A DNA stretch of 51,839 bases, from positions 1 through 51,839 of the forward strand of contig CAYRUX010000011.1 in NCBI GenBank assembly GCA_964427515.1, in the 5' to 3' direction. The stretch is from an uncultured Rhizobiaceae bacterium. GTDB taxonomy: Bacteria > Pseudomonadota > Alphaproteobacteria > UBA828. Below are positions 1-51,839 of the stretch, piece after piece. The stretch's first letter is position 1, and each line of letters begins with the position of its first letter. Below the pieces are notes generated by a model, which worked only from the letters and a program-made list of their open reading frames with translations, did not search any database and had not been told where the DNA came from. The position numbers and the translations under genes are program-made.

Positions 1-438
1 GCCTTTCCTCCGATGATTGGATGGGCAGCTGTGGGTGGAGAAATTACGTATTTATCAGTAATTATGTTTTCAATAATTTTTTTATGGACACCACCTCATT
101 TCTGGGCACTAGCTTTGTATAAGCAAGGTGATTATGAGAAAGCTTGGGTGCCAATGTTGCCAGTGGTTGCAGGGCGAAGGGTAACGTCCTGGCAAATTTT
201 TGCATATTCGTTGATATTATTGCCCGTCACTTTATTGCCTTCCTTGATTGGTTATTCTGGAATAATTTATGGTGTAGGAGCGCTGGTGGTTGGGAGCCTG
301 TTTTTGCTTTGTTCGATTAGTGTTATCACGGATAAAACGGAGCGAAGTGCCAGACGAATGTTTCCATTTTCAATTTTGCACCTCTTTCTGATTTTTGCTT
401 TATTACTTATAGACCGATATTTTCTCGTTTCGTTTTAA
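1..438 (+). CDS. ctaB: Protoheme IX farnesyltransferase (heme O synthase), C-terminal part. The 5' end lies outside the window.
   Basis: Frame 1 is open from nt 1. The segment WTPPHFWALALYKQGDYEKAWVPMLP is the conserved UbiA-family CtaB/CyoE region. It is followed by ctaG, ctaE and SURF1. Confidence 0.9.
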   Translation, partial: AFPPMIGWAAVGGEITYLSVIMFSIIFLWTPPHFWALALYKQGDYEKAWVPMLPVVAGRRVTSWQIFAYSLILLPVTLLPSLIGYSGIIYGVGALVVGSLFLLCSISVITDKTERSARRMFPFSILHLFLIFALLLIDRYFLVSF

Positions 439-454
439 GTGTATGGATAGATTG

Positions 455-571
455 ATGCCTGACAAAGAATATTATCGTCGCAGACGCTGGCGAAATTATG
501 CCTTGGCTGGAGTGTTATTGGCGTTGGTAGTAATGTTTTTCTTCATTACTTTAGCTCGTATGGGAGGGTGA
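455..571 (+). CDS. Small single-helix membrane protein in the ctaB-ctaG spacer (38 aa, or 42 aa from the in-frame ATG at 443)
   Basis: Absent from the ORF track. It encodes MPDKEYYRRRRWRNYALAGVLLALVVMFFFITLARMGG, a basic N-terminus followed by one hydrophobic helix. Its TGA (569-571) overlaps the ctaG GTG (568-570) as GTGA. Confidence 0.5.
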   Translation: MPDKEYYRRRRWRNYALAGVLLALVVMFFFITLARMGG

Positions 572-1176
572 CAGTAGTGGAGTCTCGTCGTATGCGAAAT
601 AGAATAACAGTTATAATTCTTGGTACTGTGGTGTGTGGAATGATAGGTTTATCATTCGCTGCTGTCCCTTTATACGATCTCTTCTGCAGAGTCACCGGTT
701 TTGGCGGAACTACGCAAATAGCACAAGTCTCTCCAGAGCTAATTGGCAAGCGTCTTATGTCTGTTCGTTTTAACTCAGACGTATCCTATGATGTTCCGTG
801 GCACTTTAAACCTGACCAGTTAGAGATTAAATTGCGTATCGGAGAGGTAGGTTTAGCTTATTATACCGCTAAAAATGAATCTGATAAAACTGTTCTAGGT
901 ACTGCCACATTCAATGTCACACCACCGAAGGCTGGCGTATATTTCAACAAGGTAGATTGTTTTTGCTTTGAAGAACAAGTTTTAAGGCCGGGCGAAAGTG
1001 CAAAATTTCCGGTTACCTTTTTTGTTGATCCAGATATTCAGAATGATAGAAACTTGGATGATGTGACTACCATTACATTATCATATACATTCTTTAATCA
1101 AGGAGTAGCTGCCTTGGAACGTAAACTTGTTGATGATTTACGCGAAGATCAAGAAGTCAAACAACGTATGATGTAA
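568..1176 (+). CDS. ctaG: Cytochrome c oxidase assembly (copper insertion) protein CtaG/Cox11
   Basis: N-terminal TM helix, then VPLYDLFCRVTGFGGTTQ and the CFCFEEQ copper-site motif. The GTG start is coupled to the upstream small ORF; ATG 592 is an alternative. Confidence 0.93.
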   Translation: MTVVESRRMRNRITVIILGTVVCGMIGLSFAAVPLYDLFCRVTGFGGTTQIAQVSPELIGKRLMSVRFNSDVSYDVPWHFKPDQLEIKLRIGEVGLAYYTAKNESDKTVLGTATFNVTPPKAGVYFNKVDCFCFEEQVLRPGESAKFPVTFFVDPDIQNDRNLDDVTTITLSYTFFNQGVAALERKLVDDLREDQEVKQRMM

Positions 1177-1236
1177 AATTTAATTGAACAAATTGAAGCG
1201 CGGTTAAGGTTGAGATAAGACCATGGAGTTAAAAAA

Positions 1237-2034
1237 ATGAGCGATACTACACATCAAACAAAGAGCCACCAATATCATATGGTCGATCCGAGCCCGTGGC
1301 CTGTTGTTGGATCCCTTGCAGCGGGGACATTGCTCGGCGGAAGTATATTATATTTTCGAGATGAGCAAGTTTGGCTTATGTGTATCGGTGCTGTTCTTAC
1401 CGCCGCCACAATGTATTTCTGGTGGCGCGATGTTATTCGTGAGGCTAGGGATAACCATCATACTGATGTTGTGACCCGGGGCATCAGATTTGGGATGGTA
1501 CTATTTATTGCATCAGAAGTAATGTTTTTTGCTGCGTTTTTCTGGGCATTTTTCAATGCGGCTATTATGCCCCCTGAAGTGATCAGCTTTACCTGGCCAC
1601 CCCCTGGTGTTGAGACTATGCACACATGGGAACTACCTTTTCTTAATACGCTAATTCTTCTTACTTCTGGGGCCACGGTCACTTGGGCACATCATGCTTT
1701 AAAACACGGAAACCAAAAGCATCTAATATGGGGTCTGACCTTAACCGTTCTTTTGGGCGCAATTTTTATGTGCGTTCAGGGTTATGAATATGCGAGTGCT
1801 CTTTTTGGTTTTCGTGATGGCATTTATTCCTCTACGTTCTATATGGCTACGGGTTTTCACGGATTTCATGTAACTGTTGGGGCAATATTTCTGGGTGTTT
1901 GCTTATGGCGTGCTAAACGTGGCCATTTTACCCCTGAACAACATATAGGATTTGAAGCTGCTGCGTGGTATTGGCATTTTGTTGATGTAGTTTGGCTATT
2001 TCTATTTATATGGGTCTACTGGTGGGGTGGTTAG
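1237..2034 (+). CDS. ctaE: Cytochrome c oxidase subunit III
   Basis: 265-aa polytopic membrane protein with HQYHMVDPSPWP, a FHGFHV-type segment and the WYWHFVDVVWLFLF C-terminus. Confidence 0.95.
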   Translation: MSDTTHQTKSHQYHMVDPSPWPVVGSLAAGTLLGGSILYFRDEQVWLMCIGAVLTAATMYFWWRDVIREARDNHHTDVVTRGIRFGMVLFIASEVMFFAAFFWAFFNAAIMPPEVISFTWPPPGVETMHTWELPFLNTLILLTSGATVTWAHHALKHGNQKHLIWGLTLTVLLGAIFMCVQGYEYASALFGFRDGIYSSTFYMATGFHGFHVTVGAIFLGVCLWRAKRGHFTPEQHIGFEAAAWYWHFVDVVWLFLFIWVYWWGG

Positions 2035-2180
2035 AGATAACTTTTAAAATTTATTGTAACTCATAGCCTCGAATTTTGGGAGCAGGTAAAGGTTTGTTAT
2101 AAATTGATACTATGTGTCAAAACATAAGTTTTTGCTGTGCGTAGTAATAATCAGAGTAATTTCAAAGAATCAAAGTCGTC

Positions 2181-2558
2181 ATGATAATTTTTTCTCCGGA
2201 TAAACCAATATCGGTTCTTCGCGCAGGGCTTCTGTGCCGTTGTCCACGATGTGGTAAAGGATCAATATATATCGGTTATTTAAAAGTTGTTGAGAAATGT
2301 TCAAATTGCCAGTTAGAAATTCGAGAGAATGATGCAGGTGACGGACCGGCAGTTTTTGTAGTATTGGCTATTGGAGCAATAGTAGTAGGTCTAGCGCTTT
2401 GGGTAGAAATTTCATATCAGCCTCAATATTGGGTTCATTTAGCGATATGGGCACCATTGATTATTGGAAGTTGTATAGGAGCACTAAGACCCACAAAAGC
2501 TTTCTTTATCGCCATTCAATTAAAGCAAAAGGTGTTAGATTTTGATAAAAAGCCGTAG
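2181..2558 (+). CDS. DUF983 family membrane protein (zinc-ribbon plus two TM helices)
   Basis: CPRCGKG...CSNC motif followed by two hydrophobic helices. This is the usual position between coxIII and SURF1 in alphaproteobacteria. Confidence 0.8.
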   Translation: MIIFSPDKPISVLRAGLLCRCPRCGKGSIYIGYLKVVEKCSNCQLEIRENDAGDGPAVFVVLAIGAIVVGLALWVEISYQPQYWVHLAIWAPLIIGSCIGALRPTKAFFIAIQLKQKVLDFDKKP

Positions 2559-3258
2559 TTCCCGGTTATTTTGGTTTAGGCGCTGGGTAATATTTATAGC
2601 TATCCCGGGTATATTAATCTTGTTGGCTCTTGGGTCATGGCAAGTGCATAGGCTTATGTGGAAGAATGAAATCAATTCTTTTAGACAAGATAGGTCTGAA
2701 TCGACTTTGGTAGAATTACCGGATGTTGTAGAGGATATCGGAGGAGTGTTATTCAAACCTGTTTGGGTGGAGGGTGAATTTCTGCACGAGCAGGAAATGT
2801 TTCTGGCAGCTAGATCTTATCGCTCTAATCCCGGCTACCACGTAATTACACCATTTAAACTTTTGAATGGTAGTATGGTATTAATTAACCGTGGTTGGAT
2901 ACCGCTGAAATTACGTGACCCAAAAGAGCGTTTGGCGGGGCAAATTAATGGAAAAGTTCGAGTCCAAGGGCTTGTCACTGGAGAAGATACTCCTGGTTGG
3001 ATGACGCCAGATAATGTTCCAACTGAAAACTTTTGGTACTGGATTGATTTGGATTCTCTTGCTTTACATGCAGGTATTGAGCCCATAAGTTTTATTGTCG
3101 ATGCGGATTCTTCACCTAATCCAGGAGGATTTCCTATAGGAGGTCAAACAAGAACAGAGCTTAGAAATGAACATTTCCAGTATGCAGTGATATGGTATGC
3201 TCTTGCTCTATGTCTTGGTGGCATTAGTTTTCTGATGTTACGCCGTTCTCGTAAGTGA
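2542..3258 (+). CDS. SURF1 family cytochrome oxidase biogenesis protein
   Basis: N- and C-terminal TM helices, a GSWQVHRLMWK motif, and HFQYAVIWYALA near the C-terminus. The TTG start overlaps the DUF983 gene by 17 nt. Confidence 0.88.
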   Translation: MIKSRSSRLFWFRRWVIFIAIPGILILLALGSWQVHRLMWKNEINSFRQDRSESTLVELPDVVEDIGGVLFKPVWVEGEFLHEQEMFLAARSYRSNPGYHVITPFKLLNGSMVLINRGWIPLKLRDPKERLAGQINGKVRVQGLVTGEDTPGWMTPDNVPTENFWYWIDLDSLALHAGIEPISFIVDADSSPNPGGFPIGGQTRTELRNEHFQYAVIWYALALCLGGISFLMLRRSRK

Positions 3259-3277
3259 GGCAGAATATAAAAAGGAA

Positions 3278-4789
3278 ATGTTGCAGATGAGTGCTTATGC
3301 TCAGCTGGAGAAATCTTTTCACCGTCTAGCTAATATTGAAGGTGCAACGGCAATATTAGATTGGGATTGGGCTGTCATTATGCCTAAGGGCAGTGCCGAA
3401 AGTCGTTCTAACCAGCTCAGTGAACTCAGTTTGATAAGGTACGAAATATTAGCTGATCCAAAGTTAGGCGATTTACTTTGTGATGCAGAAGCAAAAAAAG
3501 AGCATTTGGATGATTGGCAAAGAGCTAATCTGAAAGAAATGCGACACAATTGGATGCATGCAAACTCCATGCAGCCGGATCTAATTGTTGCTCTCAATCA
3601 AACTACTTCTAAGTGTGAAATGCTTTGGCGGGAGGCGAGGAAAAATAACGATTTTAAATCTTTTTCAAAAGGATTTAGACCACTTCTGAAATTAATTAGG
3701 GAGAAGGCAGAAGCAAAATCTGCAGTGTTTAAAATGCCATTGTATGACGTTTTAATGGACGAATACGATCCAGGTATTACTACAAGAGATATTGATAAAC
3801 ATTTTTCTGATCTTCAGTTATTTCTTCCATCTTTGTTGGACGAAATCATAGATAGGCAAGGTAATCAAACAGTCCCTATAATGCCAAAAGGGCCGTTTAA
3901 TTTAATTAAACAGAAGGAACTATCACTGAAATTAATGGAGAAAATTGGGTTTAACTTTGACAGCGGAAGGTTAGACGAAAGTCATCACCCGTTCTGTGGA
4001 GGAGTGCCAGGGGATGTGCGGATAACTACAAAATATGATGAGGATGACTTTACTTCATCAATGATGGCTGTTTTACACGAAACAGGTCACGCGTTATATG
4101 AGCGAGGTTTGCCTAAGGATTGGCGTCATCAGCCCGTTGGTAAGGCTCCAAGTATGAGTTTGCACGAAAGTCAATCATTGTTATTGGAAATGCAGGTTTG
4201 TCGTAGCCGAGAGTTTTTTTCCTTTGCAAGCCCTCTTATAAAAACATTACTTTCAAATACTAAATCAAAATGTTTGCTCCGATTTGATCCTGAAAATCTA
4301 TACCGATTAGCTATAAGAGTTGCTCCGGGGCCAATTCGGATTTATGCAGACGAGGTTACGTACCCTCTTCATGTCATGCTACGTTATCATTTAGAAAAGG
4401 AAATGATAGAGGGTGGCATACAGGTTAATGATTTGCCTGATGCGTGGGAGCAGTGGATGAAAGATCTTTTAGGAGTAATGCCGAAAAACCATGGTGAAGG
4501 CTGCCTACAAGATATACATTGGGCTACTGGGGAAATCGGGTATTTTCCGAGCTATACTCTAGGGGCATTGATTGCTGCGCAGATTTTTGAGAAAGTTGAG
4601 AGAGAAATTAAACAAGTAAAGTCCGACATTGCCATAGGTGATTTCAGTTCCCTTATGTCTTGGCTATTAGAGTCGGTTCATAGTCAAGGCTCCTGTTATT
4701 CTACCCAAGATTTGGTGGAGCGAGTGACCGGTCGTCCACTAGATACTAGAGCCTTTGAAGTGCATCTTAGGACTAGGTATCTTAGTTAA
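3278..4789 (+). CDS. M32 (Taq-type) metallocarboxypeptidase
   Basis: Carries HETGHALYE (HEXXH), HPF, DIHW and GYFPSYTLGA motifs at a length of about 500 aa. The start could be ATG 3278 or 3287. Confidence 0.9.
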   Translation: MLQMSAYAQLEKSFHRLANIEGATAILDWDWAVIMPKGSAESRSNQLSELSLIRYEILADPKLGDLLCDAEAKKEHLDDWQRANLKEMRHNWMHANSMQPDLIVALNQTTSKCEMLWREARKNNDFKSFSKGFRPLLKLIREKAEAKSAVFKMPLYDVLMDEYDPGITTRDIDKHFSDLQLFLPSLLDEIIDRQGNQTVPIMPKGPFNLIKQKELSLKLMEKIGFNFDSGRLDESHHPFCGGVPGDVRITTKYDEDDFTSSMMAVLHETGHALYERGLPKDWRHQPVGKAPSMSLHESQSLLLEMQVCRSREFFSFASPLIKTLLSNTKSKCLLRFDPENLYRLAIRVAPGPIRIYADEVTYPLHVMLRYHLEKEMIEGGIQVNDLPDAWEQWMKDLLGVMPKNHGEGCLQDIHWATGEIGYFPSYTLGALIAAQIFEKVEREIKQVKSDIAIGDFSSLMSWLLESVHSQGSCYSTQDLVERVTGRPLDTRAFEVHLRTRYLS

Positions 4790-4856
4790 GTCGTTTGTTA
4801 GTTTGAGTATAAAAACGTTTATAGTTTTATTTTTAAATTTTTAAGTGTGACCATAT

Positions 4857-6275
4857 ATGCGTTATGTGAGTACTCGTGGAGATGGAAGTAGCACCGGGTC
4901 ATTTGTTGATGTGATGCTTGGTGGCTTGGCACGTGATGGAGGGCTCTGGGTACCTGAGATTAAGCCAAAGCACTTTTCAGGTTTTCAATTGGACGAGCTT
5001 AGAAAACTGAGTTATCAGGATTTTGCAACTCGTATTCTTCAACTATTTATCGGTAATGACATAGAACTACCAGTCCTTCAAAAAATTGTACGTAACGCTT
5101 ATAAAAATTTTGATAATCCTGAAATAGTTACTTTTCAAGAATTAGAAAAAAGTTTTTGGATCATGGAACTATTCCATGGGCCAACACTTGCCTTTAAAGA
5201 TTATGCATTACAAATTCTCGGTGGTCTATTTAATCATGTATTGAATAAGAATAATAAACGTGTCGTGATAGTGGGTGCGACATCTGGAGATACAGGGTCT
5301 GCGGCAATTGAAGCTTTTAAAGGATATGATAATATTTCTATAATAATACTTCATCCTGAGGGAAGAGTGTCAGAAGTTCAGCGTAGACAAATGACCACCG
5401 TAAACGCCCAGAACGTTTACAACGTCGCAATTGATGGTACATTTGACGATTGTCAGGCTCTTGTGAAAGCTATGTTTAATGATTTACAGTTTCGAGATGA
5501 GCTACATTTGGCTGCAATTAACTCGATTAACTGGGCTCGTATTTTAAGCCAAGCAGTGTACTATTGTTATTCGTCCTTGCTGCTAAGTAATTCTAAGGAA
5601 ATTATAAATTTTTCCGTTCCCACAGGAAACTTTGGAAATGTTTATTCTGGCTATGTCGCAGCGGCATTAGGGTTTCCTATAGGAAAGTTTTATGTGGCAA
5701 CAAATGCCAACGATATTTTGGCACGGGTATTTTCTGGCAAAGGTTATTACAAAAATAAGGTAATTCCTACGATAAGCCCCAGTATGGACATTCAGGTTGC
5801 AAGCAATTTTGAAAGATTACTATTTGATCTTTATGGCCAGAACGGAGATTTAGTAAAGTCTTTATTTCAGAGTGTGGATTTGAACAATGGTTTCACGATT
5901 GGGCAGGGGCAGTTAAATATAGCGCTGAAAAATTTCTCTGCAATTAGTATCAATGATGAAAGAGCGCTGGAATGTATAAACATGGTATGGAAAAAATACG
6001 GTGTACTTATTGATCCACATACTGCGGTTGGTATTCAGTGCGCTAGAGATATATTGAAATTGAATGATAAATCTTGTGATAGTTTACCAATTGTCTGCCT
6101 TTCTACCGCCCATCCTGCAAAATTTCCAGATGCCGTGTATCGTGCTACCGGCGTAAGACCAAAGCTTCCTGATAGGCTTTCCGATTTGTTAGAACGTAAA
6201 GAAAACATACGCTACTTGAAAAATGATTTATGTATTGTAAAAAAGTTTGTTCGTGAAGTCGGGCTTCCAAATTAA
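4857..6275 (+). CDS. thrC: Threonine synthase
   Basis: MRYVSTRG N-terminus, the FHGPTLAFKD PLP-lysine motif, and a GATSGDTGSAA loop. Confidence 0.93.
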   Translation: MRYVSTRGDGSSTGSFVDVMLGGLARDGGLWVPEIKPKHFSGFQLDELRKLSYQDFATRILQLFIGNDIELPVLQKIVRNAYKNFDNPEIVTFQELEKSFWIMELFHGPTLAFKDYALQILGGLFNHVLNKNNKRVVIVGATSGDTGSAAIEAFKGYDNISIIILHPEGRVSEVQRRQMTTVNAQNVYNVAIDGTFDDCQALVKAMFNDLQFRDELHLAAINSINWARILSQAVYYCYSSLLLSNSKEIINFSVPTGNFGNVYSGYVAAALGFPIGKFYVATNANDILARVFSGKGYYKNKVIPTISPSMDIQVASNFERLLFDLYGQNGDLVKSLFQSVDLNNGFTIGQGQLNIALKNFSAISINDERALECINMVWKKYGVLIDPHTAVGIQCARDILKLNDKSCDSLPIVCLSTAHPAKFPDAVYRATGVRPKLPDRLSDLLERKENIRYLKNDLCIVKKFVREVGLPN

Positions 6276-6286
6276 GGAGATATGTA

Positions 6287-7543
6287 ATGATTGCACGTGT
6301 TTCCACACTTCCTAACGGGCTTCGGATAGTAAGCGAAAGTATGCCAAGCTTGAAAACAACTTCCATTGGCGTTTGGGTTAGTGTTGGATCACGATATGAG
6401 GCAACACAAATTAATGGTGTTTCACATTTGTTGGAGCATATGGCTTTCAAAGGTACTACAAACCGTTCAGCTAAGGATATAGCTGAAGAGATTGAGGCTG
6501 TTGGTGGTTATGTCAACGCCTATACTTCTCGAGAATTCACCGCTTATTATGCGAGAGTATTGCAAGAAGATATTGGCTTAGCGATAGATATTTTAGCAGA
6601 TATTCTTCAGTCTTCTATATTTTCAGACTCCGAGTTGAAGCGTGAAAAGGGTGTTGTTATTCAGGAAATAGCGCAGATGCAAGATACTCCAGATGAAATA
6701 GTTTTTGATAGATTTCAGGAAACAGCATATCCAAATCAAGCTCTGGGACGAAGCATATTGGGGCCGGCATCTCAGGTGCAGCAATATAGTCGAGAAGTAT
6801 TAGCTAAATATATGTCTCAGCATTATGAGCCGCACCGGATGGTGGTAGCGGGAGCTGGAAATCTTGCCCATGACCATCTGGTAGATTTGGTTGGCCAAGC
6901 ATTTGATAGGTTGATAAATCATACCTCAACTAATGAGTTAACAGCATTATATCAAGGTGGGGAAATGCGACAAACTAAGGAGCTCGAACAGGCGCACATA
7001 GTTATAGGTTTTAATGGATTTTCTTATACTGATACGGACGTTTATACCTTACAGATGCTATCCCTTTTGCTGGGAGGTGGAATGTCCTCAAGGTTGTTTC
7101 AAGAGATAAGAGAGCGTCGAGGCTTGGCGTATACAGTCTATACATTTAACTCCTCTTATACTGACGGCGGCTTATTTGGGGTATATTGTGCCACAGGATC
7201 AGAAAAATTATTGGAGCTTACTCCGGTAATTGGGGAGCAACTAATGGCAGTGTCTCAAAATGTTACAACACAGGAGATGGATCGTGCGCGAGCTCAAGTT
7301 AAGGCAGGTCTACTAATGTCCCTCGAATCAAGTTCGTCACGATGTGATCGATTGGGCCGTCATATGCTTATATTTGGCCGACCTATATCCATCGACGAAA
7401 TTTTGCAAAAGATTAATGCTGTTACGGAGACTGATGTAAAAAGAATCGCAGCTAAAGTTTTTAGTAGTGAACTCACTCTGGCGGCTCTCGGTCCTATTTC
7501 TAGCCTAGAGTCCTACGATAAGTTGTTGAGTCGTTTCCAATAA
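6287..7543 (+). CDS. M16 family zinc peptidase (mitochondrial-processing-peptidase-like)
   Basis: HLLEHMAFKG inverted zinc motif (HxxEH) at 418 aa, with an AAGGAGA Shine-Dalgarno upstream. Confidence 0.9.
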   Translation: MIARVSTLPNGLRIVSESMPSLKTTSIGVWVSVGSRYEATQINGVSHLLEHMAFKGTTNRSAKDIAEEIEAVGGYVNAYTSREFTAYYARVLQEDIGLAIDILADILQSSIFSDSELKREKGVVIQEIAQMQDTPDEIVFDRFQETAYPNQALGRSILGPASQVQQYSREVLAKYMSQHYEPHRMVVAGAGNLAHDHLVDLVGQAFDRLINHTSTNELTALYQGGEMRQTKELEQAHIVIGFNGFSYTDTDVYTLQMLSLLLGGGMSSRLFQEIRERRGLAYTVYTFNSSYTDGGLFGVYCATGSEKLLELTPVIGEQLMAVSQNVTTQEMDRARAQVKAGLLMSLESSSSRCDRLGRHMLIFGRPISIDEILQKINAVTETDVKRIAAKVFSSELTLAALGPISSLESYDKLLSRFQ

Positions 7544-8151
7544 TGTCAATACTAGGTAGCTCATCTTACGAAAATTTGACGAACTCGCCCTTGGTGGGTG
7601 ACTCGGTACGATTGCGGCTACCTGTTCCTGGAGATTGGCAGGAATGGTCACAGTTAAGGGAATCTTCGCGTGAATTCCTTGTTCCTTGGGAACCAGAATG
7701 GGCTAATGATTCTCATAGTCGAGTCGCATATCGAAGGCGACTTCGACGTCAGAAAAAGGAAGCAAGCGAGGGGATTAGTTTCTCATTTTTTGTAGTTCGA
7801 CTCTCAGACCGTAGACTTTTAGGGGGTATCACTCTCAATAACATTCAACGTGGTGTGTCTCAAAGTTGTAGTGTGGGATATTGGATTGGCAAGCGATACG
7901 CTCGATCCGGTTACATGACCGAAGGGCTACATTGTGTCTTATCCCATTGTTTTAAAACAGTAGGTCTGAATAGAGTCGAAGCCGCCTGTATGCCTGACAA
8001 TGGTGCAAGTAAAGCTCTTTTAATTCGATGTGGTTTTCAACGGGAAGGTTATGCGAAAAAATATTTAAAAATTGATGGTGTTTGGCGTGATCATTTGCTT
8101 TTTGCAATCCTCAAGGATGAATTGGTAAAACAAAACTCGGATATAAATTAG
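7543..8151 (+). CDS. GNAT family N-acetyltransferase (RimJ/RimL-like)
   Basis: Acetyltransferase fold segments: VGYWIGKRYARSGYMTEGL and LNRVEAACMPDNGASKALLIRCGFQREG. The ATG overlaps the M16 stop (TAATG). Confidence 0.8.
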   Translation: MSILGSSSYENLTNSPLVGDSVRLRLPVPGDWQEWSQLRESSREFLVPWEPEWANDSHSRVAYRRRLRRQKKEASEGISFSFFVVRLSDRRLLGGITLNNIQRGVSQSCSVGYWIGKRYARSGYMTEGLHCVLSHCFKTVGLNRVEAACMPDNGASKALLIRCGFQREGYAKKYLKIDGVWRDHLLFAILKDELVKQNSDIN

Positions 8152-8714
8152 GCATGTCCAAACTCAGACGAGAGTTTGCTGATGTCAACTCCAAGACTTT
8201 CGGTGGCACTTCGCCACTTGTTTTTGTTGTCTGTTTGAAAAATTATCTTTTTGTTAGCAGTGATGATTAACCAACCATTATCTTGTATTTCTTGGTCGAG
8301 TTGTCCCGCCGCCCATCCAGCGTAACCTAGGGCAAGCAGGCTTTCTCTGGGCCCATTGCCTTCAGCTATAGCTTTTAGAATATCTATACTAGCGGAAAGG
8401 GCAAATTCGTTTTTAATTAATATAGTTGAATCTTGTATATAATCAGGTGAATGCAGAACGAACCCACGAGCACCCTCTATTGGCCCGCCAAAATATACTT
8501 GAATTTTTTCATCGCTAACATCAGTTTTAATTTCTAGTTGTTTAAGAAGCTCAGGAAAACTTAGGGAGCTTAGAGGTTTGTTAACAACAATGCCCATTGC
8601 TCCGTCGGCTGAATGAGCACAGATAAATACCACTGATCGCTCAAATCTTGGGTCTGTCATAGAGGGCATTGCTATTAAAAGTTGCCCTTCTAGATATGCA
8701 TGGGTTGTTGACAT
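8148..8714 (-). CDS. YqgE/AlgH family protein (UPF0301)
   Basis: GQLLIAMPSMTDPRFERSVVFICAHSADGAMGIVVNKP is the family signature. GGGAGA Shine-Dalgarno 8 nt upstream of the ATG. Confidence 0.88.
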   Translation of the reverse strand: MSTTHAYLEGQLLIAMPSMTDPRFERSVVFICAHSADGAMGIVVNKPLSSLSFPELLKQLEIKTDVSDEKIQVYFGGPIEGARGFVLHSPDYIQDSTILIKNEFALSASIDILKAIAEGNGPRESLLALGYAGWAAGQLDQEIQDNGWLIITANKKIIFQTDNKNKWRSATESLGVDISKLSSEFGHA

Positions 8715-8735
8715 GTTTGGGGTCTCCCATAGGGG

Positions 8736-8749
8736 TGATCAATTGATCA
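8736..8749. repeat. Perfect 14-bp palindrome TGATCAATTGATCA, a candidate operator
   Basis: Read directly from the sequence. It lies 22-35 bp upstream of the yqgE-like start codon, inside the 339-bp divergent intergenic region. Confidence 0.5.
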
Positions 8750-9053
8750 TCTTAATTAGTTTCAGATTTCGTGTTGTAAATTATAACATTTTCCAAGTTA
8801 CAAACTAATCACTAATTTTTGTTGCAATTGAGAGAGGTATTTAGAAACTAAGGAAGAATGTCTTTGAAAATAATTTTAGCAATGTTCTAACACTTTCCTA
8901 ATCTCATTTTAGTAGATAATAAGTAAAGTAATATTGATGATTGAAATCCTGCTATACTCCACTCATATTATATGATGTAAATGCCTAGAATTGTTTTAAT
9001 CTTCAACATAAGATGTCTTAATAAGTAAGACTTAAATAAATAGGAGCTGCCAA

Positions 9054-9539
9054 ATGACTATAAAAGCAGGAGATAAAATACCTTCAGTTACATTCAAGAA
9101 AATTACGGACGACGGTCTTGCTGATATTTCTAGTGATGATTATTTCAAAGGTCGCAAGGTAGCATTATTTTCTGTGCCTGGCGCCTTTACACCAACGTGT
9201 TCAGCGCAACATGTTCCCAGTTTTGTTAATCAATCCCAAGCTTTAAAAGATAAGGGTGTTTCAGCAATAGCATGTGTTTCAGTTAACGATGCATTTGTTA
9301 TGCAAGCGTGGGGTGAGGCTCAAAAGGTAGGAAATGCAGTAGAAATGTTAGCAGATGGTAATGGGGAATTTGCTCGCGCCACAGGTTTAACTCTGGATGG
9401 CACAGGTTTTGGATTAGGTGAACGCTCAACCCGGTTTTCAATGGTTGTAGAGGACGGTACGGTCAGCCATCTGAATGTGGAAGAAAATCCCTCTGAAATG
9501 AATGTTAGTAGCGCTGAACATATGCTTGGTCAAATTTAA
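9054..9539 (+). CDS. Peroxiredoxin (Prx5-type, AhpC/TSA superfamily)
   Basis: PGAFTPTCS peroxidatic-Cys motif at 161 aa, with a TAGGAG Shine-Dalgarno. Confidence 0.9.
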   Translation: MTIKAGDKIPSVTFKKITDDGLADISSDDYFKGRKVALFSVPGAFTPTCSAQHVPSFVNQSQALKDKGVSAIACVSVNDAFVMQAWGEAQKVGNAVEMLADGNGEFARATGLTLDGTGFGLGERSTRFSMVVEDGTVSHLNVEENPSEMNVSSAEHMLGQI

Positions 9540-9622
9540 GTAATTAAGCATATAAGCTATATAGTTTGGTTTCTTTACACAATTTGAGCAATGATCTCAA
9601 TATAACGTTGCACTTGCTAAGC

Positions 9623-10102
9623 TTAAAAGTTTTTTGTGACAGCGCCCGTTATAGGGATGGCTTGTTTAGCAAGCTCGTCAGCCCTTTCGTTGTAGGTATT
9701 CCCGTCATGTCCTCTAACCCAGTGCCAAGCTACGTGGTGATCATTTGATGCCTGGTCAAGAAGTATCCACAGATCTTTGTTCTCTACTCCTTTTCTGCCT
9801 GAAGTTACCCAATTGTTTATTTTCCAGTTTTTAATCCATTTGGTAATCCCGTCAATGACATAGCGACTATCCGTATAAAGGTCTACTTTGCTCTTTCGTT
9901 TTAAAGTGTTGAGTGCAAAAATTGCGGCGGTCAACTCCATACGATTATTTGTACTTTCTAGCTCTCCACCCATAATTTCCTTTTTTTCATTTTTATAGAT
10001 AAGGATTGCGCCCCACCCCCCCGGGCCTGGATTGCCACTACATGCTCCGTCTGTATATATGGTAACACTGGGGGCATTTGTCTTTCGATCCGTATTACTC
10101 AT
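9623..10102 (-). CDS. rnhA: Ribonuclease HI
   Basis: [24 protein letters not shown] and [18 protein letters not shown] motifs. The start overlaps the thrB stop (ATGA). Confidence 0.95.
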
Positions 10103-11064
10103 AGGACAATTCCATATGCTCTAGAATCTTTAACTTTCTGGTGAAACTGTAATCGTTTAAGAAATTCAATGGGATCTTTTGGCTTTACCATGGCGCCATC
10201 TATTTGATTAAGCCAGTCGTAAAGTCTAGTTAGAAGAAACCTCAACGCTGCCCCACGTGCTAACAATGGCAGGGCATAAATTTCCTCATCAGTACATGGT
10301 CGAATATTTTGGTAACTTTCTATCAAAACTTTGGCTTTTTGAATGTTAAATATGGTGCCTTCGTCAAAACACCACGCGTTCAAGCAAATAGCTAAATCGT
10401 AAGCTAGAATATCATTGCATGCAAAATAGAAATCTATTAAGCCGGACAGTTTATTGCCCTCAAAAAAGACATTATCTGGAAATAAGTCAGCATGAATTAC
10501 TCCCCTTGGCAATAAAGTGGGCCAAGCCCCAGAAACAATACCAATCTCTTTTGTGAGCTCCTCCTTCAAGCCGGAAGTCACTTTATTCGCATTATTTTTG
10601 CAATCCATAAAGAGAGTTTGCCATCCATCAACAGAAAGAGCATTGTCTCGGTTCAATTTGTAATCTTGCCCAGCCACATGCATTTGAGCTAATGCTGCTC
10701 CAAGTTGCTTGCAATGAGATAAGGTAGGTTTTACGGGAGATACACCTGAGAGAAAACTAGTAATAGCTGCGGGGCGTTTGCATAAATTTCTTAGAACGTT
10801 ACCATCAGTACCATGTATAGGTGTCGGACATGCGATTCTTTGTTTTGCAAGGTGTTCAATTAAGCTAAGAAAATAGGGAAGATCTTCGCTCGCCACCCGC
10901 TTTTCATAAAGAGTCAGAATGTAAGAACCCTTGTCAGTTAGCAGAAAAAAATTCGAATTTTCTACGCCTTCCGCAATTCCTTTAAAGGACACGGCATGGC
11001 CGATGTTGTAATCCAGAAGGAATCTTTCTAACTCATAATCTGATACTTCAGTATAAACAGCCAT
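10099..11064 (-). CDS. thrB: Homoserine kinase (ThrB, aminoglycoside-phosphotransferase-fold type)
   Basis: [16 protein letters not shown]...[14 protein letters not shown]-terminus and the [12 protein letters not shown] catalytic loop, at 321 aa. Confidence 0.9.
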
Positions 11065-11194
11065 TTTTCTCGGAATCTTAAGTTACTGTTTGGCTAAAAT
11101 AGCCTATAGTGCGGTTTAGAGTAAGGGGTGGAAATCTTTTTGTTTTCAAGTCATAAAGAATAGAAGGTCTTGATTACAAATTGCGGATTTTTTT

Positions 11195-11770
11195 ATGGAG
11201 TTGACTAAAGTCTACAAAAGGTTAGGCAGTAGGTATTTTAAGCATAAGTTACATCTTGTGGTAGTTTGCATCTCAACTGTTGCACTGATGTCTTGCAGTT
11301 TATTTGAGGATAAGCCTTTATGCCCCCGAATTGGATTGATGGATCAGGCGCATCAAACGATATATTATAGGTCTTCCGCTGGTCGTGATCTTACTGATGT
11401 TGCCCATGAAGTTGTAATAGAGAACTTTAACTATGAATGCGAATATGATTTTGATGGAGATGAAAGCAGTGTTGAAATTTTCCTAGATATACTGATTTCT
11501 GCTCGTCGCGGACCTGCTGCCGTTGGGAACGTAGTAAATATACCATATTTTGTTGCCGTTTTTGATTCTGATAAAAATATTCTAAGTAAAGATATTTTTA
11601 CTACAGCTATCAGGTTTTCGAAAAACGAAAATCGTTCCAAATCCGTTGAGGAGTTAGCAATGGTTATTCCTTTTAATTCTGAACAGGACATATACAAGTT
11701 TAGGACTTTTTTGGGCTTGCAATTAACTCTAGGACAGTTTGAAGATTATAAGTTTGATCGTGATCAATGA
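11195..11770 (+). CDS. Hypothetical lipoprotein
   Basis: Signal peptide with a lipobox-like ALMSC sequence (VVVCISTVALMSCSLF). I recognise no catalytic motif. Confidence 0.6.
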   Translation: MELTKVYKRLGSRYFKHKLHLVVVCISTVALMSCSLFEDKPLCPRIGLMDQAHQTIYYRSSAGRDLTDVAHEVVIENFNYECEYDFDGDESSVEIFLDILISARRGPAAVGNVVNIPYFVAVFDSDKNILSKDIFTTAIRFSKNENRSKSVEELAMVIPFNSEQDIYKFRTFLGLQLTLGQFEDYKFDRDQ

Positions 11771-11831
11771 TTTTGTTGACCAGATGGATTCTAACGTTAC
11801 ACTCTTACGTCTACGGTATACACAGGTAAAC

Positions 11832-12045
11832 CTTGCGGGAGAGATCAGTCAGATTACATCTGACGGGCACCGAAGGAGCAATTGTCCCGAAAACTCTCAG
11901 GTAAAAGGGACCGCAAGCGAATGTGACTCTGGAAAGTAGGCTTCGGGATAAGTGATTTTCCCGAAATCTCACCGAAGAGGAAAGCTGCGGGAGAGCATAA
12001 TCTGTTCTTAACCACGGTCAATCTTTCAGGTACGGAGACAGAGGG
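11832..12045 (+). promoter_or_regulatory. Tandem glycine riboswitch (two aptamers) in the gcvT leader
   Basis: Aptamer 1 is closed by P1 CTTGCGG/CCGCAAG (11832-11838 / 11911-11917) and carries GGGAGAG...CACCGAAGGAGCAA...CTCTCAGG..AAAGGGAC. Aptamer 2 carries CTCTGGAAAG...CTCACCGAAGAGGAAAG...CTTTCAGG..GGAGACAGAG. Confidence 0.9.
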
Positions 12046-12104
12046 GGCGCCGGTCAGTTCTTCGCGAATTGGGGGCCTTTTTGTGTATATGTATGGAGAT
12101 TACG

Positions 12105-13226
12105 ATGATTAAAGCGAGCAATGACCTAGAGGAGACGGGGATTACACCCCTCTACGATAGTCACGTAATCCATGGTGCTAAAATGGTTCCGTATGCTGGG
12201 GTTTTTATGCCATTAAATTATCCATCTGGGATACTCAAAGAACACATTCATACCCGTAATATGGCATCTATATTCGATGTAAGTCATATGGGACAAATTA
12301 GTATTTGGGGCGATGATATAGCAAAATCTCTAGAAAGGTTGGTGCCTGGGGACATTGTTGATTTAGCTCCGTGGGCTTTGCGTTATACTCAGTTGTTAAA
12401 TATTGAAGGTGGCATAAGTGATGATCTAATAGTTACTAATTCTGTTGACCGGATAACGTTGGTTGTAAATGCTGCTTGCAAGTATGAAGATTTAGCGATT
12501 CTGGAAGAACATCTTGGTAGTACCCATGATATTGCGATACATAAGGACAAGGCACTGATAGCCATTCAAGGTCCAGCAGCTGGATCCGTTCTTAACAGAC
12601 ATGCCCCGGCTTGCTCTAAATTAAAATTTATGATGGCAAGTACGATGACAGTTGCTGGAGTAGATGCGATTGTTTCTCGTTCTGGGTATACAGGTGAAGA
12701 TGGCTTCGAAATATCAGTTTATTCTGAATCAGTTCAACATGTTTGGGAATCTCTTGTAAGCGAACCTGAGGTATTCCCCGCTGGACTGGGGGCAAGAGAT
12801 TCCCTTAGGTTGGAGGCTGGCTTGTGTTTGTATGGGCATGATATCAATTCGACAACAACTCCAATTGAAGCTGGTCTACTATGGTCGATTAGTAAGCGTA
12901 GAAGACAAAAGGGAGGATTTATCGGTGAGGATCGAGTTCTAAGGGAAATCGAAGAGGGGCCAACTCGTCGTAGGGTTGGAATTTTACCTGAAGGAAAAGC
13001 TCCAGCGAGAGAGCATACCAAGATTATGAATCTACAAGGTGATCAAATTGGGAAAATTACCAGTGGTGGTTTCGGGCCAACTATAAATGGGCCAATCGCA
13101 ATGGGTTATGTCAAAACTGATCATTCTGCAGTTGGAACAGAGGTAATTTTAATGGTTCGGGAAAAAGAGGTAAAGGCTAGTATAGTTAAACTGCCATTTA
13201 CTGCGCATAGATACTTTTATGGTTAA
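12105..13226 (+). CDS. gcvT: Glycine cleavage system aminomethyltransferase (T protein)
   Basis: TPLYDSH...GAKMVPYAGVFMP...IFDVSHMGQI signature. I start it at ATG 12105 (GGAGA Shine-Dalgarno 5 nt upstream) rather than the track start 12069, which lies in the riboswitch expression platform. Confidence 0.93.
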   Translation: MIKASNDLEETGITPLYDSHVIHGAKMVPYAGVFMPLNYPSGILKEHIHTRNMASIFDVSHMGQISIWGDDIAKSLERLVPGDIVDLAPWALRYTQLLNIEGGISDDLIVTNSVDRITLVVNAACKYEDLAILEEHLGSTHDIAIHKDKALIAIQGPAAGSVLNRHAPACSKLKFMMASTMTVAGVDAIVSRSGYTGEDGFEISVYSESVQHVWESLVSEPEVFPAGLGARDSLRLEAGLCLYGHDINSTTTPIEAGLLWSISKRRRQKGGFIGEDRVLREIEEGPTRRRVGILPEGKAPAREHTKIMNLQGDQIGKITSGGFGPTINGPIAMGYVKTDHSAVGTEVILMVREKEVKASIVKLPFTAHRYFYG

Positions 13227-13242
13227 TAAACAGGGGTAATAT

Positions 13243-13620
13243 ATGACTAAAATTCGATTCAGTAAGGAGCACGAATGGCTGCTCGCTTCGGATGGGGTAG
13301 TTACTATAGGAATATCAGATTATGCCCAGGGACAATTAGGAGACGTTGTCTATGTCGAGTTGCCGAACATTGGCAAAAATGTAAATCAGGGTGAGCAAGG
13401 AGCAGTAGTCGAATCGGTAAAAGCAGCAAGTGAAATCTATGCACCAGTTGGGGGTGAGGTTGTTGAGGTAAACGATAAGTTAGAAGATGACCCATCGCTT
13501 GTGAATAGTGACCCCTTAGGTGAAGGGTGGTTTTTTAAGCTTAAAATTAATAATGAATCAGAGTTAGACGTGCTTATGAATGAAGATGCCTATCTAGAAT
13601 ATGTTGAGAGACTTAGTTAA
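13243..13620 (+). CDS. gcvH: Glycine cleavage system H protein
   Basis: Lipoyl-lysine motif VESVKAASEIYAPV at 125 aa. Confidence 0.95.
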   Translation: MTKIRFSKEHEWLLASDGVVTIGISDYAQGQLGDVVYVELPNIGKNVNQGEQGAVVESVKAASEIYAPVGGEVVEVNDKLEDDPSLVNSDPLGEGWFFKLKINNESELDVLMNEDAYLEYVERLS

Positions 13621-13661
13621 AGGTCTATGAGTAGTGTCAGAGTTCGAGGGGTATAGTTACA

Positions 13662-16541
13662 ATGAAAGATAAAGAAAAAAATCCTTTAGTGTCTGGAGAT
13701 AAATTTCATAGGAGGCATATTGGCCCTAGAGAGACTGATATTAAAGATATGTTGGATTATCTTGAGTTAGGTTCGTTAGAACAGTTAACCGAAAAAGCGG
13801 TTCCAAAAGCCATTCGAGCGGAGTTTCCTAAATCTGTTCTTGATGCACGAAGTGAACAGGAGGTGTTATCTGATTTATCCGATCTGGCATCACTTAACCA
13901 AATTAACAAATCAATGATTGGTATGGGTTACTACGGTACTTATACCCCACCTGTAATATTACGTAATATTCTAGAAAACCCTGGTTGGTATACCGCCTAT
14001 ACGCCTTATCAACCAGAGATTTCTCAGGGTCGACTGGAGGCACTATTGGCTTTTCAGACTATGATTATGGATCTTACAGGAATGGAAACCGCTAACGCTT
14101 CTCTTTTGGACGAAGCAACGGCGGCAGCTGAAGCAATGAGTATGAGTCATGGTGTAACAAAAAATATAGAGGATCGGTACTTCGTTTCGGATCAATGTCA
14201 TCCTCAGACAATTTCTGTACTACGCACTCGTGCGAGTGCTGTCGGTATTGAGATTGTTGTTGGTGATCACCAAAGTGCATTAATTGATGAGTCATATTTT
14301 GGTGCGTTGCTCCAGTACCCTTCAAGCAACGGAGAAGTCTATGATTATCGTGAGTTTATTAAGTCAGCTCACAAGAAAGGTTTAATTGTTACGGTAGCAG
14401 CGGATCTTCTTAGTTTAGTTTTACTTGTGCCGCCTGGAGAGTTTGGGGCAGATATTGTTGTGGGAAGTGCACAGAGGTTTGGTGTTCCAATGGGATTCGG
14501 AGGTCCTCACGCTGCGTTTTTTGCTACTCACGACAAATATAAGCGATCTATGCCTGGAAGAATAGTTGGGGTTTCAGTTGATTCCAGTGGACAAACGGCT
14601 TTGCGTCTCGCGTTACAAACTCGGGAACAACACATTCGCCGGGAGAAAGCTACAAGTAACATATGTACAGCCCAGGTATTATTGGCAGTAATTGCTGCAA
14701 TGTATGCAATATACCATGGTCCCGTTGGGTTAAGGAAAATTGCTGAAAGGGTAAATATTTTAAGTTCTATTTTTGTGGTAGGACTTAACAAAATTGGTGT
14801 CGATGTAATAACTAAAAATTGGTTTGATACTGTGACGGTCGAATGCTCTGGCGACGTTGATAAAATATTAGAGTTAGCTCTAAAACAGGGAATTAATCTC
14901 CGCAAAAACAGTAGTTCTACTATAGGCATCTCGTTTGACGAGACTACAGACCCTTCCGATATAGAAAAACTTCTTATGGTATTTTCAGGAGGTACCACGA
15001 GTGAGTGGTCTATTGAGGAATTGCAAAAGAAAGTATGCTTTGAAGTCCCTCGTCAGCTTCAACGTGAATCACCCATACTTCAGCATGCACTCTTCAATAC
15101 CCAGCATTCTGAAACACAGATGCTGCGGTATATGCGCGGGCTTGAGCTGAAAGATATAGCACTGAATCAGTCAATGATTCCTTTAGGGTCTTGCACAATG
15201 AAGTTAAATTCGACAGCAGAAATGATACCCGTAACGTGGCCAGGTTTTGCAAATATACATCCTTTTACACCATCAGAACAGGTTGTCGGTTATATGGAGA
15301 TGATTGACGGTTTGGAAAGGATGTTGTGCGAGGTAACAGGTTTTTCGGTTGTATCGCTACAGCCTAATGCTGGCAGTCAAGGTGAATATGCCGGGCTATT
15401 AGCGATAAGGGGTTTTCATAGTGCTAACGGTGAAACAGACCGGGATATATGCCTAATTCCTAACTCCGCCCATGGTACTAATCCGGCTAGTGCTGTTATG
15501 GCGGGTCTTAAGGTTATAGTAGTGGATTGTGATGAAAATGGTAATGTAGATTTATCTGATTTAAAATCTAAGGTAAGAAAATATAATTCACGCTTGGCAG
15601 CTTTGATGGTTACTTACCCTTCTACCCATGGTGTGTTCGAAGAAGCCATAGTAGATATATGTGAAATTGTACATTCTGTGGGAGGACAGGTTTATCTTGA
15701 TGGAGCGAATCTAAACGCTCTGTTGGGGGTAAGTTTGCCCGGACAATTTGGGCCGGATGTAGCTCATATGAATCTTCATAAGACGTTCTGTATTCCCCAT
15801 GGCGGTGGCGGGCCAGGTGTTGGTCCAATTGGTGCAAGAAAACATTTGGCTCCCTACCTCCCAAGTCATCCTTTGGCAGAATCGGTAGGGGTAGGCCCAG
15901 TGTCCGCAGCACCTTGGGGATCAGCAGGTATTTTACCAATTTCATGGGCCTATATTGCCATGATGGGTGCCGAAGGGTTAAAAAAGGCAACTCAGGTTGC
16001 CATACTGAATGCTAATTATATTGCAAAAAAGCTAAGCTCTCATTATCCAGTTTTGTATAAGGGGCAAAACGGGTGTGTGGCTCACGAGTGTATAATTGAT
16101 GTAAGGCCGCTGAAAGACAGTGTGGGAATATCTGTAGAAGATATAGCTAAGCGTTTGATGGATTATGGCTTTCATGCGCCAACGATGTCATTCCCGGTAA
16201 TTGGTACCCTGATGATTGAACCAACGGAAAGCGAACCTAAATCAGAAATAGATAGGTTTTGTGATGCGATGATTGCAATAAGGGGAGAAATTCATCGTAT
16301 CGAAAAGGGTGAGTGGCAAATTGATGATAATCCATTAAGTTGCGCACCTCATACTCTTTCCGAGGTTGCTGGAGATAAGTGGCAGCACAAATACACTAGA
16401 GAGGAAGCTGCATTTCCAATGACCTATTCGTCCCAGATGAAATATTGGCCCCCGGTAGCTCGTATTGATCAGGTGTACGGAGATCGGAATTTAGTATGTT
16501 CATGCCCACCCATGGACGCGTATCAAAATGCTGCAGAGTAA
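13662..16541 (+). CDS. gcvP: Glycine dehydrogenase (decarboxylating), single-chain P protein
   Basis: 959 aa with [17 protein letters not shown] and [16 protein letters not shown] (PLP lysine) motifs. Confidence 0.96.
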
Positions 16542-16637
16542 CTCAACCAGAGCTATCTATCATTACTTTTTGAAATTCGACTAATTTGCTAACAGTTATT
16601 TGGTATTGATAACCTGACGTCAGTCAATGTTGGTTAT

Positions 16638-17204
16638 TTAGCCTGATCGCTTGTGCAGTTCTTGTATAGACTGCTGAATTATCGAATCAGACTTTTCGTC
16701 ATCTAAATTTTCCTGTATTAGGTTAGCTGTAGCTTTGATAGCTAGCTCAGCAGCAGTTTCACGCACTTCACGCAAAGCGTCGTTTTCTGCCTGTGCAATG
16801 CGTTGCATAGCCGCCTGTTCCCGACGTTGCATATTATCAGCAAGAGCCTTTTTAGCCTCGTTAGCGTGGCGTTCAGCCTCAATTTTTGCTTGTTCCACTA
16901 ATTTCTGAGCCTCTTCCTCAGCTTCTGATCGTTTTTGTTTGTATTCGTTTAGTACAACTTGGGCTTCTTCTCTTAGACGTTGTGCTTCATCAAGTTCAGC
17001 CCTAATTTTTTCACTTCTATTATCCAATGATTTTTTCATGGCAGCCCAAGCCTTTCGACCAAAAACTCCTGCAAAGGTTACAAAAGCTATTAGTATCCAA
17101 AAATTGGCTGACTCCGTGATTGAACTTCCAGCAATGACAAATGCAAAGGCTACTAGCAGCAACCAATTTTCGGGCACTTTAGCCATATTTTTTATTTTTG
17201 TCAT
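16638..17204 (-). CDS. atpF: F0F1 ATP synthase subunit b
   Basis: One N-terminal TM helix followed by a long charged coiled coil (RAELDEAQRLREEAQ...). It sits last in the atpI-B-E-F'-F operon. Confidence 0.88.
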   Translation of the reverse strand: MTKIKNMAKVPENWLLLVAFAFVIAGSSITESANFWILIAFVTFAGVFGRKAWAAMKKSLDNRSEKIRAELDEAQRLREEAQVVLNEYKQKRSEAEEEAQKLVEQAKIEAERHANEAKKALADNMQRREQAAMQRIAQAENDALREVRETAAELAIKATANLIQENLDDEKSDSIIQQSIQELHKRSG

Positions 17205-17209
17205 TGGCT

Positions 17210-17818
17210 CTAAGTCTTTCCATCAATGGCTGAGCTTGCAGCATCTCGACTAGGCTCTACACCAATCAATCGATGTGTTGCCGCTCGGGCTGCTTCAATC
17301 GCCACTTCTCTTACACTGTTTAAAGCTTGTTCTCTTGCTTTCTTAATTTGTGTCTCTGCTTGTGTTTGTTTCTCAGCTAATTGGGCGTCCAATAAGTTTC
17401 GTTGTTCGGCGGCCTGATCATCAAGCTCCATTTGGGTCTTTGTTAGTAATTGATGGGCTTTGGAACGGGCTTCTGATAGTGAAGTTTCATATGCCTTAAT
17501 TGCATCTTCTGCTTCTTGCTTAAGTTTTTCAGCCTGTTCTAAATCATCCGTAATTTGACGCTGACGTTGTTCTAGGACGCGACCAATACGAGGTAGAGCA
17601 AAACTCCATAGAAGAATTAAAAGAACTACAAATGTCACTACTAGCCAAAACAACTGTGTGCCATATGTTGTCATGTCGAGCTGTGGCATGCCCGGTTTTT
17701 CTTCCGCTGCAGCAAAAAGTGACCCAGGAAGGTGAGTTGCAATAATCAAACTTAGTGCACCCACAAATAAGGTACGAATATAACACTGAAATTTTTGGGA
17801 CAGTTGTGTCATTGCCAT
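17210..17818 (-). CDS. atpF2: F0F1 ATP synthase subunit b'
   Basis: GMPQLD motif, a TM helix (LFWLVVTFVVLLILLW), LPRIGRVLEQRQ, and then a coiled coil. A signal-like N-terminal extension precedes these; ATG 17689 is an alternative start. Confidence 0.85.
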   Translation of the reverse strand: MAMTQLSQKFQCYIRTLFVGALSLIIATHLPGSLFAAAEEKPGMPQLDMTTYGTQLFWLVVTFVVLLILLWSFALPRIGRVLEQRQRQITDDLEQAEKLKQEAEDAIKAYETSLSEARSKAHQLLTKTQMELDDQAAEQRNLLDAQLAEKQTQAETQIKKAREQALNSVREVAIEAARAATHRLIGVEPSRDAASSAIDGKT

Positions 17819-17880
17819 TTATCTATCCCAAATGGCATACTGGAGAGTTTTAGCATTTTTTTTGTTCTCGATTTCCAAAC

Positions 17881-17911
17881 CCGACTCGATACAAAAGTTT
17901 AGCCGAGTCGG
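17881..17911 (-). other. GC-rich hairpin in the atpE-atpF' spacer (8-bp stem CCGACTCG/CGAGTCGG, 15-nt loop)
   Basis: Read directly from the sequence. It starts 18 nt downstream of the atpE stop and lies 63 nt upstream of the b' start. Confidence 0.4.
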
Positions 17912-17928
17912 TTGTTTTTAACAAAGCC

Positions 17929-18168
17929 TCAGCTTCCAAATAAGATTATGAAGGCCATAACTAGTGCAAACAGAGCAATAGCTTCAGTGAGGGCAAATCC
18001 GAGTAAAACATTGCCAAATAATTTTGGAGCAGCTGCTGGATTCCGTCCTGCAGCAGAAACATAGTTTCCAAAAATAATTCCAATACCTACACCGGAACCC
18101 GCTACACCTATTGTAGCGAGACCACCACCAATGAGTTGTCCAAGAAGTTTTGCCGATTCAGCGTCCAT
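17929..18168 (-). CDS. atpE: F0F1 ATP synthase subunit c
   Basis: 79-aa helical hairpin proteolipid with a GRNP loop and the carboxylate in [10 protein letters not shown]. Confidence 0.95.
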
Positions 18169-18222
18169 AGTCCTAGTTCCTCTAATTGTGTTTAATAAAT
18201 TTGTAATTTTGAGTAATTTTTC

Positions 18223-18978
18223 CTACTCATGATGTAGGTATATAGCATCCCTAATATATAAACAGGTTAATATAGCAAAAACATAAGCCTGCAGAACAGC
18301 TACCAGTAGTTCCAGGCCATAAAGCGCAATTATAAAGGCGAATGGTAGAAATCCAAAAAATCCAAGCACAAAAACGAAGCCACCAAATACGTGGAGAATA
18401 CTGTGCCCCGCCATCATATTTGCAAACAAACGTACTGCTAAACTTATTGGTCTAGCAATATAGGAGACAATTTCGATCGGTACTAATAACGGTGCCATCC
18501 ACATTGGCACCCCTGGAGGCAAAAAAAACGTTAGAAATTTATGTTTATGAATAATAATTGCTAGGATAGTGACGCCAATAAATACCACCAAAGCAAAGAT
18601 TAATGTTACTATAATATGGCTAGTAAATGTAAAACTATAGGGAATTAGACCCAGTAAATTTCCAAAAAGCAAAAATGTGAACAAGCTAAATACAAAGGGA
18701 AAGAACCGCTTTGCTGCTCGACCCCCTACTATATCGCCAAGCATATTAGCAACCAATTCATAGAGCATTTCTACCACTGATTGGAGCCGACCTGGGACTA
18801 AACGTCCCTTCCCCATTCCTAGTGTGGTCAAAACAAATATTACAGCTACTGCCACTACCATCATCAGGGAAGAATTTGTAAACGAAGCGTCGAAACCACC
18901 TAGATCAATCTCAACGTATCTCTGGATAGCGAACTGGTCTAGAGGACCATGTTGTTCTGAATGTTCTGCCGATGCCAC
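18223..18978 (-). CDS. atpB: F0F1 ATP synthase subunit a
   Basis: Polytopic membrane protein with the RPISLAVRLFANMMAGH motif carrying the essential Arg. Confidence 0.95.
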   Translation of the reverse strand: MASAEHSEQHGPLDQFAIQRYVEIDLGGFDASFTNSSLMMVVAVAVIFVLTTLGMGKGRLVPGRLQSVVEMLYELVANMLGDIVGGRAAKRFFPFVFSLFTFLLFGNLLGLIPYSFTFTSHIIVTLIFALVVFIGVTILAIIIHKHKFLTFFLPPGVPMWMAPLLVPIEIVSYIARPISLAVRLFANMMAGHSILHVFGGFVFVLGFFGFLPFAFIIALYGLELLVAVLQAYVFAILTCLYIRDAIYLHHE

Positions 18979-19003
18979 GAGCTAACTGCTCCCCCATTAA
19001 TCT

Positions 19004-19342
19004 TCATTTGCCGACGGTTGTGCCGTCTTTTGAATTGTCTCTCTTAGCGAGCTCCAAACTATATTTTTTTGCCAATCGAAAGGCGTTGCTTATACCTGCG
19101 CCAACTCCTAGAAACAGGAACACTACCAGTAACCAAGGGGTAGTCTCAAGCCAGTAATCTAAATACCAACCAATGCCTCCCCCAACCGCCAAGGTCGCTG
19201 CCATCTCGATTCCCAAATGTACTGACTGGCCGAGCCGCGTTGGCGGCATCCTTGAGCTTCCAGCAGAACCCCGATCCTGCTGAACTTGTTTGAGTCGAGA
19301 ACTTAGACCTTCAAGTGAAGGTGACTGTTTGTCATCTAGCAC
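19004..19342 (-). CDS. atpI: AtpI/AtpZ-like ATP synthase protein I
   Basis: 112-aa two-helix membrane protein immediately upstream of atpB, with a GTG start. Confidence 0.7.
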   Translation of the reverse strand: MLDDKQSPSLEGLSSRLKQVQQDRGSAGSSRMPPTRLGQSVHLGIEMAATLAVGGGIGWYLDYWLETTPWLLVVFLFLGVGAGISNAFRLAKKYSLELAKRDNSKDGTTVGK

Positions 19343-19490
19343 AAAAATTAACTCTCAAACTTAACCTACGTACGCGGTATAAACCGAAAAAGCGCCTGAA
19401 CCATAATGTTTGGTTACAGACCTGTCAACCAATTCTGCTTATGTCATAACAATCTGATATAAAAGGATAAATTATAACATACAGTGGATT

Positions 19491-22400
19491 TTAATTGTTG
19501 TCACGCCACTCTTCAGCTCGTGCTAAGTCGACAGACACTAACTGCGAGATACCACGTTCTATCATGGTTACTCCAAATAGTCGGTCTACTCTAGACATTG
19601 TCATGCGGTGATGTGTCACAATTAAGAAACGTGTGCCACTATCTTTTGCTAATTCTGATACTAAACTACAAAATCTATCCACATTGTTATCGTCGAGTGG
19701 AGCATCAACTTCGTCCAGCACACAGATTGGTGCAGGATTAGTAAGAAATACTGCAAATAATAATGCGAGTGCCGTTAGTGCTTTTTCTCCACCCGAGAGC
19801 AAAGAGAGGGATTGCAATTTCTTTCCTGGCGGGCTCGCCATAATCTCAAGTCCAGCCTCCAAAGGGTCATCTGACTCTACTAATTCTAAGTGCGCATGTC
19901 CTCCACCATAAAGCCGGGTAAAAAGTTTGCTAAAATGATTATCAATTGTCTTAAAAGCTTCTGTAACCCGCTGACGTCCATCTCGGTTAAGGTTAGATAT
20001 CCCTTGACGTAATTTGAATATGGCAGCCTCGAGATCTTCTCTTTCACTGGCAAGGCTGGATATCTGTTGACCTAATTCATTTGCTTCTTCTTCGGCACGT
20101 AGATTTACAGCGCCAATATTTTCGCGTTCACGGGTAAGACGTTGCATTCTATTTTCTATGGCTTCAATTTCTGGTAGTTTGTCAGTTTGAGGTAATGGGG
20201 TGTTTGATGATAATTCTTTTGGAGAGCACGATAACCTTTCCTCAATTTGAGAAACTATATTTTGAACCATTTGTTTTGCCTGTTCATGAATCCCCTCAGC
20301 CCGAACGCGTTCTTCTCTAGCACTAGCAAGAGCCTGTTCACTTGTCTTCAATTCAGAATTCATATTTCGTAATTCGTCTTCGCATTGGGCTAATTGTTCA
20401 GCAGCTGTATTGCGTTCTTTTTCAATCATTGAGATTTTATCTAATAATATAGACCGTTGTTCGACAATTTCTTGAGGGCGCTCAGCTAATTTATTAAGTT
20501 TTTGAGATACTTCCTCACGACGAGACTTAAGATCGTAAAGTCTAACATTAGCGCCAATTAGCCTTTGGGACCAATCTTGCTTTTCAATGTTTAAGTTTTT
20601 TAGTTGCTGTTGATGCTGAGAAGCCTCTCTTGATAGACGATCATAAATTCGGGTTTTCTCATCGTGATCTCTGCGCAGCACGGATAACTGACTTCTTTGA
20701 ACACTTAGTTCATTTTGGTTGATTTTGGAAGATTCAAATACCTTTAATGACTCCATGGTTTGTTGTATCGATATAGTATTATCGGTTAGTTCGTTATGAA
20801 GACTCTCTAATCTTGCATCAAGTGCACTAAGACGCGAGTTTTCCTCAATTGCTTCGTGAGTCAATTTTGATAATTGTTCATGAAGAGAGTGCAGATTCTC
20901 GCTGATCTGTTCAAAATTTTTTCTGGCTACTGAGTTATGTTTTACTGCCAAATGGAGGTTCTCTACTAAATGTAGCAAAGACTGTTCTGCTTGTTTATGT
21001 ACATTTGTTGCTGTTTTTAACTCTTTGCCTAGTTCATTCAACCTATTCCGCTGTTTTAAGCGAATTGCTGCAGCTGTAATAGCTCCAGCCTTAACAGTAA
21101 GGCCATCCCAACGCCAAAGTGCGCCAGCTTTATTCACTATGCACTGTCCTGGTTGTAAATAATTCTTAATTTTTTCGCCGTCCCCAGTAATCACGCCAAT
21201 TTGATCTAGTCTACGCTTTAAAACATCTGGCCCGCGCACAAATTTTGATAACGGTATAGTCATTTCAGGTAATTCTTGATCAGCCTTGAGAGGGATGAGT
21301 TCGGACCAGAAAATTTGATCTGTCGGGCTTTGGGACGCCTCTATATCTTCTCCCAGAGCTACACCGAGTGCAGCTTCGTAACCTGATTCAACTATTATAG
21401 AATCTAGTAATGTTGATCCTTTGTTATTATCACTATAATCAAATAATTTTTGGAGTCCCTGCTCCTCGGCTTTTAACTGGGACAAGGCAGCATTTGCAGC
21501 TTGGAGTATATCGCGAGCCGTTAACTCCTCAGTTTGTGCCGATTCTCTGGTAGATTCTGAAATTCGGAGTTCCTCTTGAAAGGTATCAACTTTTGATTTC
21601 ATCTCTATAATTGCTAGTTCTGTATTTTTGATTGAGTCTTGATGAATGTTACTTTCTCCAAGTCTTTCACGTTCACTTTGTATTGCAACAATTTGAGAAG
21701 ATGTTCCCTCTTTCTGTGTTTCCAGCTCTTGCAAACGTCGTTTCAAACTTGAGTGCCTAGCGTCATCTTGAGCAATTTTTTCAGTTAGCTCTGAAAAACT
21801 TTTCTCTAGACCCTCCAGGTTTGTGGCTGACGTTGTATAATCGTTAGCTGCCTTTTTTTCAGACTCTGCATACTCATCTTTGCTCTGTATTAGGTCACTT
21901 AACTGTTGGTTAATAAGTATAGTTTTGTTTTCAGCATCTTTAGATAGGTTTTTTTCCCGGATCAGGTCTTGGTCAATTTGAACCAGTCTTGATTTAAATT
22001 CTTCACACTGTTTATCTATTTCTTGTTCTTCTGAATCTAAATTTTCTCCAGCGATAGCGAGACGGTGTAGTGATGCGGCAAAATTGGCCTCTTCTTGTCG
22101 CAATTCCGGTAATTTTTCTGAACTTTTTGATTGTTCATTCGTCCTAATCGCTACATTAGCGGTTAGTTTAACCACAACGTCTTCAGCTGAAAAAATTTTT
22201 TCTTCAGACAAAGCTAGATCATTTTCAGCCTCTATTAATCTTAAGCGAAAAAGAAGCGCTTCAGCGTCCCTTAAGTTGTCTGAAATACGTCTATATCTAT
22301 TTGCCTGACGTGATTGGCGTTTAAGAGCCCGCATTTGCTCATCTAAAGTATCAATTACGTCTTGCAGCCGTCCTAGATTTGTTTCAGCCGCTCGAAGGCG

Positions 22401-22946
22401 TAATTCAGCCTCATGCCTTCGAGCATGCAGGCCACTAATACCAGCTGCCTCTTCGAGAATTCCGCGACGATTCTGTGGTCTTGCATTGATTATATCGCTA
22501 ATTCTTCCCTGGCCTACTAGTGCTGTTGAATGCGCTCCTGTAGCAATATCTGCAAAAAGATATTGCACATCCTTTGCGCGAACTTCGTTTCCATTAACCT
22601 TATAAGACGAGCCTGATCCGCGCTCTATTCTTCTTATCACTTCAATTTCATTATTTTCATTGAAAGCAGGTGGAGCAGTTCTATTTTCGTTATCTAGAAG
22701 AAGTGCAACCTCGGCTACATTGCGAGATGATCTAGAGTCTGTACCGTTAAATATGACATCGTCCATACCACCGCTACGCATTTGCCTCGGTGAATTTTCC
22801 CCCATTACCCAGCGAATAGCTTCAATTAAATTTGATTTACCACAACCATTCGGGCCAACTATGCCCGTCGTGCCCGGGCCAATTATTAGTTCGCTAGGCT
22901 CAGTAAATGACTTGAAGCCGATCAGTTTTAGCTTAGTAAAATTCAA
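19491..22946 (-). CDS. smc: Chromosome segregation protein SMC
   Basis: 1151 aa. N-terminal Walker A GPNGCGKSN, long coiled coils, a central hinge, and C-terminal LSGGEKALTALALLFA plus LDEVDAPLD. Confidence 0.96.
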   Translation of the reverse strand: MNFTKLKLIGFKSFTEPSELIIGPGTTGIVGPNGCGKSNLIEAIRWVMGENSPRQMRSGGMDDVIFNGTDSRSSRNVAEVALLLDNENRTAPPAFNENNEIEVIRRIERGSGSSYKVNGNEVRAKDVQYLFADIATGAHSTALVGQGRISDIINARPQNRRGILEEAAGISGLHARRHEAELRLRAAETNLGRLQDVIDTLDEQMRALKRQSRQANRYRRISDNLRDAEALLFRLRLIEAENDLALSEEKIFSAEDVVVKLTANVAIRTNEQSKSSEKLPELRQEEANFAASLHRLAIAGENLDSEEQEIDKQCEEFKSRLVQIDQDLIREKNLSKDAENKTILINQQLSDLIQSKDEYAESEKKAANDYTTSATNLEGLEKSFSELTEKIAQDDARHSSLKRRLQELETQKEGTSSQIVAIQSERERLGESNIHQDSIKNTELAIIEMKSKVDTFQEELRISESTRESAQTEELTARDILQAANAALSQLKAEEQGLQKLFDYSDNNKGSTLLDSIIVESGYEAALGVALGEDIEASQSPTDQIFWSELIPLKADQELPEMTIPLSKFVRGPDVLKRRLDQIGVITGDGEKIKNYLQPGQCIVNKAGALWRWDGLTVKAGAITAAAIRLKQRNRLNELGKELKTATNVHKQAEQSLLHLVENLHLAVKHNSVARKNFEQISENLHSLHEQLSKLTHEAIEENSRLSALDARLESLHNELTDNTISIQQTMESLKVFESSKINQNELSVQRSQLSVLRRDHDEKTRIYDRLSREASQHQQQLKNLNIEKQDWSQRLIGANVRLYDLKSRREEVSQKLNKLAERPQEIVEQRSILLDKISMIEKERNTAAEQLAQCEDELRNMNSELKTSEQALASAREERVRAEGIHEQAKQMVQNIVSQIEERLSCSPKELSSNTPLPQTDKLPEIEAIENRMQRLTRERENIGAVNLRAEEEANELGQQISSLASEREDLEAAIFKLRQGISNLNRDGRQRVTEAFKTIDNHFSKLFTRLYGGGHAHLELVESDDPLEAGLEIMASPPGKKLQSLSLLSGGEKALTALALLFAVFLTNPAPICVLDEVDAPLDDNNVDRFCSLVSELAKDSGTRFLIVTHHRMTMSRVDRLFGVTMIERGISQLVSVDLARAEEWRDNN

Positions 22947-22995
22947 TTGCTAATCGATCCGTAAGAAAAATAACTTTTTTAGCCTTCATTGACCG

Positions 22996-23688
22996 TTAGG
23001 TGTCCGGTAAATAATTATCTAGAGTTTTTGAAAACTTTTCATAATTTGCACCACCTTCTTGCTTTGTCCCATTAATAATAAAAGTGGGGGTGGATCTAAC
23101 GTCGTATGTTTCCTGAGCATCTAACATATTATTAAATATTTTTGCTTCTATCGAGCCATTGCCAAGGCAATCTTTGAATTCTGCTTCGCTTATTCCACCT
23201 AATTGTGCAATTTGTCCCAGTACTTTGAGGTAATCCGCCGCACGGGTCCAATTATCAAATGTGTTGAAAAGAGTTTCGATAAATGCGAAATACCTATCGG
23301 GTCCAGCACACTGAGCTAAAATAGCCGCGTCTAATGCTGGCCTATTTAAGGGGAAGTCTCTGGAAATGAATCTTACCTTTCCGGTATCGATATACTCTGT
23401 TCTAAGGCGAGGAAATATTTCCAAATGAAAATCGCGACAGTGCGAGCAAGTAAGTGAAAAATATTCTATTAGATAAATGGGTGATTCTGGTTCGCCAATA
23501 GCCTGGTCGTCTGGCTTCTCCCAGTTGCTTGCGGTGGCAGTCATAGACGTCAAATGTAGTAGAGGCGGTGCAACCAATGCGCCAGCCGCTCCAGTCATTC
23601 CTGCTATCAAAAATCGTCTGGTGATCATATGCGAGTCTCTGTTGTAAGGATCCACATTATAAAGGTGTGGTTGCAGTCTCTCAAGCAT
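22996..23688 (-). CDS. DsbA-family thiol:disulfide oxidoreductase
   Basis: CSHC active site in YFSLTCSHCRDFH. TRRFLIAG signal-like N-terminus. The start may instead be ATG 23628 (MITRRF...). Confidence 0.85.
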   Translation of the reverse strand: MLERLQPHLYNVDPYNRDSHMITRRFLIAGMTGAAGALVAPPLLHLTSMTATASNWEKPDDQAIGEPESPIYLIEYFSLTCSHCRDFHLEIFPRLRTEYIDTGKVRFISRDFPLNRPALDAAILAQCAGPDRYFAFIETLFNTFDNWTRAADYLKVLGQIAQLGGISEAEFKDCLGNGSIEAKIFNNMLDAQETYDVRSTPTFIINGTKQEGGANYEKFSKTLDNYLPDT

Positions 23689-23752
23689 AGTTGGTTAAAG
23701 AATTTCATAATATTGGCTCGTAAATACACATTAATTATTATAATTCAATGAG

Positions 23753-24226
23753 TTAACCGTTCTTTCTCTTATTTTTTATGACTTCTGACAATTTTGATAA
23801 TGCAGTCTTCACGTTTGTCTCCCTGTCAGGGTTAGTTGCATAGAGCAAGTTCTCCGATAAATCCGATTCGGAATTCGAGGCTTTGATTGAGAGAGGTGTG
23901 GCAAGATGCTTCTCAATTGGACCCTGAATAATACTTAGTCGGCGTGCAGCACGATAACCAAAATATACTGCTACCTTATCGAGAATCTGAGGTTCCAAAT
24001 GTTGGATTTCAGTGGCAATAGGGCCGTCAACACGGAGACGTAAGGTTCCATTTCTGTCAAGTTTTTCTGGAAGCGTATAGCCAGCTATTTGTGATCCAAC
24101 AATATTAGCCCAATCACTAATAATTCGCTGATCACCAAATCCGCGTTTACGATTAATTTTTTGTTTAACCGCTCTTAGTGCGAAGGCGACCTGAATGGTA
24201 GTTCTAGATCGTTGACTTTTTCCCAT
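23753..24226 (-). CDS. DUF721 (DciA-like) protein
   Basis: 157 aa with W..IVG..IA..T.P pattern (SDWANIVGSQIAGYTLPEKLDRNGTLRLRV). Divergent from mutY, as in many alphaproteobacteria. Confidence 0.75.
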   Translation of the reverse strand: MGKSQRSRTTIQVAFALRAVKQKINRKRGFGDQRIISDWANIVGSQIAGYTLPEKLDRNGTLRLRVDGPIATEIQHLEPQILDKVAVYFGYRAARRLSIIQGPIEKHLATPLSIKASNSESDLSENLLYATNPDRETNVKTALSKLSEVIKNKRKNG

Positions 24227-24318
24227 ATATATTTGCTAGAATATCATACTGCATTTTCTTCAACAATTAACTCTCACGACGAAAAAGTCGATTCTCAGGA
24301 ATTTTACAGGGATATTGG

Positions 24319-25386
24319 ATGGCTTTGTCAAATGATATTGGTGTCGAGGTTTCTGAACTATCTGACACATTGTTACGCTGGTATGACCGAGATCATCGTC
24401 AACTCCCATGGCGCATGGAATCTGGAGGGCAGGATTCTGCTTACAAAGTATGGTTGAGTGAAATAATGCTACAGCAAACTACTGTAGAAACTGTAAAGCC
24501 CTACTTTATAGAATTTCTTAGGCGTTGGCCTCTCATTTCGGATCTTGCTAATGCTTCTCTGGACGATGTCCTGCATGCATGGCAGGGTCTTGGCTATTAT
24601 GCACGGGCTAGAAATATGTTAAAATGCGCTCGAACGCTTTGGGAACGTTATAAGGGTATTTTTCCTTGTAATGAAGAAGAGCTCTTAAAGCTGCCAGGCA
24701 TAGGGCCTTATACCGCTGCAGCGATTGTTGCAATAGCATTTAATCGTCCAGCAACAGTTGTAGATGGTAATGTGGAACGCGTTATATCTCGCCTGCGAAT
24801 GATTGAAACTCCTTTGCCTAGCGCCAAAAAGGAAATATATAAATTTGCAAAAATTATTACCCCAATTGGTAGGTCTGGAGATTATGCCCAGGCCATAATG
24901 GATCTTGGCGCTACAATATGTAAGCCTAGGAAGCCATTATGTCATATTTGTCCCTGGCAACCGGCTTGCATCTCTTATAGATCAGGCCAGCCTGAAGATT
25001 ATCCAAAAAAGCCTGCTCGGTTAATTCGAGGATCGCGCTATGGTGTGGCATTTTGGTTAGTGAGACGTGACGGTTTTATTTTATTAAGGCGAAGACCAAA
25101 CAAGGGTTTATTAGGGGGTCTGATGGAAGTTCCGACTACTGAGTGGTTAGATACACCATGGAAAAATAGAGCCATTTTTAACTCAGTGCCCGTTGGAGAA
25201 CGCTGGTATCGTCTTCCAACCGCGATTAAACATGATTTCACACATTTCCAACTAGAATTAATTATTATGTGTGGAACAGTTGATGGTAGGAGGGCAGTAG
25301 ACGGGGTCTGGTGTGATATTAACAACCTAGGCAATTACGCTATATCCGCATTGAGCAAAAAGATAGTGGGTGAAGTTTGTAGATAG
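24319..25386 (+). CDS. mutY: A/G-specific adenine DNA glycosylase
   Basis: LLRWYDRDHRQLPWR, WLSEIMLQQTTV, an HhH-GPD region, a C-x6-C-x2-C-x5-C Fe-S cluster loop (CKPRKPLCHICPWQPAC), and a NUDIX-like C-terminal domain. Confidence 0.93.
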   Translation: MALSNDIGVEVSELSDTLLRWYDRDHRQLPWRMESGGQDSAYKVWLSEIMLQQTTVETVKPYFIEFLRRWPLISDLANASLDDVLHAWQGLGYYARARNMLKCARTLWERYKGIFPCNEEELLKLPGIGPYTAAAIVAIAFNRPATVVDGNVERVISRLRMIETPLPSAKKEIYKFAKIITPIGRSGDYAQAIMDLGATICKPRKPLCHICPWQPACISYRSGQPEDYPKKPARLIRGSRYGVAFWLVRRDGFILLRRRPNKGLLGGLMEVPTTEWLDTPWKNRAIFNSVPVGERWYRLPTAIKHDFTHFQLELIIMCGTVDGRRAVDGVWCDINNLGNYAISALSKKIVGEVCR

Positions 25387-25401
25387 TTAGATCAGGATTA
25401 A

Positions 25402-26496
25402 TCAGTCTATATTGTTTCTGACCTTGCTACGAAGACTGTCAATGGAAGTAAGTTCGCCTTGCTTATCTTCGATGTACCAGTAAGTCCATCCATTACATGC
25501 TTCTTTGCCCTGGGCCAATGCTCCAATTCGATGTATGGAGCCGGTGAGATTTTCACGAGTGAGGCTACCATCAGCTCTTACCCTCGCTTTGACCCGTTTC
25601 ATGCGGTCATAGAGAGTCTCGCCTGGCTTTATTAATCCATGATCTATAAGATTTCCAAACGGTACTCGCGGTTGTTGCCGCTTGTTTTTAGTAGTTTGAA
25701 GCACTTCAGCAGGATACGGTACAGTAGCATTGATACGTGATATAGCTAATCGAGTATAATTTTTTTCCTTTTCTATCCCAATCCACTGGCGATTTAGACT
25801 TTTTGCTACGACTGCAGTTGTTCCAGAACCTAGAAATGGATCTAAAACGACGTCACCCGGGTTACTACATGCCACAAGAATTCTCTGGATAAGAATTTCT
25901 GGTTTTTGTGTCGGATGTGCTTTGTGGCCATTTACTTTTAATCTCTCGGAACCGCCACATACTGGAATAAGCCAATCACTTCTCATTTGCAGCTCATCAT
26001 TTAGCGATTTCATAGCTTCGTAGTTAAAAGTATATCTTTTACTATCGGCACTCTTAGCACACCAGATTAATGTTTCTTGAGCATTTGTAAATCTTCGACC
26101 CCGAAAGTTTGGCATAGGGTTGGTCTTTCGCCAAATGACGTCATTTAGCATCCAAAAACCGATATCCTGAAGTATTGTGCCTATTCTGTGGATATTATGA
26201 TATGTGCCCATTACCCAAATTGTTCCAGTTTCCTTAAGGACACGTCTGGCAGCAATCAACCAATTTCGAGTAAATTGGTCATATTCAGCGAAGTTAGAAA
26301 ATTTGTCCCAATTGTCATCAACGCCATTTACTGGAGTGTTATTTGGGCGCAACAATTGCCCGCTGAGCTGCAAGTTATAGGGTGGGTCTGCAAATATTAC
26401 ATCAACAGAATTTGCATCAATCTTGGAAAGTTCGCTGACACAATCACCAATTAGTAATCGCCCACCTAATAAATCAATTTTATTAATATTTTTCAT
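25402..26496 (-). CDS. ccrM: CcrM-type N6-adenine DNA methyltransferase (GANTC-specific family)
   Basis: Near-colinear resemblance to Caulobacter CcrM as I recall it: [41 protein letters not shown], and the C-terminal SIHRIGA...CNGWTYW domain. Confidence 0.92.
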
Positions 26497-26552
26497 AGTC
26501 GATCAACATGGCCTACTCGGAGTCTTGTCGTCAAGTCTGTCTTCGAAGTTCT

Positions 26553-27152
26553 TCATAATAGGTTTCGTATAGGCTTAAATGATTTTCGATGGTGGGGTGT
26601 GATCCCATGTTGAAGTATACCTTCACGGTGTTCTTTAGTCCCATAGCCAAAATTTTTATGCCATCCGTAACCGGGATAATTATGACTCAATTTTATCATG
26701 TATTGATCTCGACTTACCTTGGAAATAATTGAAGCTGCTGCAATTGACAGACTTTTAGTATCACCTTTGACCAAGCACACCACTGGACATGAAAGATTTG
26801 GAGGTATGTTGCCGTCTACAATTGCTGTGTTTACTTCGCAATGAATATCTTCAAATGCTCTTTTCATGGCTAAATGGGTAGCGCGTAAAATATTTAAATT
26901 GTCAATTTCACTAACACTTGCACTTCCTCTACCTACCGTTGCGTAATCTAATATGCGAGGAGCGATAGTTTCCCGTTTTTTAGCACTAAGCTTTTTTGAA
27001 TCGTTTATTTCTCTGGCTAATCCATCGGGAATGTCCATAGGGTTAAAAACTACTGCAGCTGCATATACAGGGCCTGCCCAAGGCCCTCGCCCAGCTTCAT
27101 CAATTCCTGCTATGTAGCCACCAATTGAAAGTTCAAAGGAAAAATCTGGCAC
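26553..27152 (-). CDS. rnhB: Ribonuclease HII
   Basis: GIDEAGRGPWAGPV and DSKKLS motifs at 199 aa. Confidence 0.94.
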   Translation of the reverse strand: MPDFSFELSIGGYIAGIDEAGRGPWAGPVYAAAVVFNPMDIPDGLAREINDSKKLSAKKRETIAPRILDYATVGRGSASVSEIDNLNILRATHLAMKRAFEDIHCEVNTAIVDGNIPPNLSCPVVCLVKGDTKSLSIAAASIISKVSRDQYMIKLSHNYPGYGWHKNFGYGTKEHREGILQHGITPHHRKSFKPIRNLL

Positions 27153-27313
27153 AGTAAATATTAATTTCTGTTGATTGTAAAAGATATGTGCATTCTAGCT
27201 TAAAAGCATTATTCTGCTAAAAACCCTTTGGGATGACAATATCACCTTTAGTATCTTTCTATATCCTGTTGATACATTTTATGAACATCAATACATAAAT
27301 AAGTATGTCTAAA

Positions 27314-28462
27314 CTAGAGTAAATTTAATTGCACATAATGTGCTTGTGGCTTGCGAAAAAGATTAAGATCAAGATCGACAGAAGTATTTTCAATGCCTAG
27401 CTTCTTTTTTGCCAGAACAAACCGTCCCTTAAGTATTTCCGCCTGAGGGCCTGATCCAGTTTGTCTCATCCAGAAAGAGGAATTATAATTATTACCGAGG
27501 TGCATTTCTCGTAATCTGTTTAAAGCACGAGAGTATCCTCGCGGATAATATAATTGTAACCACTCTTTAAACAAGTCTGATACTTCGCCTGGTAGTCGTA
27601 GTAAAATGTAATTGGCTTCTTTAGCACCTGCTACAACGCATTGGGATAGAATTTCCTCTAACTCATGATCATTGATCGTGGGGATTACCGGGGCAAAATT
27701 AACACAGGTTGGTATTCCAGCATCGCTCAATTTTTTGATTGCATTTAGCCTCCTTAAAGGGGTTGTCGCTCTTGGCTCGAGAGTTCTAGCAAGTTTCTTG
27801 TTTAGAGTGGTAAATGAAAAAGTTACCTTCACAATATTTAACTTTGCCATTGACTTTAGGATATCAATATCTCGGGTAATCAAATCTGATTTAGTTATAA
27901 TTGTAGTGGGGTGTTTAAATTCTGAAAGTACATTTAATAACTGACGGGTGATTTTCAACTTTCGTTCGATTGGTTGATATGGGTCAGTATTGGTGCCCAG
28001 GGCGAGAACTTTACATTTATATTTTGGATGTTTTAATTGTTTTTCTAAAATACTGGAAGCTTCTCGTTTTACAAAGATTTGGCTTTCAAAGTCTTGCCCC
28101 GGCGATAAACCTAAAAATGAGTGTGTTGGTCTTGCATAACAGTAAATGCAACCGTGCTCACATCCACGATATGGATTGATAGACAGATCAAATGCTAAAT
28201 CAGGGGACTGATTGCTGGATATTACGGTTCTGCTATTATCTGTGTGAAAAGAAGTAACAAGTTTATTAGAGGGCTTATCTAAATTATTCCAGCCATCATC
28301 AATTTTTTCGGTAACGAGAGATTCAAACCGTCCAGCCCTATTGCTTATTGCTCCGCGTCCACGTTTTATAGAATGTGCTTGTTGATAAGTAAATTTTTGT
28401 TTTTGGCTATTATTTCGCATAGTTTCTTTAATATATGAAATAATAGAACAAATAAAGAACAA
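27314..28462 (-). CDS. Radical SAM protein, PA0069/COG1533 (SplB-like) type
   Basis: NPYRGCEHGCIYCYAR CxxxCxxC cluster motif. The TTG start is at 28462; ATG 28420 (MRNNSQ...) is an alternative. Confidence 0.82.
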   Translation of the reverse strand: MFFICSIISYIKETMRNNSQKQKFTYQQAHSIKRGRGAISNRAGRFESLVTEKIDDGWNNLDKPSNKLVTSFHTDNSRTVISSNQSPDLAFDLSINPYRGCEHGCIYCYARPTHSFLGLSPGQDFESQIFVKREASSILEKQLKHPKYKCKVLALGTNTDPYQPIERKLKITRQLLNVLSEFKHPTTIITKSDLITRDIDILKSMAKLNIVKVTFSFTTLNKKLARTLEPRATTPLRRLNAIKKLSDAGIPTCVNFAPVIPTINDHELEEILSQCVVAGAKEANYILLRLPGEVSDLFKEWLQLYYPRGYSRALNRLREMHLGNNYNSSFWMRQTGSGPQAEILKGRFVLAKKKLGIENTSVDLDLNLFRKPQAHYVQLNLL

Positions 28463-28491
28463 AAATGTGATTGGGTTTTTGCTAATATAAC

Positions 28492-29184
28492 ATGAAGAGG
28501 ATATTTTTGTTATCTATAATTATTCCCACACTAAATGCTGAAAAAACATTAGACGCTGCATTAAACGTATTTACTGATTCAAAATTAATTGAGAACGCTC
28601 AAGTACTAATAGTGGACGGAGGTTCTCAAGATACCACCTGTTTAATTGCAAAAATGAAAGGGGTAGAAATTATTAACAGCAAAATGGGGAGAGGTAGGCA
28701 ATTGATTAAAGGTGTAGAATATTCCAGTGGGGATTGGCTTCTTTTTGTACATGCTGACACGATTCTAACAGAAAATTGGTTCAATGAGATAACTATGTTT
28801 ATGGCTGATTCTAAAAACTACCGTAGAGCTGGTGTGTTTAGATTTGCACTTGATGACCGAGCAAAAGCAGCGAGAAGGTTAGAGTTTGTCGCTAACTGGA
28901 GAGCTAAATACATTGGATTGCCTTATGGAGATCAAGGGCTTCTGATCAAGCGAGAATTCTATAATTATTTAGGTGGTTTTCGACCCATGCCGATTATGGA
29001 GGATGTAGACATGGTGCGTCGAATTGGAATCAGACGTTTGGTACATTTTAAATCAGTCGCCCTCACCTCAGCATCACGATATAAAGAATCTGGTTATGCT
29101 TGCCGATCTCTAAAAAATAGTTTTTGCCTCGGACTATATTTTTTAGGCGTTGAGCCGAGCAAATTGATCAGATTTTATCAATAA
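28492..29184 (+). CDS. Family-2 glycosyltransferase, TIGR04283-like
   Basis: LSIIIPTLNAEKTL, GRGRQLIKGVEYSSGDWLLFVHADTIL, and FRFALD...GLPYGDQGLLIKR...PIMEDVDMVRR. Confidence 0.8.
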   Translation: MKRIFLLSIIIPTLNAEKTLDAALNVFTDSKLIENAQVLIVDGGSQDTTCLIAKMKGVEIINSKMGRGRQLIKGVEYSSGDWLLFVHADTILTENWFNEITMFMADSKNYRRAGVFRFALDDRAKAARRLEFVANWRAKYIGLPYGDQGLLIKREFYNYLGGFRPMPIMEDVDMVRRIGIRRLVHFKSVALTSASRYKESGYACRSLKNSFCLGLYFLGVEPSKLIRFYQ

Positions 29185-29191
29185 TTTATTT

Positions 29192-29803
29192 ATGCGTAAA
29201 AATGTGTTGATATTTGTTAAAGCTCCAAGAATTGGAGCCGTTAAGCAAAGACTTTCAAATGATATCGGTTTTGAAGAGGCATGGTGTTTTTATCGGCGTA
29301 CGGTGAGAAATCTTATACTTCAACTCACCCGTGATACTCGTTGGTCTTGTTGTTTAGTTGTGACACCAGATTCTCTAGTTACCATTGATCCTTTTTGGCC
29401 GAATCTTTGCAGTGTTGTAAAACAAGGCCATGGTGATCTAGGACAAAAAATGCGTCGGGCGCTGGCTAATTTTTATTCCAATCCTACTGTTCTTATTGGA
29501 AGTGATATACCGGAGGTGACAAGAGATCATATACAATCTGCGTTTAAAGCACTAGCGGCGAATGACGTTGTACTTGGGCCGGCTTCGGATGGTGGATATT
29601 GGTTAGTTGGACTTTCATCTCGAGCACTCCGCTCAAATCCGTTCGACGGTGTATCTTGGTCAAGTCCCAAAGTATTCTCAGAAACTGTTAGAAATGTTCC
29701 AAATGGTTACTCAATTTCGATTCTGAATAAACTAAATGACATAGATAACGGGATCGATCACCAACGGTGGCAAATTAGACTAGCTCTTAAAAGTAAAAGT
29801 TGA
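29192..29803 (+). CDS. DUF2064 / TIGR04282-like nucleotidyltransferase-fold protein
   Basis: IFVKAPRIGAVKQRLS and GSDIPEVT...VLGPASDGGYWLVGL signatures. It starts 7 nt after the GT2 gene. Confidence 0.8.
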   Translation: MRKNVLIFVKAPRIGAVKQRLSNDIGFEEAWCFYRRTVRNLILQLTRDTRWSCCLVVTPDSLVTIDPFWPNLCSVVKQGHGDLGQKMRRALANFYSNPTVLIGSDIPEVTRDHIQSAFKALAANDVVLGPASDGGYWLVGLSSRALRSNPFDGVSWSSPKVFSETVRNVPNGYSISILNKLNDIDNGIDHQRWQIRLALKSKS

Positions 29804-29844
29804 TGTGTAGTCAGTACGAGTTTGAGAGGGAAGTTAGACTGTAA

Positions 29845-30396
29845 TTATTGACCATTATTAGACCTAATATGTTCTTGCAATCGCGGCATAAGTTCTACCA
29901 GGTTGCAGGGTTTCTGCCGTATATCTAACTGAAACTTCAGTATATTATCCCAAGCGTCGCGACAGGCTCCAGGTGAACCAGGTAAAGAAAAAAGATATGT
30001 TCCGCCAGACACTCCACCTGACGCTCTTGATTGTAGAGTTGAGGTTCCTATTATCTCATAGCTTAGCTGGCGAATAAGTTCTCCAAAACCATGGATTTCT
30101 TTTTCATAGACTTGTGCTAATGCTTCGGGGGTTATGTCCCTGCCTGTCAGCCCCGTTCCTCCAGTGGCAATAACCGTATCAATTTCGGGAGACATAATCC
30201 AAGATTGAAGTTGCTTGACAAGTGTTTCTAGCTCATCTTTTACAATAAGGCGGGCAACTAAGTTATGGCCTGATTCCCTAATTTTATTTTCAAGCACGTC
30301 GCCAGATTTGTCGTTAGCTAAACTCCGTGTATCGGACACTGTTAGCAAGGCAATATTTACGGGTAAAAATTCTACTTTGTTATTAGGATCACTCAT
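29845..30396 (-). CDS. moaB: Molybdenum cofactor biosynthesis protein B (MoaB/MogA fold)
   Basis: IALLTVSDTRS...DKSGD and GGTGLTGRDITPEA motifs. I prefer ATG 30396 (MSDPNN...) to the track start 30495, which would overlap the slt gene by 91 nt. Confidence 0.85.
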   Translation of the reverse strand: MSDPNNKVEFLPVNIALLTVSDTRSLANDKSGDVLENKIRESGHNLVARLIVKDELETLVKQLQSWIMSPEIDTVIATGGTGLTGRDITPEALAQVYEKEIHGFGELIRQLSYEIIGTSTLQSRASGGVSGGTYLFSLPGSPGACRDAWDNILKFQLDIRQKPCNLVELMPRLQEHIRSNNGQ

Positions 30397-30404
30397 TTTG
30401 AGAT

Positions 30405-32162
30405 TTACTCCTGTGGTAAGTACTTTGGCCAATGTCCTGAAACTGTTGCGTTGAGAGAGGGGGCATGTTGAAAAAGTTGAGATCTGTATATCCAATAGTT
30501 TGTGCTAACGCTTTTTATAAATTGTCTTGTTTCACTTGAACGGATGCTCTCAGCAAAAAGCAGAGGATCTTCACCGAAATTAGTTTTTTCTAGCCACTTT
30601 CTTAAATTTCCAGGCCCAGCATTGTAAGCGCAGAGTAGAAAAAAGAAGTTGTTTCCTATATCTTTAAGTGTAAGTAGGTGCTCTAAATAGCTTTGGCCAA
30701 GAGAAATATTTAAAACAGGGTCATTTAGCGCTTTTCTGTTCTTAATTACAATATTTTTCCTTTTTGCGACAAAGTTAGCCGTTTTAGGCATTAGCTGCAT
30801 CAACCCGAGCGCACCACGGCGACTTCGAGATTTAGCTCTAAATTTTGATTCTTGGCGAATAAGTGCAAAAATAAGGGCACGATCTATCGTATAACCATCT
30901 ATGGGCATCCAGTTAGGTAGCGGAAATACAGCGCTATCGCGTTTGGTTCCATCCATAGCACTTAATTGTTTCCCCAATAACATCTGTACATCCGCGTATC
31001 CAAGGGCACCGGCAAGTTTGGGAAGGATTTTAATAAGATTTAGTGAATTTTTGGCCCAGAATGAATAAATTTCTCGAATTGCTCGGTTGTCTTGCTCGAT
31101 TTGCGCTAATGCTAGTATTCGTCTAGCACTTTCAGATTCATGAAGTAGTTTTTTGTCAGCTTTGGTTAACCTTGAGGAATTCCAGTCAAATGCCAGTTCA
31201 AGTCCCAATGCGCGCGTCGCAAGCAGTCCATAAAATGTTCGTGGCTGCTTTATAGACATATTTAACCAATGCGACACGTTTTCCGGACGCCCTAATCTAA
31301 GTTCTGCCCTGCTAGCCCAATAAGCCCCGGATGATTTTAACCAAGGCGCAGCTGTAGAAGACACCGCTAGTTCAGTGAAATGAGCAAGAGCCTCCTCATA
31401 TTTGGATAAACGCCATGCAGCAAGACCCGCTGTCCAGTCTGATTCCGGAATTGAACTACGCACCTGTTTTGCACTAGAGGACGCAAGGCTTAATGCTAAT
31501 TCGTCTTTATTATGAAGGTAGTAACTCCAGGCAATTCGCGATTGATAAAAATAAAATTCCGTCTTACTAGCCAGGTCTGTATGGGAATTATCCATTAAAA
31601 TCGTGCGGGCTCCTGTAGGCCAACCCCTACGTATTCGGGATCGCATTGTACGTTGCATTTTTGATAATTTTTCACGTTGATTGCTATTAAGATTATGTCC
31701 TGAAATAGTTGGTTTTTTGTATCCAGATATGCCAACAGGTAGTTCCGACCGTACACCTGTTAGGGGGGAATTAGGAAAATCCTTTCCTTTAGGTCGGCGT
31801 TTTAAGGCCAGTCGATATAGTCGTCGCGCATCGGGATGATCTGCATATAGGTTCAGCCAGACAGTTAACTCGTTGAAAGTAGAACGGTGGGCCGTTGGGT
31901 GAAGGTATTTCTGAGCCAGCACGTGACCCATCAATATGTCATTATCAAGTTGTCGAATGATTTTTTTAGCTGCAGTTAGTTTACCAAGTTTTTGTAACTC
32001 AAATATTTTTTGGTACCGCACTTCATCAATTTCAGAAAGAATTGGCGTAAAAGTTTCAATGTAATTTGAAACCAAAGGTTGGTGTTCTGATTTTGCAACT
32101 GTGTAGATATTTTCTTCTTGCAGATTGGCGGCTAACTTGTTGGCGAATGCTATTGGCGCCAA
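30405..32162 (-). CDS. Slt-family soluble lytic murein transglycosylase
   Basis: Superhelical N-terminal region plus the catalytic domain motifs ALIRQESKF, GALGLMQLMP and AYNAGPGN. The true 5' end probably lies upstream, up to 32231 (see finding). Confidence 0.88.
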   Translation of the reverse strand: MAPIAFANKLAANLQEENIYTVAKSEHQPLVSNYIETFTPILSEIDEVRYQKIFELQKLGKLTAAKKIIRQLDNDILMGHVLAQKYLHPTAHRSTFNELTVWLNLYADHPDARRLYRLALKRRPKGKDFPNSPLTGVRSELPVGISGYKKPTISGHNLNSNQREKLSKMQRTMRSRIRRGWPTGARTILMDNSHTDLASKTEFYFYQSRIAWSYYLHNKDELALSLASSSAKQVRSSIPESDWTAGLAAWRLSKYEEALAHFTELAVSSTAAPWLKSSGAYWASRAELRLGRPENVSHWLNMSIKQPRTFYGLLATRALGLELAFDWNSSRLTKADKKLLHESESARRILALAQIEQDNRAIREIYSFWAKNSLNLIKILPKLAGALGYADVQMLLGKQLSAMDGTKRDSAVFPLPNWMPIDGYTIDRALIFALIRQESKFRAKSRSRRGALGLMQLMPKTANFVAKRKNIVIKNRKALNDPVLNISLGQSYLEHLLTLKDIGNNFFFLLCAYNAGPGNLRKWLEKTNFGEDPLLFAESIRSSETRQFIKSVSTNYWIYRSQLFQHAPSLNATVSGHWPKYLPQE

Positions 32163-32322
32163 GTGTATTATTTGGAAAGAGACAATTGTTATAAATAGAG
32201 ATAAGCCAGATAGTAGCAGAATAAGTCGCAGCCCTTAGGTTTAAATGAAATTAGCAATTGAATTCCCTATCAGGGGAAAAAGTCTTATAAAACAATTATG
32301 TGCTGGTAACAACATGAGCGTT

Positions 32323-33225
32323 TTAGAAATCAAGATTAGCTAGCTTATTTTTAATACTTAGAAAATCCGTCCATGCTTCCTGTTTGGCAGAAGGCTGACG
32401 TAAAAGATAGGCCGGGTGGAATGTCGCCAAAGTTAAAATAGGTGCATTGAGGCCAATTATTGCAATTTTCTGCCACTTTCCGCGTAACCGGGTAATACCT
32501 TCCTTACGGTCTAGTATGGTTTTTGCCGCTATACCACCAATTAAAACAAGAATTTTTGGTTGAATTAATGCAATTTGTCTCTCGACAAACGGTTGGCATA
32601 AAGCAATTTCTTCTGTAGTCGGTGTTCTATTCCCCGGAGGTCTCCAAGGTAAAATGTTGGTTATATATACTTCGGTTCTGCTCAAGCCAATCGAGGAAAG
32701 CATACGATCCAGTAACTTTCCAGCTGGGCCAACAAATGGTACGCCTTGACGATCTTCTTCTGCTCCTGGAGCCTCTCCTACAAACATTATTTTAGCTGTA
32801 TTATTCCCAGATCCAGTAACAGTATTGGTTGCCGTACGCTTGAGAGCGCACCCTTCGAAGGCATTAATCATACTATATAATTCTTCAAGGGTATTGGAGC
32901 GGTTAGCAATTTCTTTAGCTTTCGCCACTGTTGCAATTTGACCAATGATAACGTCCTTACTACTTTTGCTCTGAAGTTGAGAAGAGACGGAATGTTGATT
33001 AACTTCAGATTCGTTGTTTACAATAGCCTCGATTGTAATTTTAGATTTTAACCCTGTGTCGATGCGATTTCGCGGCGCAGGGCCTATCGGTTCTTTGACC
33101 CCAATTTCATTATAAAATTTTAATAGTTGATAAAAATTCTTTGAAACATTCATACTTTGATTGTAGCACATTCTTGCCCAGTATGAGTACAATTGATCTT
33201 GGGCTAAAAACACTCTTATAAGCAT
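32323..33225 (-). CDS. Family-4 uracil-DNA glycosylase with an N-terminal extension
   Basis: [24 protein letters not shown] and HPAYLLR motifs. The start is uncertain: 33225, 33171 or 33153. Confidence 0.85.
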
Positions 33226-33252
33226 GCACCTACGAGATTAAAGGAAAATGTA

Positions 33253-34893
33253 ATGACACGAGAGGCTATGGAGTATGATGTAGTCATTGTTGGAGCAGGG
33301 CCAGCCGGTCTATGTGCAGCAATACGATTAAAACAACTTGCTGCAGAAAAACAGTCTGAAGTTAGTGTTACCATCGTTGAAAAAGGGTCTGAAGTCGGTG
33401 CACATATATTATCGGGTGCAGTATTTGAATCTCTTGTTCTAGACGAATTAATACCCGATTGGCGAGAAAAAAAAGCACCCTTAAATACTCCGGTTACAAG
33501 CGATAAATTTCTCTTTTTAACAAAGTCAGGTACTTTCAAATTACCAAATTTTTTGTTGCCTCCTCAGATGCACAATCAGGGAAATTACATAATTAGTTTA
33601 GGTAATTTATGCCGATGGTTAGGTAAAGAGGCAGAGAAGTTAGGAGTAGAAATTTACCCTGGTTTTGCCGCTAAGGAAATTTTGTTCAATGAGGACGGAA
33701 GTGTAAAAGGTATTGCTACTGGAGACATGGGAATAGCTAAAGATGGAAGCAGAAAGGACACATTTGAATCAGGGGTTGAGCTACACGCTAAATACACATT
33801 ATTTGCTGAGGGCGCGCGAGGGTCCTTAAGCCAAGAGTTGATGAATATATTCCAGTTACGAAATAATGTGGAGCCACAGACTTATGGAATTGGTATAAAG
33901 GAATTATGGCAAATTGATCCAGCCAAGCACAAGGCAGGATTGGTGCAGCACAGTTTTGGATGGCCACTTGATAAACAAACATATGGTGGAACATTCTTGT
34001 ATCATTTGGAAAAAGATTTGGTGGCGGTGGGAATGGTAGTGGCGTTGGATTATGTAAACCCGCACCTTTCTCCTTTTGACGAATTTCAGAAGATGAAAAC
34101 ACATCCAGCTATTGCAACTCATATCGAGGGGGGAAAAAGATTATCATATGGTGCACGAGCTATTAACGAAGGTGGTTTACAATCTATTCCGAAGCTAGTT
34201 TTTCCCGGTGGAGCACTTATTGGTTGCAGCGCTGGTTTTCTTAATGTGCCTAAGATTAAGGGGAGCCATAATGCTATGAAGTCTGGGATGCTTGCTGCTA
34301 CTGCAGTTTTTAATTCTATAGAGAATGGTAAAAATGGGAACAACTTGCTAAGTGAATATGAGAATTCTATGGGTAAATCTCGGGTCTACAAGGAATTAAA
34401 ACAAGCAAGAAATTGTCGGCCATCTTTTAGATGGGGCTTATTTGCCGGTACAATGATTAGCGGGTTTGAGTTGAGGACTCGCGGGTTAATGCCTTGGACA
34501 TTGAGGCATCATCATGACCATACACAATTGAGGACGGTAGCAAAATCAAAACCAATAGATTATCTAAAACCTGATGGGATATTAACTTTTGATAAACTGT
34601 CCTCTGTATTTATGTCTAATACAAATCATGAGGAAAATCAGCCTTCACATCTCAAGCTTAGGGATGAGACACTTCCGATAAAACATAATCTTGCTTTATA
34701 TGATGCACCGGAGCAGCGTTACTGCCCCGCGGGTGTTTACGAAATTGTTACACCTGATGAAGCGGAGCCTTATTTGCAAATTAATGCGCAAAACTGTGTG
34801 CATTGTAAGACGTGCGATATTAAAGATCCAAAACAGAATATTTTTTGGACTGTTCCCGAAGGTGGCGGTGCCCCCAATTACTCAAACATGTGA
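33253..34893 (+). CDS. Electron-transfer flavoprotein:ubiquinone oxidoreductase
   Basis: YDVVIVGAGPAGL FAD motif and the C-terminal 4Fe-4S motif CPAGVYE...NCVHCKTCDIKDP, at 546 aa. Confidence 0.94.
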   Translation: MTREAMEYDVVIVGAGPAGLCAAIRLKQLAAEKQSEVSVTIVEKGSEVGAHILSGAVFESLVLDELIPDWREKKAPLNTPVTSDKFLFLTKSGTFKLPNFLLPPQMHNQGNYIISLGNLCRWLGKEAEKLGVEIYPGFAAKEILFNEDGSVKGIATGDMGIAKDGSRKDTFESGVELHAKYTLFAEGARGSLSQELMNIFQLRNNVEPQTYGIGIKELWQIDPAKHKAGLVQHSFGWPLDKQTYGGTFLYHLEKDLVAVGMVVALDYVNPHLSPFDEFQKMKTHPAIATHIEGGKRLSYGARAINEGGLQSIPKLVFPGGALIGCSAGFLNVPKIKGSHNAMKSGMLAATAVFNSIENGKNGNNLLSEYENSMGKSRVYKELKQARNCRPSFRWGLFAGTMISGFELRTRGLMPWTLRHHHDHTQLRTVAKSKPIDYLKPDGILTFDKLSSVFMSNTNHEENQPSHLKLRDETLPIKHNLALYDAPEQRYCPAGVYEIVTPDEAEPYLQINAQNCVHCKTCDIKDPKQNIFWTVPEGGGAPNYSNM

Positions 34894-35007
34894 GATTTTT
34901 GTGGAAAAATGGCGCGGTAAAGTATCAGCATGCATTAACCACATTACATCGTGCCGACTAAGGTTTATGCGCCATGTTGTGGCAGCAAACGTGTGGAGTA
35001 GGTGTGA

Positions 35008-36723
35008 ATGTTGAAAGTTTTAGCACCTTTAATATTAGCTGTTGCTTTTATATGGCCTTTTCAGGGTATCACCGACACTCGCAATTTCGACATATCGGAT
35101 AGATTGAGGTCTAAAATTGCAGAATACAGTGCTCTTTCAGGTAATTATTTAGCTGGTCGATATGCTTATGACCAAAATGATATTTCATCCGCTATAAAAT
35201 TTTACAAGGGAGTTTTAGAAGACGACTCTAACAATACGATTATATTGCAACGGGCTTTGATACTTGCACTCCAGAAAGAAAATTTTTCCGAATCCTTAGA
35301 GCTCGCAAAAAGATTGGTAGATCTAGATAGTAAATCTAATATTGGAAATCTTGTTCTGGCAGTACAAGCCATTCAGAGAAATAACTTCGGTCATGCATTA
35401 ATTTATATAGATAAAATAGATCGGAATGGTATTTACAGTCTTGTACTACCACTGATGGAAAGTTGGGTGAAGTTAGGTCTGGGTGAAAACTTTGACGATG
35501 TTATAGAGTCTATAACACCGCTATCAAGTGATCAGAGTTTTAGAATTTATTATAACTATCATAAGGCTCTTATGGCAGCTATGGCAGAGCATTGGGAGAT
35601 CTCGGATAGGTCTTTTAAAACTGCATTTAGCGATAACAATGGAGCCACACTCCGTATTGCAACTGTTTACGGGAGTTTTTTAATCAATCAGGGCCGACGT
35701 GACGAAGCCCGGGAGGTTGTAACCAAATTTGGAGAGAAAAATCCTGGATCACCCTGGATTGATTTATTGGCCGAGACTATTTTCGAAAGCAATTCGCCGA
35801 CTGCCAATATTACAACAGTTGGAGAGGGGGTTGCGGAAACATTTTTTGGCGCAGCAAGTGGATTGTCGAATAAAACAGCACACGATACGGCATTAATTTT
35901 TGCAAATTTAGCACTTCAGTTAAGGCCTAAATTTCCAATCCTGATCATGTTTTCTGGCGAGCGACTTGATGTATTAAGACGTTATGCTGACTCAGTAAAG
36001 ACATACCGGTCAATTTCGCCAGCGAGTCCTTATTTCCGGTCAGCAAGGTTACGGATCGCTGCAAGCTTGGCCAATATTGATCGCAATGATGAAGCCGTGA
36101 AAATATTAAAGGAAATGATTAAAGAACGTCCAATTAGCGTGGATGTAGCTATAGCTCTGGGTGATATTCTTAGAATCAATAATCGCTTCGAGGAATCAAT
36201 CGAATATTATGATTTGGCTATTGATCAGATTAAGACAATAGAGTCATGGCATTGGTCATTGTACTATTCTCGTGGAATAGTTTTAGAGCGTACCAACCGG
36301 TGGCCTCTGGCGGAAGAAGATTTTCTAAAAGCGCTAGAATTAAAGCCTGACCAACCACTTGTTTTAAACTATCTTGGATATTCCTGGGTTGAACAGGGTA
36401 CAAATCTACAGCGGGCAATGGTACTGATAAAACGTGCTGTTACACTCCGCCCTACAGACGGTTACATCGTTGATAGTTTAGGCTGGGCATTTTACCGCTT
36501 GGAACTGTATGAAGAAGCTGTAAAATATCTTGAGAGAGCCATAATTCTCAGACCAGAGGATCCGATTATCACTGACCACCTTGGCGATATATATTGGCAT
36601 GTTGGAAGAAGAGTTGAGGCTAAATTTCAGTGGGAGCGAGCATTAACTTTGGGAGCCGATGATGAGGCGGCATCTATAATTAGACAAAAATTAAAAAATG
36701 GCATTCCCAACCTTGATGAATAA
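35008..36723 (+). CDS. Secreted TPR-repeat protein
   Basis: N-terminal signal peptide (MLKVLAPLILAVAFIW). C-terminal TPR units (e.g. AEEDFLKALELKPDQP, YEEAVKYLERAIILRPEDP). It lies upstream of ispE. Confidence 0.75.
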   Translation: MLKVLAPLILAVAFIWPFQGITDTRNFDISDRLRSKIAEYSALSGNYLAGRYAYDQNDISSAIKFYKGVLEDDSNNTIILQRALILALQKENFSESLELAKRLVDLDSKSNIGNLVLAVQAIQRNNFGHALIYIDKIDRNGIYSLVLPLMESWVKLGLGENFDDVIESITPLSSDQSFRIYYNYHKALMAAMAEHWEISDRSFKTAFSDNNGATLRIATVYGSFLINQGRRDEAREVVTKFGEKNPGSPWIDLLAETIFESNSPTANITTVGEGVAETFFGAASGLSNKTAHDTALIFANLALQLRPKFPILIMFSGERLDVLRRYADSVKTYRSISPASPYFRSARLRIAASLANIDRNDEAVKILKEMIKERPISVDVAIALGDILRINNRFEESIEYYDLAIDQIKTIESWHWSLYYSRGIVLERTNRWPLAEEDFLKALELKPDQPLVLNYLGYSWVEQGTNLQRAMVLIKRAVTLRPTDGYIVDSLGWAFYRLELYEEAVKYLERAIILRPEDPIITDHLGDIYWHVGRRVEAKFQWERALTLGADDEAASIIRQKLKNGIPNLDE

Positions 36724-37606
36724 AAAGGTGAAATTTATTCAGGAGCACGTTGTATCAGTTGATGCACCAGCCAAGCTTAACCTTTATCTGCATGTCACAG
36801 ACCAAAGGCCTGACAAATTACATGATATAGATAGTTTAGTTATATTTATACCACCTTATGATAAAATAAGTGTGAAACGATCAAACGTATTTTCGTTAAA
36901 TATAAAAGGCCCTTTTGCTAGCAACTTACTGAAAGATGATGGGCAAAATCTGGTAGAGTTAGCTGCATTTAGATTAGCTGACTTATTTGGGATAAAGCCT
37001 TTTGTGGAAATTACTTTGGTTAAAAATCTTCCAATAAGTGCTGGCATTGGAGGAGGATCTTCTGATGCTGCTGCAACAATTAAAGCTTTGATAGAACTAT
37101 GGAATGTTGATTTAGAGCCTCAGCGAATTCAAGTGCTTGCCCGTTCATTAGGTGCGGATGTTCCAATGTGTTTATATGGGAAAGCCTGCTTTGTAGGAGG
37201 TACTGGAGCCAAAATATGCCCCGCCCCTTCCTTGCCCTCATTTGGGGTTTTATTGGTTAATCCCCAGGTTCCGTTGGCTACTATAGATGTATTTAAAGCT
37301 CGAAAAGGGCCGTTTTCAGGCTCTGGCAGGTTTCAAAACGATTTAGTCAACGCAACAAGTTTAACAGAAGTTCTTGCAATGCGTACAAACGACCTCGAAA
37401 AGATAGCGATAGGCAAAATGCCAGTGATTCAGAATGTTCTTGAGTCATTAACTAATCTTTCAGGCTGTAGTTTAGCTAGAATGTCGGGTAGTGGTGCTAC
37501 ATGTTTTGGATTATTTGATTCTGAATATAGTGCAATTCGAGGTGCGGAAGTTCTGGGCCTTCAAAATAAAAATTGGTGGATAAGGCCAAGTAAATTTAAT
37601 TGCTAG
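36698..37606 (+). CDS. ispE: 4-diphosphocytidyl-2-C-methyl-D-erythritol kinase
   Basis: APAKLNLYLHV and the GHMP kinase loop PISAGIGGGSSDAAA. The start is ambiguous: 36698, 36716 or GTG 36728. Confidence 0.9.
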   Translation: MAFPTLMNKKVKFIQEHVVSVDAPAKLNLYLHVTDQRPDKLHDIDSLVIFIPPYDKISVKRSNVFSLNIKGPFASNLLKDDGQNLVELAAFRLADLFGIKPFVEITLVKNLPISAGIGGGSSDAAATIKALIELWNVDLEPQRIQVLARSLGADVPMCLYGKACFVGGTGAKICPAPSLPSFGVLLVNPQVPLATIDVFKARKGPFSGSGRFQNDLVNATSLTEVLAMRTNDLEKIAIGKMPVIQNVLESLTNLSGCSLARMSGSGATCFGLFDSEYSAIRGAEVLGLQNKNWWIRPSKFNC

Positions 37607-37693
37607 CCAAAATTTGTTCCATTTGGCTCGGGTCTGTTTAAGAATAGACAATTGTGGTACTTTTGAAACAATTTGGCTTGTCATCCAGTTTTT

Positions 37694-38965
37694 TCAGAGC
37701 TGCCACCTCAAAAATTTAGAAGGGATAGGATGTTGTTTCCACATTCCGGGTATATCGGCAAGCAAGCCACCTTCTTTAAGAAGTCCAAAGACTTTTTCGA
37801 TTGGTAACTGGACGAAACTATCATGACCGACAGCACCAACCACGCAGTCATAGGAATGTTTAAAGTCGATACTTTCGATTAACTTAATACTATACAAGGC
37901 TTCAGCTTCTTCATGGTTCGCCAAAGGATCATACACGTCAACAATGTGCCCAGCTTTTTCTAGCAACTTAACTATATTTGCAATTAGAGAGTTTCGTAAG
38001 TCAGAAACGTTTTTCTTAAAGGTTAAACCCAAAACAAGAATATGGCTATTTGGTGCCACGATTTTATTAGTTAGGTGTGAACTGATGAAGGCACTCATAC
38101 CATCGTTGAGGTACCTGCCTGCTAGTATTACTTCGGGTCTATGTCCTGCTTTTTCGGCTCGATAAGCCAAATAATAAGGATCCACCCCTATGCAATGTCC
38201 TCCGACTAAACCTGGGGAAAAATTAAGAAAGTTCCATTTAGTGCTGGCGGCTTCCAATACATCCGCACTTGATAGTCCAAGCTTGTGGCAGATTTGCGAA
38301 ACTTCATTAACAAATGCGATATTTATATCGCGTTGAGCATTTTCTATTACCTTGGCTGCCTCTGCAGTCCGAATATCCGGTGTATTGTATATGTTATTAC
38401 AATTTATTGGCGCGTAGAGTTCAGAAATTTTTTTAGTAGTTTCTTCCGTATCCCCAGCAACTATTTTAGTGATATTTTTTAGGGTATGTTTTGTATCACC
38501 AGGGTTAATACGTTCAGGTGAGTAACCAACGTTAAACCCTTCTCGCCACTTTAAGCCAGATGAGATTTCAAGTTCAGGCACGCATTCTTCTTCAGTAAGG
38601 CCTGGCCAAACGGTGCTTTCATAGATTACAATACTTCCTTGTTTAAGTTGTGTTCCAACCGTACGCGATGCCGATAAAATTGCTGTCAGGTCAGGCTTGT
38701 TTTGGGTATCTACGGGTGTCGGTACCGTGATAATATAAAAGTTCGCATGCCTGATATCTTCAGGGTTTGAGCTCCATGTTATATTTTTCTTCGTAAGTGA
38801 TTCACTGGAGGCTTCATTATTTCGGTCATAACCTCGGATTAACTGAAGAATTCTTTTTTCTTGAATATCATAACCTATTACCCTGTTACTTTCAGCCATT
38901 GCGATTGCAAGAGGTAACCCAACATAACCCAGGCCAATAATGGCAACTCTATTTATGTTTGACAT
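37694..38965 (-). CDS. Nucleotide-sugar 6-dehydrogenase (TviB/WbpO/CapL-like, UDP-N-acetylhexosamine or UDP-glucose class)
   Basis: IIGLGYVGLPLA Rossmann motif and catalytic Cys in GGHCIGVDPYYL, at 423 aa. Confidence 0.85.
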   Translation of the reverse strand: MSNINRVAIIGLGYVGLPLAIAMAESNRVIGYDIQEKRILQLIRGYDRNNEASSESLTKKNITWSSNPEDIRHANFYIITVPTPVDTQNKPDLTAILSASRTVGTQLKQGSIVIYESTVWPGLTEEECVPELEISSGLKWREGFNVGYSPERINPGDTKHTLKNITKIVAGDTEETTKKISELYAPINCNNIYNTPDIRTAEAAKVIENAQRDINIAFVNEVSQICHKLGLSSADVLEAASTKWNFLNFSPGLVGGHCIGVDPYYLAYRAEKAGHRPEVILAGRYLNDGMSAFISSHLTNKIVAPNSHILVLGLTFKKNVSDLRNSLIANIVKLLEKAGHIVDVYDPLANHEEAEALYSIKLIESIDFKHSYDCVVGAVGHDSFVQLPIEKVFGLLKEGGLLADIPGMWKQHPIPSKFLRWQL

Positions 38966-39152
38966 ATCTGGATGTTCTCCGATTTGCAGATGAACTAATG
39001 TAAGCTATTCGCCTGAAACGCCTCTGCTGTCAAATTTGAATTAGTTTATTTTTAGTATCATTATGTTTATATGTTTAGTTGTGAAGAATGTTGTATCCTG
39101 AAGGATTTAAAGCGATAAAAAGGATACTGGCCACCTGCCACACTGAGATACG

Positions 39153-40133
39153 ATGAGCATTTTTATTACTGGAGCCGCTGGTTTCATAGGTTATCAGACA
39201 TGCAAAGCCTTACTTAAGCGTGGCCGTTCCGTAGTCGGTATAGACAATCTAAACAATTACTATGATGTAAGGCTCAAGAAGGCACGGCTTTCTCAGCTAA
39301 AAAAATATAATAATTTTACGTTTATTCACGTCGATATCTCCGATAATGACCTGCTTTCTAGAAAATTACCGAATTTAGATGATGTATCAAGTGTCTTACA
39401 TTTAGCAGCGCAAGCAGGCGTAAGGTACTCCTTGGTTAATCCAAAAGCATATGTGGAGGCAAATATTGTTGGGCAAATAAATATTCTCGAGTTGTGTCGT
39501 CAAATGAAAAATTTGAAACATTTAGTGTATGCGAGTTCTAGTTCTGTTTATGGAAATAGTACTCAGGTGCCTTTTTCAGAAAAACACTCTGTTGATAAGC
39601 CTGTTTCTCTCTATGCTGCAACTAAAAAAGCCGATGAGTTAATGGGCTATTCATATGCGCATCTATTTGGAATTCCGATGACAGGACTACGCTTTTTTAC
39701 AGTGTATGGCCCCTGGGGAAGGCCTGACATGGCAGCTTTTATTTTCGCAAAAGCGATATATGAGGGAACACCCATCAAAATATTTAATAATGGTGATATG
39801 CGAAGAGACTTTACCTATGTAGATGATGAGGTTCGGGGAGTTCTTTCGGTGTTGGCCTCTCCACCGGTCGCTGATGGGAGGAATCCACCCCACCGCATTT
39901 ACAACATAGGAAATAACCGTTCGGAACCTCTTCTAAGATTTGTTGAATTACTAGAGAGAGCAATTGGACGATCCGCTCACAAGGAACTTGTTCCTATGCA
40001 GGCAGGTGACGTGAGAGAAACTTGCGCCGATATTGAGGCCATTTACGCAGATCATGGTTTCAAGCCAAAAACTAGTATTGACGAGGGAATTCCAAGATTT
40101 GTTAAGTGGTTTCAAAAATATCATGGATTTTAG
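39153..40133 (+). CDS. NAD-dependent nucleotide-sugar (uronate) 4-epimerase, SDR family (TviC/Cap1J-like)
   Basis: TGAAGFIG, SSSSVYG and YAATKKADE (YxxxK) motifs at 326 aa. Confidence 0.85.
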   Translation: MSIFITGAAGFIGYQTCKALLKRGRSVVGIDNLNNYYDVRLKKARLSQLKKYNNFTFIHVDISDNDLLSRKLPNLDDVSSVLHLAAQAGVRYSLVNPKAYVEANIVGQINILELCRQMKNLKHLVYASSSSVYGNSTQVPFSEKHSVDKPVSLYAATKKADELMGYSYAHLFGIPMTGLRFFTVYGPWGRPDMAAFIFAKAIYEGTPIKIFNNGDMRRDFTYVDDEVRGVLSVLASPPVADGRNPPHRIYNIGNNRSEPLLRFVELLERAIGRSAHKELVPMQAGDVRETCADIEAIYADHGFKPKTSIDEGIPRFVKWFQKYHGF

Positions 40134-40140
40134 CAATATC

Positions 40141-42177
40141 CTAATGTTGTATGACGGGAGACCCCAAATGATAAACTAATGCGGTATCAAGAAAGTTTAC
40201 ATCCAGACTGCCCTCTCGTGATACCAACCTTCCAACACTTAATTCTAATGATAGGTTCCGCGATATTTTATATGATAAACCACTAGCGGCTTTAAAAATC
40301 AAAGCACTTGAGCTATCTACACCACCTCCACCACCGGCACCAATTAAAGTTTCAAGAAATAAGTTAGCCGAGCCAATATTTGGGCTCATAGCTCCCACTC
40401 CCCAGAGACCTTCTGAATAACCACCTGCCCCACCGGCATAAGCACTTAGAGCCTGACCAGTTAGGTACCACCAATTTCCTGGCATCCAATCGAATTTTGC
40501 TCCCAAAAGTTCCATATCTTTGGAAGCAGAACTTTTTCTGGGTGCGTCAAAATACCATTGGTGGATGGGGCGTATGCGCCACCTTTCTGTGCGTATTTTG
40601 TCATTGGGTGAAAGTAATGTCCCTTTTTTATCAAGGGATAAATTTTCCGTGACGTAAGAAATGTTAAATCCAACATAGGGCGCTTCAAAATTACCATCCG
40701 GAGCGGTCATATAACCGCCATCGCCAATTATGCTTAATTCTCGAGCGAGGCGGTATTCCAGACCAAGATTGGCTCGAGTAACAAATCCTCCGCCCGTATC
40801 AACAGCCCCACCTCCAGCACCGCCGAAGGTTATACTTGGCAAAATAGCCAACCGATCATTCGTCGTAAGTCCTTGTCGCAATCCTATTCCACCAAGTAAT
40901 TCAGCATATCCACCGACATTACCTGAGAATGCACCCGCCGATTCCAGATCAATAAATAGATGTTTGTTTAAAAAGTAAGCATAATTTATTCCGACGACCC
41001 CTATTGTTTTGTTTAAGGCGTTGCCAGAGACATTTTTACTATCAGTGGTAGGATTATAAAACCTGCTACGTATCGAAATATGAGAGCGATGTCTGCTTAC
41101 CTTGGATAAGGAGGAGTCAAAATAGTTATCGGCGCGTTCGATTGAAGTAAACCAATCCTCGGTTGCTGACTGAAAATTTGTATCTAGCTGTAGGCTAATT
41201 GAGTCACTCTCAATATCACCGTTTGGAAATTCAACATGGCTGTAGCCGAGCCCTAGGGAATATTGACCAAAATCATAAAACAACCCGACATAAGGCCTTA
41301 ACATCAGACCTCCACCTTGAGGTGCGTCACCGCCGCCTCCCGCACCAACATAAAAACTAGTATCAGCATACAGTCGTTTGAGTAGAGGGAATTTTAGCCC
41401 GGATGTAAAACCGCCTGTAAAGAAGCCACCTCGTTCTCCAGTTGCGGCGCCAAAGGCATTAAGTCCACCATAAAACCAAGGATAAAACTCTTGGAAATAT
41501 CCAAGCCCATACAACCCCATTTGCTCGCCGGCGACTGGCATTTCAACTTCTTCAAATGAGATGCGAAATGTACGACGTTTCCAATATGACTCCAATTCTC
41601 GTACATTTTTATGATAATTATTTGTTGATGGCGGCTCCTTATTGGTTTCATAGTTATTTTGCTTAAATGCTTTGGTTGGACTCTTTGTTTCTCTGGTTTT
41701 ATGGACAACCCGATTAGTATTTGCCAGTTTGCTAGATATTAATTTTTTATATCCAGGAAAGGTGTTGACTATTGTCTTGGCAATATACTGACGATGTGAT
41801 CTTCCTAAATTTATAGCGGTTTCAATTATTATATCTGCATGGTCAGGATAATTTGCTAATGCTGAAATTACCTGAGAACTAAACTTCGTCGCAGCAGCAC
41901 GACGAGAAAAGCGAGTTGACGTTTTTGAGATTTCCTCTTTGCGTGCGTTAGTTCCATTGTCCACTATTGATTTAAGTACTAGCCTTGGTAAGGCGGTATC
42001 CGCAGATAGTGCTGCGTGATTATATCCGATACTTAGCGATAAAATGCCTAAAATTATGCCAAACACCAATAATAGCATTCGAATATGCAATCGTTTCTGA
42101 AAACATACTACTCGATTTGTGTAATCCCCTATGGGTCTAATTCTCATAAGTGGCCCTGAATGCGTTTGTTGCTCCAA
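40141..42177 (-). CDS. Unrecognised secreted protein with three glycine-motif repeats; probable outer-membrane beta-barrel protein
   Basis: Hydrophobic signal-like segment MLLLVFGIILGILSLSIGYNHAALSA. Three modules of about 135 aa share G-[AG]-G-G-G-x(2,3)-D-x(2)-G-G...GL.Y...S. Candidate starts are TTG 42177, ATG 42147 and ATG 42078. Confidence 0.6.
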   Translation of the reverse strand: MEQQTHSGPLMRIRPIGDYTNRVVCFQKRLHIRMLLLVFGIILGILSLSIGYNHAALSADTALPRLVLKSIVDNGTNARKEEISKTSTRFSRRAAATKFSSQVISALANYPDHADIIIETAINLGRSHRQYIAKTIVNTFPGYKKLISSKLANTNRVVHKTRETKSPTKAFKQNNYETNKEPPSTNNYHKNVRELESYWKRRTFRISFEEVEMPVAGEQMGLYGLGYFQEFYPWFYGGLNAFGAATGERGGFFTGGFTSGLKFPLLKRLYADTSFYVGAGGGGDAPQGGGLMLRPYVGLFYDFGQYSLGLGYSHVEFPNGDIESDSISLQLDTNFQSATEDWFTSIERADNYFDSSLSKVSRHRSHISIRSRFYNPTTDSKNVSGNALNKTIGVVGINYAYFLNKHLFIDLESAGAFSGNVGGYAELLGGIGLRQGLTTNDRLAILPSITFGGAGGGAVDTGGGFVTRANLGLEYRLARELSIIGDGGYMTAPDGNFEAPYVGFNISYVTENLSLDKKGTLLSPNDKIRTERWRIRPIHQWYFDAPRKSSASKDMELLGAKFDWMPGNWWYLTGQALSAYAGGAGGYSEGLWGVGAMSPNIGSANLFLETLIGAGGGGGVDSSSALIFKAASGLSYKISRNLSLELSVGRLVSREGSLDVNFLDTALVYHLGSPVIQH

Positions 42178-42589
42178 ATAATTTGAGGCTCTTTAATAAT
42201 TACAGTAAATAGTATTGTCGTATCTCGCAAATGAACCGTGAAGTATGATTATTATCATAACATTCGGATTTTAGAAAACGACCCTTTGTGTGTGGTTTAT
42301 ATTATAATTTTATGTATATTAACTCGTGAGAAACTCAAGGTAATATTTTTAACAGCGTTTCAATTGCTCAAATATCGACATATGTTAAATTCGAAACGGT
42401 ATATTTGCTCGGTTGGAAATTTATTACCCTCTTACCTTTGTACTTTCTGGTATATACTCATAGAATTATCATAGCGTACTAGGAGATTAAGGCATCATTG
42501 ATATGGCGATAGTTTTTTTGGGTTGCGGAGGCAGAAATGACAAGAACTGAATGCTCGCGGGAGTATTATGTGGCCCTAGGGAGAATATG

Positions 42590-45355
42590 ATGCATTTACG
42601 GCGTTGTGCTGGTTTGGTTCTAGCTGCCTTAATGTGCTATGGCGGGCTGATGCAAGAATCTAGTGCGCAGGATGCAGTTTTACAGCAGCTGTTTCAGGAG
42701 GAAATCAGGGCTCGCGGTATTGGGCCGATTGCTGATCAACCCATTGTAGAACCGTTAGAACCGTATCCTGTTATTGATTCAGAATTGACTGAATCAGAAT
42801 ATCGGAGCATTACCCAGCGACAGAAATTGGAAGAGTTGCGACCAACTCCACTAGAGCTGGATTTCTCGGCACGGGCGGGAACTGACCTCAAGCAATTTGG
42901 GTACGAATTGTTTCATACTCATAAAACTAGATTAGTTGCGACTAATCTTGGAGGAGCACCGGATGATTACGTATTGGGTGTTGGAGATTCGATAATTGTA
43001 ACTTTTCGGGGTCAACTCAGAAAATCTGGATCCACGAAGATAGATTCAGAGGGAAGACTTGTCCTAAAAGACCTGCCTCCCCTCGTAGCAGTTGGTAGAA
43101 CCTTTGGTGAATTAAGAAAGGAATTAGAATCATTAACTGAAGAAACTCTTCTTGGATCTGAAATATATATATCCCTTGGGTCTGTCCGCCGGATCTCTAT
43201 CTTGGTGGTTGGAGAAGTTCGAAATCCAGGGGCGCAGGCACTGCCAGCGTACTCGACAATTATTGACGCTATAGCTTTGTCTGGAGGTATAAGAAAAACG
43301 GGATCTCTTCGAAATATACAGGTTGTTCGGGGTGATGAGATTTTCTGGTTGGATTTATATGATCTAATTTTTATGGGTACTCTGAGTAGAGACGTAGTGT
43401 TAAGAAATGGCGATCGAATAGTGGTTCCAGCTATTGGTGAAACCGTTGCTGCTGCGGGTTGGGTGAATAGGCCTGGAATCTATGAACTTAGAGTAGGTGG
43501 TAAGACTCCCACGCTCGATGATATGCTAAAATTTGGAGGGGGTGCCGTAAGACCCACTGGAAACAGACTTTTACATATAACATTAGAAAAAGATGGGCGT
43601 CAGCTAGTAGAAGAGCGAAAACAAGCAGAGGAGGCAGATATTCGAGCAGGCGACATTCTTTTAGTAGAGTTGGGTCAAAACATTCAACATGGTAATGTTA
43701 GGGCAATGGGACATGTCTCAGTGGAGGCAAGACGATCATTGGCCAGCGCACCAACTTTGAGAGCGCTTCTAGCGGACGGTTCAATACTTGAAAATAATCC
43801 GTATTTATTATTGGGCGCAGTAGAAACTACAGACACTAATACGTGGACCAGGAGGTTATATCCTGTAAATTTGCGTAATGTTTTTTCCGGTTCGGTAGAT
43901 TATCGCTTGCATGATAAGGACGCAGTCCTTGTATTTAGTGCGTCAGATATTGAATATCTAATGAGTGACGATGTGCAGCAATTTCTTGTATCTGAAAATC
44001 CTCAAGATTTGGAAACAGAATGTGTGGGTCTACGGGCGCTAAAGAAGGCGATAGTTTTAGGAACGCCGGGTAAGTATGATGCTGCTGTGTTATACAAGGA
44101 AAAGAGCACACCAAAACATCAAGAACGATTAGAAGATCCGGTACATTTTGTTGGATACAAACGGTTGGTATTGGAGGAAAGGCGAGTTGCCTTGTCGGAA
44201 CGTCAAGCAAAGCTCGCAGAAATGAAGGAAAGAATAAGATTAGATCCTCTACAATCTGATGAGTTAGTCAAAGTTCTTTCTGAAAAAGAATCACCCTGCC
44301 CCGAGCTGTTCGAGCGTTTTCCTAAAGCTTTGCCGTTTTTACTAGAACATACTATGATGTTACAGGGTGAAATAAGATCGCCCGGAATTTATCCAATCAC
44401 GAGTGGAACTGATCTAGCGGCTATCGTTTCGGCAGCGGAAGGGCTCTCGCGAGATGGCGATGTATCCCATGTTGAGATTATTAATCGTAGTTCTCGCTCC
44501 GGAGCAACGAAGAGTAAAGGAGCTCAGGATCTGTCGCAGACGGGCCTGGCATCAGTACAACTTGAGCCAGGTGATACAGTGCAAATTGGAAAAAGGTTTC
44601 TAAGCAGGTCCTCTGGTAGTGTGAGTATTTTGGGAGAGGTCAGGCACCCTGGTAGATATACTATAACCCGTGGCGAACGTATGTCTGATATTATTGTTCG
44701 GGCAGGCGGTTTTACTGCAGAGGCATATTCTGATGGTGCAGTTTTTACGAGGCAAAGTGCGAAGAAAAGGGAGAGACTTGGGTACCAACGCTCAGCTGTT
44801 GAACTCGAAAGATCTATTGTGACAGCCTTGTCAAGCAAGCGCGGCAGGGCAGCTAGGGCTGGGGGGGGGATTGAAATTGTCAGTCAGCTAGTAGACACTC
44901 TACGTTCAATTGAACCAGTTGGACGTGTTGTTGTTGAAACAGACCCTTTGGTCTTGAGCCGCTCGCCTGAATTAGACATATTAATGGAAGCAGGGGATCA
45001 GTTATTTATTCCTAAGCGGCCAAGCTCGGTAACCGTATCTGGTGAAGTTCTGAACCCTGGCGCGATTCAATACGCAGCAGGCTTAAAAACAGAACATTAT
45101 ATTGAGATGGCAGGAGGCGTCGGACAAAGTGGTGACGACAACAAGGTGTTTGTGGTATTTCCAGATGGGTCTGCAAGGCCGGTATCCATCTCCTATTGGA
45201 ACTATGATTCGAGGGAAATTCCGCCAGGAAGTACAGTGGTTGTTCCTCGAGATGTTACGCCCGTCGATTTTGTATCGTTAGCAAAGGACATAACCCAAAT
45301 TTTTAGCCAGCTCGCTATTCGAGCGGCCTCACTTGCTGAACTTGAAGATGATTGA
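42590..45355 (+). CDS. Giant outer-membrane polysaccharide export (OPX, Wza/KpsD-family) protein with multiple SLBB domains
   Basis: Signal peptide MHLRRCAGLVLAALMCYGGLMQESSA. Poly_export-type motif DDYVLGVGDSIIVTF. At least five SLBB-type starts: GEVRNPG, GWVNRPG, GEIRSPG, GEVRHPG and GEVLNPG. GGGAGA Shine-Dalgarno 5 nt before ATG 42590. Confidence 0.85.
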   Translation: MHLRRCAGLVLAALMCYGGLMQESSAQDAVLQQLFQEEIRARGIGPIADQPIVEPLEPYPVIDSELTESEYRSITQRQKLEELRPTPLELDFSARAGTDLKQFGYELFHTHKTRLVATNLGGAPDDYVLGVGDSIIVTFRGQLRKSGSTKIDSEGRLVLKDLPPLVAVGRTFGELRKELESLTEETLLGSEIYISLGSVRRISILVVGEVRNPGAQALPAYSTIIDAIALSGGIRKTGSLRNIQVVRGDEIFWLDLYDLIFMGTLSRDVVLRNGDRIVVPAIGETVAAAGWVNRPGIYELRVGGKTPTLDDMLKFGGGAVRPTGNRLLHITLEKDGRQLVEERKQAEEADIRAGDILLVELGQNIQHGNVRAMGHVSVEARRSLASAPTLRALLADGSILENNPYLLLGAVETTDTNTWTRRLYPVNLRNVFSGSVDYRLHDKDAVLVFSASDIEYLMSDDVQQFLVSENPQDLETECVGLRALKKAIVLGTPGKYDAAVLYKEKSTPKHQERLEDPVHFVGYKRLVLEERRVALSERQAKLAEMKERIRLDPLQSDELVKVLSEKESPCPELFERFPKALPFLLEHTMMLQGEIRSPGIYPITSGTDLAAIVSAAEGLSRDGDVSHVEIINRSSRSGATKSKGAQDLSQTGLASVQLEPGDTVQIGKRFLSRSSGSVSILGEVRHPGRYTITRGERMSDIIVRAGGFTAEAYSDGAVFTRQSAKKRERLGYQRSAVELERSIVTALSSKRGRAARAGGGIEIVSQLVDTLRSIEPVGRVVVETDPLVLSRSPELDILMEAGDQLFIPKRPSSVTVSGEVLNPGAIQYAAGLKTEHYIEMAGGVGQSGDDNKVFVVFPDGSARPVSISYWNYDSREIPPGSTVVVPRDVTPVDFVSLAKDITQIFSQLAIRAASLAELEDD

Positions 45356-45383
45356 TTACAAGTTAATTATGGTTTTCTAGGTT

Positions 45384-46478
45384 ATGAGTACCGAAAACGA
45401 CAAACCTGAGATTAAATCATCCGAAGCGCGGGGTGAGATGGCAAGATCGACCAGTTCTAACGATAGTTCAGACAAGATAGCTATGGATAAGTTAGAAGGT
45501 AATTCTGAACTTATCCAGAGCCGAAACTCAGACTTACAAACCATTGTTTCTCGAGAGGTGGATTCAGACTTTTATAGGTTTGTCTGGATTGTTCTGAGAG
45601 GCTGGTGGATAATTCTCATAGTTGTAATATTGTCGGTTACCTATGCTGGTTATTCACTGACGAAACATGGGCCGACATACAAAGCGCATATGCTTTTACG
45701 AGAGGTTACCAAAGGTACAACACAATCTATTCAAATGCCTACTAGAATGGCAAACTTAGCAGCGAACTTTGGGATTCCGGTAGGACCTTCAGGGTCAACT
45801 AATTTTAAACGTTTAACGCTTTTGTTTGGTACCACCCCTTTTGCGGAATATCTTGATAGTAAATACGGATACATTAAACGCGTATATGGCGGAAGTTGGG
45901 ATGAGGAGAATAAGAGATGGATAGCTCCTACTGGATGGCAAGTTGATTTGGATAATTTTTTTCGGCGCTTTGCCCCAATTCCTGAATGGCAACCTCCAAG
46001 ATCACAAGAGCTAGCAAATTATATTAGAAGCAATATTTCTATAGTTCCTTACCCTGCTGCTAAGGATATATTCAGACTAGAGTTTCGACATCCAGATCGT
46101 GATTTTGCTTTGGAGTTTTTACGAAACGTATATTTTGAAGCTGAACAAGAGCTTTCTAGTCAGGAAATAAAGCGTGAGTCTAGTTTGGTCAGTTATTTTA
46201 AAACTCAATTAGCTAAGGTATCCATAAGTGAATATCGAGATGCGCTATTTTTTGTATTAGCGGGTCGAGAAAAGAGGCTTATAGAATTACAATCCGGAGC
46301 ACCTTATGCAGCTATAGTTATTGCACCACCATCAGTTTCTGAAAAACCTTCCAAACCAAATGTATTTGTTCGACTGGTTCTTGGTGGGATTATAGGTTTA
46401 GGTCTGGGGATTGTTGTAGTCTTGATCGTTGCAATATCTAAAAGGATAATTTCTCAACGTCCCTCGAAATTAGCTTAA
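45384..46478 (+). CDS. Wzz-like polysaccharide co-polymerase (PCP) without a kinase domain
   Basis: Two TM helices (WIILIVVILSVTYAGYSL and LVLGGIIGLGLGIVVVLIVAI) flank a periplasmic region. A Pro-rich segment (APPSVSEKPSKPN) precedes TM2. Confidence 0.75.
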   Translation: MSTENDKPEIKSSEARGEMARSTSSNDSSDKIAMDKLEGNSELIQSRNSDLQTIVSREVDSDFYRFVWIVLRGWWIILIVVILSVTYAGYSLTKHGPTYKAHMLLREVTKGTTQSIQMPTRMANLAANFGIPVGPSGSTNFKRLTLLFGTTPFAEYLDSKYGYIKRVYGGSWDEENKRWIAPTGWQVDLDNFFRRFAPIPEWQPPRSQELANYIRSNISIVPYPAAKDIFRLEFRHPDRDFALEFLRNVYFEAEQELSSQEIKRESSLVSYFKTQLAKVSISEYRDALFFVLAGREKRLIELQSGAPYAAIVIAPPSVSEKPSKPNVFVRLVLGGIIGLGLGIVVVLIVAISKRIISQRPSKLA

Positions 46479-46616
46479 TTTGAGCGTCATAAAGAGAAGA
46501 CTATAGGTTTAATTAAAAAAAACTGACGATTTTTGTTATTTAACTTGACTTCGAAGTTGTTTGTTAATCCTCAAATGTTATAAGAACATCTGAAAATTAA
46601 TTGGATTCGAAATAAG

Positions 46617-47456
46617 TTGAATATTGTTATTCTTACAGGGGCGGAACTGCGTCACGATTTTGTCCGGAAATCTCTAGGAATTGTAGATGATATTCATGTT
46701 CAGTTAGCGTACTGTGAGGATACATGCCTAGAAAGGTCCATTCTGGATCAGTGTGATGAAAACAAAGAGCGTTTGGCTCATCTGGAAAGGCGTTCGCAGT
46801 CCGAGAAAGACTTTTTCTCGGCTATGCACAGGTTTTGTCCGGATAGAACGAGCCCGATTTTAATAGAAAAAGGGGAAATTAATAAACCGGTTCACATTGA
46901 CAAAGTCATTTCTCTAAATCCAGATCTAATAGTTGCTTATGGATGTTCGATTATTGAGGATCCTTTGCTAGACGCTTTTGATGGTCGGATCCTTAACGTC
47001 CACCTTGGTCTTTCTCCTTATTATCGGGGTAGCGGAACCAATTTCTGGCCACTAGTGCATAAAAAGCCAGAATTTGTTGGAGCAACTTTCATGTATATGG
47101 ATCGTGGTATTGATACGGGTGAGGTAATTCATCAAGTGCGAGCTAGAATATGCGCTGGTGATTCCCCCCACCAAATAGGTAACAGGCTTATTTTTGACAT
47201 GGCTCTGGTGTACGGCGAAATAATCAGACGATATGAAAGTTTAATAAAAATGCGACAATTAGTGACACCTGCAGACGTGCATTACTATAGGCGGAAAGAT
47301 TTTACTGAAGAATCCGTCGTGAGTTTACGAAATAACTTTTCGGCGGGCATGATAGAAAAGTATATTGACGAAAGGAGTGAGCGCTGTGAAGCCGTTCCGA
47401 TTTTAGTTAATTCTGTAATTGCACCCGTAGAGAAATTGTTGGAGGAAGCACTGTGA
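46617..47456 (+). CDS. Formyltransferase-family protein (probable sugar N-formyltransferase)
   Basis: LNVHLGLSPYYRGSG (N-x-H and the SLLPxxRG-like motif), with IDTG Asp 37 residues after the His. TTG start. Confidence 0.7.
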   Translation: MNIVILTGAELRHDFVRKSLGIVDDIHVQLAYCEDTCLERSILDQCDENKERLAHLERRSQSEKDFFSAMHRFCPDRTSPILIEKGEINKPVHIDKVISLNPDLIVAYGCSIIEDPLLDAFDGRILNVHLGLSPYYRGSGTNFWPLVHKKPEFVGATFMYMDRGIDTGEVIHQVRARICAGDSPHQIGNRLIFDMALVYGEIIRRYESLIKMRQLVTPADVHYYRRKDFTEESVVSLRNNFSAGMIEKYIDERSERCEAVPILVNSVIAPVEKLLEEAL

Positions 47457-48385
47457 AGGCTGTCATGTATCATTATATACGGCCGGAACCAAAAGGCCTC
47501 CCTTATTTAAGCTATTTGCATTTAGATGATTTTCGAAGGCAGTTAGATTTCTTTGAGCAAGAGTATGGGTTTATTTCAAAAGAAGATTTTTTAAATTCTG
47601 TAAATACTGGGGATCCAGCAGGACAAGGAATTATCTTAACCTTTGATGATGGTGTGGCTGATCACTATGATTATGTATTGCCGGAATTGAGAAGTCGGAA
47701 CTTATGGGGAATATTTTACATCCCAACAGGGAGTTATCAAAACGGTGGATCTTTGCTTGATGTTCATAGGCTACATTTACTGTTGGGCGCATTTGGCGGG
47801 GATACAATCGTAACTGGGTTGAATAATGTTATAGCTCCTGAGATGTTGAGCCAAAGTCATTTGCAAGAGTTTCGGGGGTTAGCGTTTGATAGACAGGACA
47901 ATGAAGCTAATGCAGCGTTATCAAAATTGATACTAAATTATTTTGTACAGTATGAGTATCGAGAAGAGATAATTGATCATCTAATGAAAAGATATTTTAA
48001 TGGAATGCGATCTGAGGCCGGGAATTATTACGTAACTTCGGATCAAATTAAAGAAATTCAGGATTATGGAATGATTATTGGCAGTCATGCCGTCAGTCAC
48101 CGTATTTTGAGTAAGTTAACGGTTGCAGAACAAGCAGAAGAAATTAGAAGTTCGTTTGATTTCTTGGATGGAGTGACAGGAGGGTTAACAACTCGCACTT
48201 TTTGTTTTCCCTACGGTGGGAATGACTCGTTTAATGTTGAAAGTGAACGTTTGCTAGAAGAAGCAAAGTGTCAATTTTCTTTTAAAGTTGCACCAAGAAG
48301 CATCACTGCCAAAGACTTGTCAGGTCGACGTCAGGCATTGCCACGTTTTGATTGTAATAGGTTTAGGTATGGTCAAGTAAGATAA
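47453..48385 (+). CDS. NodB-fold polysaccharide deacetylase/deformylase family protein
   Basis: LTFDDG, GSHAVSH (H-x3-H) and FPYGG motifs. The GTG start overlaps the formyltransferase TGA (GTGA), with GGAGGA 6 nt upstream. Confidence 0.8.
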   Translation: MKAVMYHYIRPEPKGLPYLSYLHLDDFRRQLDFFEQEYGFISKEDFLNSVNTGDPAGQGIILTFDDGVADHYDYVLPELRSRNLWGIFYIPTGSYQNGGSLLDVHRLHLLLGAFGGDTIVTGLNNVIAPEMLSQSHLQEFRGLAFDRQDNEANAALSKLILNYFVQYEYREEIIDHLMKRYFNGMRSEAGNYYVTSDQIKEIQDYGMIIGSHAVSHRILSKLTVAEQAEEIRSSFDFLDGVTGGLTTRTFCFPYGGNDSFNVESERLLEEAKCQFSFKVAPRSITAKDLSGRRQALPRFDCNRFRYGQVR

Positions 48386-48709
48386 TTTCCTCGATGAAAT
48401 TATAAGGTGTCAGGTATTTACCGATAACTATCTATGTAATGTTACAAAACCCTGACAAAGTTTCAGAAAAATAGGTTCAATTGCCACTGATAAAGTCGTA
48501 TTACAAAGCAGCAAATGTGTTTTGCCATTAGGGAGTATAGCTTTAATTGGCTTGTGAAAAGAGGGGCGCTGTTTTTGGGTTATTTTATCGATCAGCTCAA
48601 CTAGGCGAGAAATTCTGTAAACTAGCTGTGACCACGAGTAGAAGACCGTTGTTTATGCCCGGGGCACTTGAACCTACTTCGTTATGCGTTGTAATTCTGG
48701 CAAATTAAA

Positions 48710-50401
48710 ATGTCTACGAGCGGCTTCATGAAATTACTAGATAAGCCTATTTTTTTTATTAAGGAATTGATCGATCTTTCGGGTTGGTGGGTTGTTATTG
48801 TTGGCGCACTGGGAGTATTTGCTGGTATAGGCGTTGGTCTTATTGAGATAGCATTCAGTCTTAGTCTTGAACAATTCCTCTCATCATATAATTTAGTTTC
48901 ACGAGATGAGGGTTTTGAAAGTTGGTTGCCAGAAATTTTTGATCCCTTAGTGCTTGTTCTAGTAATTGGCGTACTTATGACAGGATTTAGGTATCTTGCT
49001 CTTCTATTGCCTCATACAGTTCTTCAATTATTTTTAAGGCGCGTGAGATATCTCGTAAGTCATGAGACATTAAGTGTGAGTGGTGAGGTTTCATTGTTGT
49101 CTGTCGCCAACTGTAACAATATAATGTCTGTTCAAGCGCCTGGGGCAGCTGATTTTTTGAGTGCTATAACAACAGCGCTTATTTCAATAATCAGGTTAAT
49201 TCTTCTGCTTGGCGGGATTTTTGTACTCTCCACAGAGTTGAGTTTAATTTCTATTGCATTAATTTCCGCGTTTGGCTTGCCAACAATCATATTTAGAAAG
49301 TTATTTGTACGTTTATCTAGATTATTTTATAAGTCTGCGGCTGATTATTCGGAAAATCTGGTTAGAAGCGTCCGAAATGTTGTGTTTCTTAAACTCAGTG
49401 GTCAAGTGCAAACTGAGAGAAACAAATTGGATCAGTACACGTCTGATGCTTACAAACACGTTCAACGGTATAACGTTGTTTTCTATGGTAACATGGTATG
49501 GCCCGGTTTATTAAGTGTTTTTGTAGCAGTTCTGATTGTTGTAATTAATTTTGAGTATCAATTTCAGGAGGAGTCTGCACTAATTCCCTTCTTATACTTG
49601 TTGAGCCGTATCGCTTCAGCTCTTAGCGAATTTACGGGAAGCTATGGAAAATACCAGCTTTGCAAGCCAATGACCGCCAATCTAATAAAGTATAACCCAA
49701 TACTATTACGAGAAACAAAACTCGCCAATCAGGAAACAAATAAAGACATTTTGAAACCCAATAAGTTTGTGGCTAAAAATTTGAGCATTGGTCGGGGTGA
49801 GGTACTGTTCGAAGGCATAGATATATTGTTAAAGCAAGGAGACGTTCTTTTAATTAATGGGAGGTCAGGTTCGGGTAAGACTACATTTTTGTATACAATC
49901 CTTGGACTAATACGTCCTATTGAAGGACAGGTATTATGGAATAATGTAGATATTATAAACATAAATCAAAAGATGTTTAGTGCCCATGTTTCTTATTCCG
50001 GATCAGATCCCTACTTGTTTGACGGAACAATTGAGGAAAATATTCGCCTCGGGACAAATACTGAGACTTACAAATATAAAGATATACAAAAAGCTATGAA
50101 GGTTTCCGAATGTGGGTTTATTGACCAGATTGAGGGTAATTTAGCTTATTTTTTGAAAGAGGGTGGTGAGGGTATTTCGGCTGGGCAGAAACAAAGAATA
50201 TCGTTGGCGAGAGCATTGTTAAAGAAACCAAGGGTACTGTTTTTGGATGAGGCGACCTCTAATGTCGACACAGAAACAGAAAAAAGAATATTTAGTAATA
50301 TGCGTGACATGTACCCAGAAATGATGATTATTTCGATCACGCACCGCGATACAACTGCTGAATTTGCAACTCAAGTGTTAAATATGGATCCTCCAAGTTA
50401 A
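48710..50401 (+). CDS. Fused TMD-NBD ABC exporter (MsbA/PglK-like half transporter)
   Basis: N-terminal multi-helix membrane domain. Walker A GRSGSGKTT, signature ISAGQKQR, Walker B VLFLDEATS, and H-loop ITHR. Confidence 0.85.
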   Translation: MSTSGFMKLLDKPIFFIKELIDLSGWWVVIVGALGVFAGIGVGLIEIAFSLSLEQFLSSYNLVSRDEGFESWLPEIFDPLVLVLVIGVLMTGFRYLALLLPHTVLQLFLRRVRYLVSHETLSVSGEVSLLSVANCNNIMSVQAPGAADFLSAITTALISIIRLILLLGGIFVLSTELSLISIALISAFGLPTIIFRKLFVRLSRLFYKSAADYSENLVRSVRNVVFLKLSGQVQTERNKLDQYTSDAYKHVQRYNVVFYGNMVWPGLLSVFVAVLIVVINFEYQFQEESALIPFLYLLSRIASALSEFTGSYGKYQLCKPMTANLIKYNPILLRETKLANQETNKDILKPNKFVAKNLSIGRGEVLFEGIDILLKQGDVLLINGRSGSGKTTFLYTILGLIRPIEGQVLWNNVDIININQKMFSAHVSYSGSDPYLFDGTIEENIRLGTNTETYKYKDIQKAMKVSECGFIDQIEGNLAYFLKEGGEGISAGQKQRISLARALLKKPRVLFLDEATSNVDTETEKRIFSNMRDMYPEMMIISITHRDTTAEFATQVLNMDPPS

Positions 50402-50711
50402 CGATAATGACTTAACTTTTAGTCTAGAAAATCAATATGGTACAACAAATCATTAAAGAAACCTGACGTCTTTTTGGCGGGAAAGAATTATTTCTTTGGT
50501 TGATCTAAGGCGCTTAACTATCACTCATCGGTATTTAGAACCAAGTGGTTCTATTAGGTGAATTTACTATATTAACGTATACACAAAAGTTTTCGTATAG
50601 CTAGAACGTGATAATATAGCCATGCCCCAATTAGCCATAGAAATATCGAATATAGGTGTATTAATGACCCGAACTTGAAAAAATATTCCCTTGCACTACA
50701 TCTCGGGTAAA

Positions 50712-51656
50712 TTAATTAACATTTAAATTAATTCCATATATTTTATCCAACTTTTCATTATCCGCCGCGTAGAAATTCTTAACCCTTTCGATAGTGAAAG
50801 GGGTCGCCACCGCAGTCATTTCATTAGACTCCGTAAGATAATTTGAGAATTTTTCGGTCAATGTCCGAGGAAAATATTTTGAAAGCCTAGTGTTCGGTAG
50901 AAACCAATTTCTGAGTTTGACGTAGCCGTGTTCACGTACGGTAGCTCTTCTATTTTCATTATAATTAGCCACCTCTGAAATTGATTCATCAATCAATGTG
51001 GTTCCAATAAAATTGCAAAGACGATTTAATATATTATTGGGGTCTTGTTTGAACTCTTCAAAAGAATAAATAAAAATGTCATCTTTGGAGACACTCTTTA
51101 CATACATTGATATCATTGATTGAAAATTGAGGCAGTCTAAAAGAGATTTATAACAATAACGAAAATTTATTTCCATCCACTGATCAAACGTTGGCGCCCA
51201 TTTCATTCTTTCGGTGCCAAAATTATAGATCCGTAGGTGCTCGGAACGGTGAGACACTAAATATAGACTCTTTAACAGCTCCATTTGATTTCGCACACAG
51301 TATATGATTTTGACATTATCAAAAATAGCCTGATACCGATGCAATTTCGTTGCCGGAGTCGGTCCGGTGAATACAGATATACTTTCATCAGAAAACAGAG
51401 CCGTATTAGAGTTATTTTCTCTACACAACTTATTTATCAAGTCTTTAATTGGATTTAACGCCGTATCAAAATCCATATTTTGCGTTTCAATATTTCGAAA
51501 TACTTGTGCCAAATCTTCAGTAAAATATCTGTCATCACTACCCGGTATTATATATTTTCCGAGATACAGTACCTCCCTAAGATTTGGAAAAAAGCGCATT
51601 TGGAGTGTTGAAGTGGCAGTTTTAGGGGCGCCAATATGAAGCACAGCATCTACCAT
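50712..51656 (-). CDS. PAPS-dependent sulfotransferase family protein
   Basis: 5'-PSB-like loop HIGAPKTATSTLQ and a 3'-PB-like CVRNQMELLKSLY. I prefer ATG 51656 (GGAGAG Shine-Dalgarno 7 nt upstream) to the track's TTG 51680. Confidence 0.75.
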   Translation of the reverse strand: MVDAVLHIGAPKTATSTLQMRFFPNLREVLYLGKYIIPGSDDRYFTEDLAQVFRNIETQNMDFDTALNPIKDLINKLCRENNSNTALFSDESISVFTGPTPATKLHRYQAIFDNVKIIYCVRNQMELLKSLYLVSHRSEHLRIYNFGTERMKWAPTFDQWMEINFRYCYKSLLDCLNFQSMISMYVKSVSKDDIFIYSFEEFKQDPNNILNRLCNFIGTTLIDESISEVANYNENRRATVREHGYVKLRNWFLPNTRLSKYFPRTLTEKFSNYLTESNEMTAVATPFTIERVKNFYAADNEKLDKIYGINLNVN

Positions 51657-51839
51657 CTGCAACTCTCCTCTGCGAAACAATCTATCCTAAAGTTCTACCG
51701 GTCAAAATCATTATAAGTGCCATTTCTTGAGTCCATGGTCTGGTTCGATAACCACTGGGATGGCGAATTATTTATATGGTCGTTCCTTTGGACGTCAACC
51801 GAAAAGAAATAAGTATTTAATATCAATGGATTAGACTCT

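Follow-up and report, generated by a model that had tools for sequence, protein, structure and literature searches.

The reading frame that lies divergently beside the OPX gene in the window (the whole stretch of 51,839 nucleotides that was analysed) encodes a Sec-exported, integral outer-membrane beta-barrel protein, the core of which consists of three tandem, homologous and self-closed 8-stranded barrels of the OmpX/Ail/OmpA type (an 8-8-8, or "poly-8", arrangement). The protein belongs to a large 8-8-8 family without any prior annotation, which is defined here. On the basis of its gene neighbourhood, we tentatively propose that the 8-8-8 protein serves as an outer-membrane docking or anchoring accessory subunit of an OPX export machine. 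The features on which this proposal draws are collected in Table 1.

Table 1. Features of the 8-8-8 gene and of its surroundings in the window, ordered by position (amino acid numbers refer to the called reading frame).
Feature	Coordinates	Strand	Description
UDP-glucose/GDP-mannose dehydrogenase family gene (-) and NAD-dependent epimerase/dehydratase gene (+)	37694..40133	.	Sugar-nucleotide genes adjoining the 8-8-8 gene
Whole reading frame, 8-8-8 multi-barrel outer-membrane protein	40141..42177	-	678 aa from TTG start
Barrel 3	40147..40599	-	aa 527-677, 8 strands; AF2 and DCA
Barrel 2	40636..41097	-	aa 361-514, 8 strands; modelled alone, and Foldseek
Inter-barrel linker 1-2	41098..41163	-	aa 339-360, 22 aa; short AF2 helix H349-359
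Barrel 1	41164..41583	-	aa 199-338, 8 strands; motifs GAATGERGGFFTGG and YVGAGGGGDAPQGGGLMLRP; AF2
Low-complexity K/N/T/P-rich linker	41593..41691	-	aa 163-195; pLDDT <50
Periplasmic helical domain, clade-specific	41692..41985	-	aa 65-162; AF2 helices, pLDDT 80-90
Probable ATG start (M11) and Sec/SPI signal peptide	42001..42147	-	aa 11-59, cleavage after ALSA
AT-rich divergent intergenic region, common to the 8-8-8 and OPX genes	42178..42550	.	32% GC
OPX protein, Class 2 (2A-like)	42551..45355	+	934 aa; Poly_export, 4 SLBB, GfcC-like C-terminal module
Short PCP-like protein	45384..46478	+	364 aa, two transmembrane segments, weak Wzz/GNVR matches
Downstream cluster: formyltransferase, polysaccharide deacetylase, fused ABC exporter	46617..50401	+	Order as in L004

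The closest relative of the protein (P0002; 76% identity, 668 aa) begins at the equivalent of M11, and the ATG at 42147, rather than the TTG of the called frame, is therefore probably the real start. The N-terminus reads as a signal of the Sec/SPI type, whose n-region is basic and whose h-region is MLLLVFGIILGILSLSIGY, with an ALSA ending at residue 59; a hydrophobic, signal-like segment had already been recognised here in an earlier, sequence-only reading of the window, and AF2 places a low-confidence helix at residues 17-57. The same reading had described a non-repetitive region of about 100 aa followed by a K/N/T/P-rich linker, and both are present: the former corresponds to the helical domain, which is common only to the closest clade (P0002-P0006 and L006) and has no PDB or Pfam match, and the latter was modelled with low confidence, as listed in Table 1.

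Three tandem modules had been proposed for the remainder of the chain. Self-BLASTP detected nothing of this internal repeat in the 678-aa protein, and profile-profile comparison was required to demonstrate it: the sub-profiles of the modules align in hhalign with E-values of 5.6e-7 (modules 1 and 2), 5.6e-9 (modules 1 and 3) and 1.6e-14 (modules 2 and 3). The repeat is thus real and above chance, and the module boundaries could be refined to the limits given in Table 1, with 8 strands in each module according to AF2. The three barrels make up a conserved core of 480 aa with a Gly content of 15%, in which barrels 2 and 3 are separated by a linker of 12 aa (aa 515-526, AF2).

The full-length AF2 model (pLDDT 83.8, pTM 0.72) contains 24 strands arranged as 3 x 8. 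In a DCA of 432 sequences (Neff 204), the ladders that close barrel 1 (s1-s8, z=7.6) and barrel 3 (s17-s24, z=6.8) ranked first and second among all non-adjacent ladders, and 74% of the top 50 couplings fell within barrels versus 32% expected. Closure of barrel 2 gave only a weak DCA signal (z ~1, even with widened strand windows); its assignment as an 8-stranded barrel is supported by module homology, by the AF2 model and by Foldseek. Modelled alone, barrel 2 reached a pLDDT of 93 and a pTM of 0.84, and this model would be a closed, antiparallel 8-stranded barrel of the OmpA-OmpX-Ail type, with Foldseek TMq/TMt values of 0.60/0.64 for Ail, 0.57/0.63 for OmpX and 0.53/0.72 for the designed TMB 6x9z, and TM values of 0.53-0.64 over Ail, OmpX and OmpA. 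The sequence-only reading had found no resemblance to OmpA, which at the level of the fold is incorrect, as each module is an 8-stranded barrel of the OmpA/OmpX/Ail type.

That reading had also left the choice between three small barrels and a single barrel of about 24 strands. AF2, DCA and Foldseek agree on the former, and the single 24-stranded barrel is rejected: the ladders that it needs (s8-s9, s16-s17 and s1-s24) are at DCA background, and similarity to large barrels is low (TM ~0.2), the full model giving TM values of only 0.11-0.23 against 14-22-stranded barrels and of at most 0.28 against the 18-stranded Occ/Opd barrels. The strongest inter-barrel DCA ladders (s3-s12, s4-s19 and s8-s24) are only extremes of the background. 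A packing of the barrels as a symmetric pseudo-trimer was considered and set aside, as the symmetry-related s11-s20 ladder lies at DCA background as well, and no claim on barrel packing is therefore made. The predicted extracellular loops are very short (5-9 aa), Gly-rich and invariant, and hold the most conserved motifs of the family (RGGFF, GAGGGGxAxQGGG and FPNGDI).

The expectation of a secreted beta-barrel protein outside the known families was well founded, since the protein is found in no curated family: searches with the whole 678-aa sequence returned nothing from Pfam (E<=1), NCBIfam or the PDB sequences, and a match to EtuB (E=0.004) was taken as chance. PF14052 (Wzi) did not match the window protein at E<=1, and PF06082 (GfcD/YjbH) matched neither the window protein (E<=1) nor eight of its relatives. 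The PEP-CTERM-associated outer-membrane families (EpsL, TIGR03016) were considered for the DUF3485/EpsI gene in the Thiobacillus operon described below, and were rejected, as there was no NCBIfam match. Several relatives carry a precomputed match to OMP_b-brl (PF13505), of which the window protein itself is free; the match of P0053 reaches 31.7 bits (cut-off 28.7) in three stretches, and P0079 remains below the cut-off with 23 bits. With about 925 clusters at 50% identity, the family is spread over many phyla; it is particularly common in Prochlorococcus and very abundant in marine metagenomes.

In the window, the 8-8-8 gene and the OPX gene diverge from a common intergenic region of about 0.4 kb, and its AT-rich character, which had been noticed before, was confirmed by a GC content of 32% versus 40.5% across the window; a sigma-70 scan of this region gave no strong consensus. 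The OPX protein carries an SPI signal and, as the sequence-only reading had stated, no lipobox. It contains separate, non-overlapping matches to Wza (2J58; aa 149-297, E 2e-11, covering Wza D1-D2) and to GfcC (3P42; aa 781-920, E 8.8e-7), and thus shows the Poly_export-SLBBn-GfcC order described for Class 2 OPX proteins (Saidi et al. 2022). Its GfcC-like module (Pfam GfcC_C) ends in a 26-aa amphipathic helix, which aligns with the helix of GfcC itself with nothing beyond, so that the protein is regarded as 2A-like. The dehydrogenase/epimerase pair on the other side of the 8-8-8 gene flanks the family gene in L004 too, and is found near it in L085.

Across genomes, a long OPX gene (770-1008 aa) and a short PCP gene were found next to a family gene in about ten divergent lineages, which comprise Alpha-, Beta- and Gammaproteobacteria, Campylobacterota and Verrucomicrobiota and in which barrel identity is only 35-57%. 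Beyond the window, about twenty loci have a long OPX gene (773-1008 aa) at a distance of 0-6 kb (L004, L010, L051, L052, L054, L056, L057, L059, L060, L062-L065, L074, L076, L077, L082, L083, L085 and L086), with the two genes in tandem, divergent, convergent or dispersed. In Thiobacillus the family gene is the first of an operon 8-8-8 gene-OPX-PCP-EpsI-Wzx-GTs, and operonic arrangements with gaps of 0-200 bp are found both there and in several Gammaproteobacteria. The OPX gene is followed by homologues of the window PCP in L051, L063 and L074, and by short Wzz/GNVR proteins in L082, L083 and L085. All partner OPX proteins have an SPI signal and a terminal helix that is conserved, and none has a lipobox; the C-termini of the distant ones match the beta-grasp domains of Wza (D2/D3) better than GfcC in profile comparisons. 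As OPX genes are rare in genomes, such recurrent adjacency is far above chance. Linkage with multi-SLBB OPX genes holds for about ten lineages, but not throughout the family: within 10 kb, OPX genes are absent from about 44 of the 45 Prochlorococcus loci and from about twelve other loci with housekeeping neighbours. The Prochlorococcus copies without OPX lie amid genes for other outer-membrane proteins or beside an island, while in one Prochlorococcus locus the family gene adjoins Wzz-PCP and OPX genes. A Desulfuromonas copy of the family gene adjoins PqiABC.

It is proposed that a short PCP, a long non-lipidated OPX of Class 2 type and the 8-8-8 protein would form a three-gene export module. 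The OPX oligomer would be the path of the polymer; the triple barrel, too narrow for a conduit, would instead offer a membrane-embedded docking or anchoring site for the end of the OPX protein (a terminal beta-grasp and amphipathic helix, GfcC-like in the OPX of the window), holding this end at the outer membrane and organising the exit site. Such a role may be likened to the binding of GfcC to a multi-barrel partner, GfcD, and to the lipid anchor on which the oligomerisation of other OPX proteins at the membrane depends. In this respect, GfcC has been reported to bind the multibarrel GfcD and beta-barrel partners have been predicted for Class 2 OPX proteins (PMC9603273), while the oligomerisation of Class 3 OPX proteins depends on membrane anchoring (PMC12819527). 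Points against docking are the Prochlorococcus and other loci that have no OPX gene within 10 kb, and the lack of an obvious matching symmetry between an octameric OPX and a monomer of three barrels. A stronger version, in which the 8-8-8 protein would be an obligatory third subunit and the missing outer-membrane component of GfcC-ended, non-lipidated Class 2 OPX systems, its barrels receiving the OPX ends and then either forming a composite exit with the OPX helices or placing the lipid end of the polymer in the outer leaflet, is considered improbable.

Other roles have to be weighed against docking, of which a general structural or housekeeping function is unlikely. The protein would then be an OmpA/OmpX-like barrel fused threefold, its proximity to OPX reflecting no more than the clustering of envelope genes, which would suit the abundance of the family in marine metagenomes and the absence of OPX within 10 kb of most Prochlorococcus copies and at about twelve other loci, where the neighbours are housekeeping genes, porins or an inverse-autotransporter barrel. 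What speaks against it is that one type of OPX with a short PCP recurs in about ten lineages at identities down to 35% and in varied arrangements, including the operons of Thiobacillus and several Gammaproteobacteria. Improbable, too, is a Wzi-like surface factor that would bind, retain or organise the exported polymer with no part in export. The order 8-8-8 gene-OPX-PCP mirrors wzi-wza-(wzb)-wzc, the gene order of group 1 capsule loci, the most conserved motifs lie in the predicted extracellular loops, and barrels of the Ail/OmpX type bind ligands by their outer rims, a complex of Ail with a heparin analogue (3qrc) being among the matches; homology to Wzi is nevertheless missing (PF14052 absent at E<=1), Gly-rich loops of 5-9 aa would make a poor lectin surface, and family members are also found in genomes where no polysaccharide locus lies nearby. 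Wzi has been discussed in PMC9601211.

The sequence-only reading had gone further and suggested that a composite OPX/beta-barrel translocon might have this protein as its membrane-spanning channel, whether in the form of a single barrel with about 24 strands or through the small barrels, and we regard this as very improbable. It would be in line with the synteny with an OPX protein whose terminal helix is homologous to that of GfcC and has no Wza_C extension, and which may therefore lack a pore of its own. The 24-stranded barrel is rejected by both DCA and AF2, however, and the single modules are closed barrels of the 8-stranded Ail/OmpX type, which has no open channel. Composite translocons do exist (PMC9601211, PMC9603273, PMC12819527), but the known systems combine 18-stranded barrels with OPX proteins of at most 280 aa (PMC9601211), versus a Class 2 OPX of 934 aa here. 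Since 8-stranded barrels are too narrow for the polymer, the idea of an OPX partner is retained on the strength of gene context, while that of a translocon pore is not. A role in lipid handling comparable to that of PagP, of OmpW or of GfcD with its gated barrel, in which the small barrels would take up the lipid end of an anchored polymer and let it out laterally into the outer leaflet, is also quite unlikely. It finds some support in the cluster of the window, which is of the ABC-exporter type, as polymers of this type commonly carry lipid anchors, and in the neighbourhood of the Desulfuromonas copy. The N-termini of some long relatives show LptD_N or LptC matches, although these remain under their cut-offs, and the loci of the Thiobacillus type are Wzx-dependent. 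For GfcD, export of lipid-anchored chains through a lateral gate has been modelled (PMC11494523).

For the question of how long, non-lipidated OPX proteins of the KpsD/GfcC type are attached to the outer membrane, and how that membrane is crossed, the 8-8-8 family provides a concrete candidate, open to genetics and structural biology. Saidi et al. expected Class 2 OPX proteins to have unknown beta-barrel partners, but only GfcD, YjbH or Wzi turned up in their study, and only a minority of these OPX proteins had one nearby; the present family is repeatedly linked to exactly such long, non-lipidated OPX proteins and a short PCP. For the poly-8 multi-barrel proteins, this link would provide a first functional context. 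For marine microbiology, a conserved surface protein of Prochlorococcus, the orthologue of about 561 aa, has been flagged. If the improbable reading as an obligatory third subunit were true, a new translocon architecture of channel-less barrels would be at hand, operating also in Prochlorococcus, which is among the most abundant organisms on Earth.

Several known systems resemble the 8-8-8 protein in part. In Myxococcus, the genes for WzpX/EpsX, WzpS/ExoB and WzpB likewise place an outer-membrane beta-barrel beside OPX and PCP, at most a few genes away from OPX, as the 8-8-8 gene is, and joint action with OPX has been proposed for them. These Wzp/EpsX proteins are single 18-stranded channels, the type being defined by a single PgaA/AlgE-like barrel of 16-18 strands with a central channel, and their OPX partners are lipidated and short (about 190-280 aa; at most 280 aa, D1D2/Class 3, with no GfcC/Wza_C end). 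The 8-8-8 protein, in contrast, consists of three 8-stranded barrels with no channel, its OPX partners are non-lipidated and of 770-1008 aa, and beyond a generic beta-barrel no sequence or fold likeness to Wzp/EpsX was found. The gene of Wzi (PF14052) likewise lies immediately upstream of the OPX gene, and its product is an outer-membrane barrel that does not act as the conduit; this capsule-anchoring lectin has one 18-stranded barrel with a helical plug and no sequence match with the 8-8-8 protein. At the level of the single module, the fold is that of Ail, OmpX, the transmembrane domain of OmpA and NspA (TM 0.5-0.64), which are single barrels with longer, variable loops, whereas here three barrels are fused and the short, Gly-rich loops are invariant.

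The closest architectural counterparts are the poly-8 multi-barrel proteins (Solan et al. 2021, PMC8346858), in which several 8-stranded barrels also follow one another along a single chain, joined by linkers of 12-22 aa and showing co-evolution signals of barrel closure. Complete, self-closing 8-stranded barrels, of which that class has at least two, are found here as well (by DCA for barrels 1 and 3), and they are joined by substantial linkers (22 aa with a helix, and 12 aa) instead of 2-residue turns. An 8-8-8 "MB-family 007" is listed in that PNAS study; the described poly-8 superfamilies are Bacteroidetes proteins for which no link to OPX has been reported, and all but one of the families lie within one phylum (PMC8346858), while the 8-8-8 family spans many. 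GfcD/YjbH (PF06082), encoded in the group 4 capsule loci of E. coli, is again a multi-barrel outer-membrane protein of a polysaccharide locus, and differs in combining a FapF-like barrel of 12 strands with a middle domain and a laterally gated barrel of 12/13 strands, versus the 8-8-8 arrangement. In the window, the C-terminal module of the OPX protein is a homologue of GfcC, the partner of GfcD, and the interaction through this GfcC module would be the best functional analogy for the 8-8-8 protein.

The 678-aa secreted ORF that the sequence-only reading had described beside the gene for an outer-membrane polysaccharide export protein (OPX) was found to be present, with a TTG start. Because its nearest relative (P0002, 668 aa, 76% identity) begins at the equivalent of Met11, a downstream ATG is probably the real start. 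As read from the sequence, the N-terminus, with a basic n-region, a 19-residue hydrophobic core and ALSA up to residue 59, corresponds to a Sec/SPI-type signal. The region of about 100 aa and the K/N/T/P-rich linker expected behind it were both recovered in the AlphaFold2 model. Alignment of 30 homologues showed that family-wide conservation is confined to residues ~199-678, and that the N-terminal domain is restricted to the closest clade. In three long Synechococcus-like members (P0053, P0079 and P0009), an N-terminal extension of ~130-180 aa replaces this helical domain and gives sub-threshold matches to LptD_N (PF03968, 14.8-18.8 bits) and LptC (PF06835), so that a beta-jellyroll lipid-binding domain fused to the core is possible. 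Two short ORFs within the gene, on the other strand or in another frame (82 and 104 aa), are most likely spurious.

Coordinates of the features discussed (nucleotides, or residues of the 678-aa protein where marked aa)
Feature	Sequence	Position	Strand	Remarks
Three-module protein, ORF	window	40141-42177	-	
Probable start (ATG)	window	42147	-	
Helical domain	protein	aa 65-162		~100 aa; AlphaFold2, pLDDT 80-90
K/N/T/P-rich linker	protein	aa 163-195		AlphaFold2, low confidence
Barrel 1	protein	aa 199-338		8 strands, AlphaFold2
Barrel 2	protein	aa 361-514		8 strands, AlphaFold2
Barrel 3	protein	aa 527-677		8 strands, AlphaFold2
Short ORF	window	40730-40978	+	
Short ORF	window	41394-41708	-	
Intergenic region	window	42178-42550		32% GC (window 40.5%)
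OPX gene	window	42551-45355	+	934 aa
PCP-like gene	window	45384-46478	+	
Cluster with ArnA/ArnD-like set, fused ABC exporter and sulfotransferase	window	37694-40133, 46617-51680		
Tandem glycine riboswitch aptamers	window	11826-12051	+	RF00504, 60.8 and 33.8 bits; just upstream of ORF 12069-13226
Outer-membrane gene neighbourhood	L013	8035-9144, 13893-16398		Prochlorococcus MIT 9302
Homologue and island	L001/L002	1-9600		P. marinus XMU1406
Lipid-transport operon	L081	10487-14163		Desulfuromonas versatilis
Bilin reductase gene	L009	11877-12593		
Bilin reductase gene	L045	11756-12472		

Self-BLAST found no internal repeat in the protein. Profile-profile comparison of sub-alignments of the three modules gave E = 5.6e-7 (m1-m2), 5.6e-9 (m1-m3) and 1.6e-14 (m2-m3), indicating at the sequence level that the tandem modules noticed earlier are real repeats. 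As had been anticipated, the protein could be placed in no known family: no Pfam or NCBIfam family, PF06082 included, was matched at E<=1, and no significant match was found among PDB sequences. Some relatives do match Pfam OMP_b-brl (PF13505), among them P0053 in three stretches (31.7 bits, cut-off 28.7).

The AlphaFold2 model, for which 57 diverse family members were aligned (mean pLDDT 83.8, >90 in most of the core, pTM 0.72), has a core of exactly 24 strands, three times eight, joined by linkers of 22 residues with a helix (barrels 1-2) and 12 residues (barrels 2-3). Its 363 Foldseek matches in the PDB at E<=1e-3 are outer-membrane beta-barrels only. Mean-field DCA (432 unique family sequences, Neff 204) served as an independent test of topology. 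Summed antiparallel-ladder scores average ~2.6 for sequence-adjacent strands over a background of 0.90 +/- 0.35, and the top two among all non-adjacent pairs of the core strands s1-s24 are s1-s8 (3.52, z=7.6) and s17-s24 (3.24, z=6.8), the ladders that close barrels 1 and 3. Of the 50 strongest couplings, 74% fall within a module (32% expected). For module 2 the closing ladder is weak in DCA (z about 1); this module is homologous to m3 by profile comparison and, modelled alone (pLDDT 93, pTM 0.84), best matches closed 8-stranded barrels, namely a designed TMB (6x9z, TMt 0.72), Ail (0.60/0.64), OmpX (0.57/0.63) and the OmpA transmembrane domain (0.53/0.52), with NspA and OmpW also among the best matches. 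The resemblance to OmpA runs against the sequence-only reading, which had denied it.

Together, the modelled 3 x 8 strands, the DCA closures, the module 2 model with its matches and the PF13505-type match of P0053 identify the protein as an 8-8-8 multi-barrel outer-membrane protein. Three small barrels were one of the two forms proposed earlier. The other, a single 24-stranded barrel, was rejected, since the full model aligns poorly with 14-22-stranded barrels (TM only 0.11-0.23, RMSD 17-28 Å) and the ladders specific to it are at DCA background (s8-s9 z=1.5, s16-s17 z=0.15, s1-s24 z=0.9).

The family is large and without annotation, every member being named 'hypothetical protein' at source. 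A word-indexed search returned >524 close homologues, mostly of ~561 aa from marine metagenomes and Prochlorococcus, and a profile search run exhaustively on 1.84 billion representatives gave 925 clusters at E<=1e-3 (388 at E<=1e-30); a typical member has ~500 aa, comprising signal peptide and core. Among species-representative genomes, carriers are MAGs of Rhodospirillaceae (72% identity) and 'Rhizobiaceae' (64%), about 45 genomes of Prochlorococcus (MIT 9302 among them), Verrucomicrobiota, Nitrospirota, Planctomycetota, Sulfurimonas, Sulfuricurvum, Sulfurospirillum, Thiobacillus, Hydrogenophilales, Chromatiales and other Gammaproteobacteria. A homologue is also present in Desulfuromonas versatilis. 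Two contigs labelled as Gammaproteobacteria MAGs (L009, L045) carry a ferredoxin-dependent bilin reductase gene directly after a homologue that is 56% identical to the query, as are the Prochlorococcus copies; the taxonomic placement of these bins seems doubtful.

In the window, the gene and the OPX gene diverge from the AT-rich region foreseen from the sequence. Behind the OPX gene come genes for a short PCP-like protein (weak Wzz/GNVR matches), a formyltransferase, a polysaccharide deacetylase and a fused ABC exporter. The opposite flank holds sugar-nucleotide genes, and a sulfotransferase gene is found at the window's end. The same order is found in a close relative (L004). A UGDH-family gene, an NAD epimerase/dehydratase, the formyltransferase and the deacetylase resemble an ArnA/ArnD set, which suggests a formylated amino sugar. 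L001 and L082 likewise have sulfotransferases or an APS kinase close to the family member. The window further carries ETF-QO and TPR-ispE genes, in keeping with its probable origin in a marine alphaproteobacterium.

All collected loci were scanned for OPX genes, first against the window OPX and then by means of an OPX profile, and loci of further lineages were added. Long OPX proteins (773-940 aa in the scanned loci) are encoded directly downstream on the same strand in L052, L054, L056, L057, L059, L060, L062, L063, L064, L065, L074, L076 and L077, convergently in L051 and divergently in L010. Further loci show the homologue followed by an 821-aa OPX and a 315-aa PCP (L082), convergent with a 310-aa PCP and a 918-aa OPX (L083), 4.5 kb from a 924-aa OPX and a Wzz protein with UGDH, GT2 and epimerase genes upstream (L085), or 3 kb from a 1008-aa OPX and a PCP, with an initiating transferase alongside (L086). 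In Thiobacillus the homologue comes first in an operon continuing with OPX, PCP, DUF3485/EpsI, Wzx, methyltransferase, GT4 and GT2. OPX-linked loci come from about ten lineages, in three or more gene arrangements and with barrel identity as low as 35%. Given how rare OPX genes are in genomes, such recurrence is far beyond chance.

The partnership with OPX proposed earlier therefore stands on gene context, but not as a universal rule. No OPX was found within 10 kb in about 44 of 45 Prochlorococcus loci, the exception being a SAG (L039) in which genes for a Wzz-PCP and a 382-aa OPX converge on the homologue. In about 12 other loci the neighbours are housekeeping or unrelated genes. MIT 9302 has an inverse-autotransporter beta-domain protein and two OprB-like porins nearby. 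In XMU1406 the homologue directly adjoins an island that looks mobile (phage integrase, a Prim-Pol/PriCT_2/AAA_25 protein, many small ORFs), with sulfotransferases nearby. The D. versatilis homologue is convergent with a PqiA-PqiA-MlaD/PqiB-ABC_trans_aux (PqiC) operon, with no OPX nearby.

All partner OPX proteins have an SPI-type signal without a lipobox cysteine, and their C-terminus consists of a conserved beta-grasp and, after it, an amphipathic or hydrophobic helix. A profile made solely from the C-termini of distant partners matches Wza beta-grasp domains (E 1.3e-8) better than it does GfcC (E 1.4e-4). The window OPX matches Wza (2J58) at residues 149-297 and GfcC (3P42) at 781-920, the combination that defines Class 2 according to Saidi et al. 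(PMC9603273), and by homology would belong there. Its terminal helix (26 residues, mean hydropathy 0.8) aligns with GfcC's own C-terminal helix with nothing beyond, so it appears 2A-like, without a separate Wza_C segment.

The gene for this secreted three-barrel outer-membrane protein thus recurs together with those for a long non-lipidated OPX and a short PCP, and its product may be an accessory outer-membrane subunit of this export module. No OmpX/Ail/OmpA-type barrel is known to have a channel wide enough for polysaccharide; the protein is for this reason unlikely to be a conduit, and the translocon pore of the sequence-only reading is very improbable. Gene context best supports, at somewhat less than an even chance, that it would be the place in the membrane at which the OPX end docks or is anchored. 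This is plausible because GfcC binds the multi-barrel GfcD and fused-GfcC Class 2 OPX proteins are predicted to have beta-barrel partners (PMC9603273), and because OPX oligomerisation can depend on membrane anchoring, supplied by lipidation in other OPX proteins (PMC12819527); those beside this family are not lipidated.

A general structural outer-membrane protein, for which the recurrent OPX linkage would be merely incidental, is an unlikely but serious candidate. A Wzi-like factor retaining polymer at the surface is decidedly unlikely, and a device handling lipid ends like PagP, OmpW or GfcD (compare PMC11494523) is improbable.

In function, the docking protein proposed here would come closest to the beta-barrel proteins that partner OPX systems, although it is a member of none of those families. 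Wzp/EpsX porins combine a single 18-stranded channel with a short Class 3 OPX partner (PMC9601211), neither of which is found here, while GfcD/YjbH (PF06082; 12+12/13 strands) and Wzi (PF14052; 18 strands) differ from the 8-8-8 core in their defining features. By structure, the protein falls within the 'poly-8' multi-barrel class predicted by Solan et al. (PMC8346858), for which neither a function nor an OPX link is described in the literature. It is an OPX-associated outer-membrane barrel protein whose predicted 8-8-8 architecture is new for such proteins; Solan et al. list one 8-8-8 family, 'MB-family 007', which may be this one.
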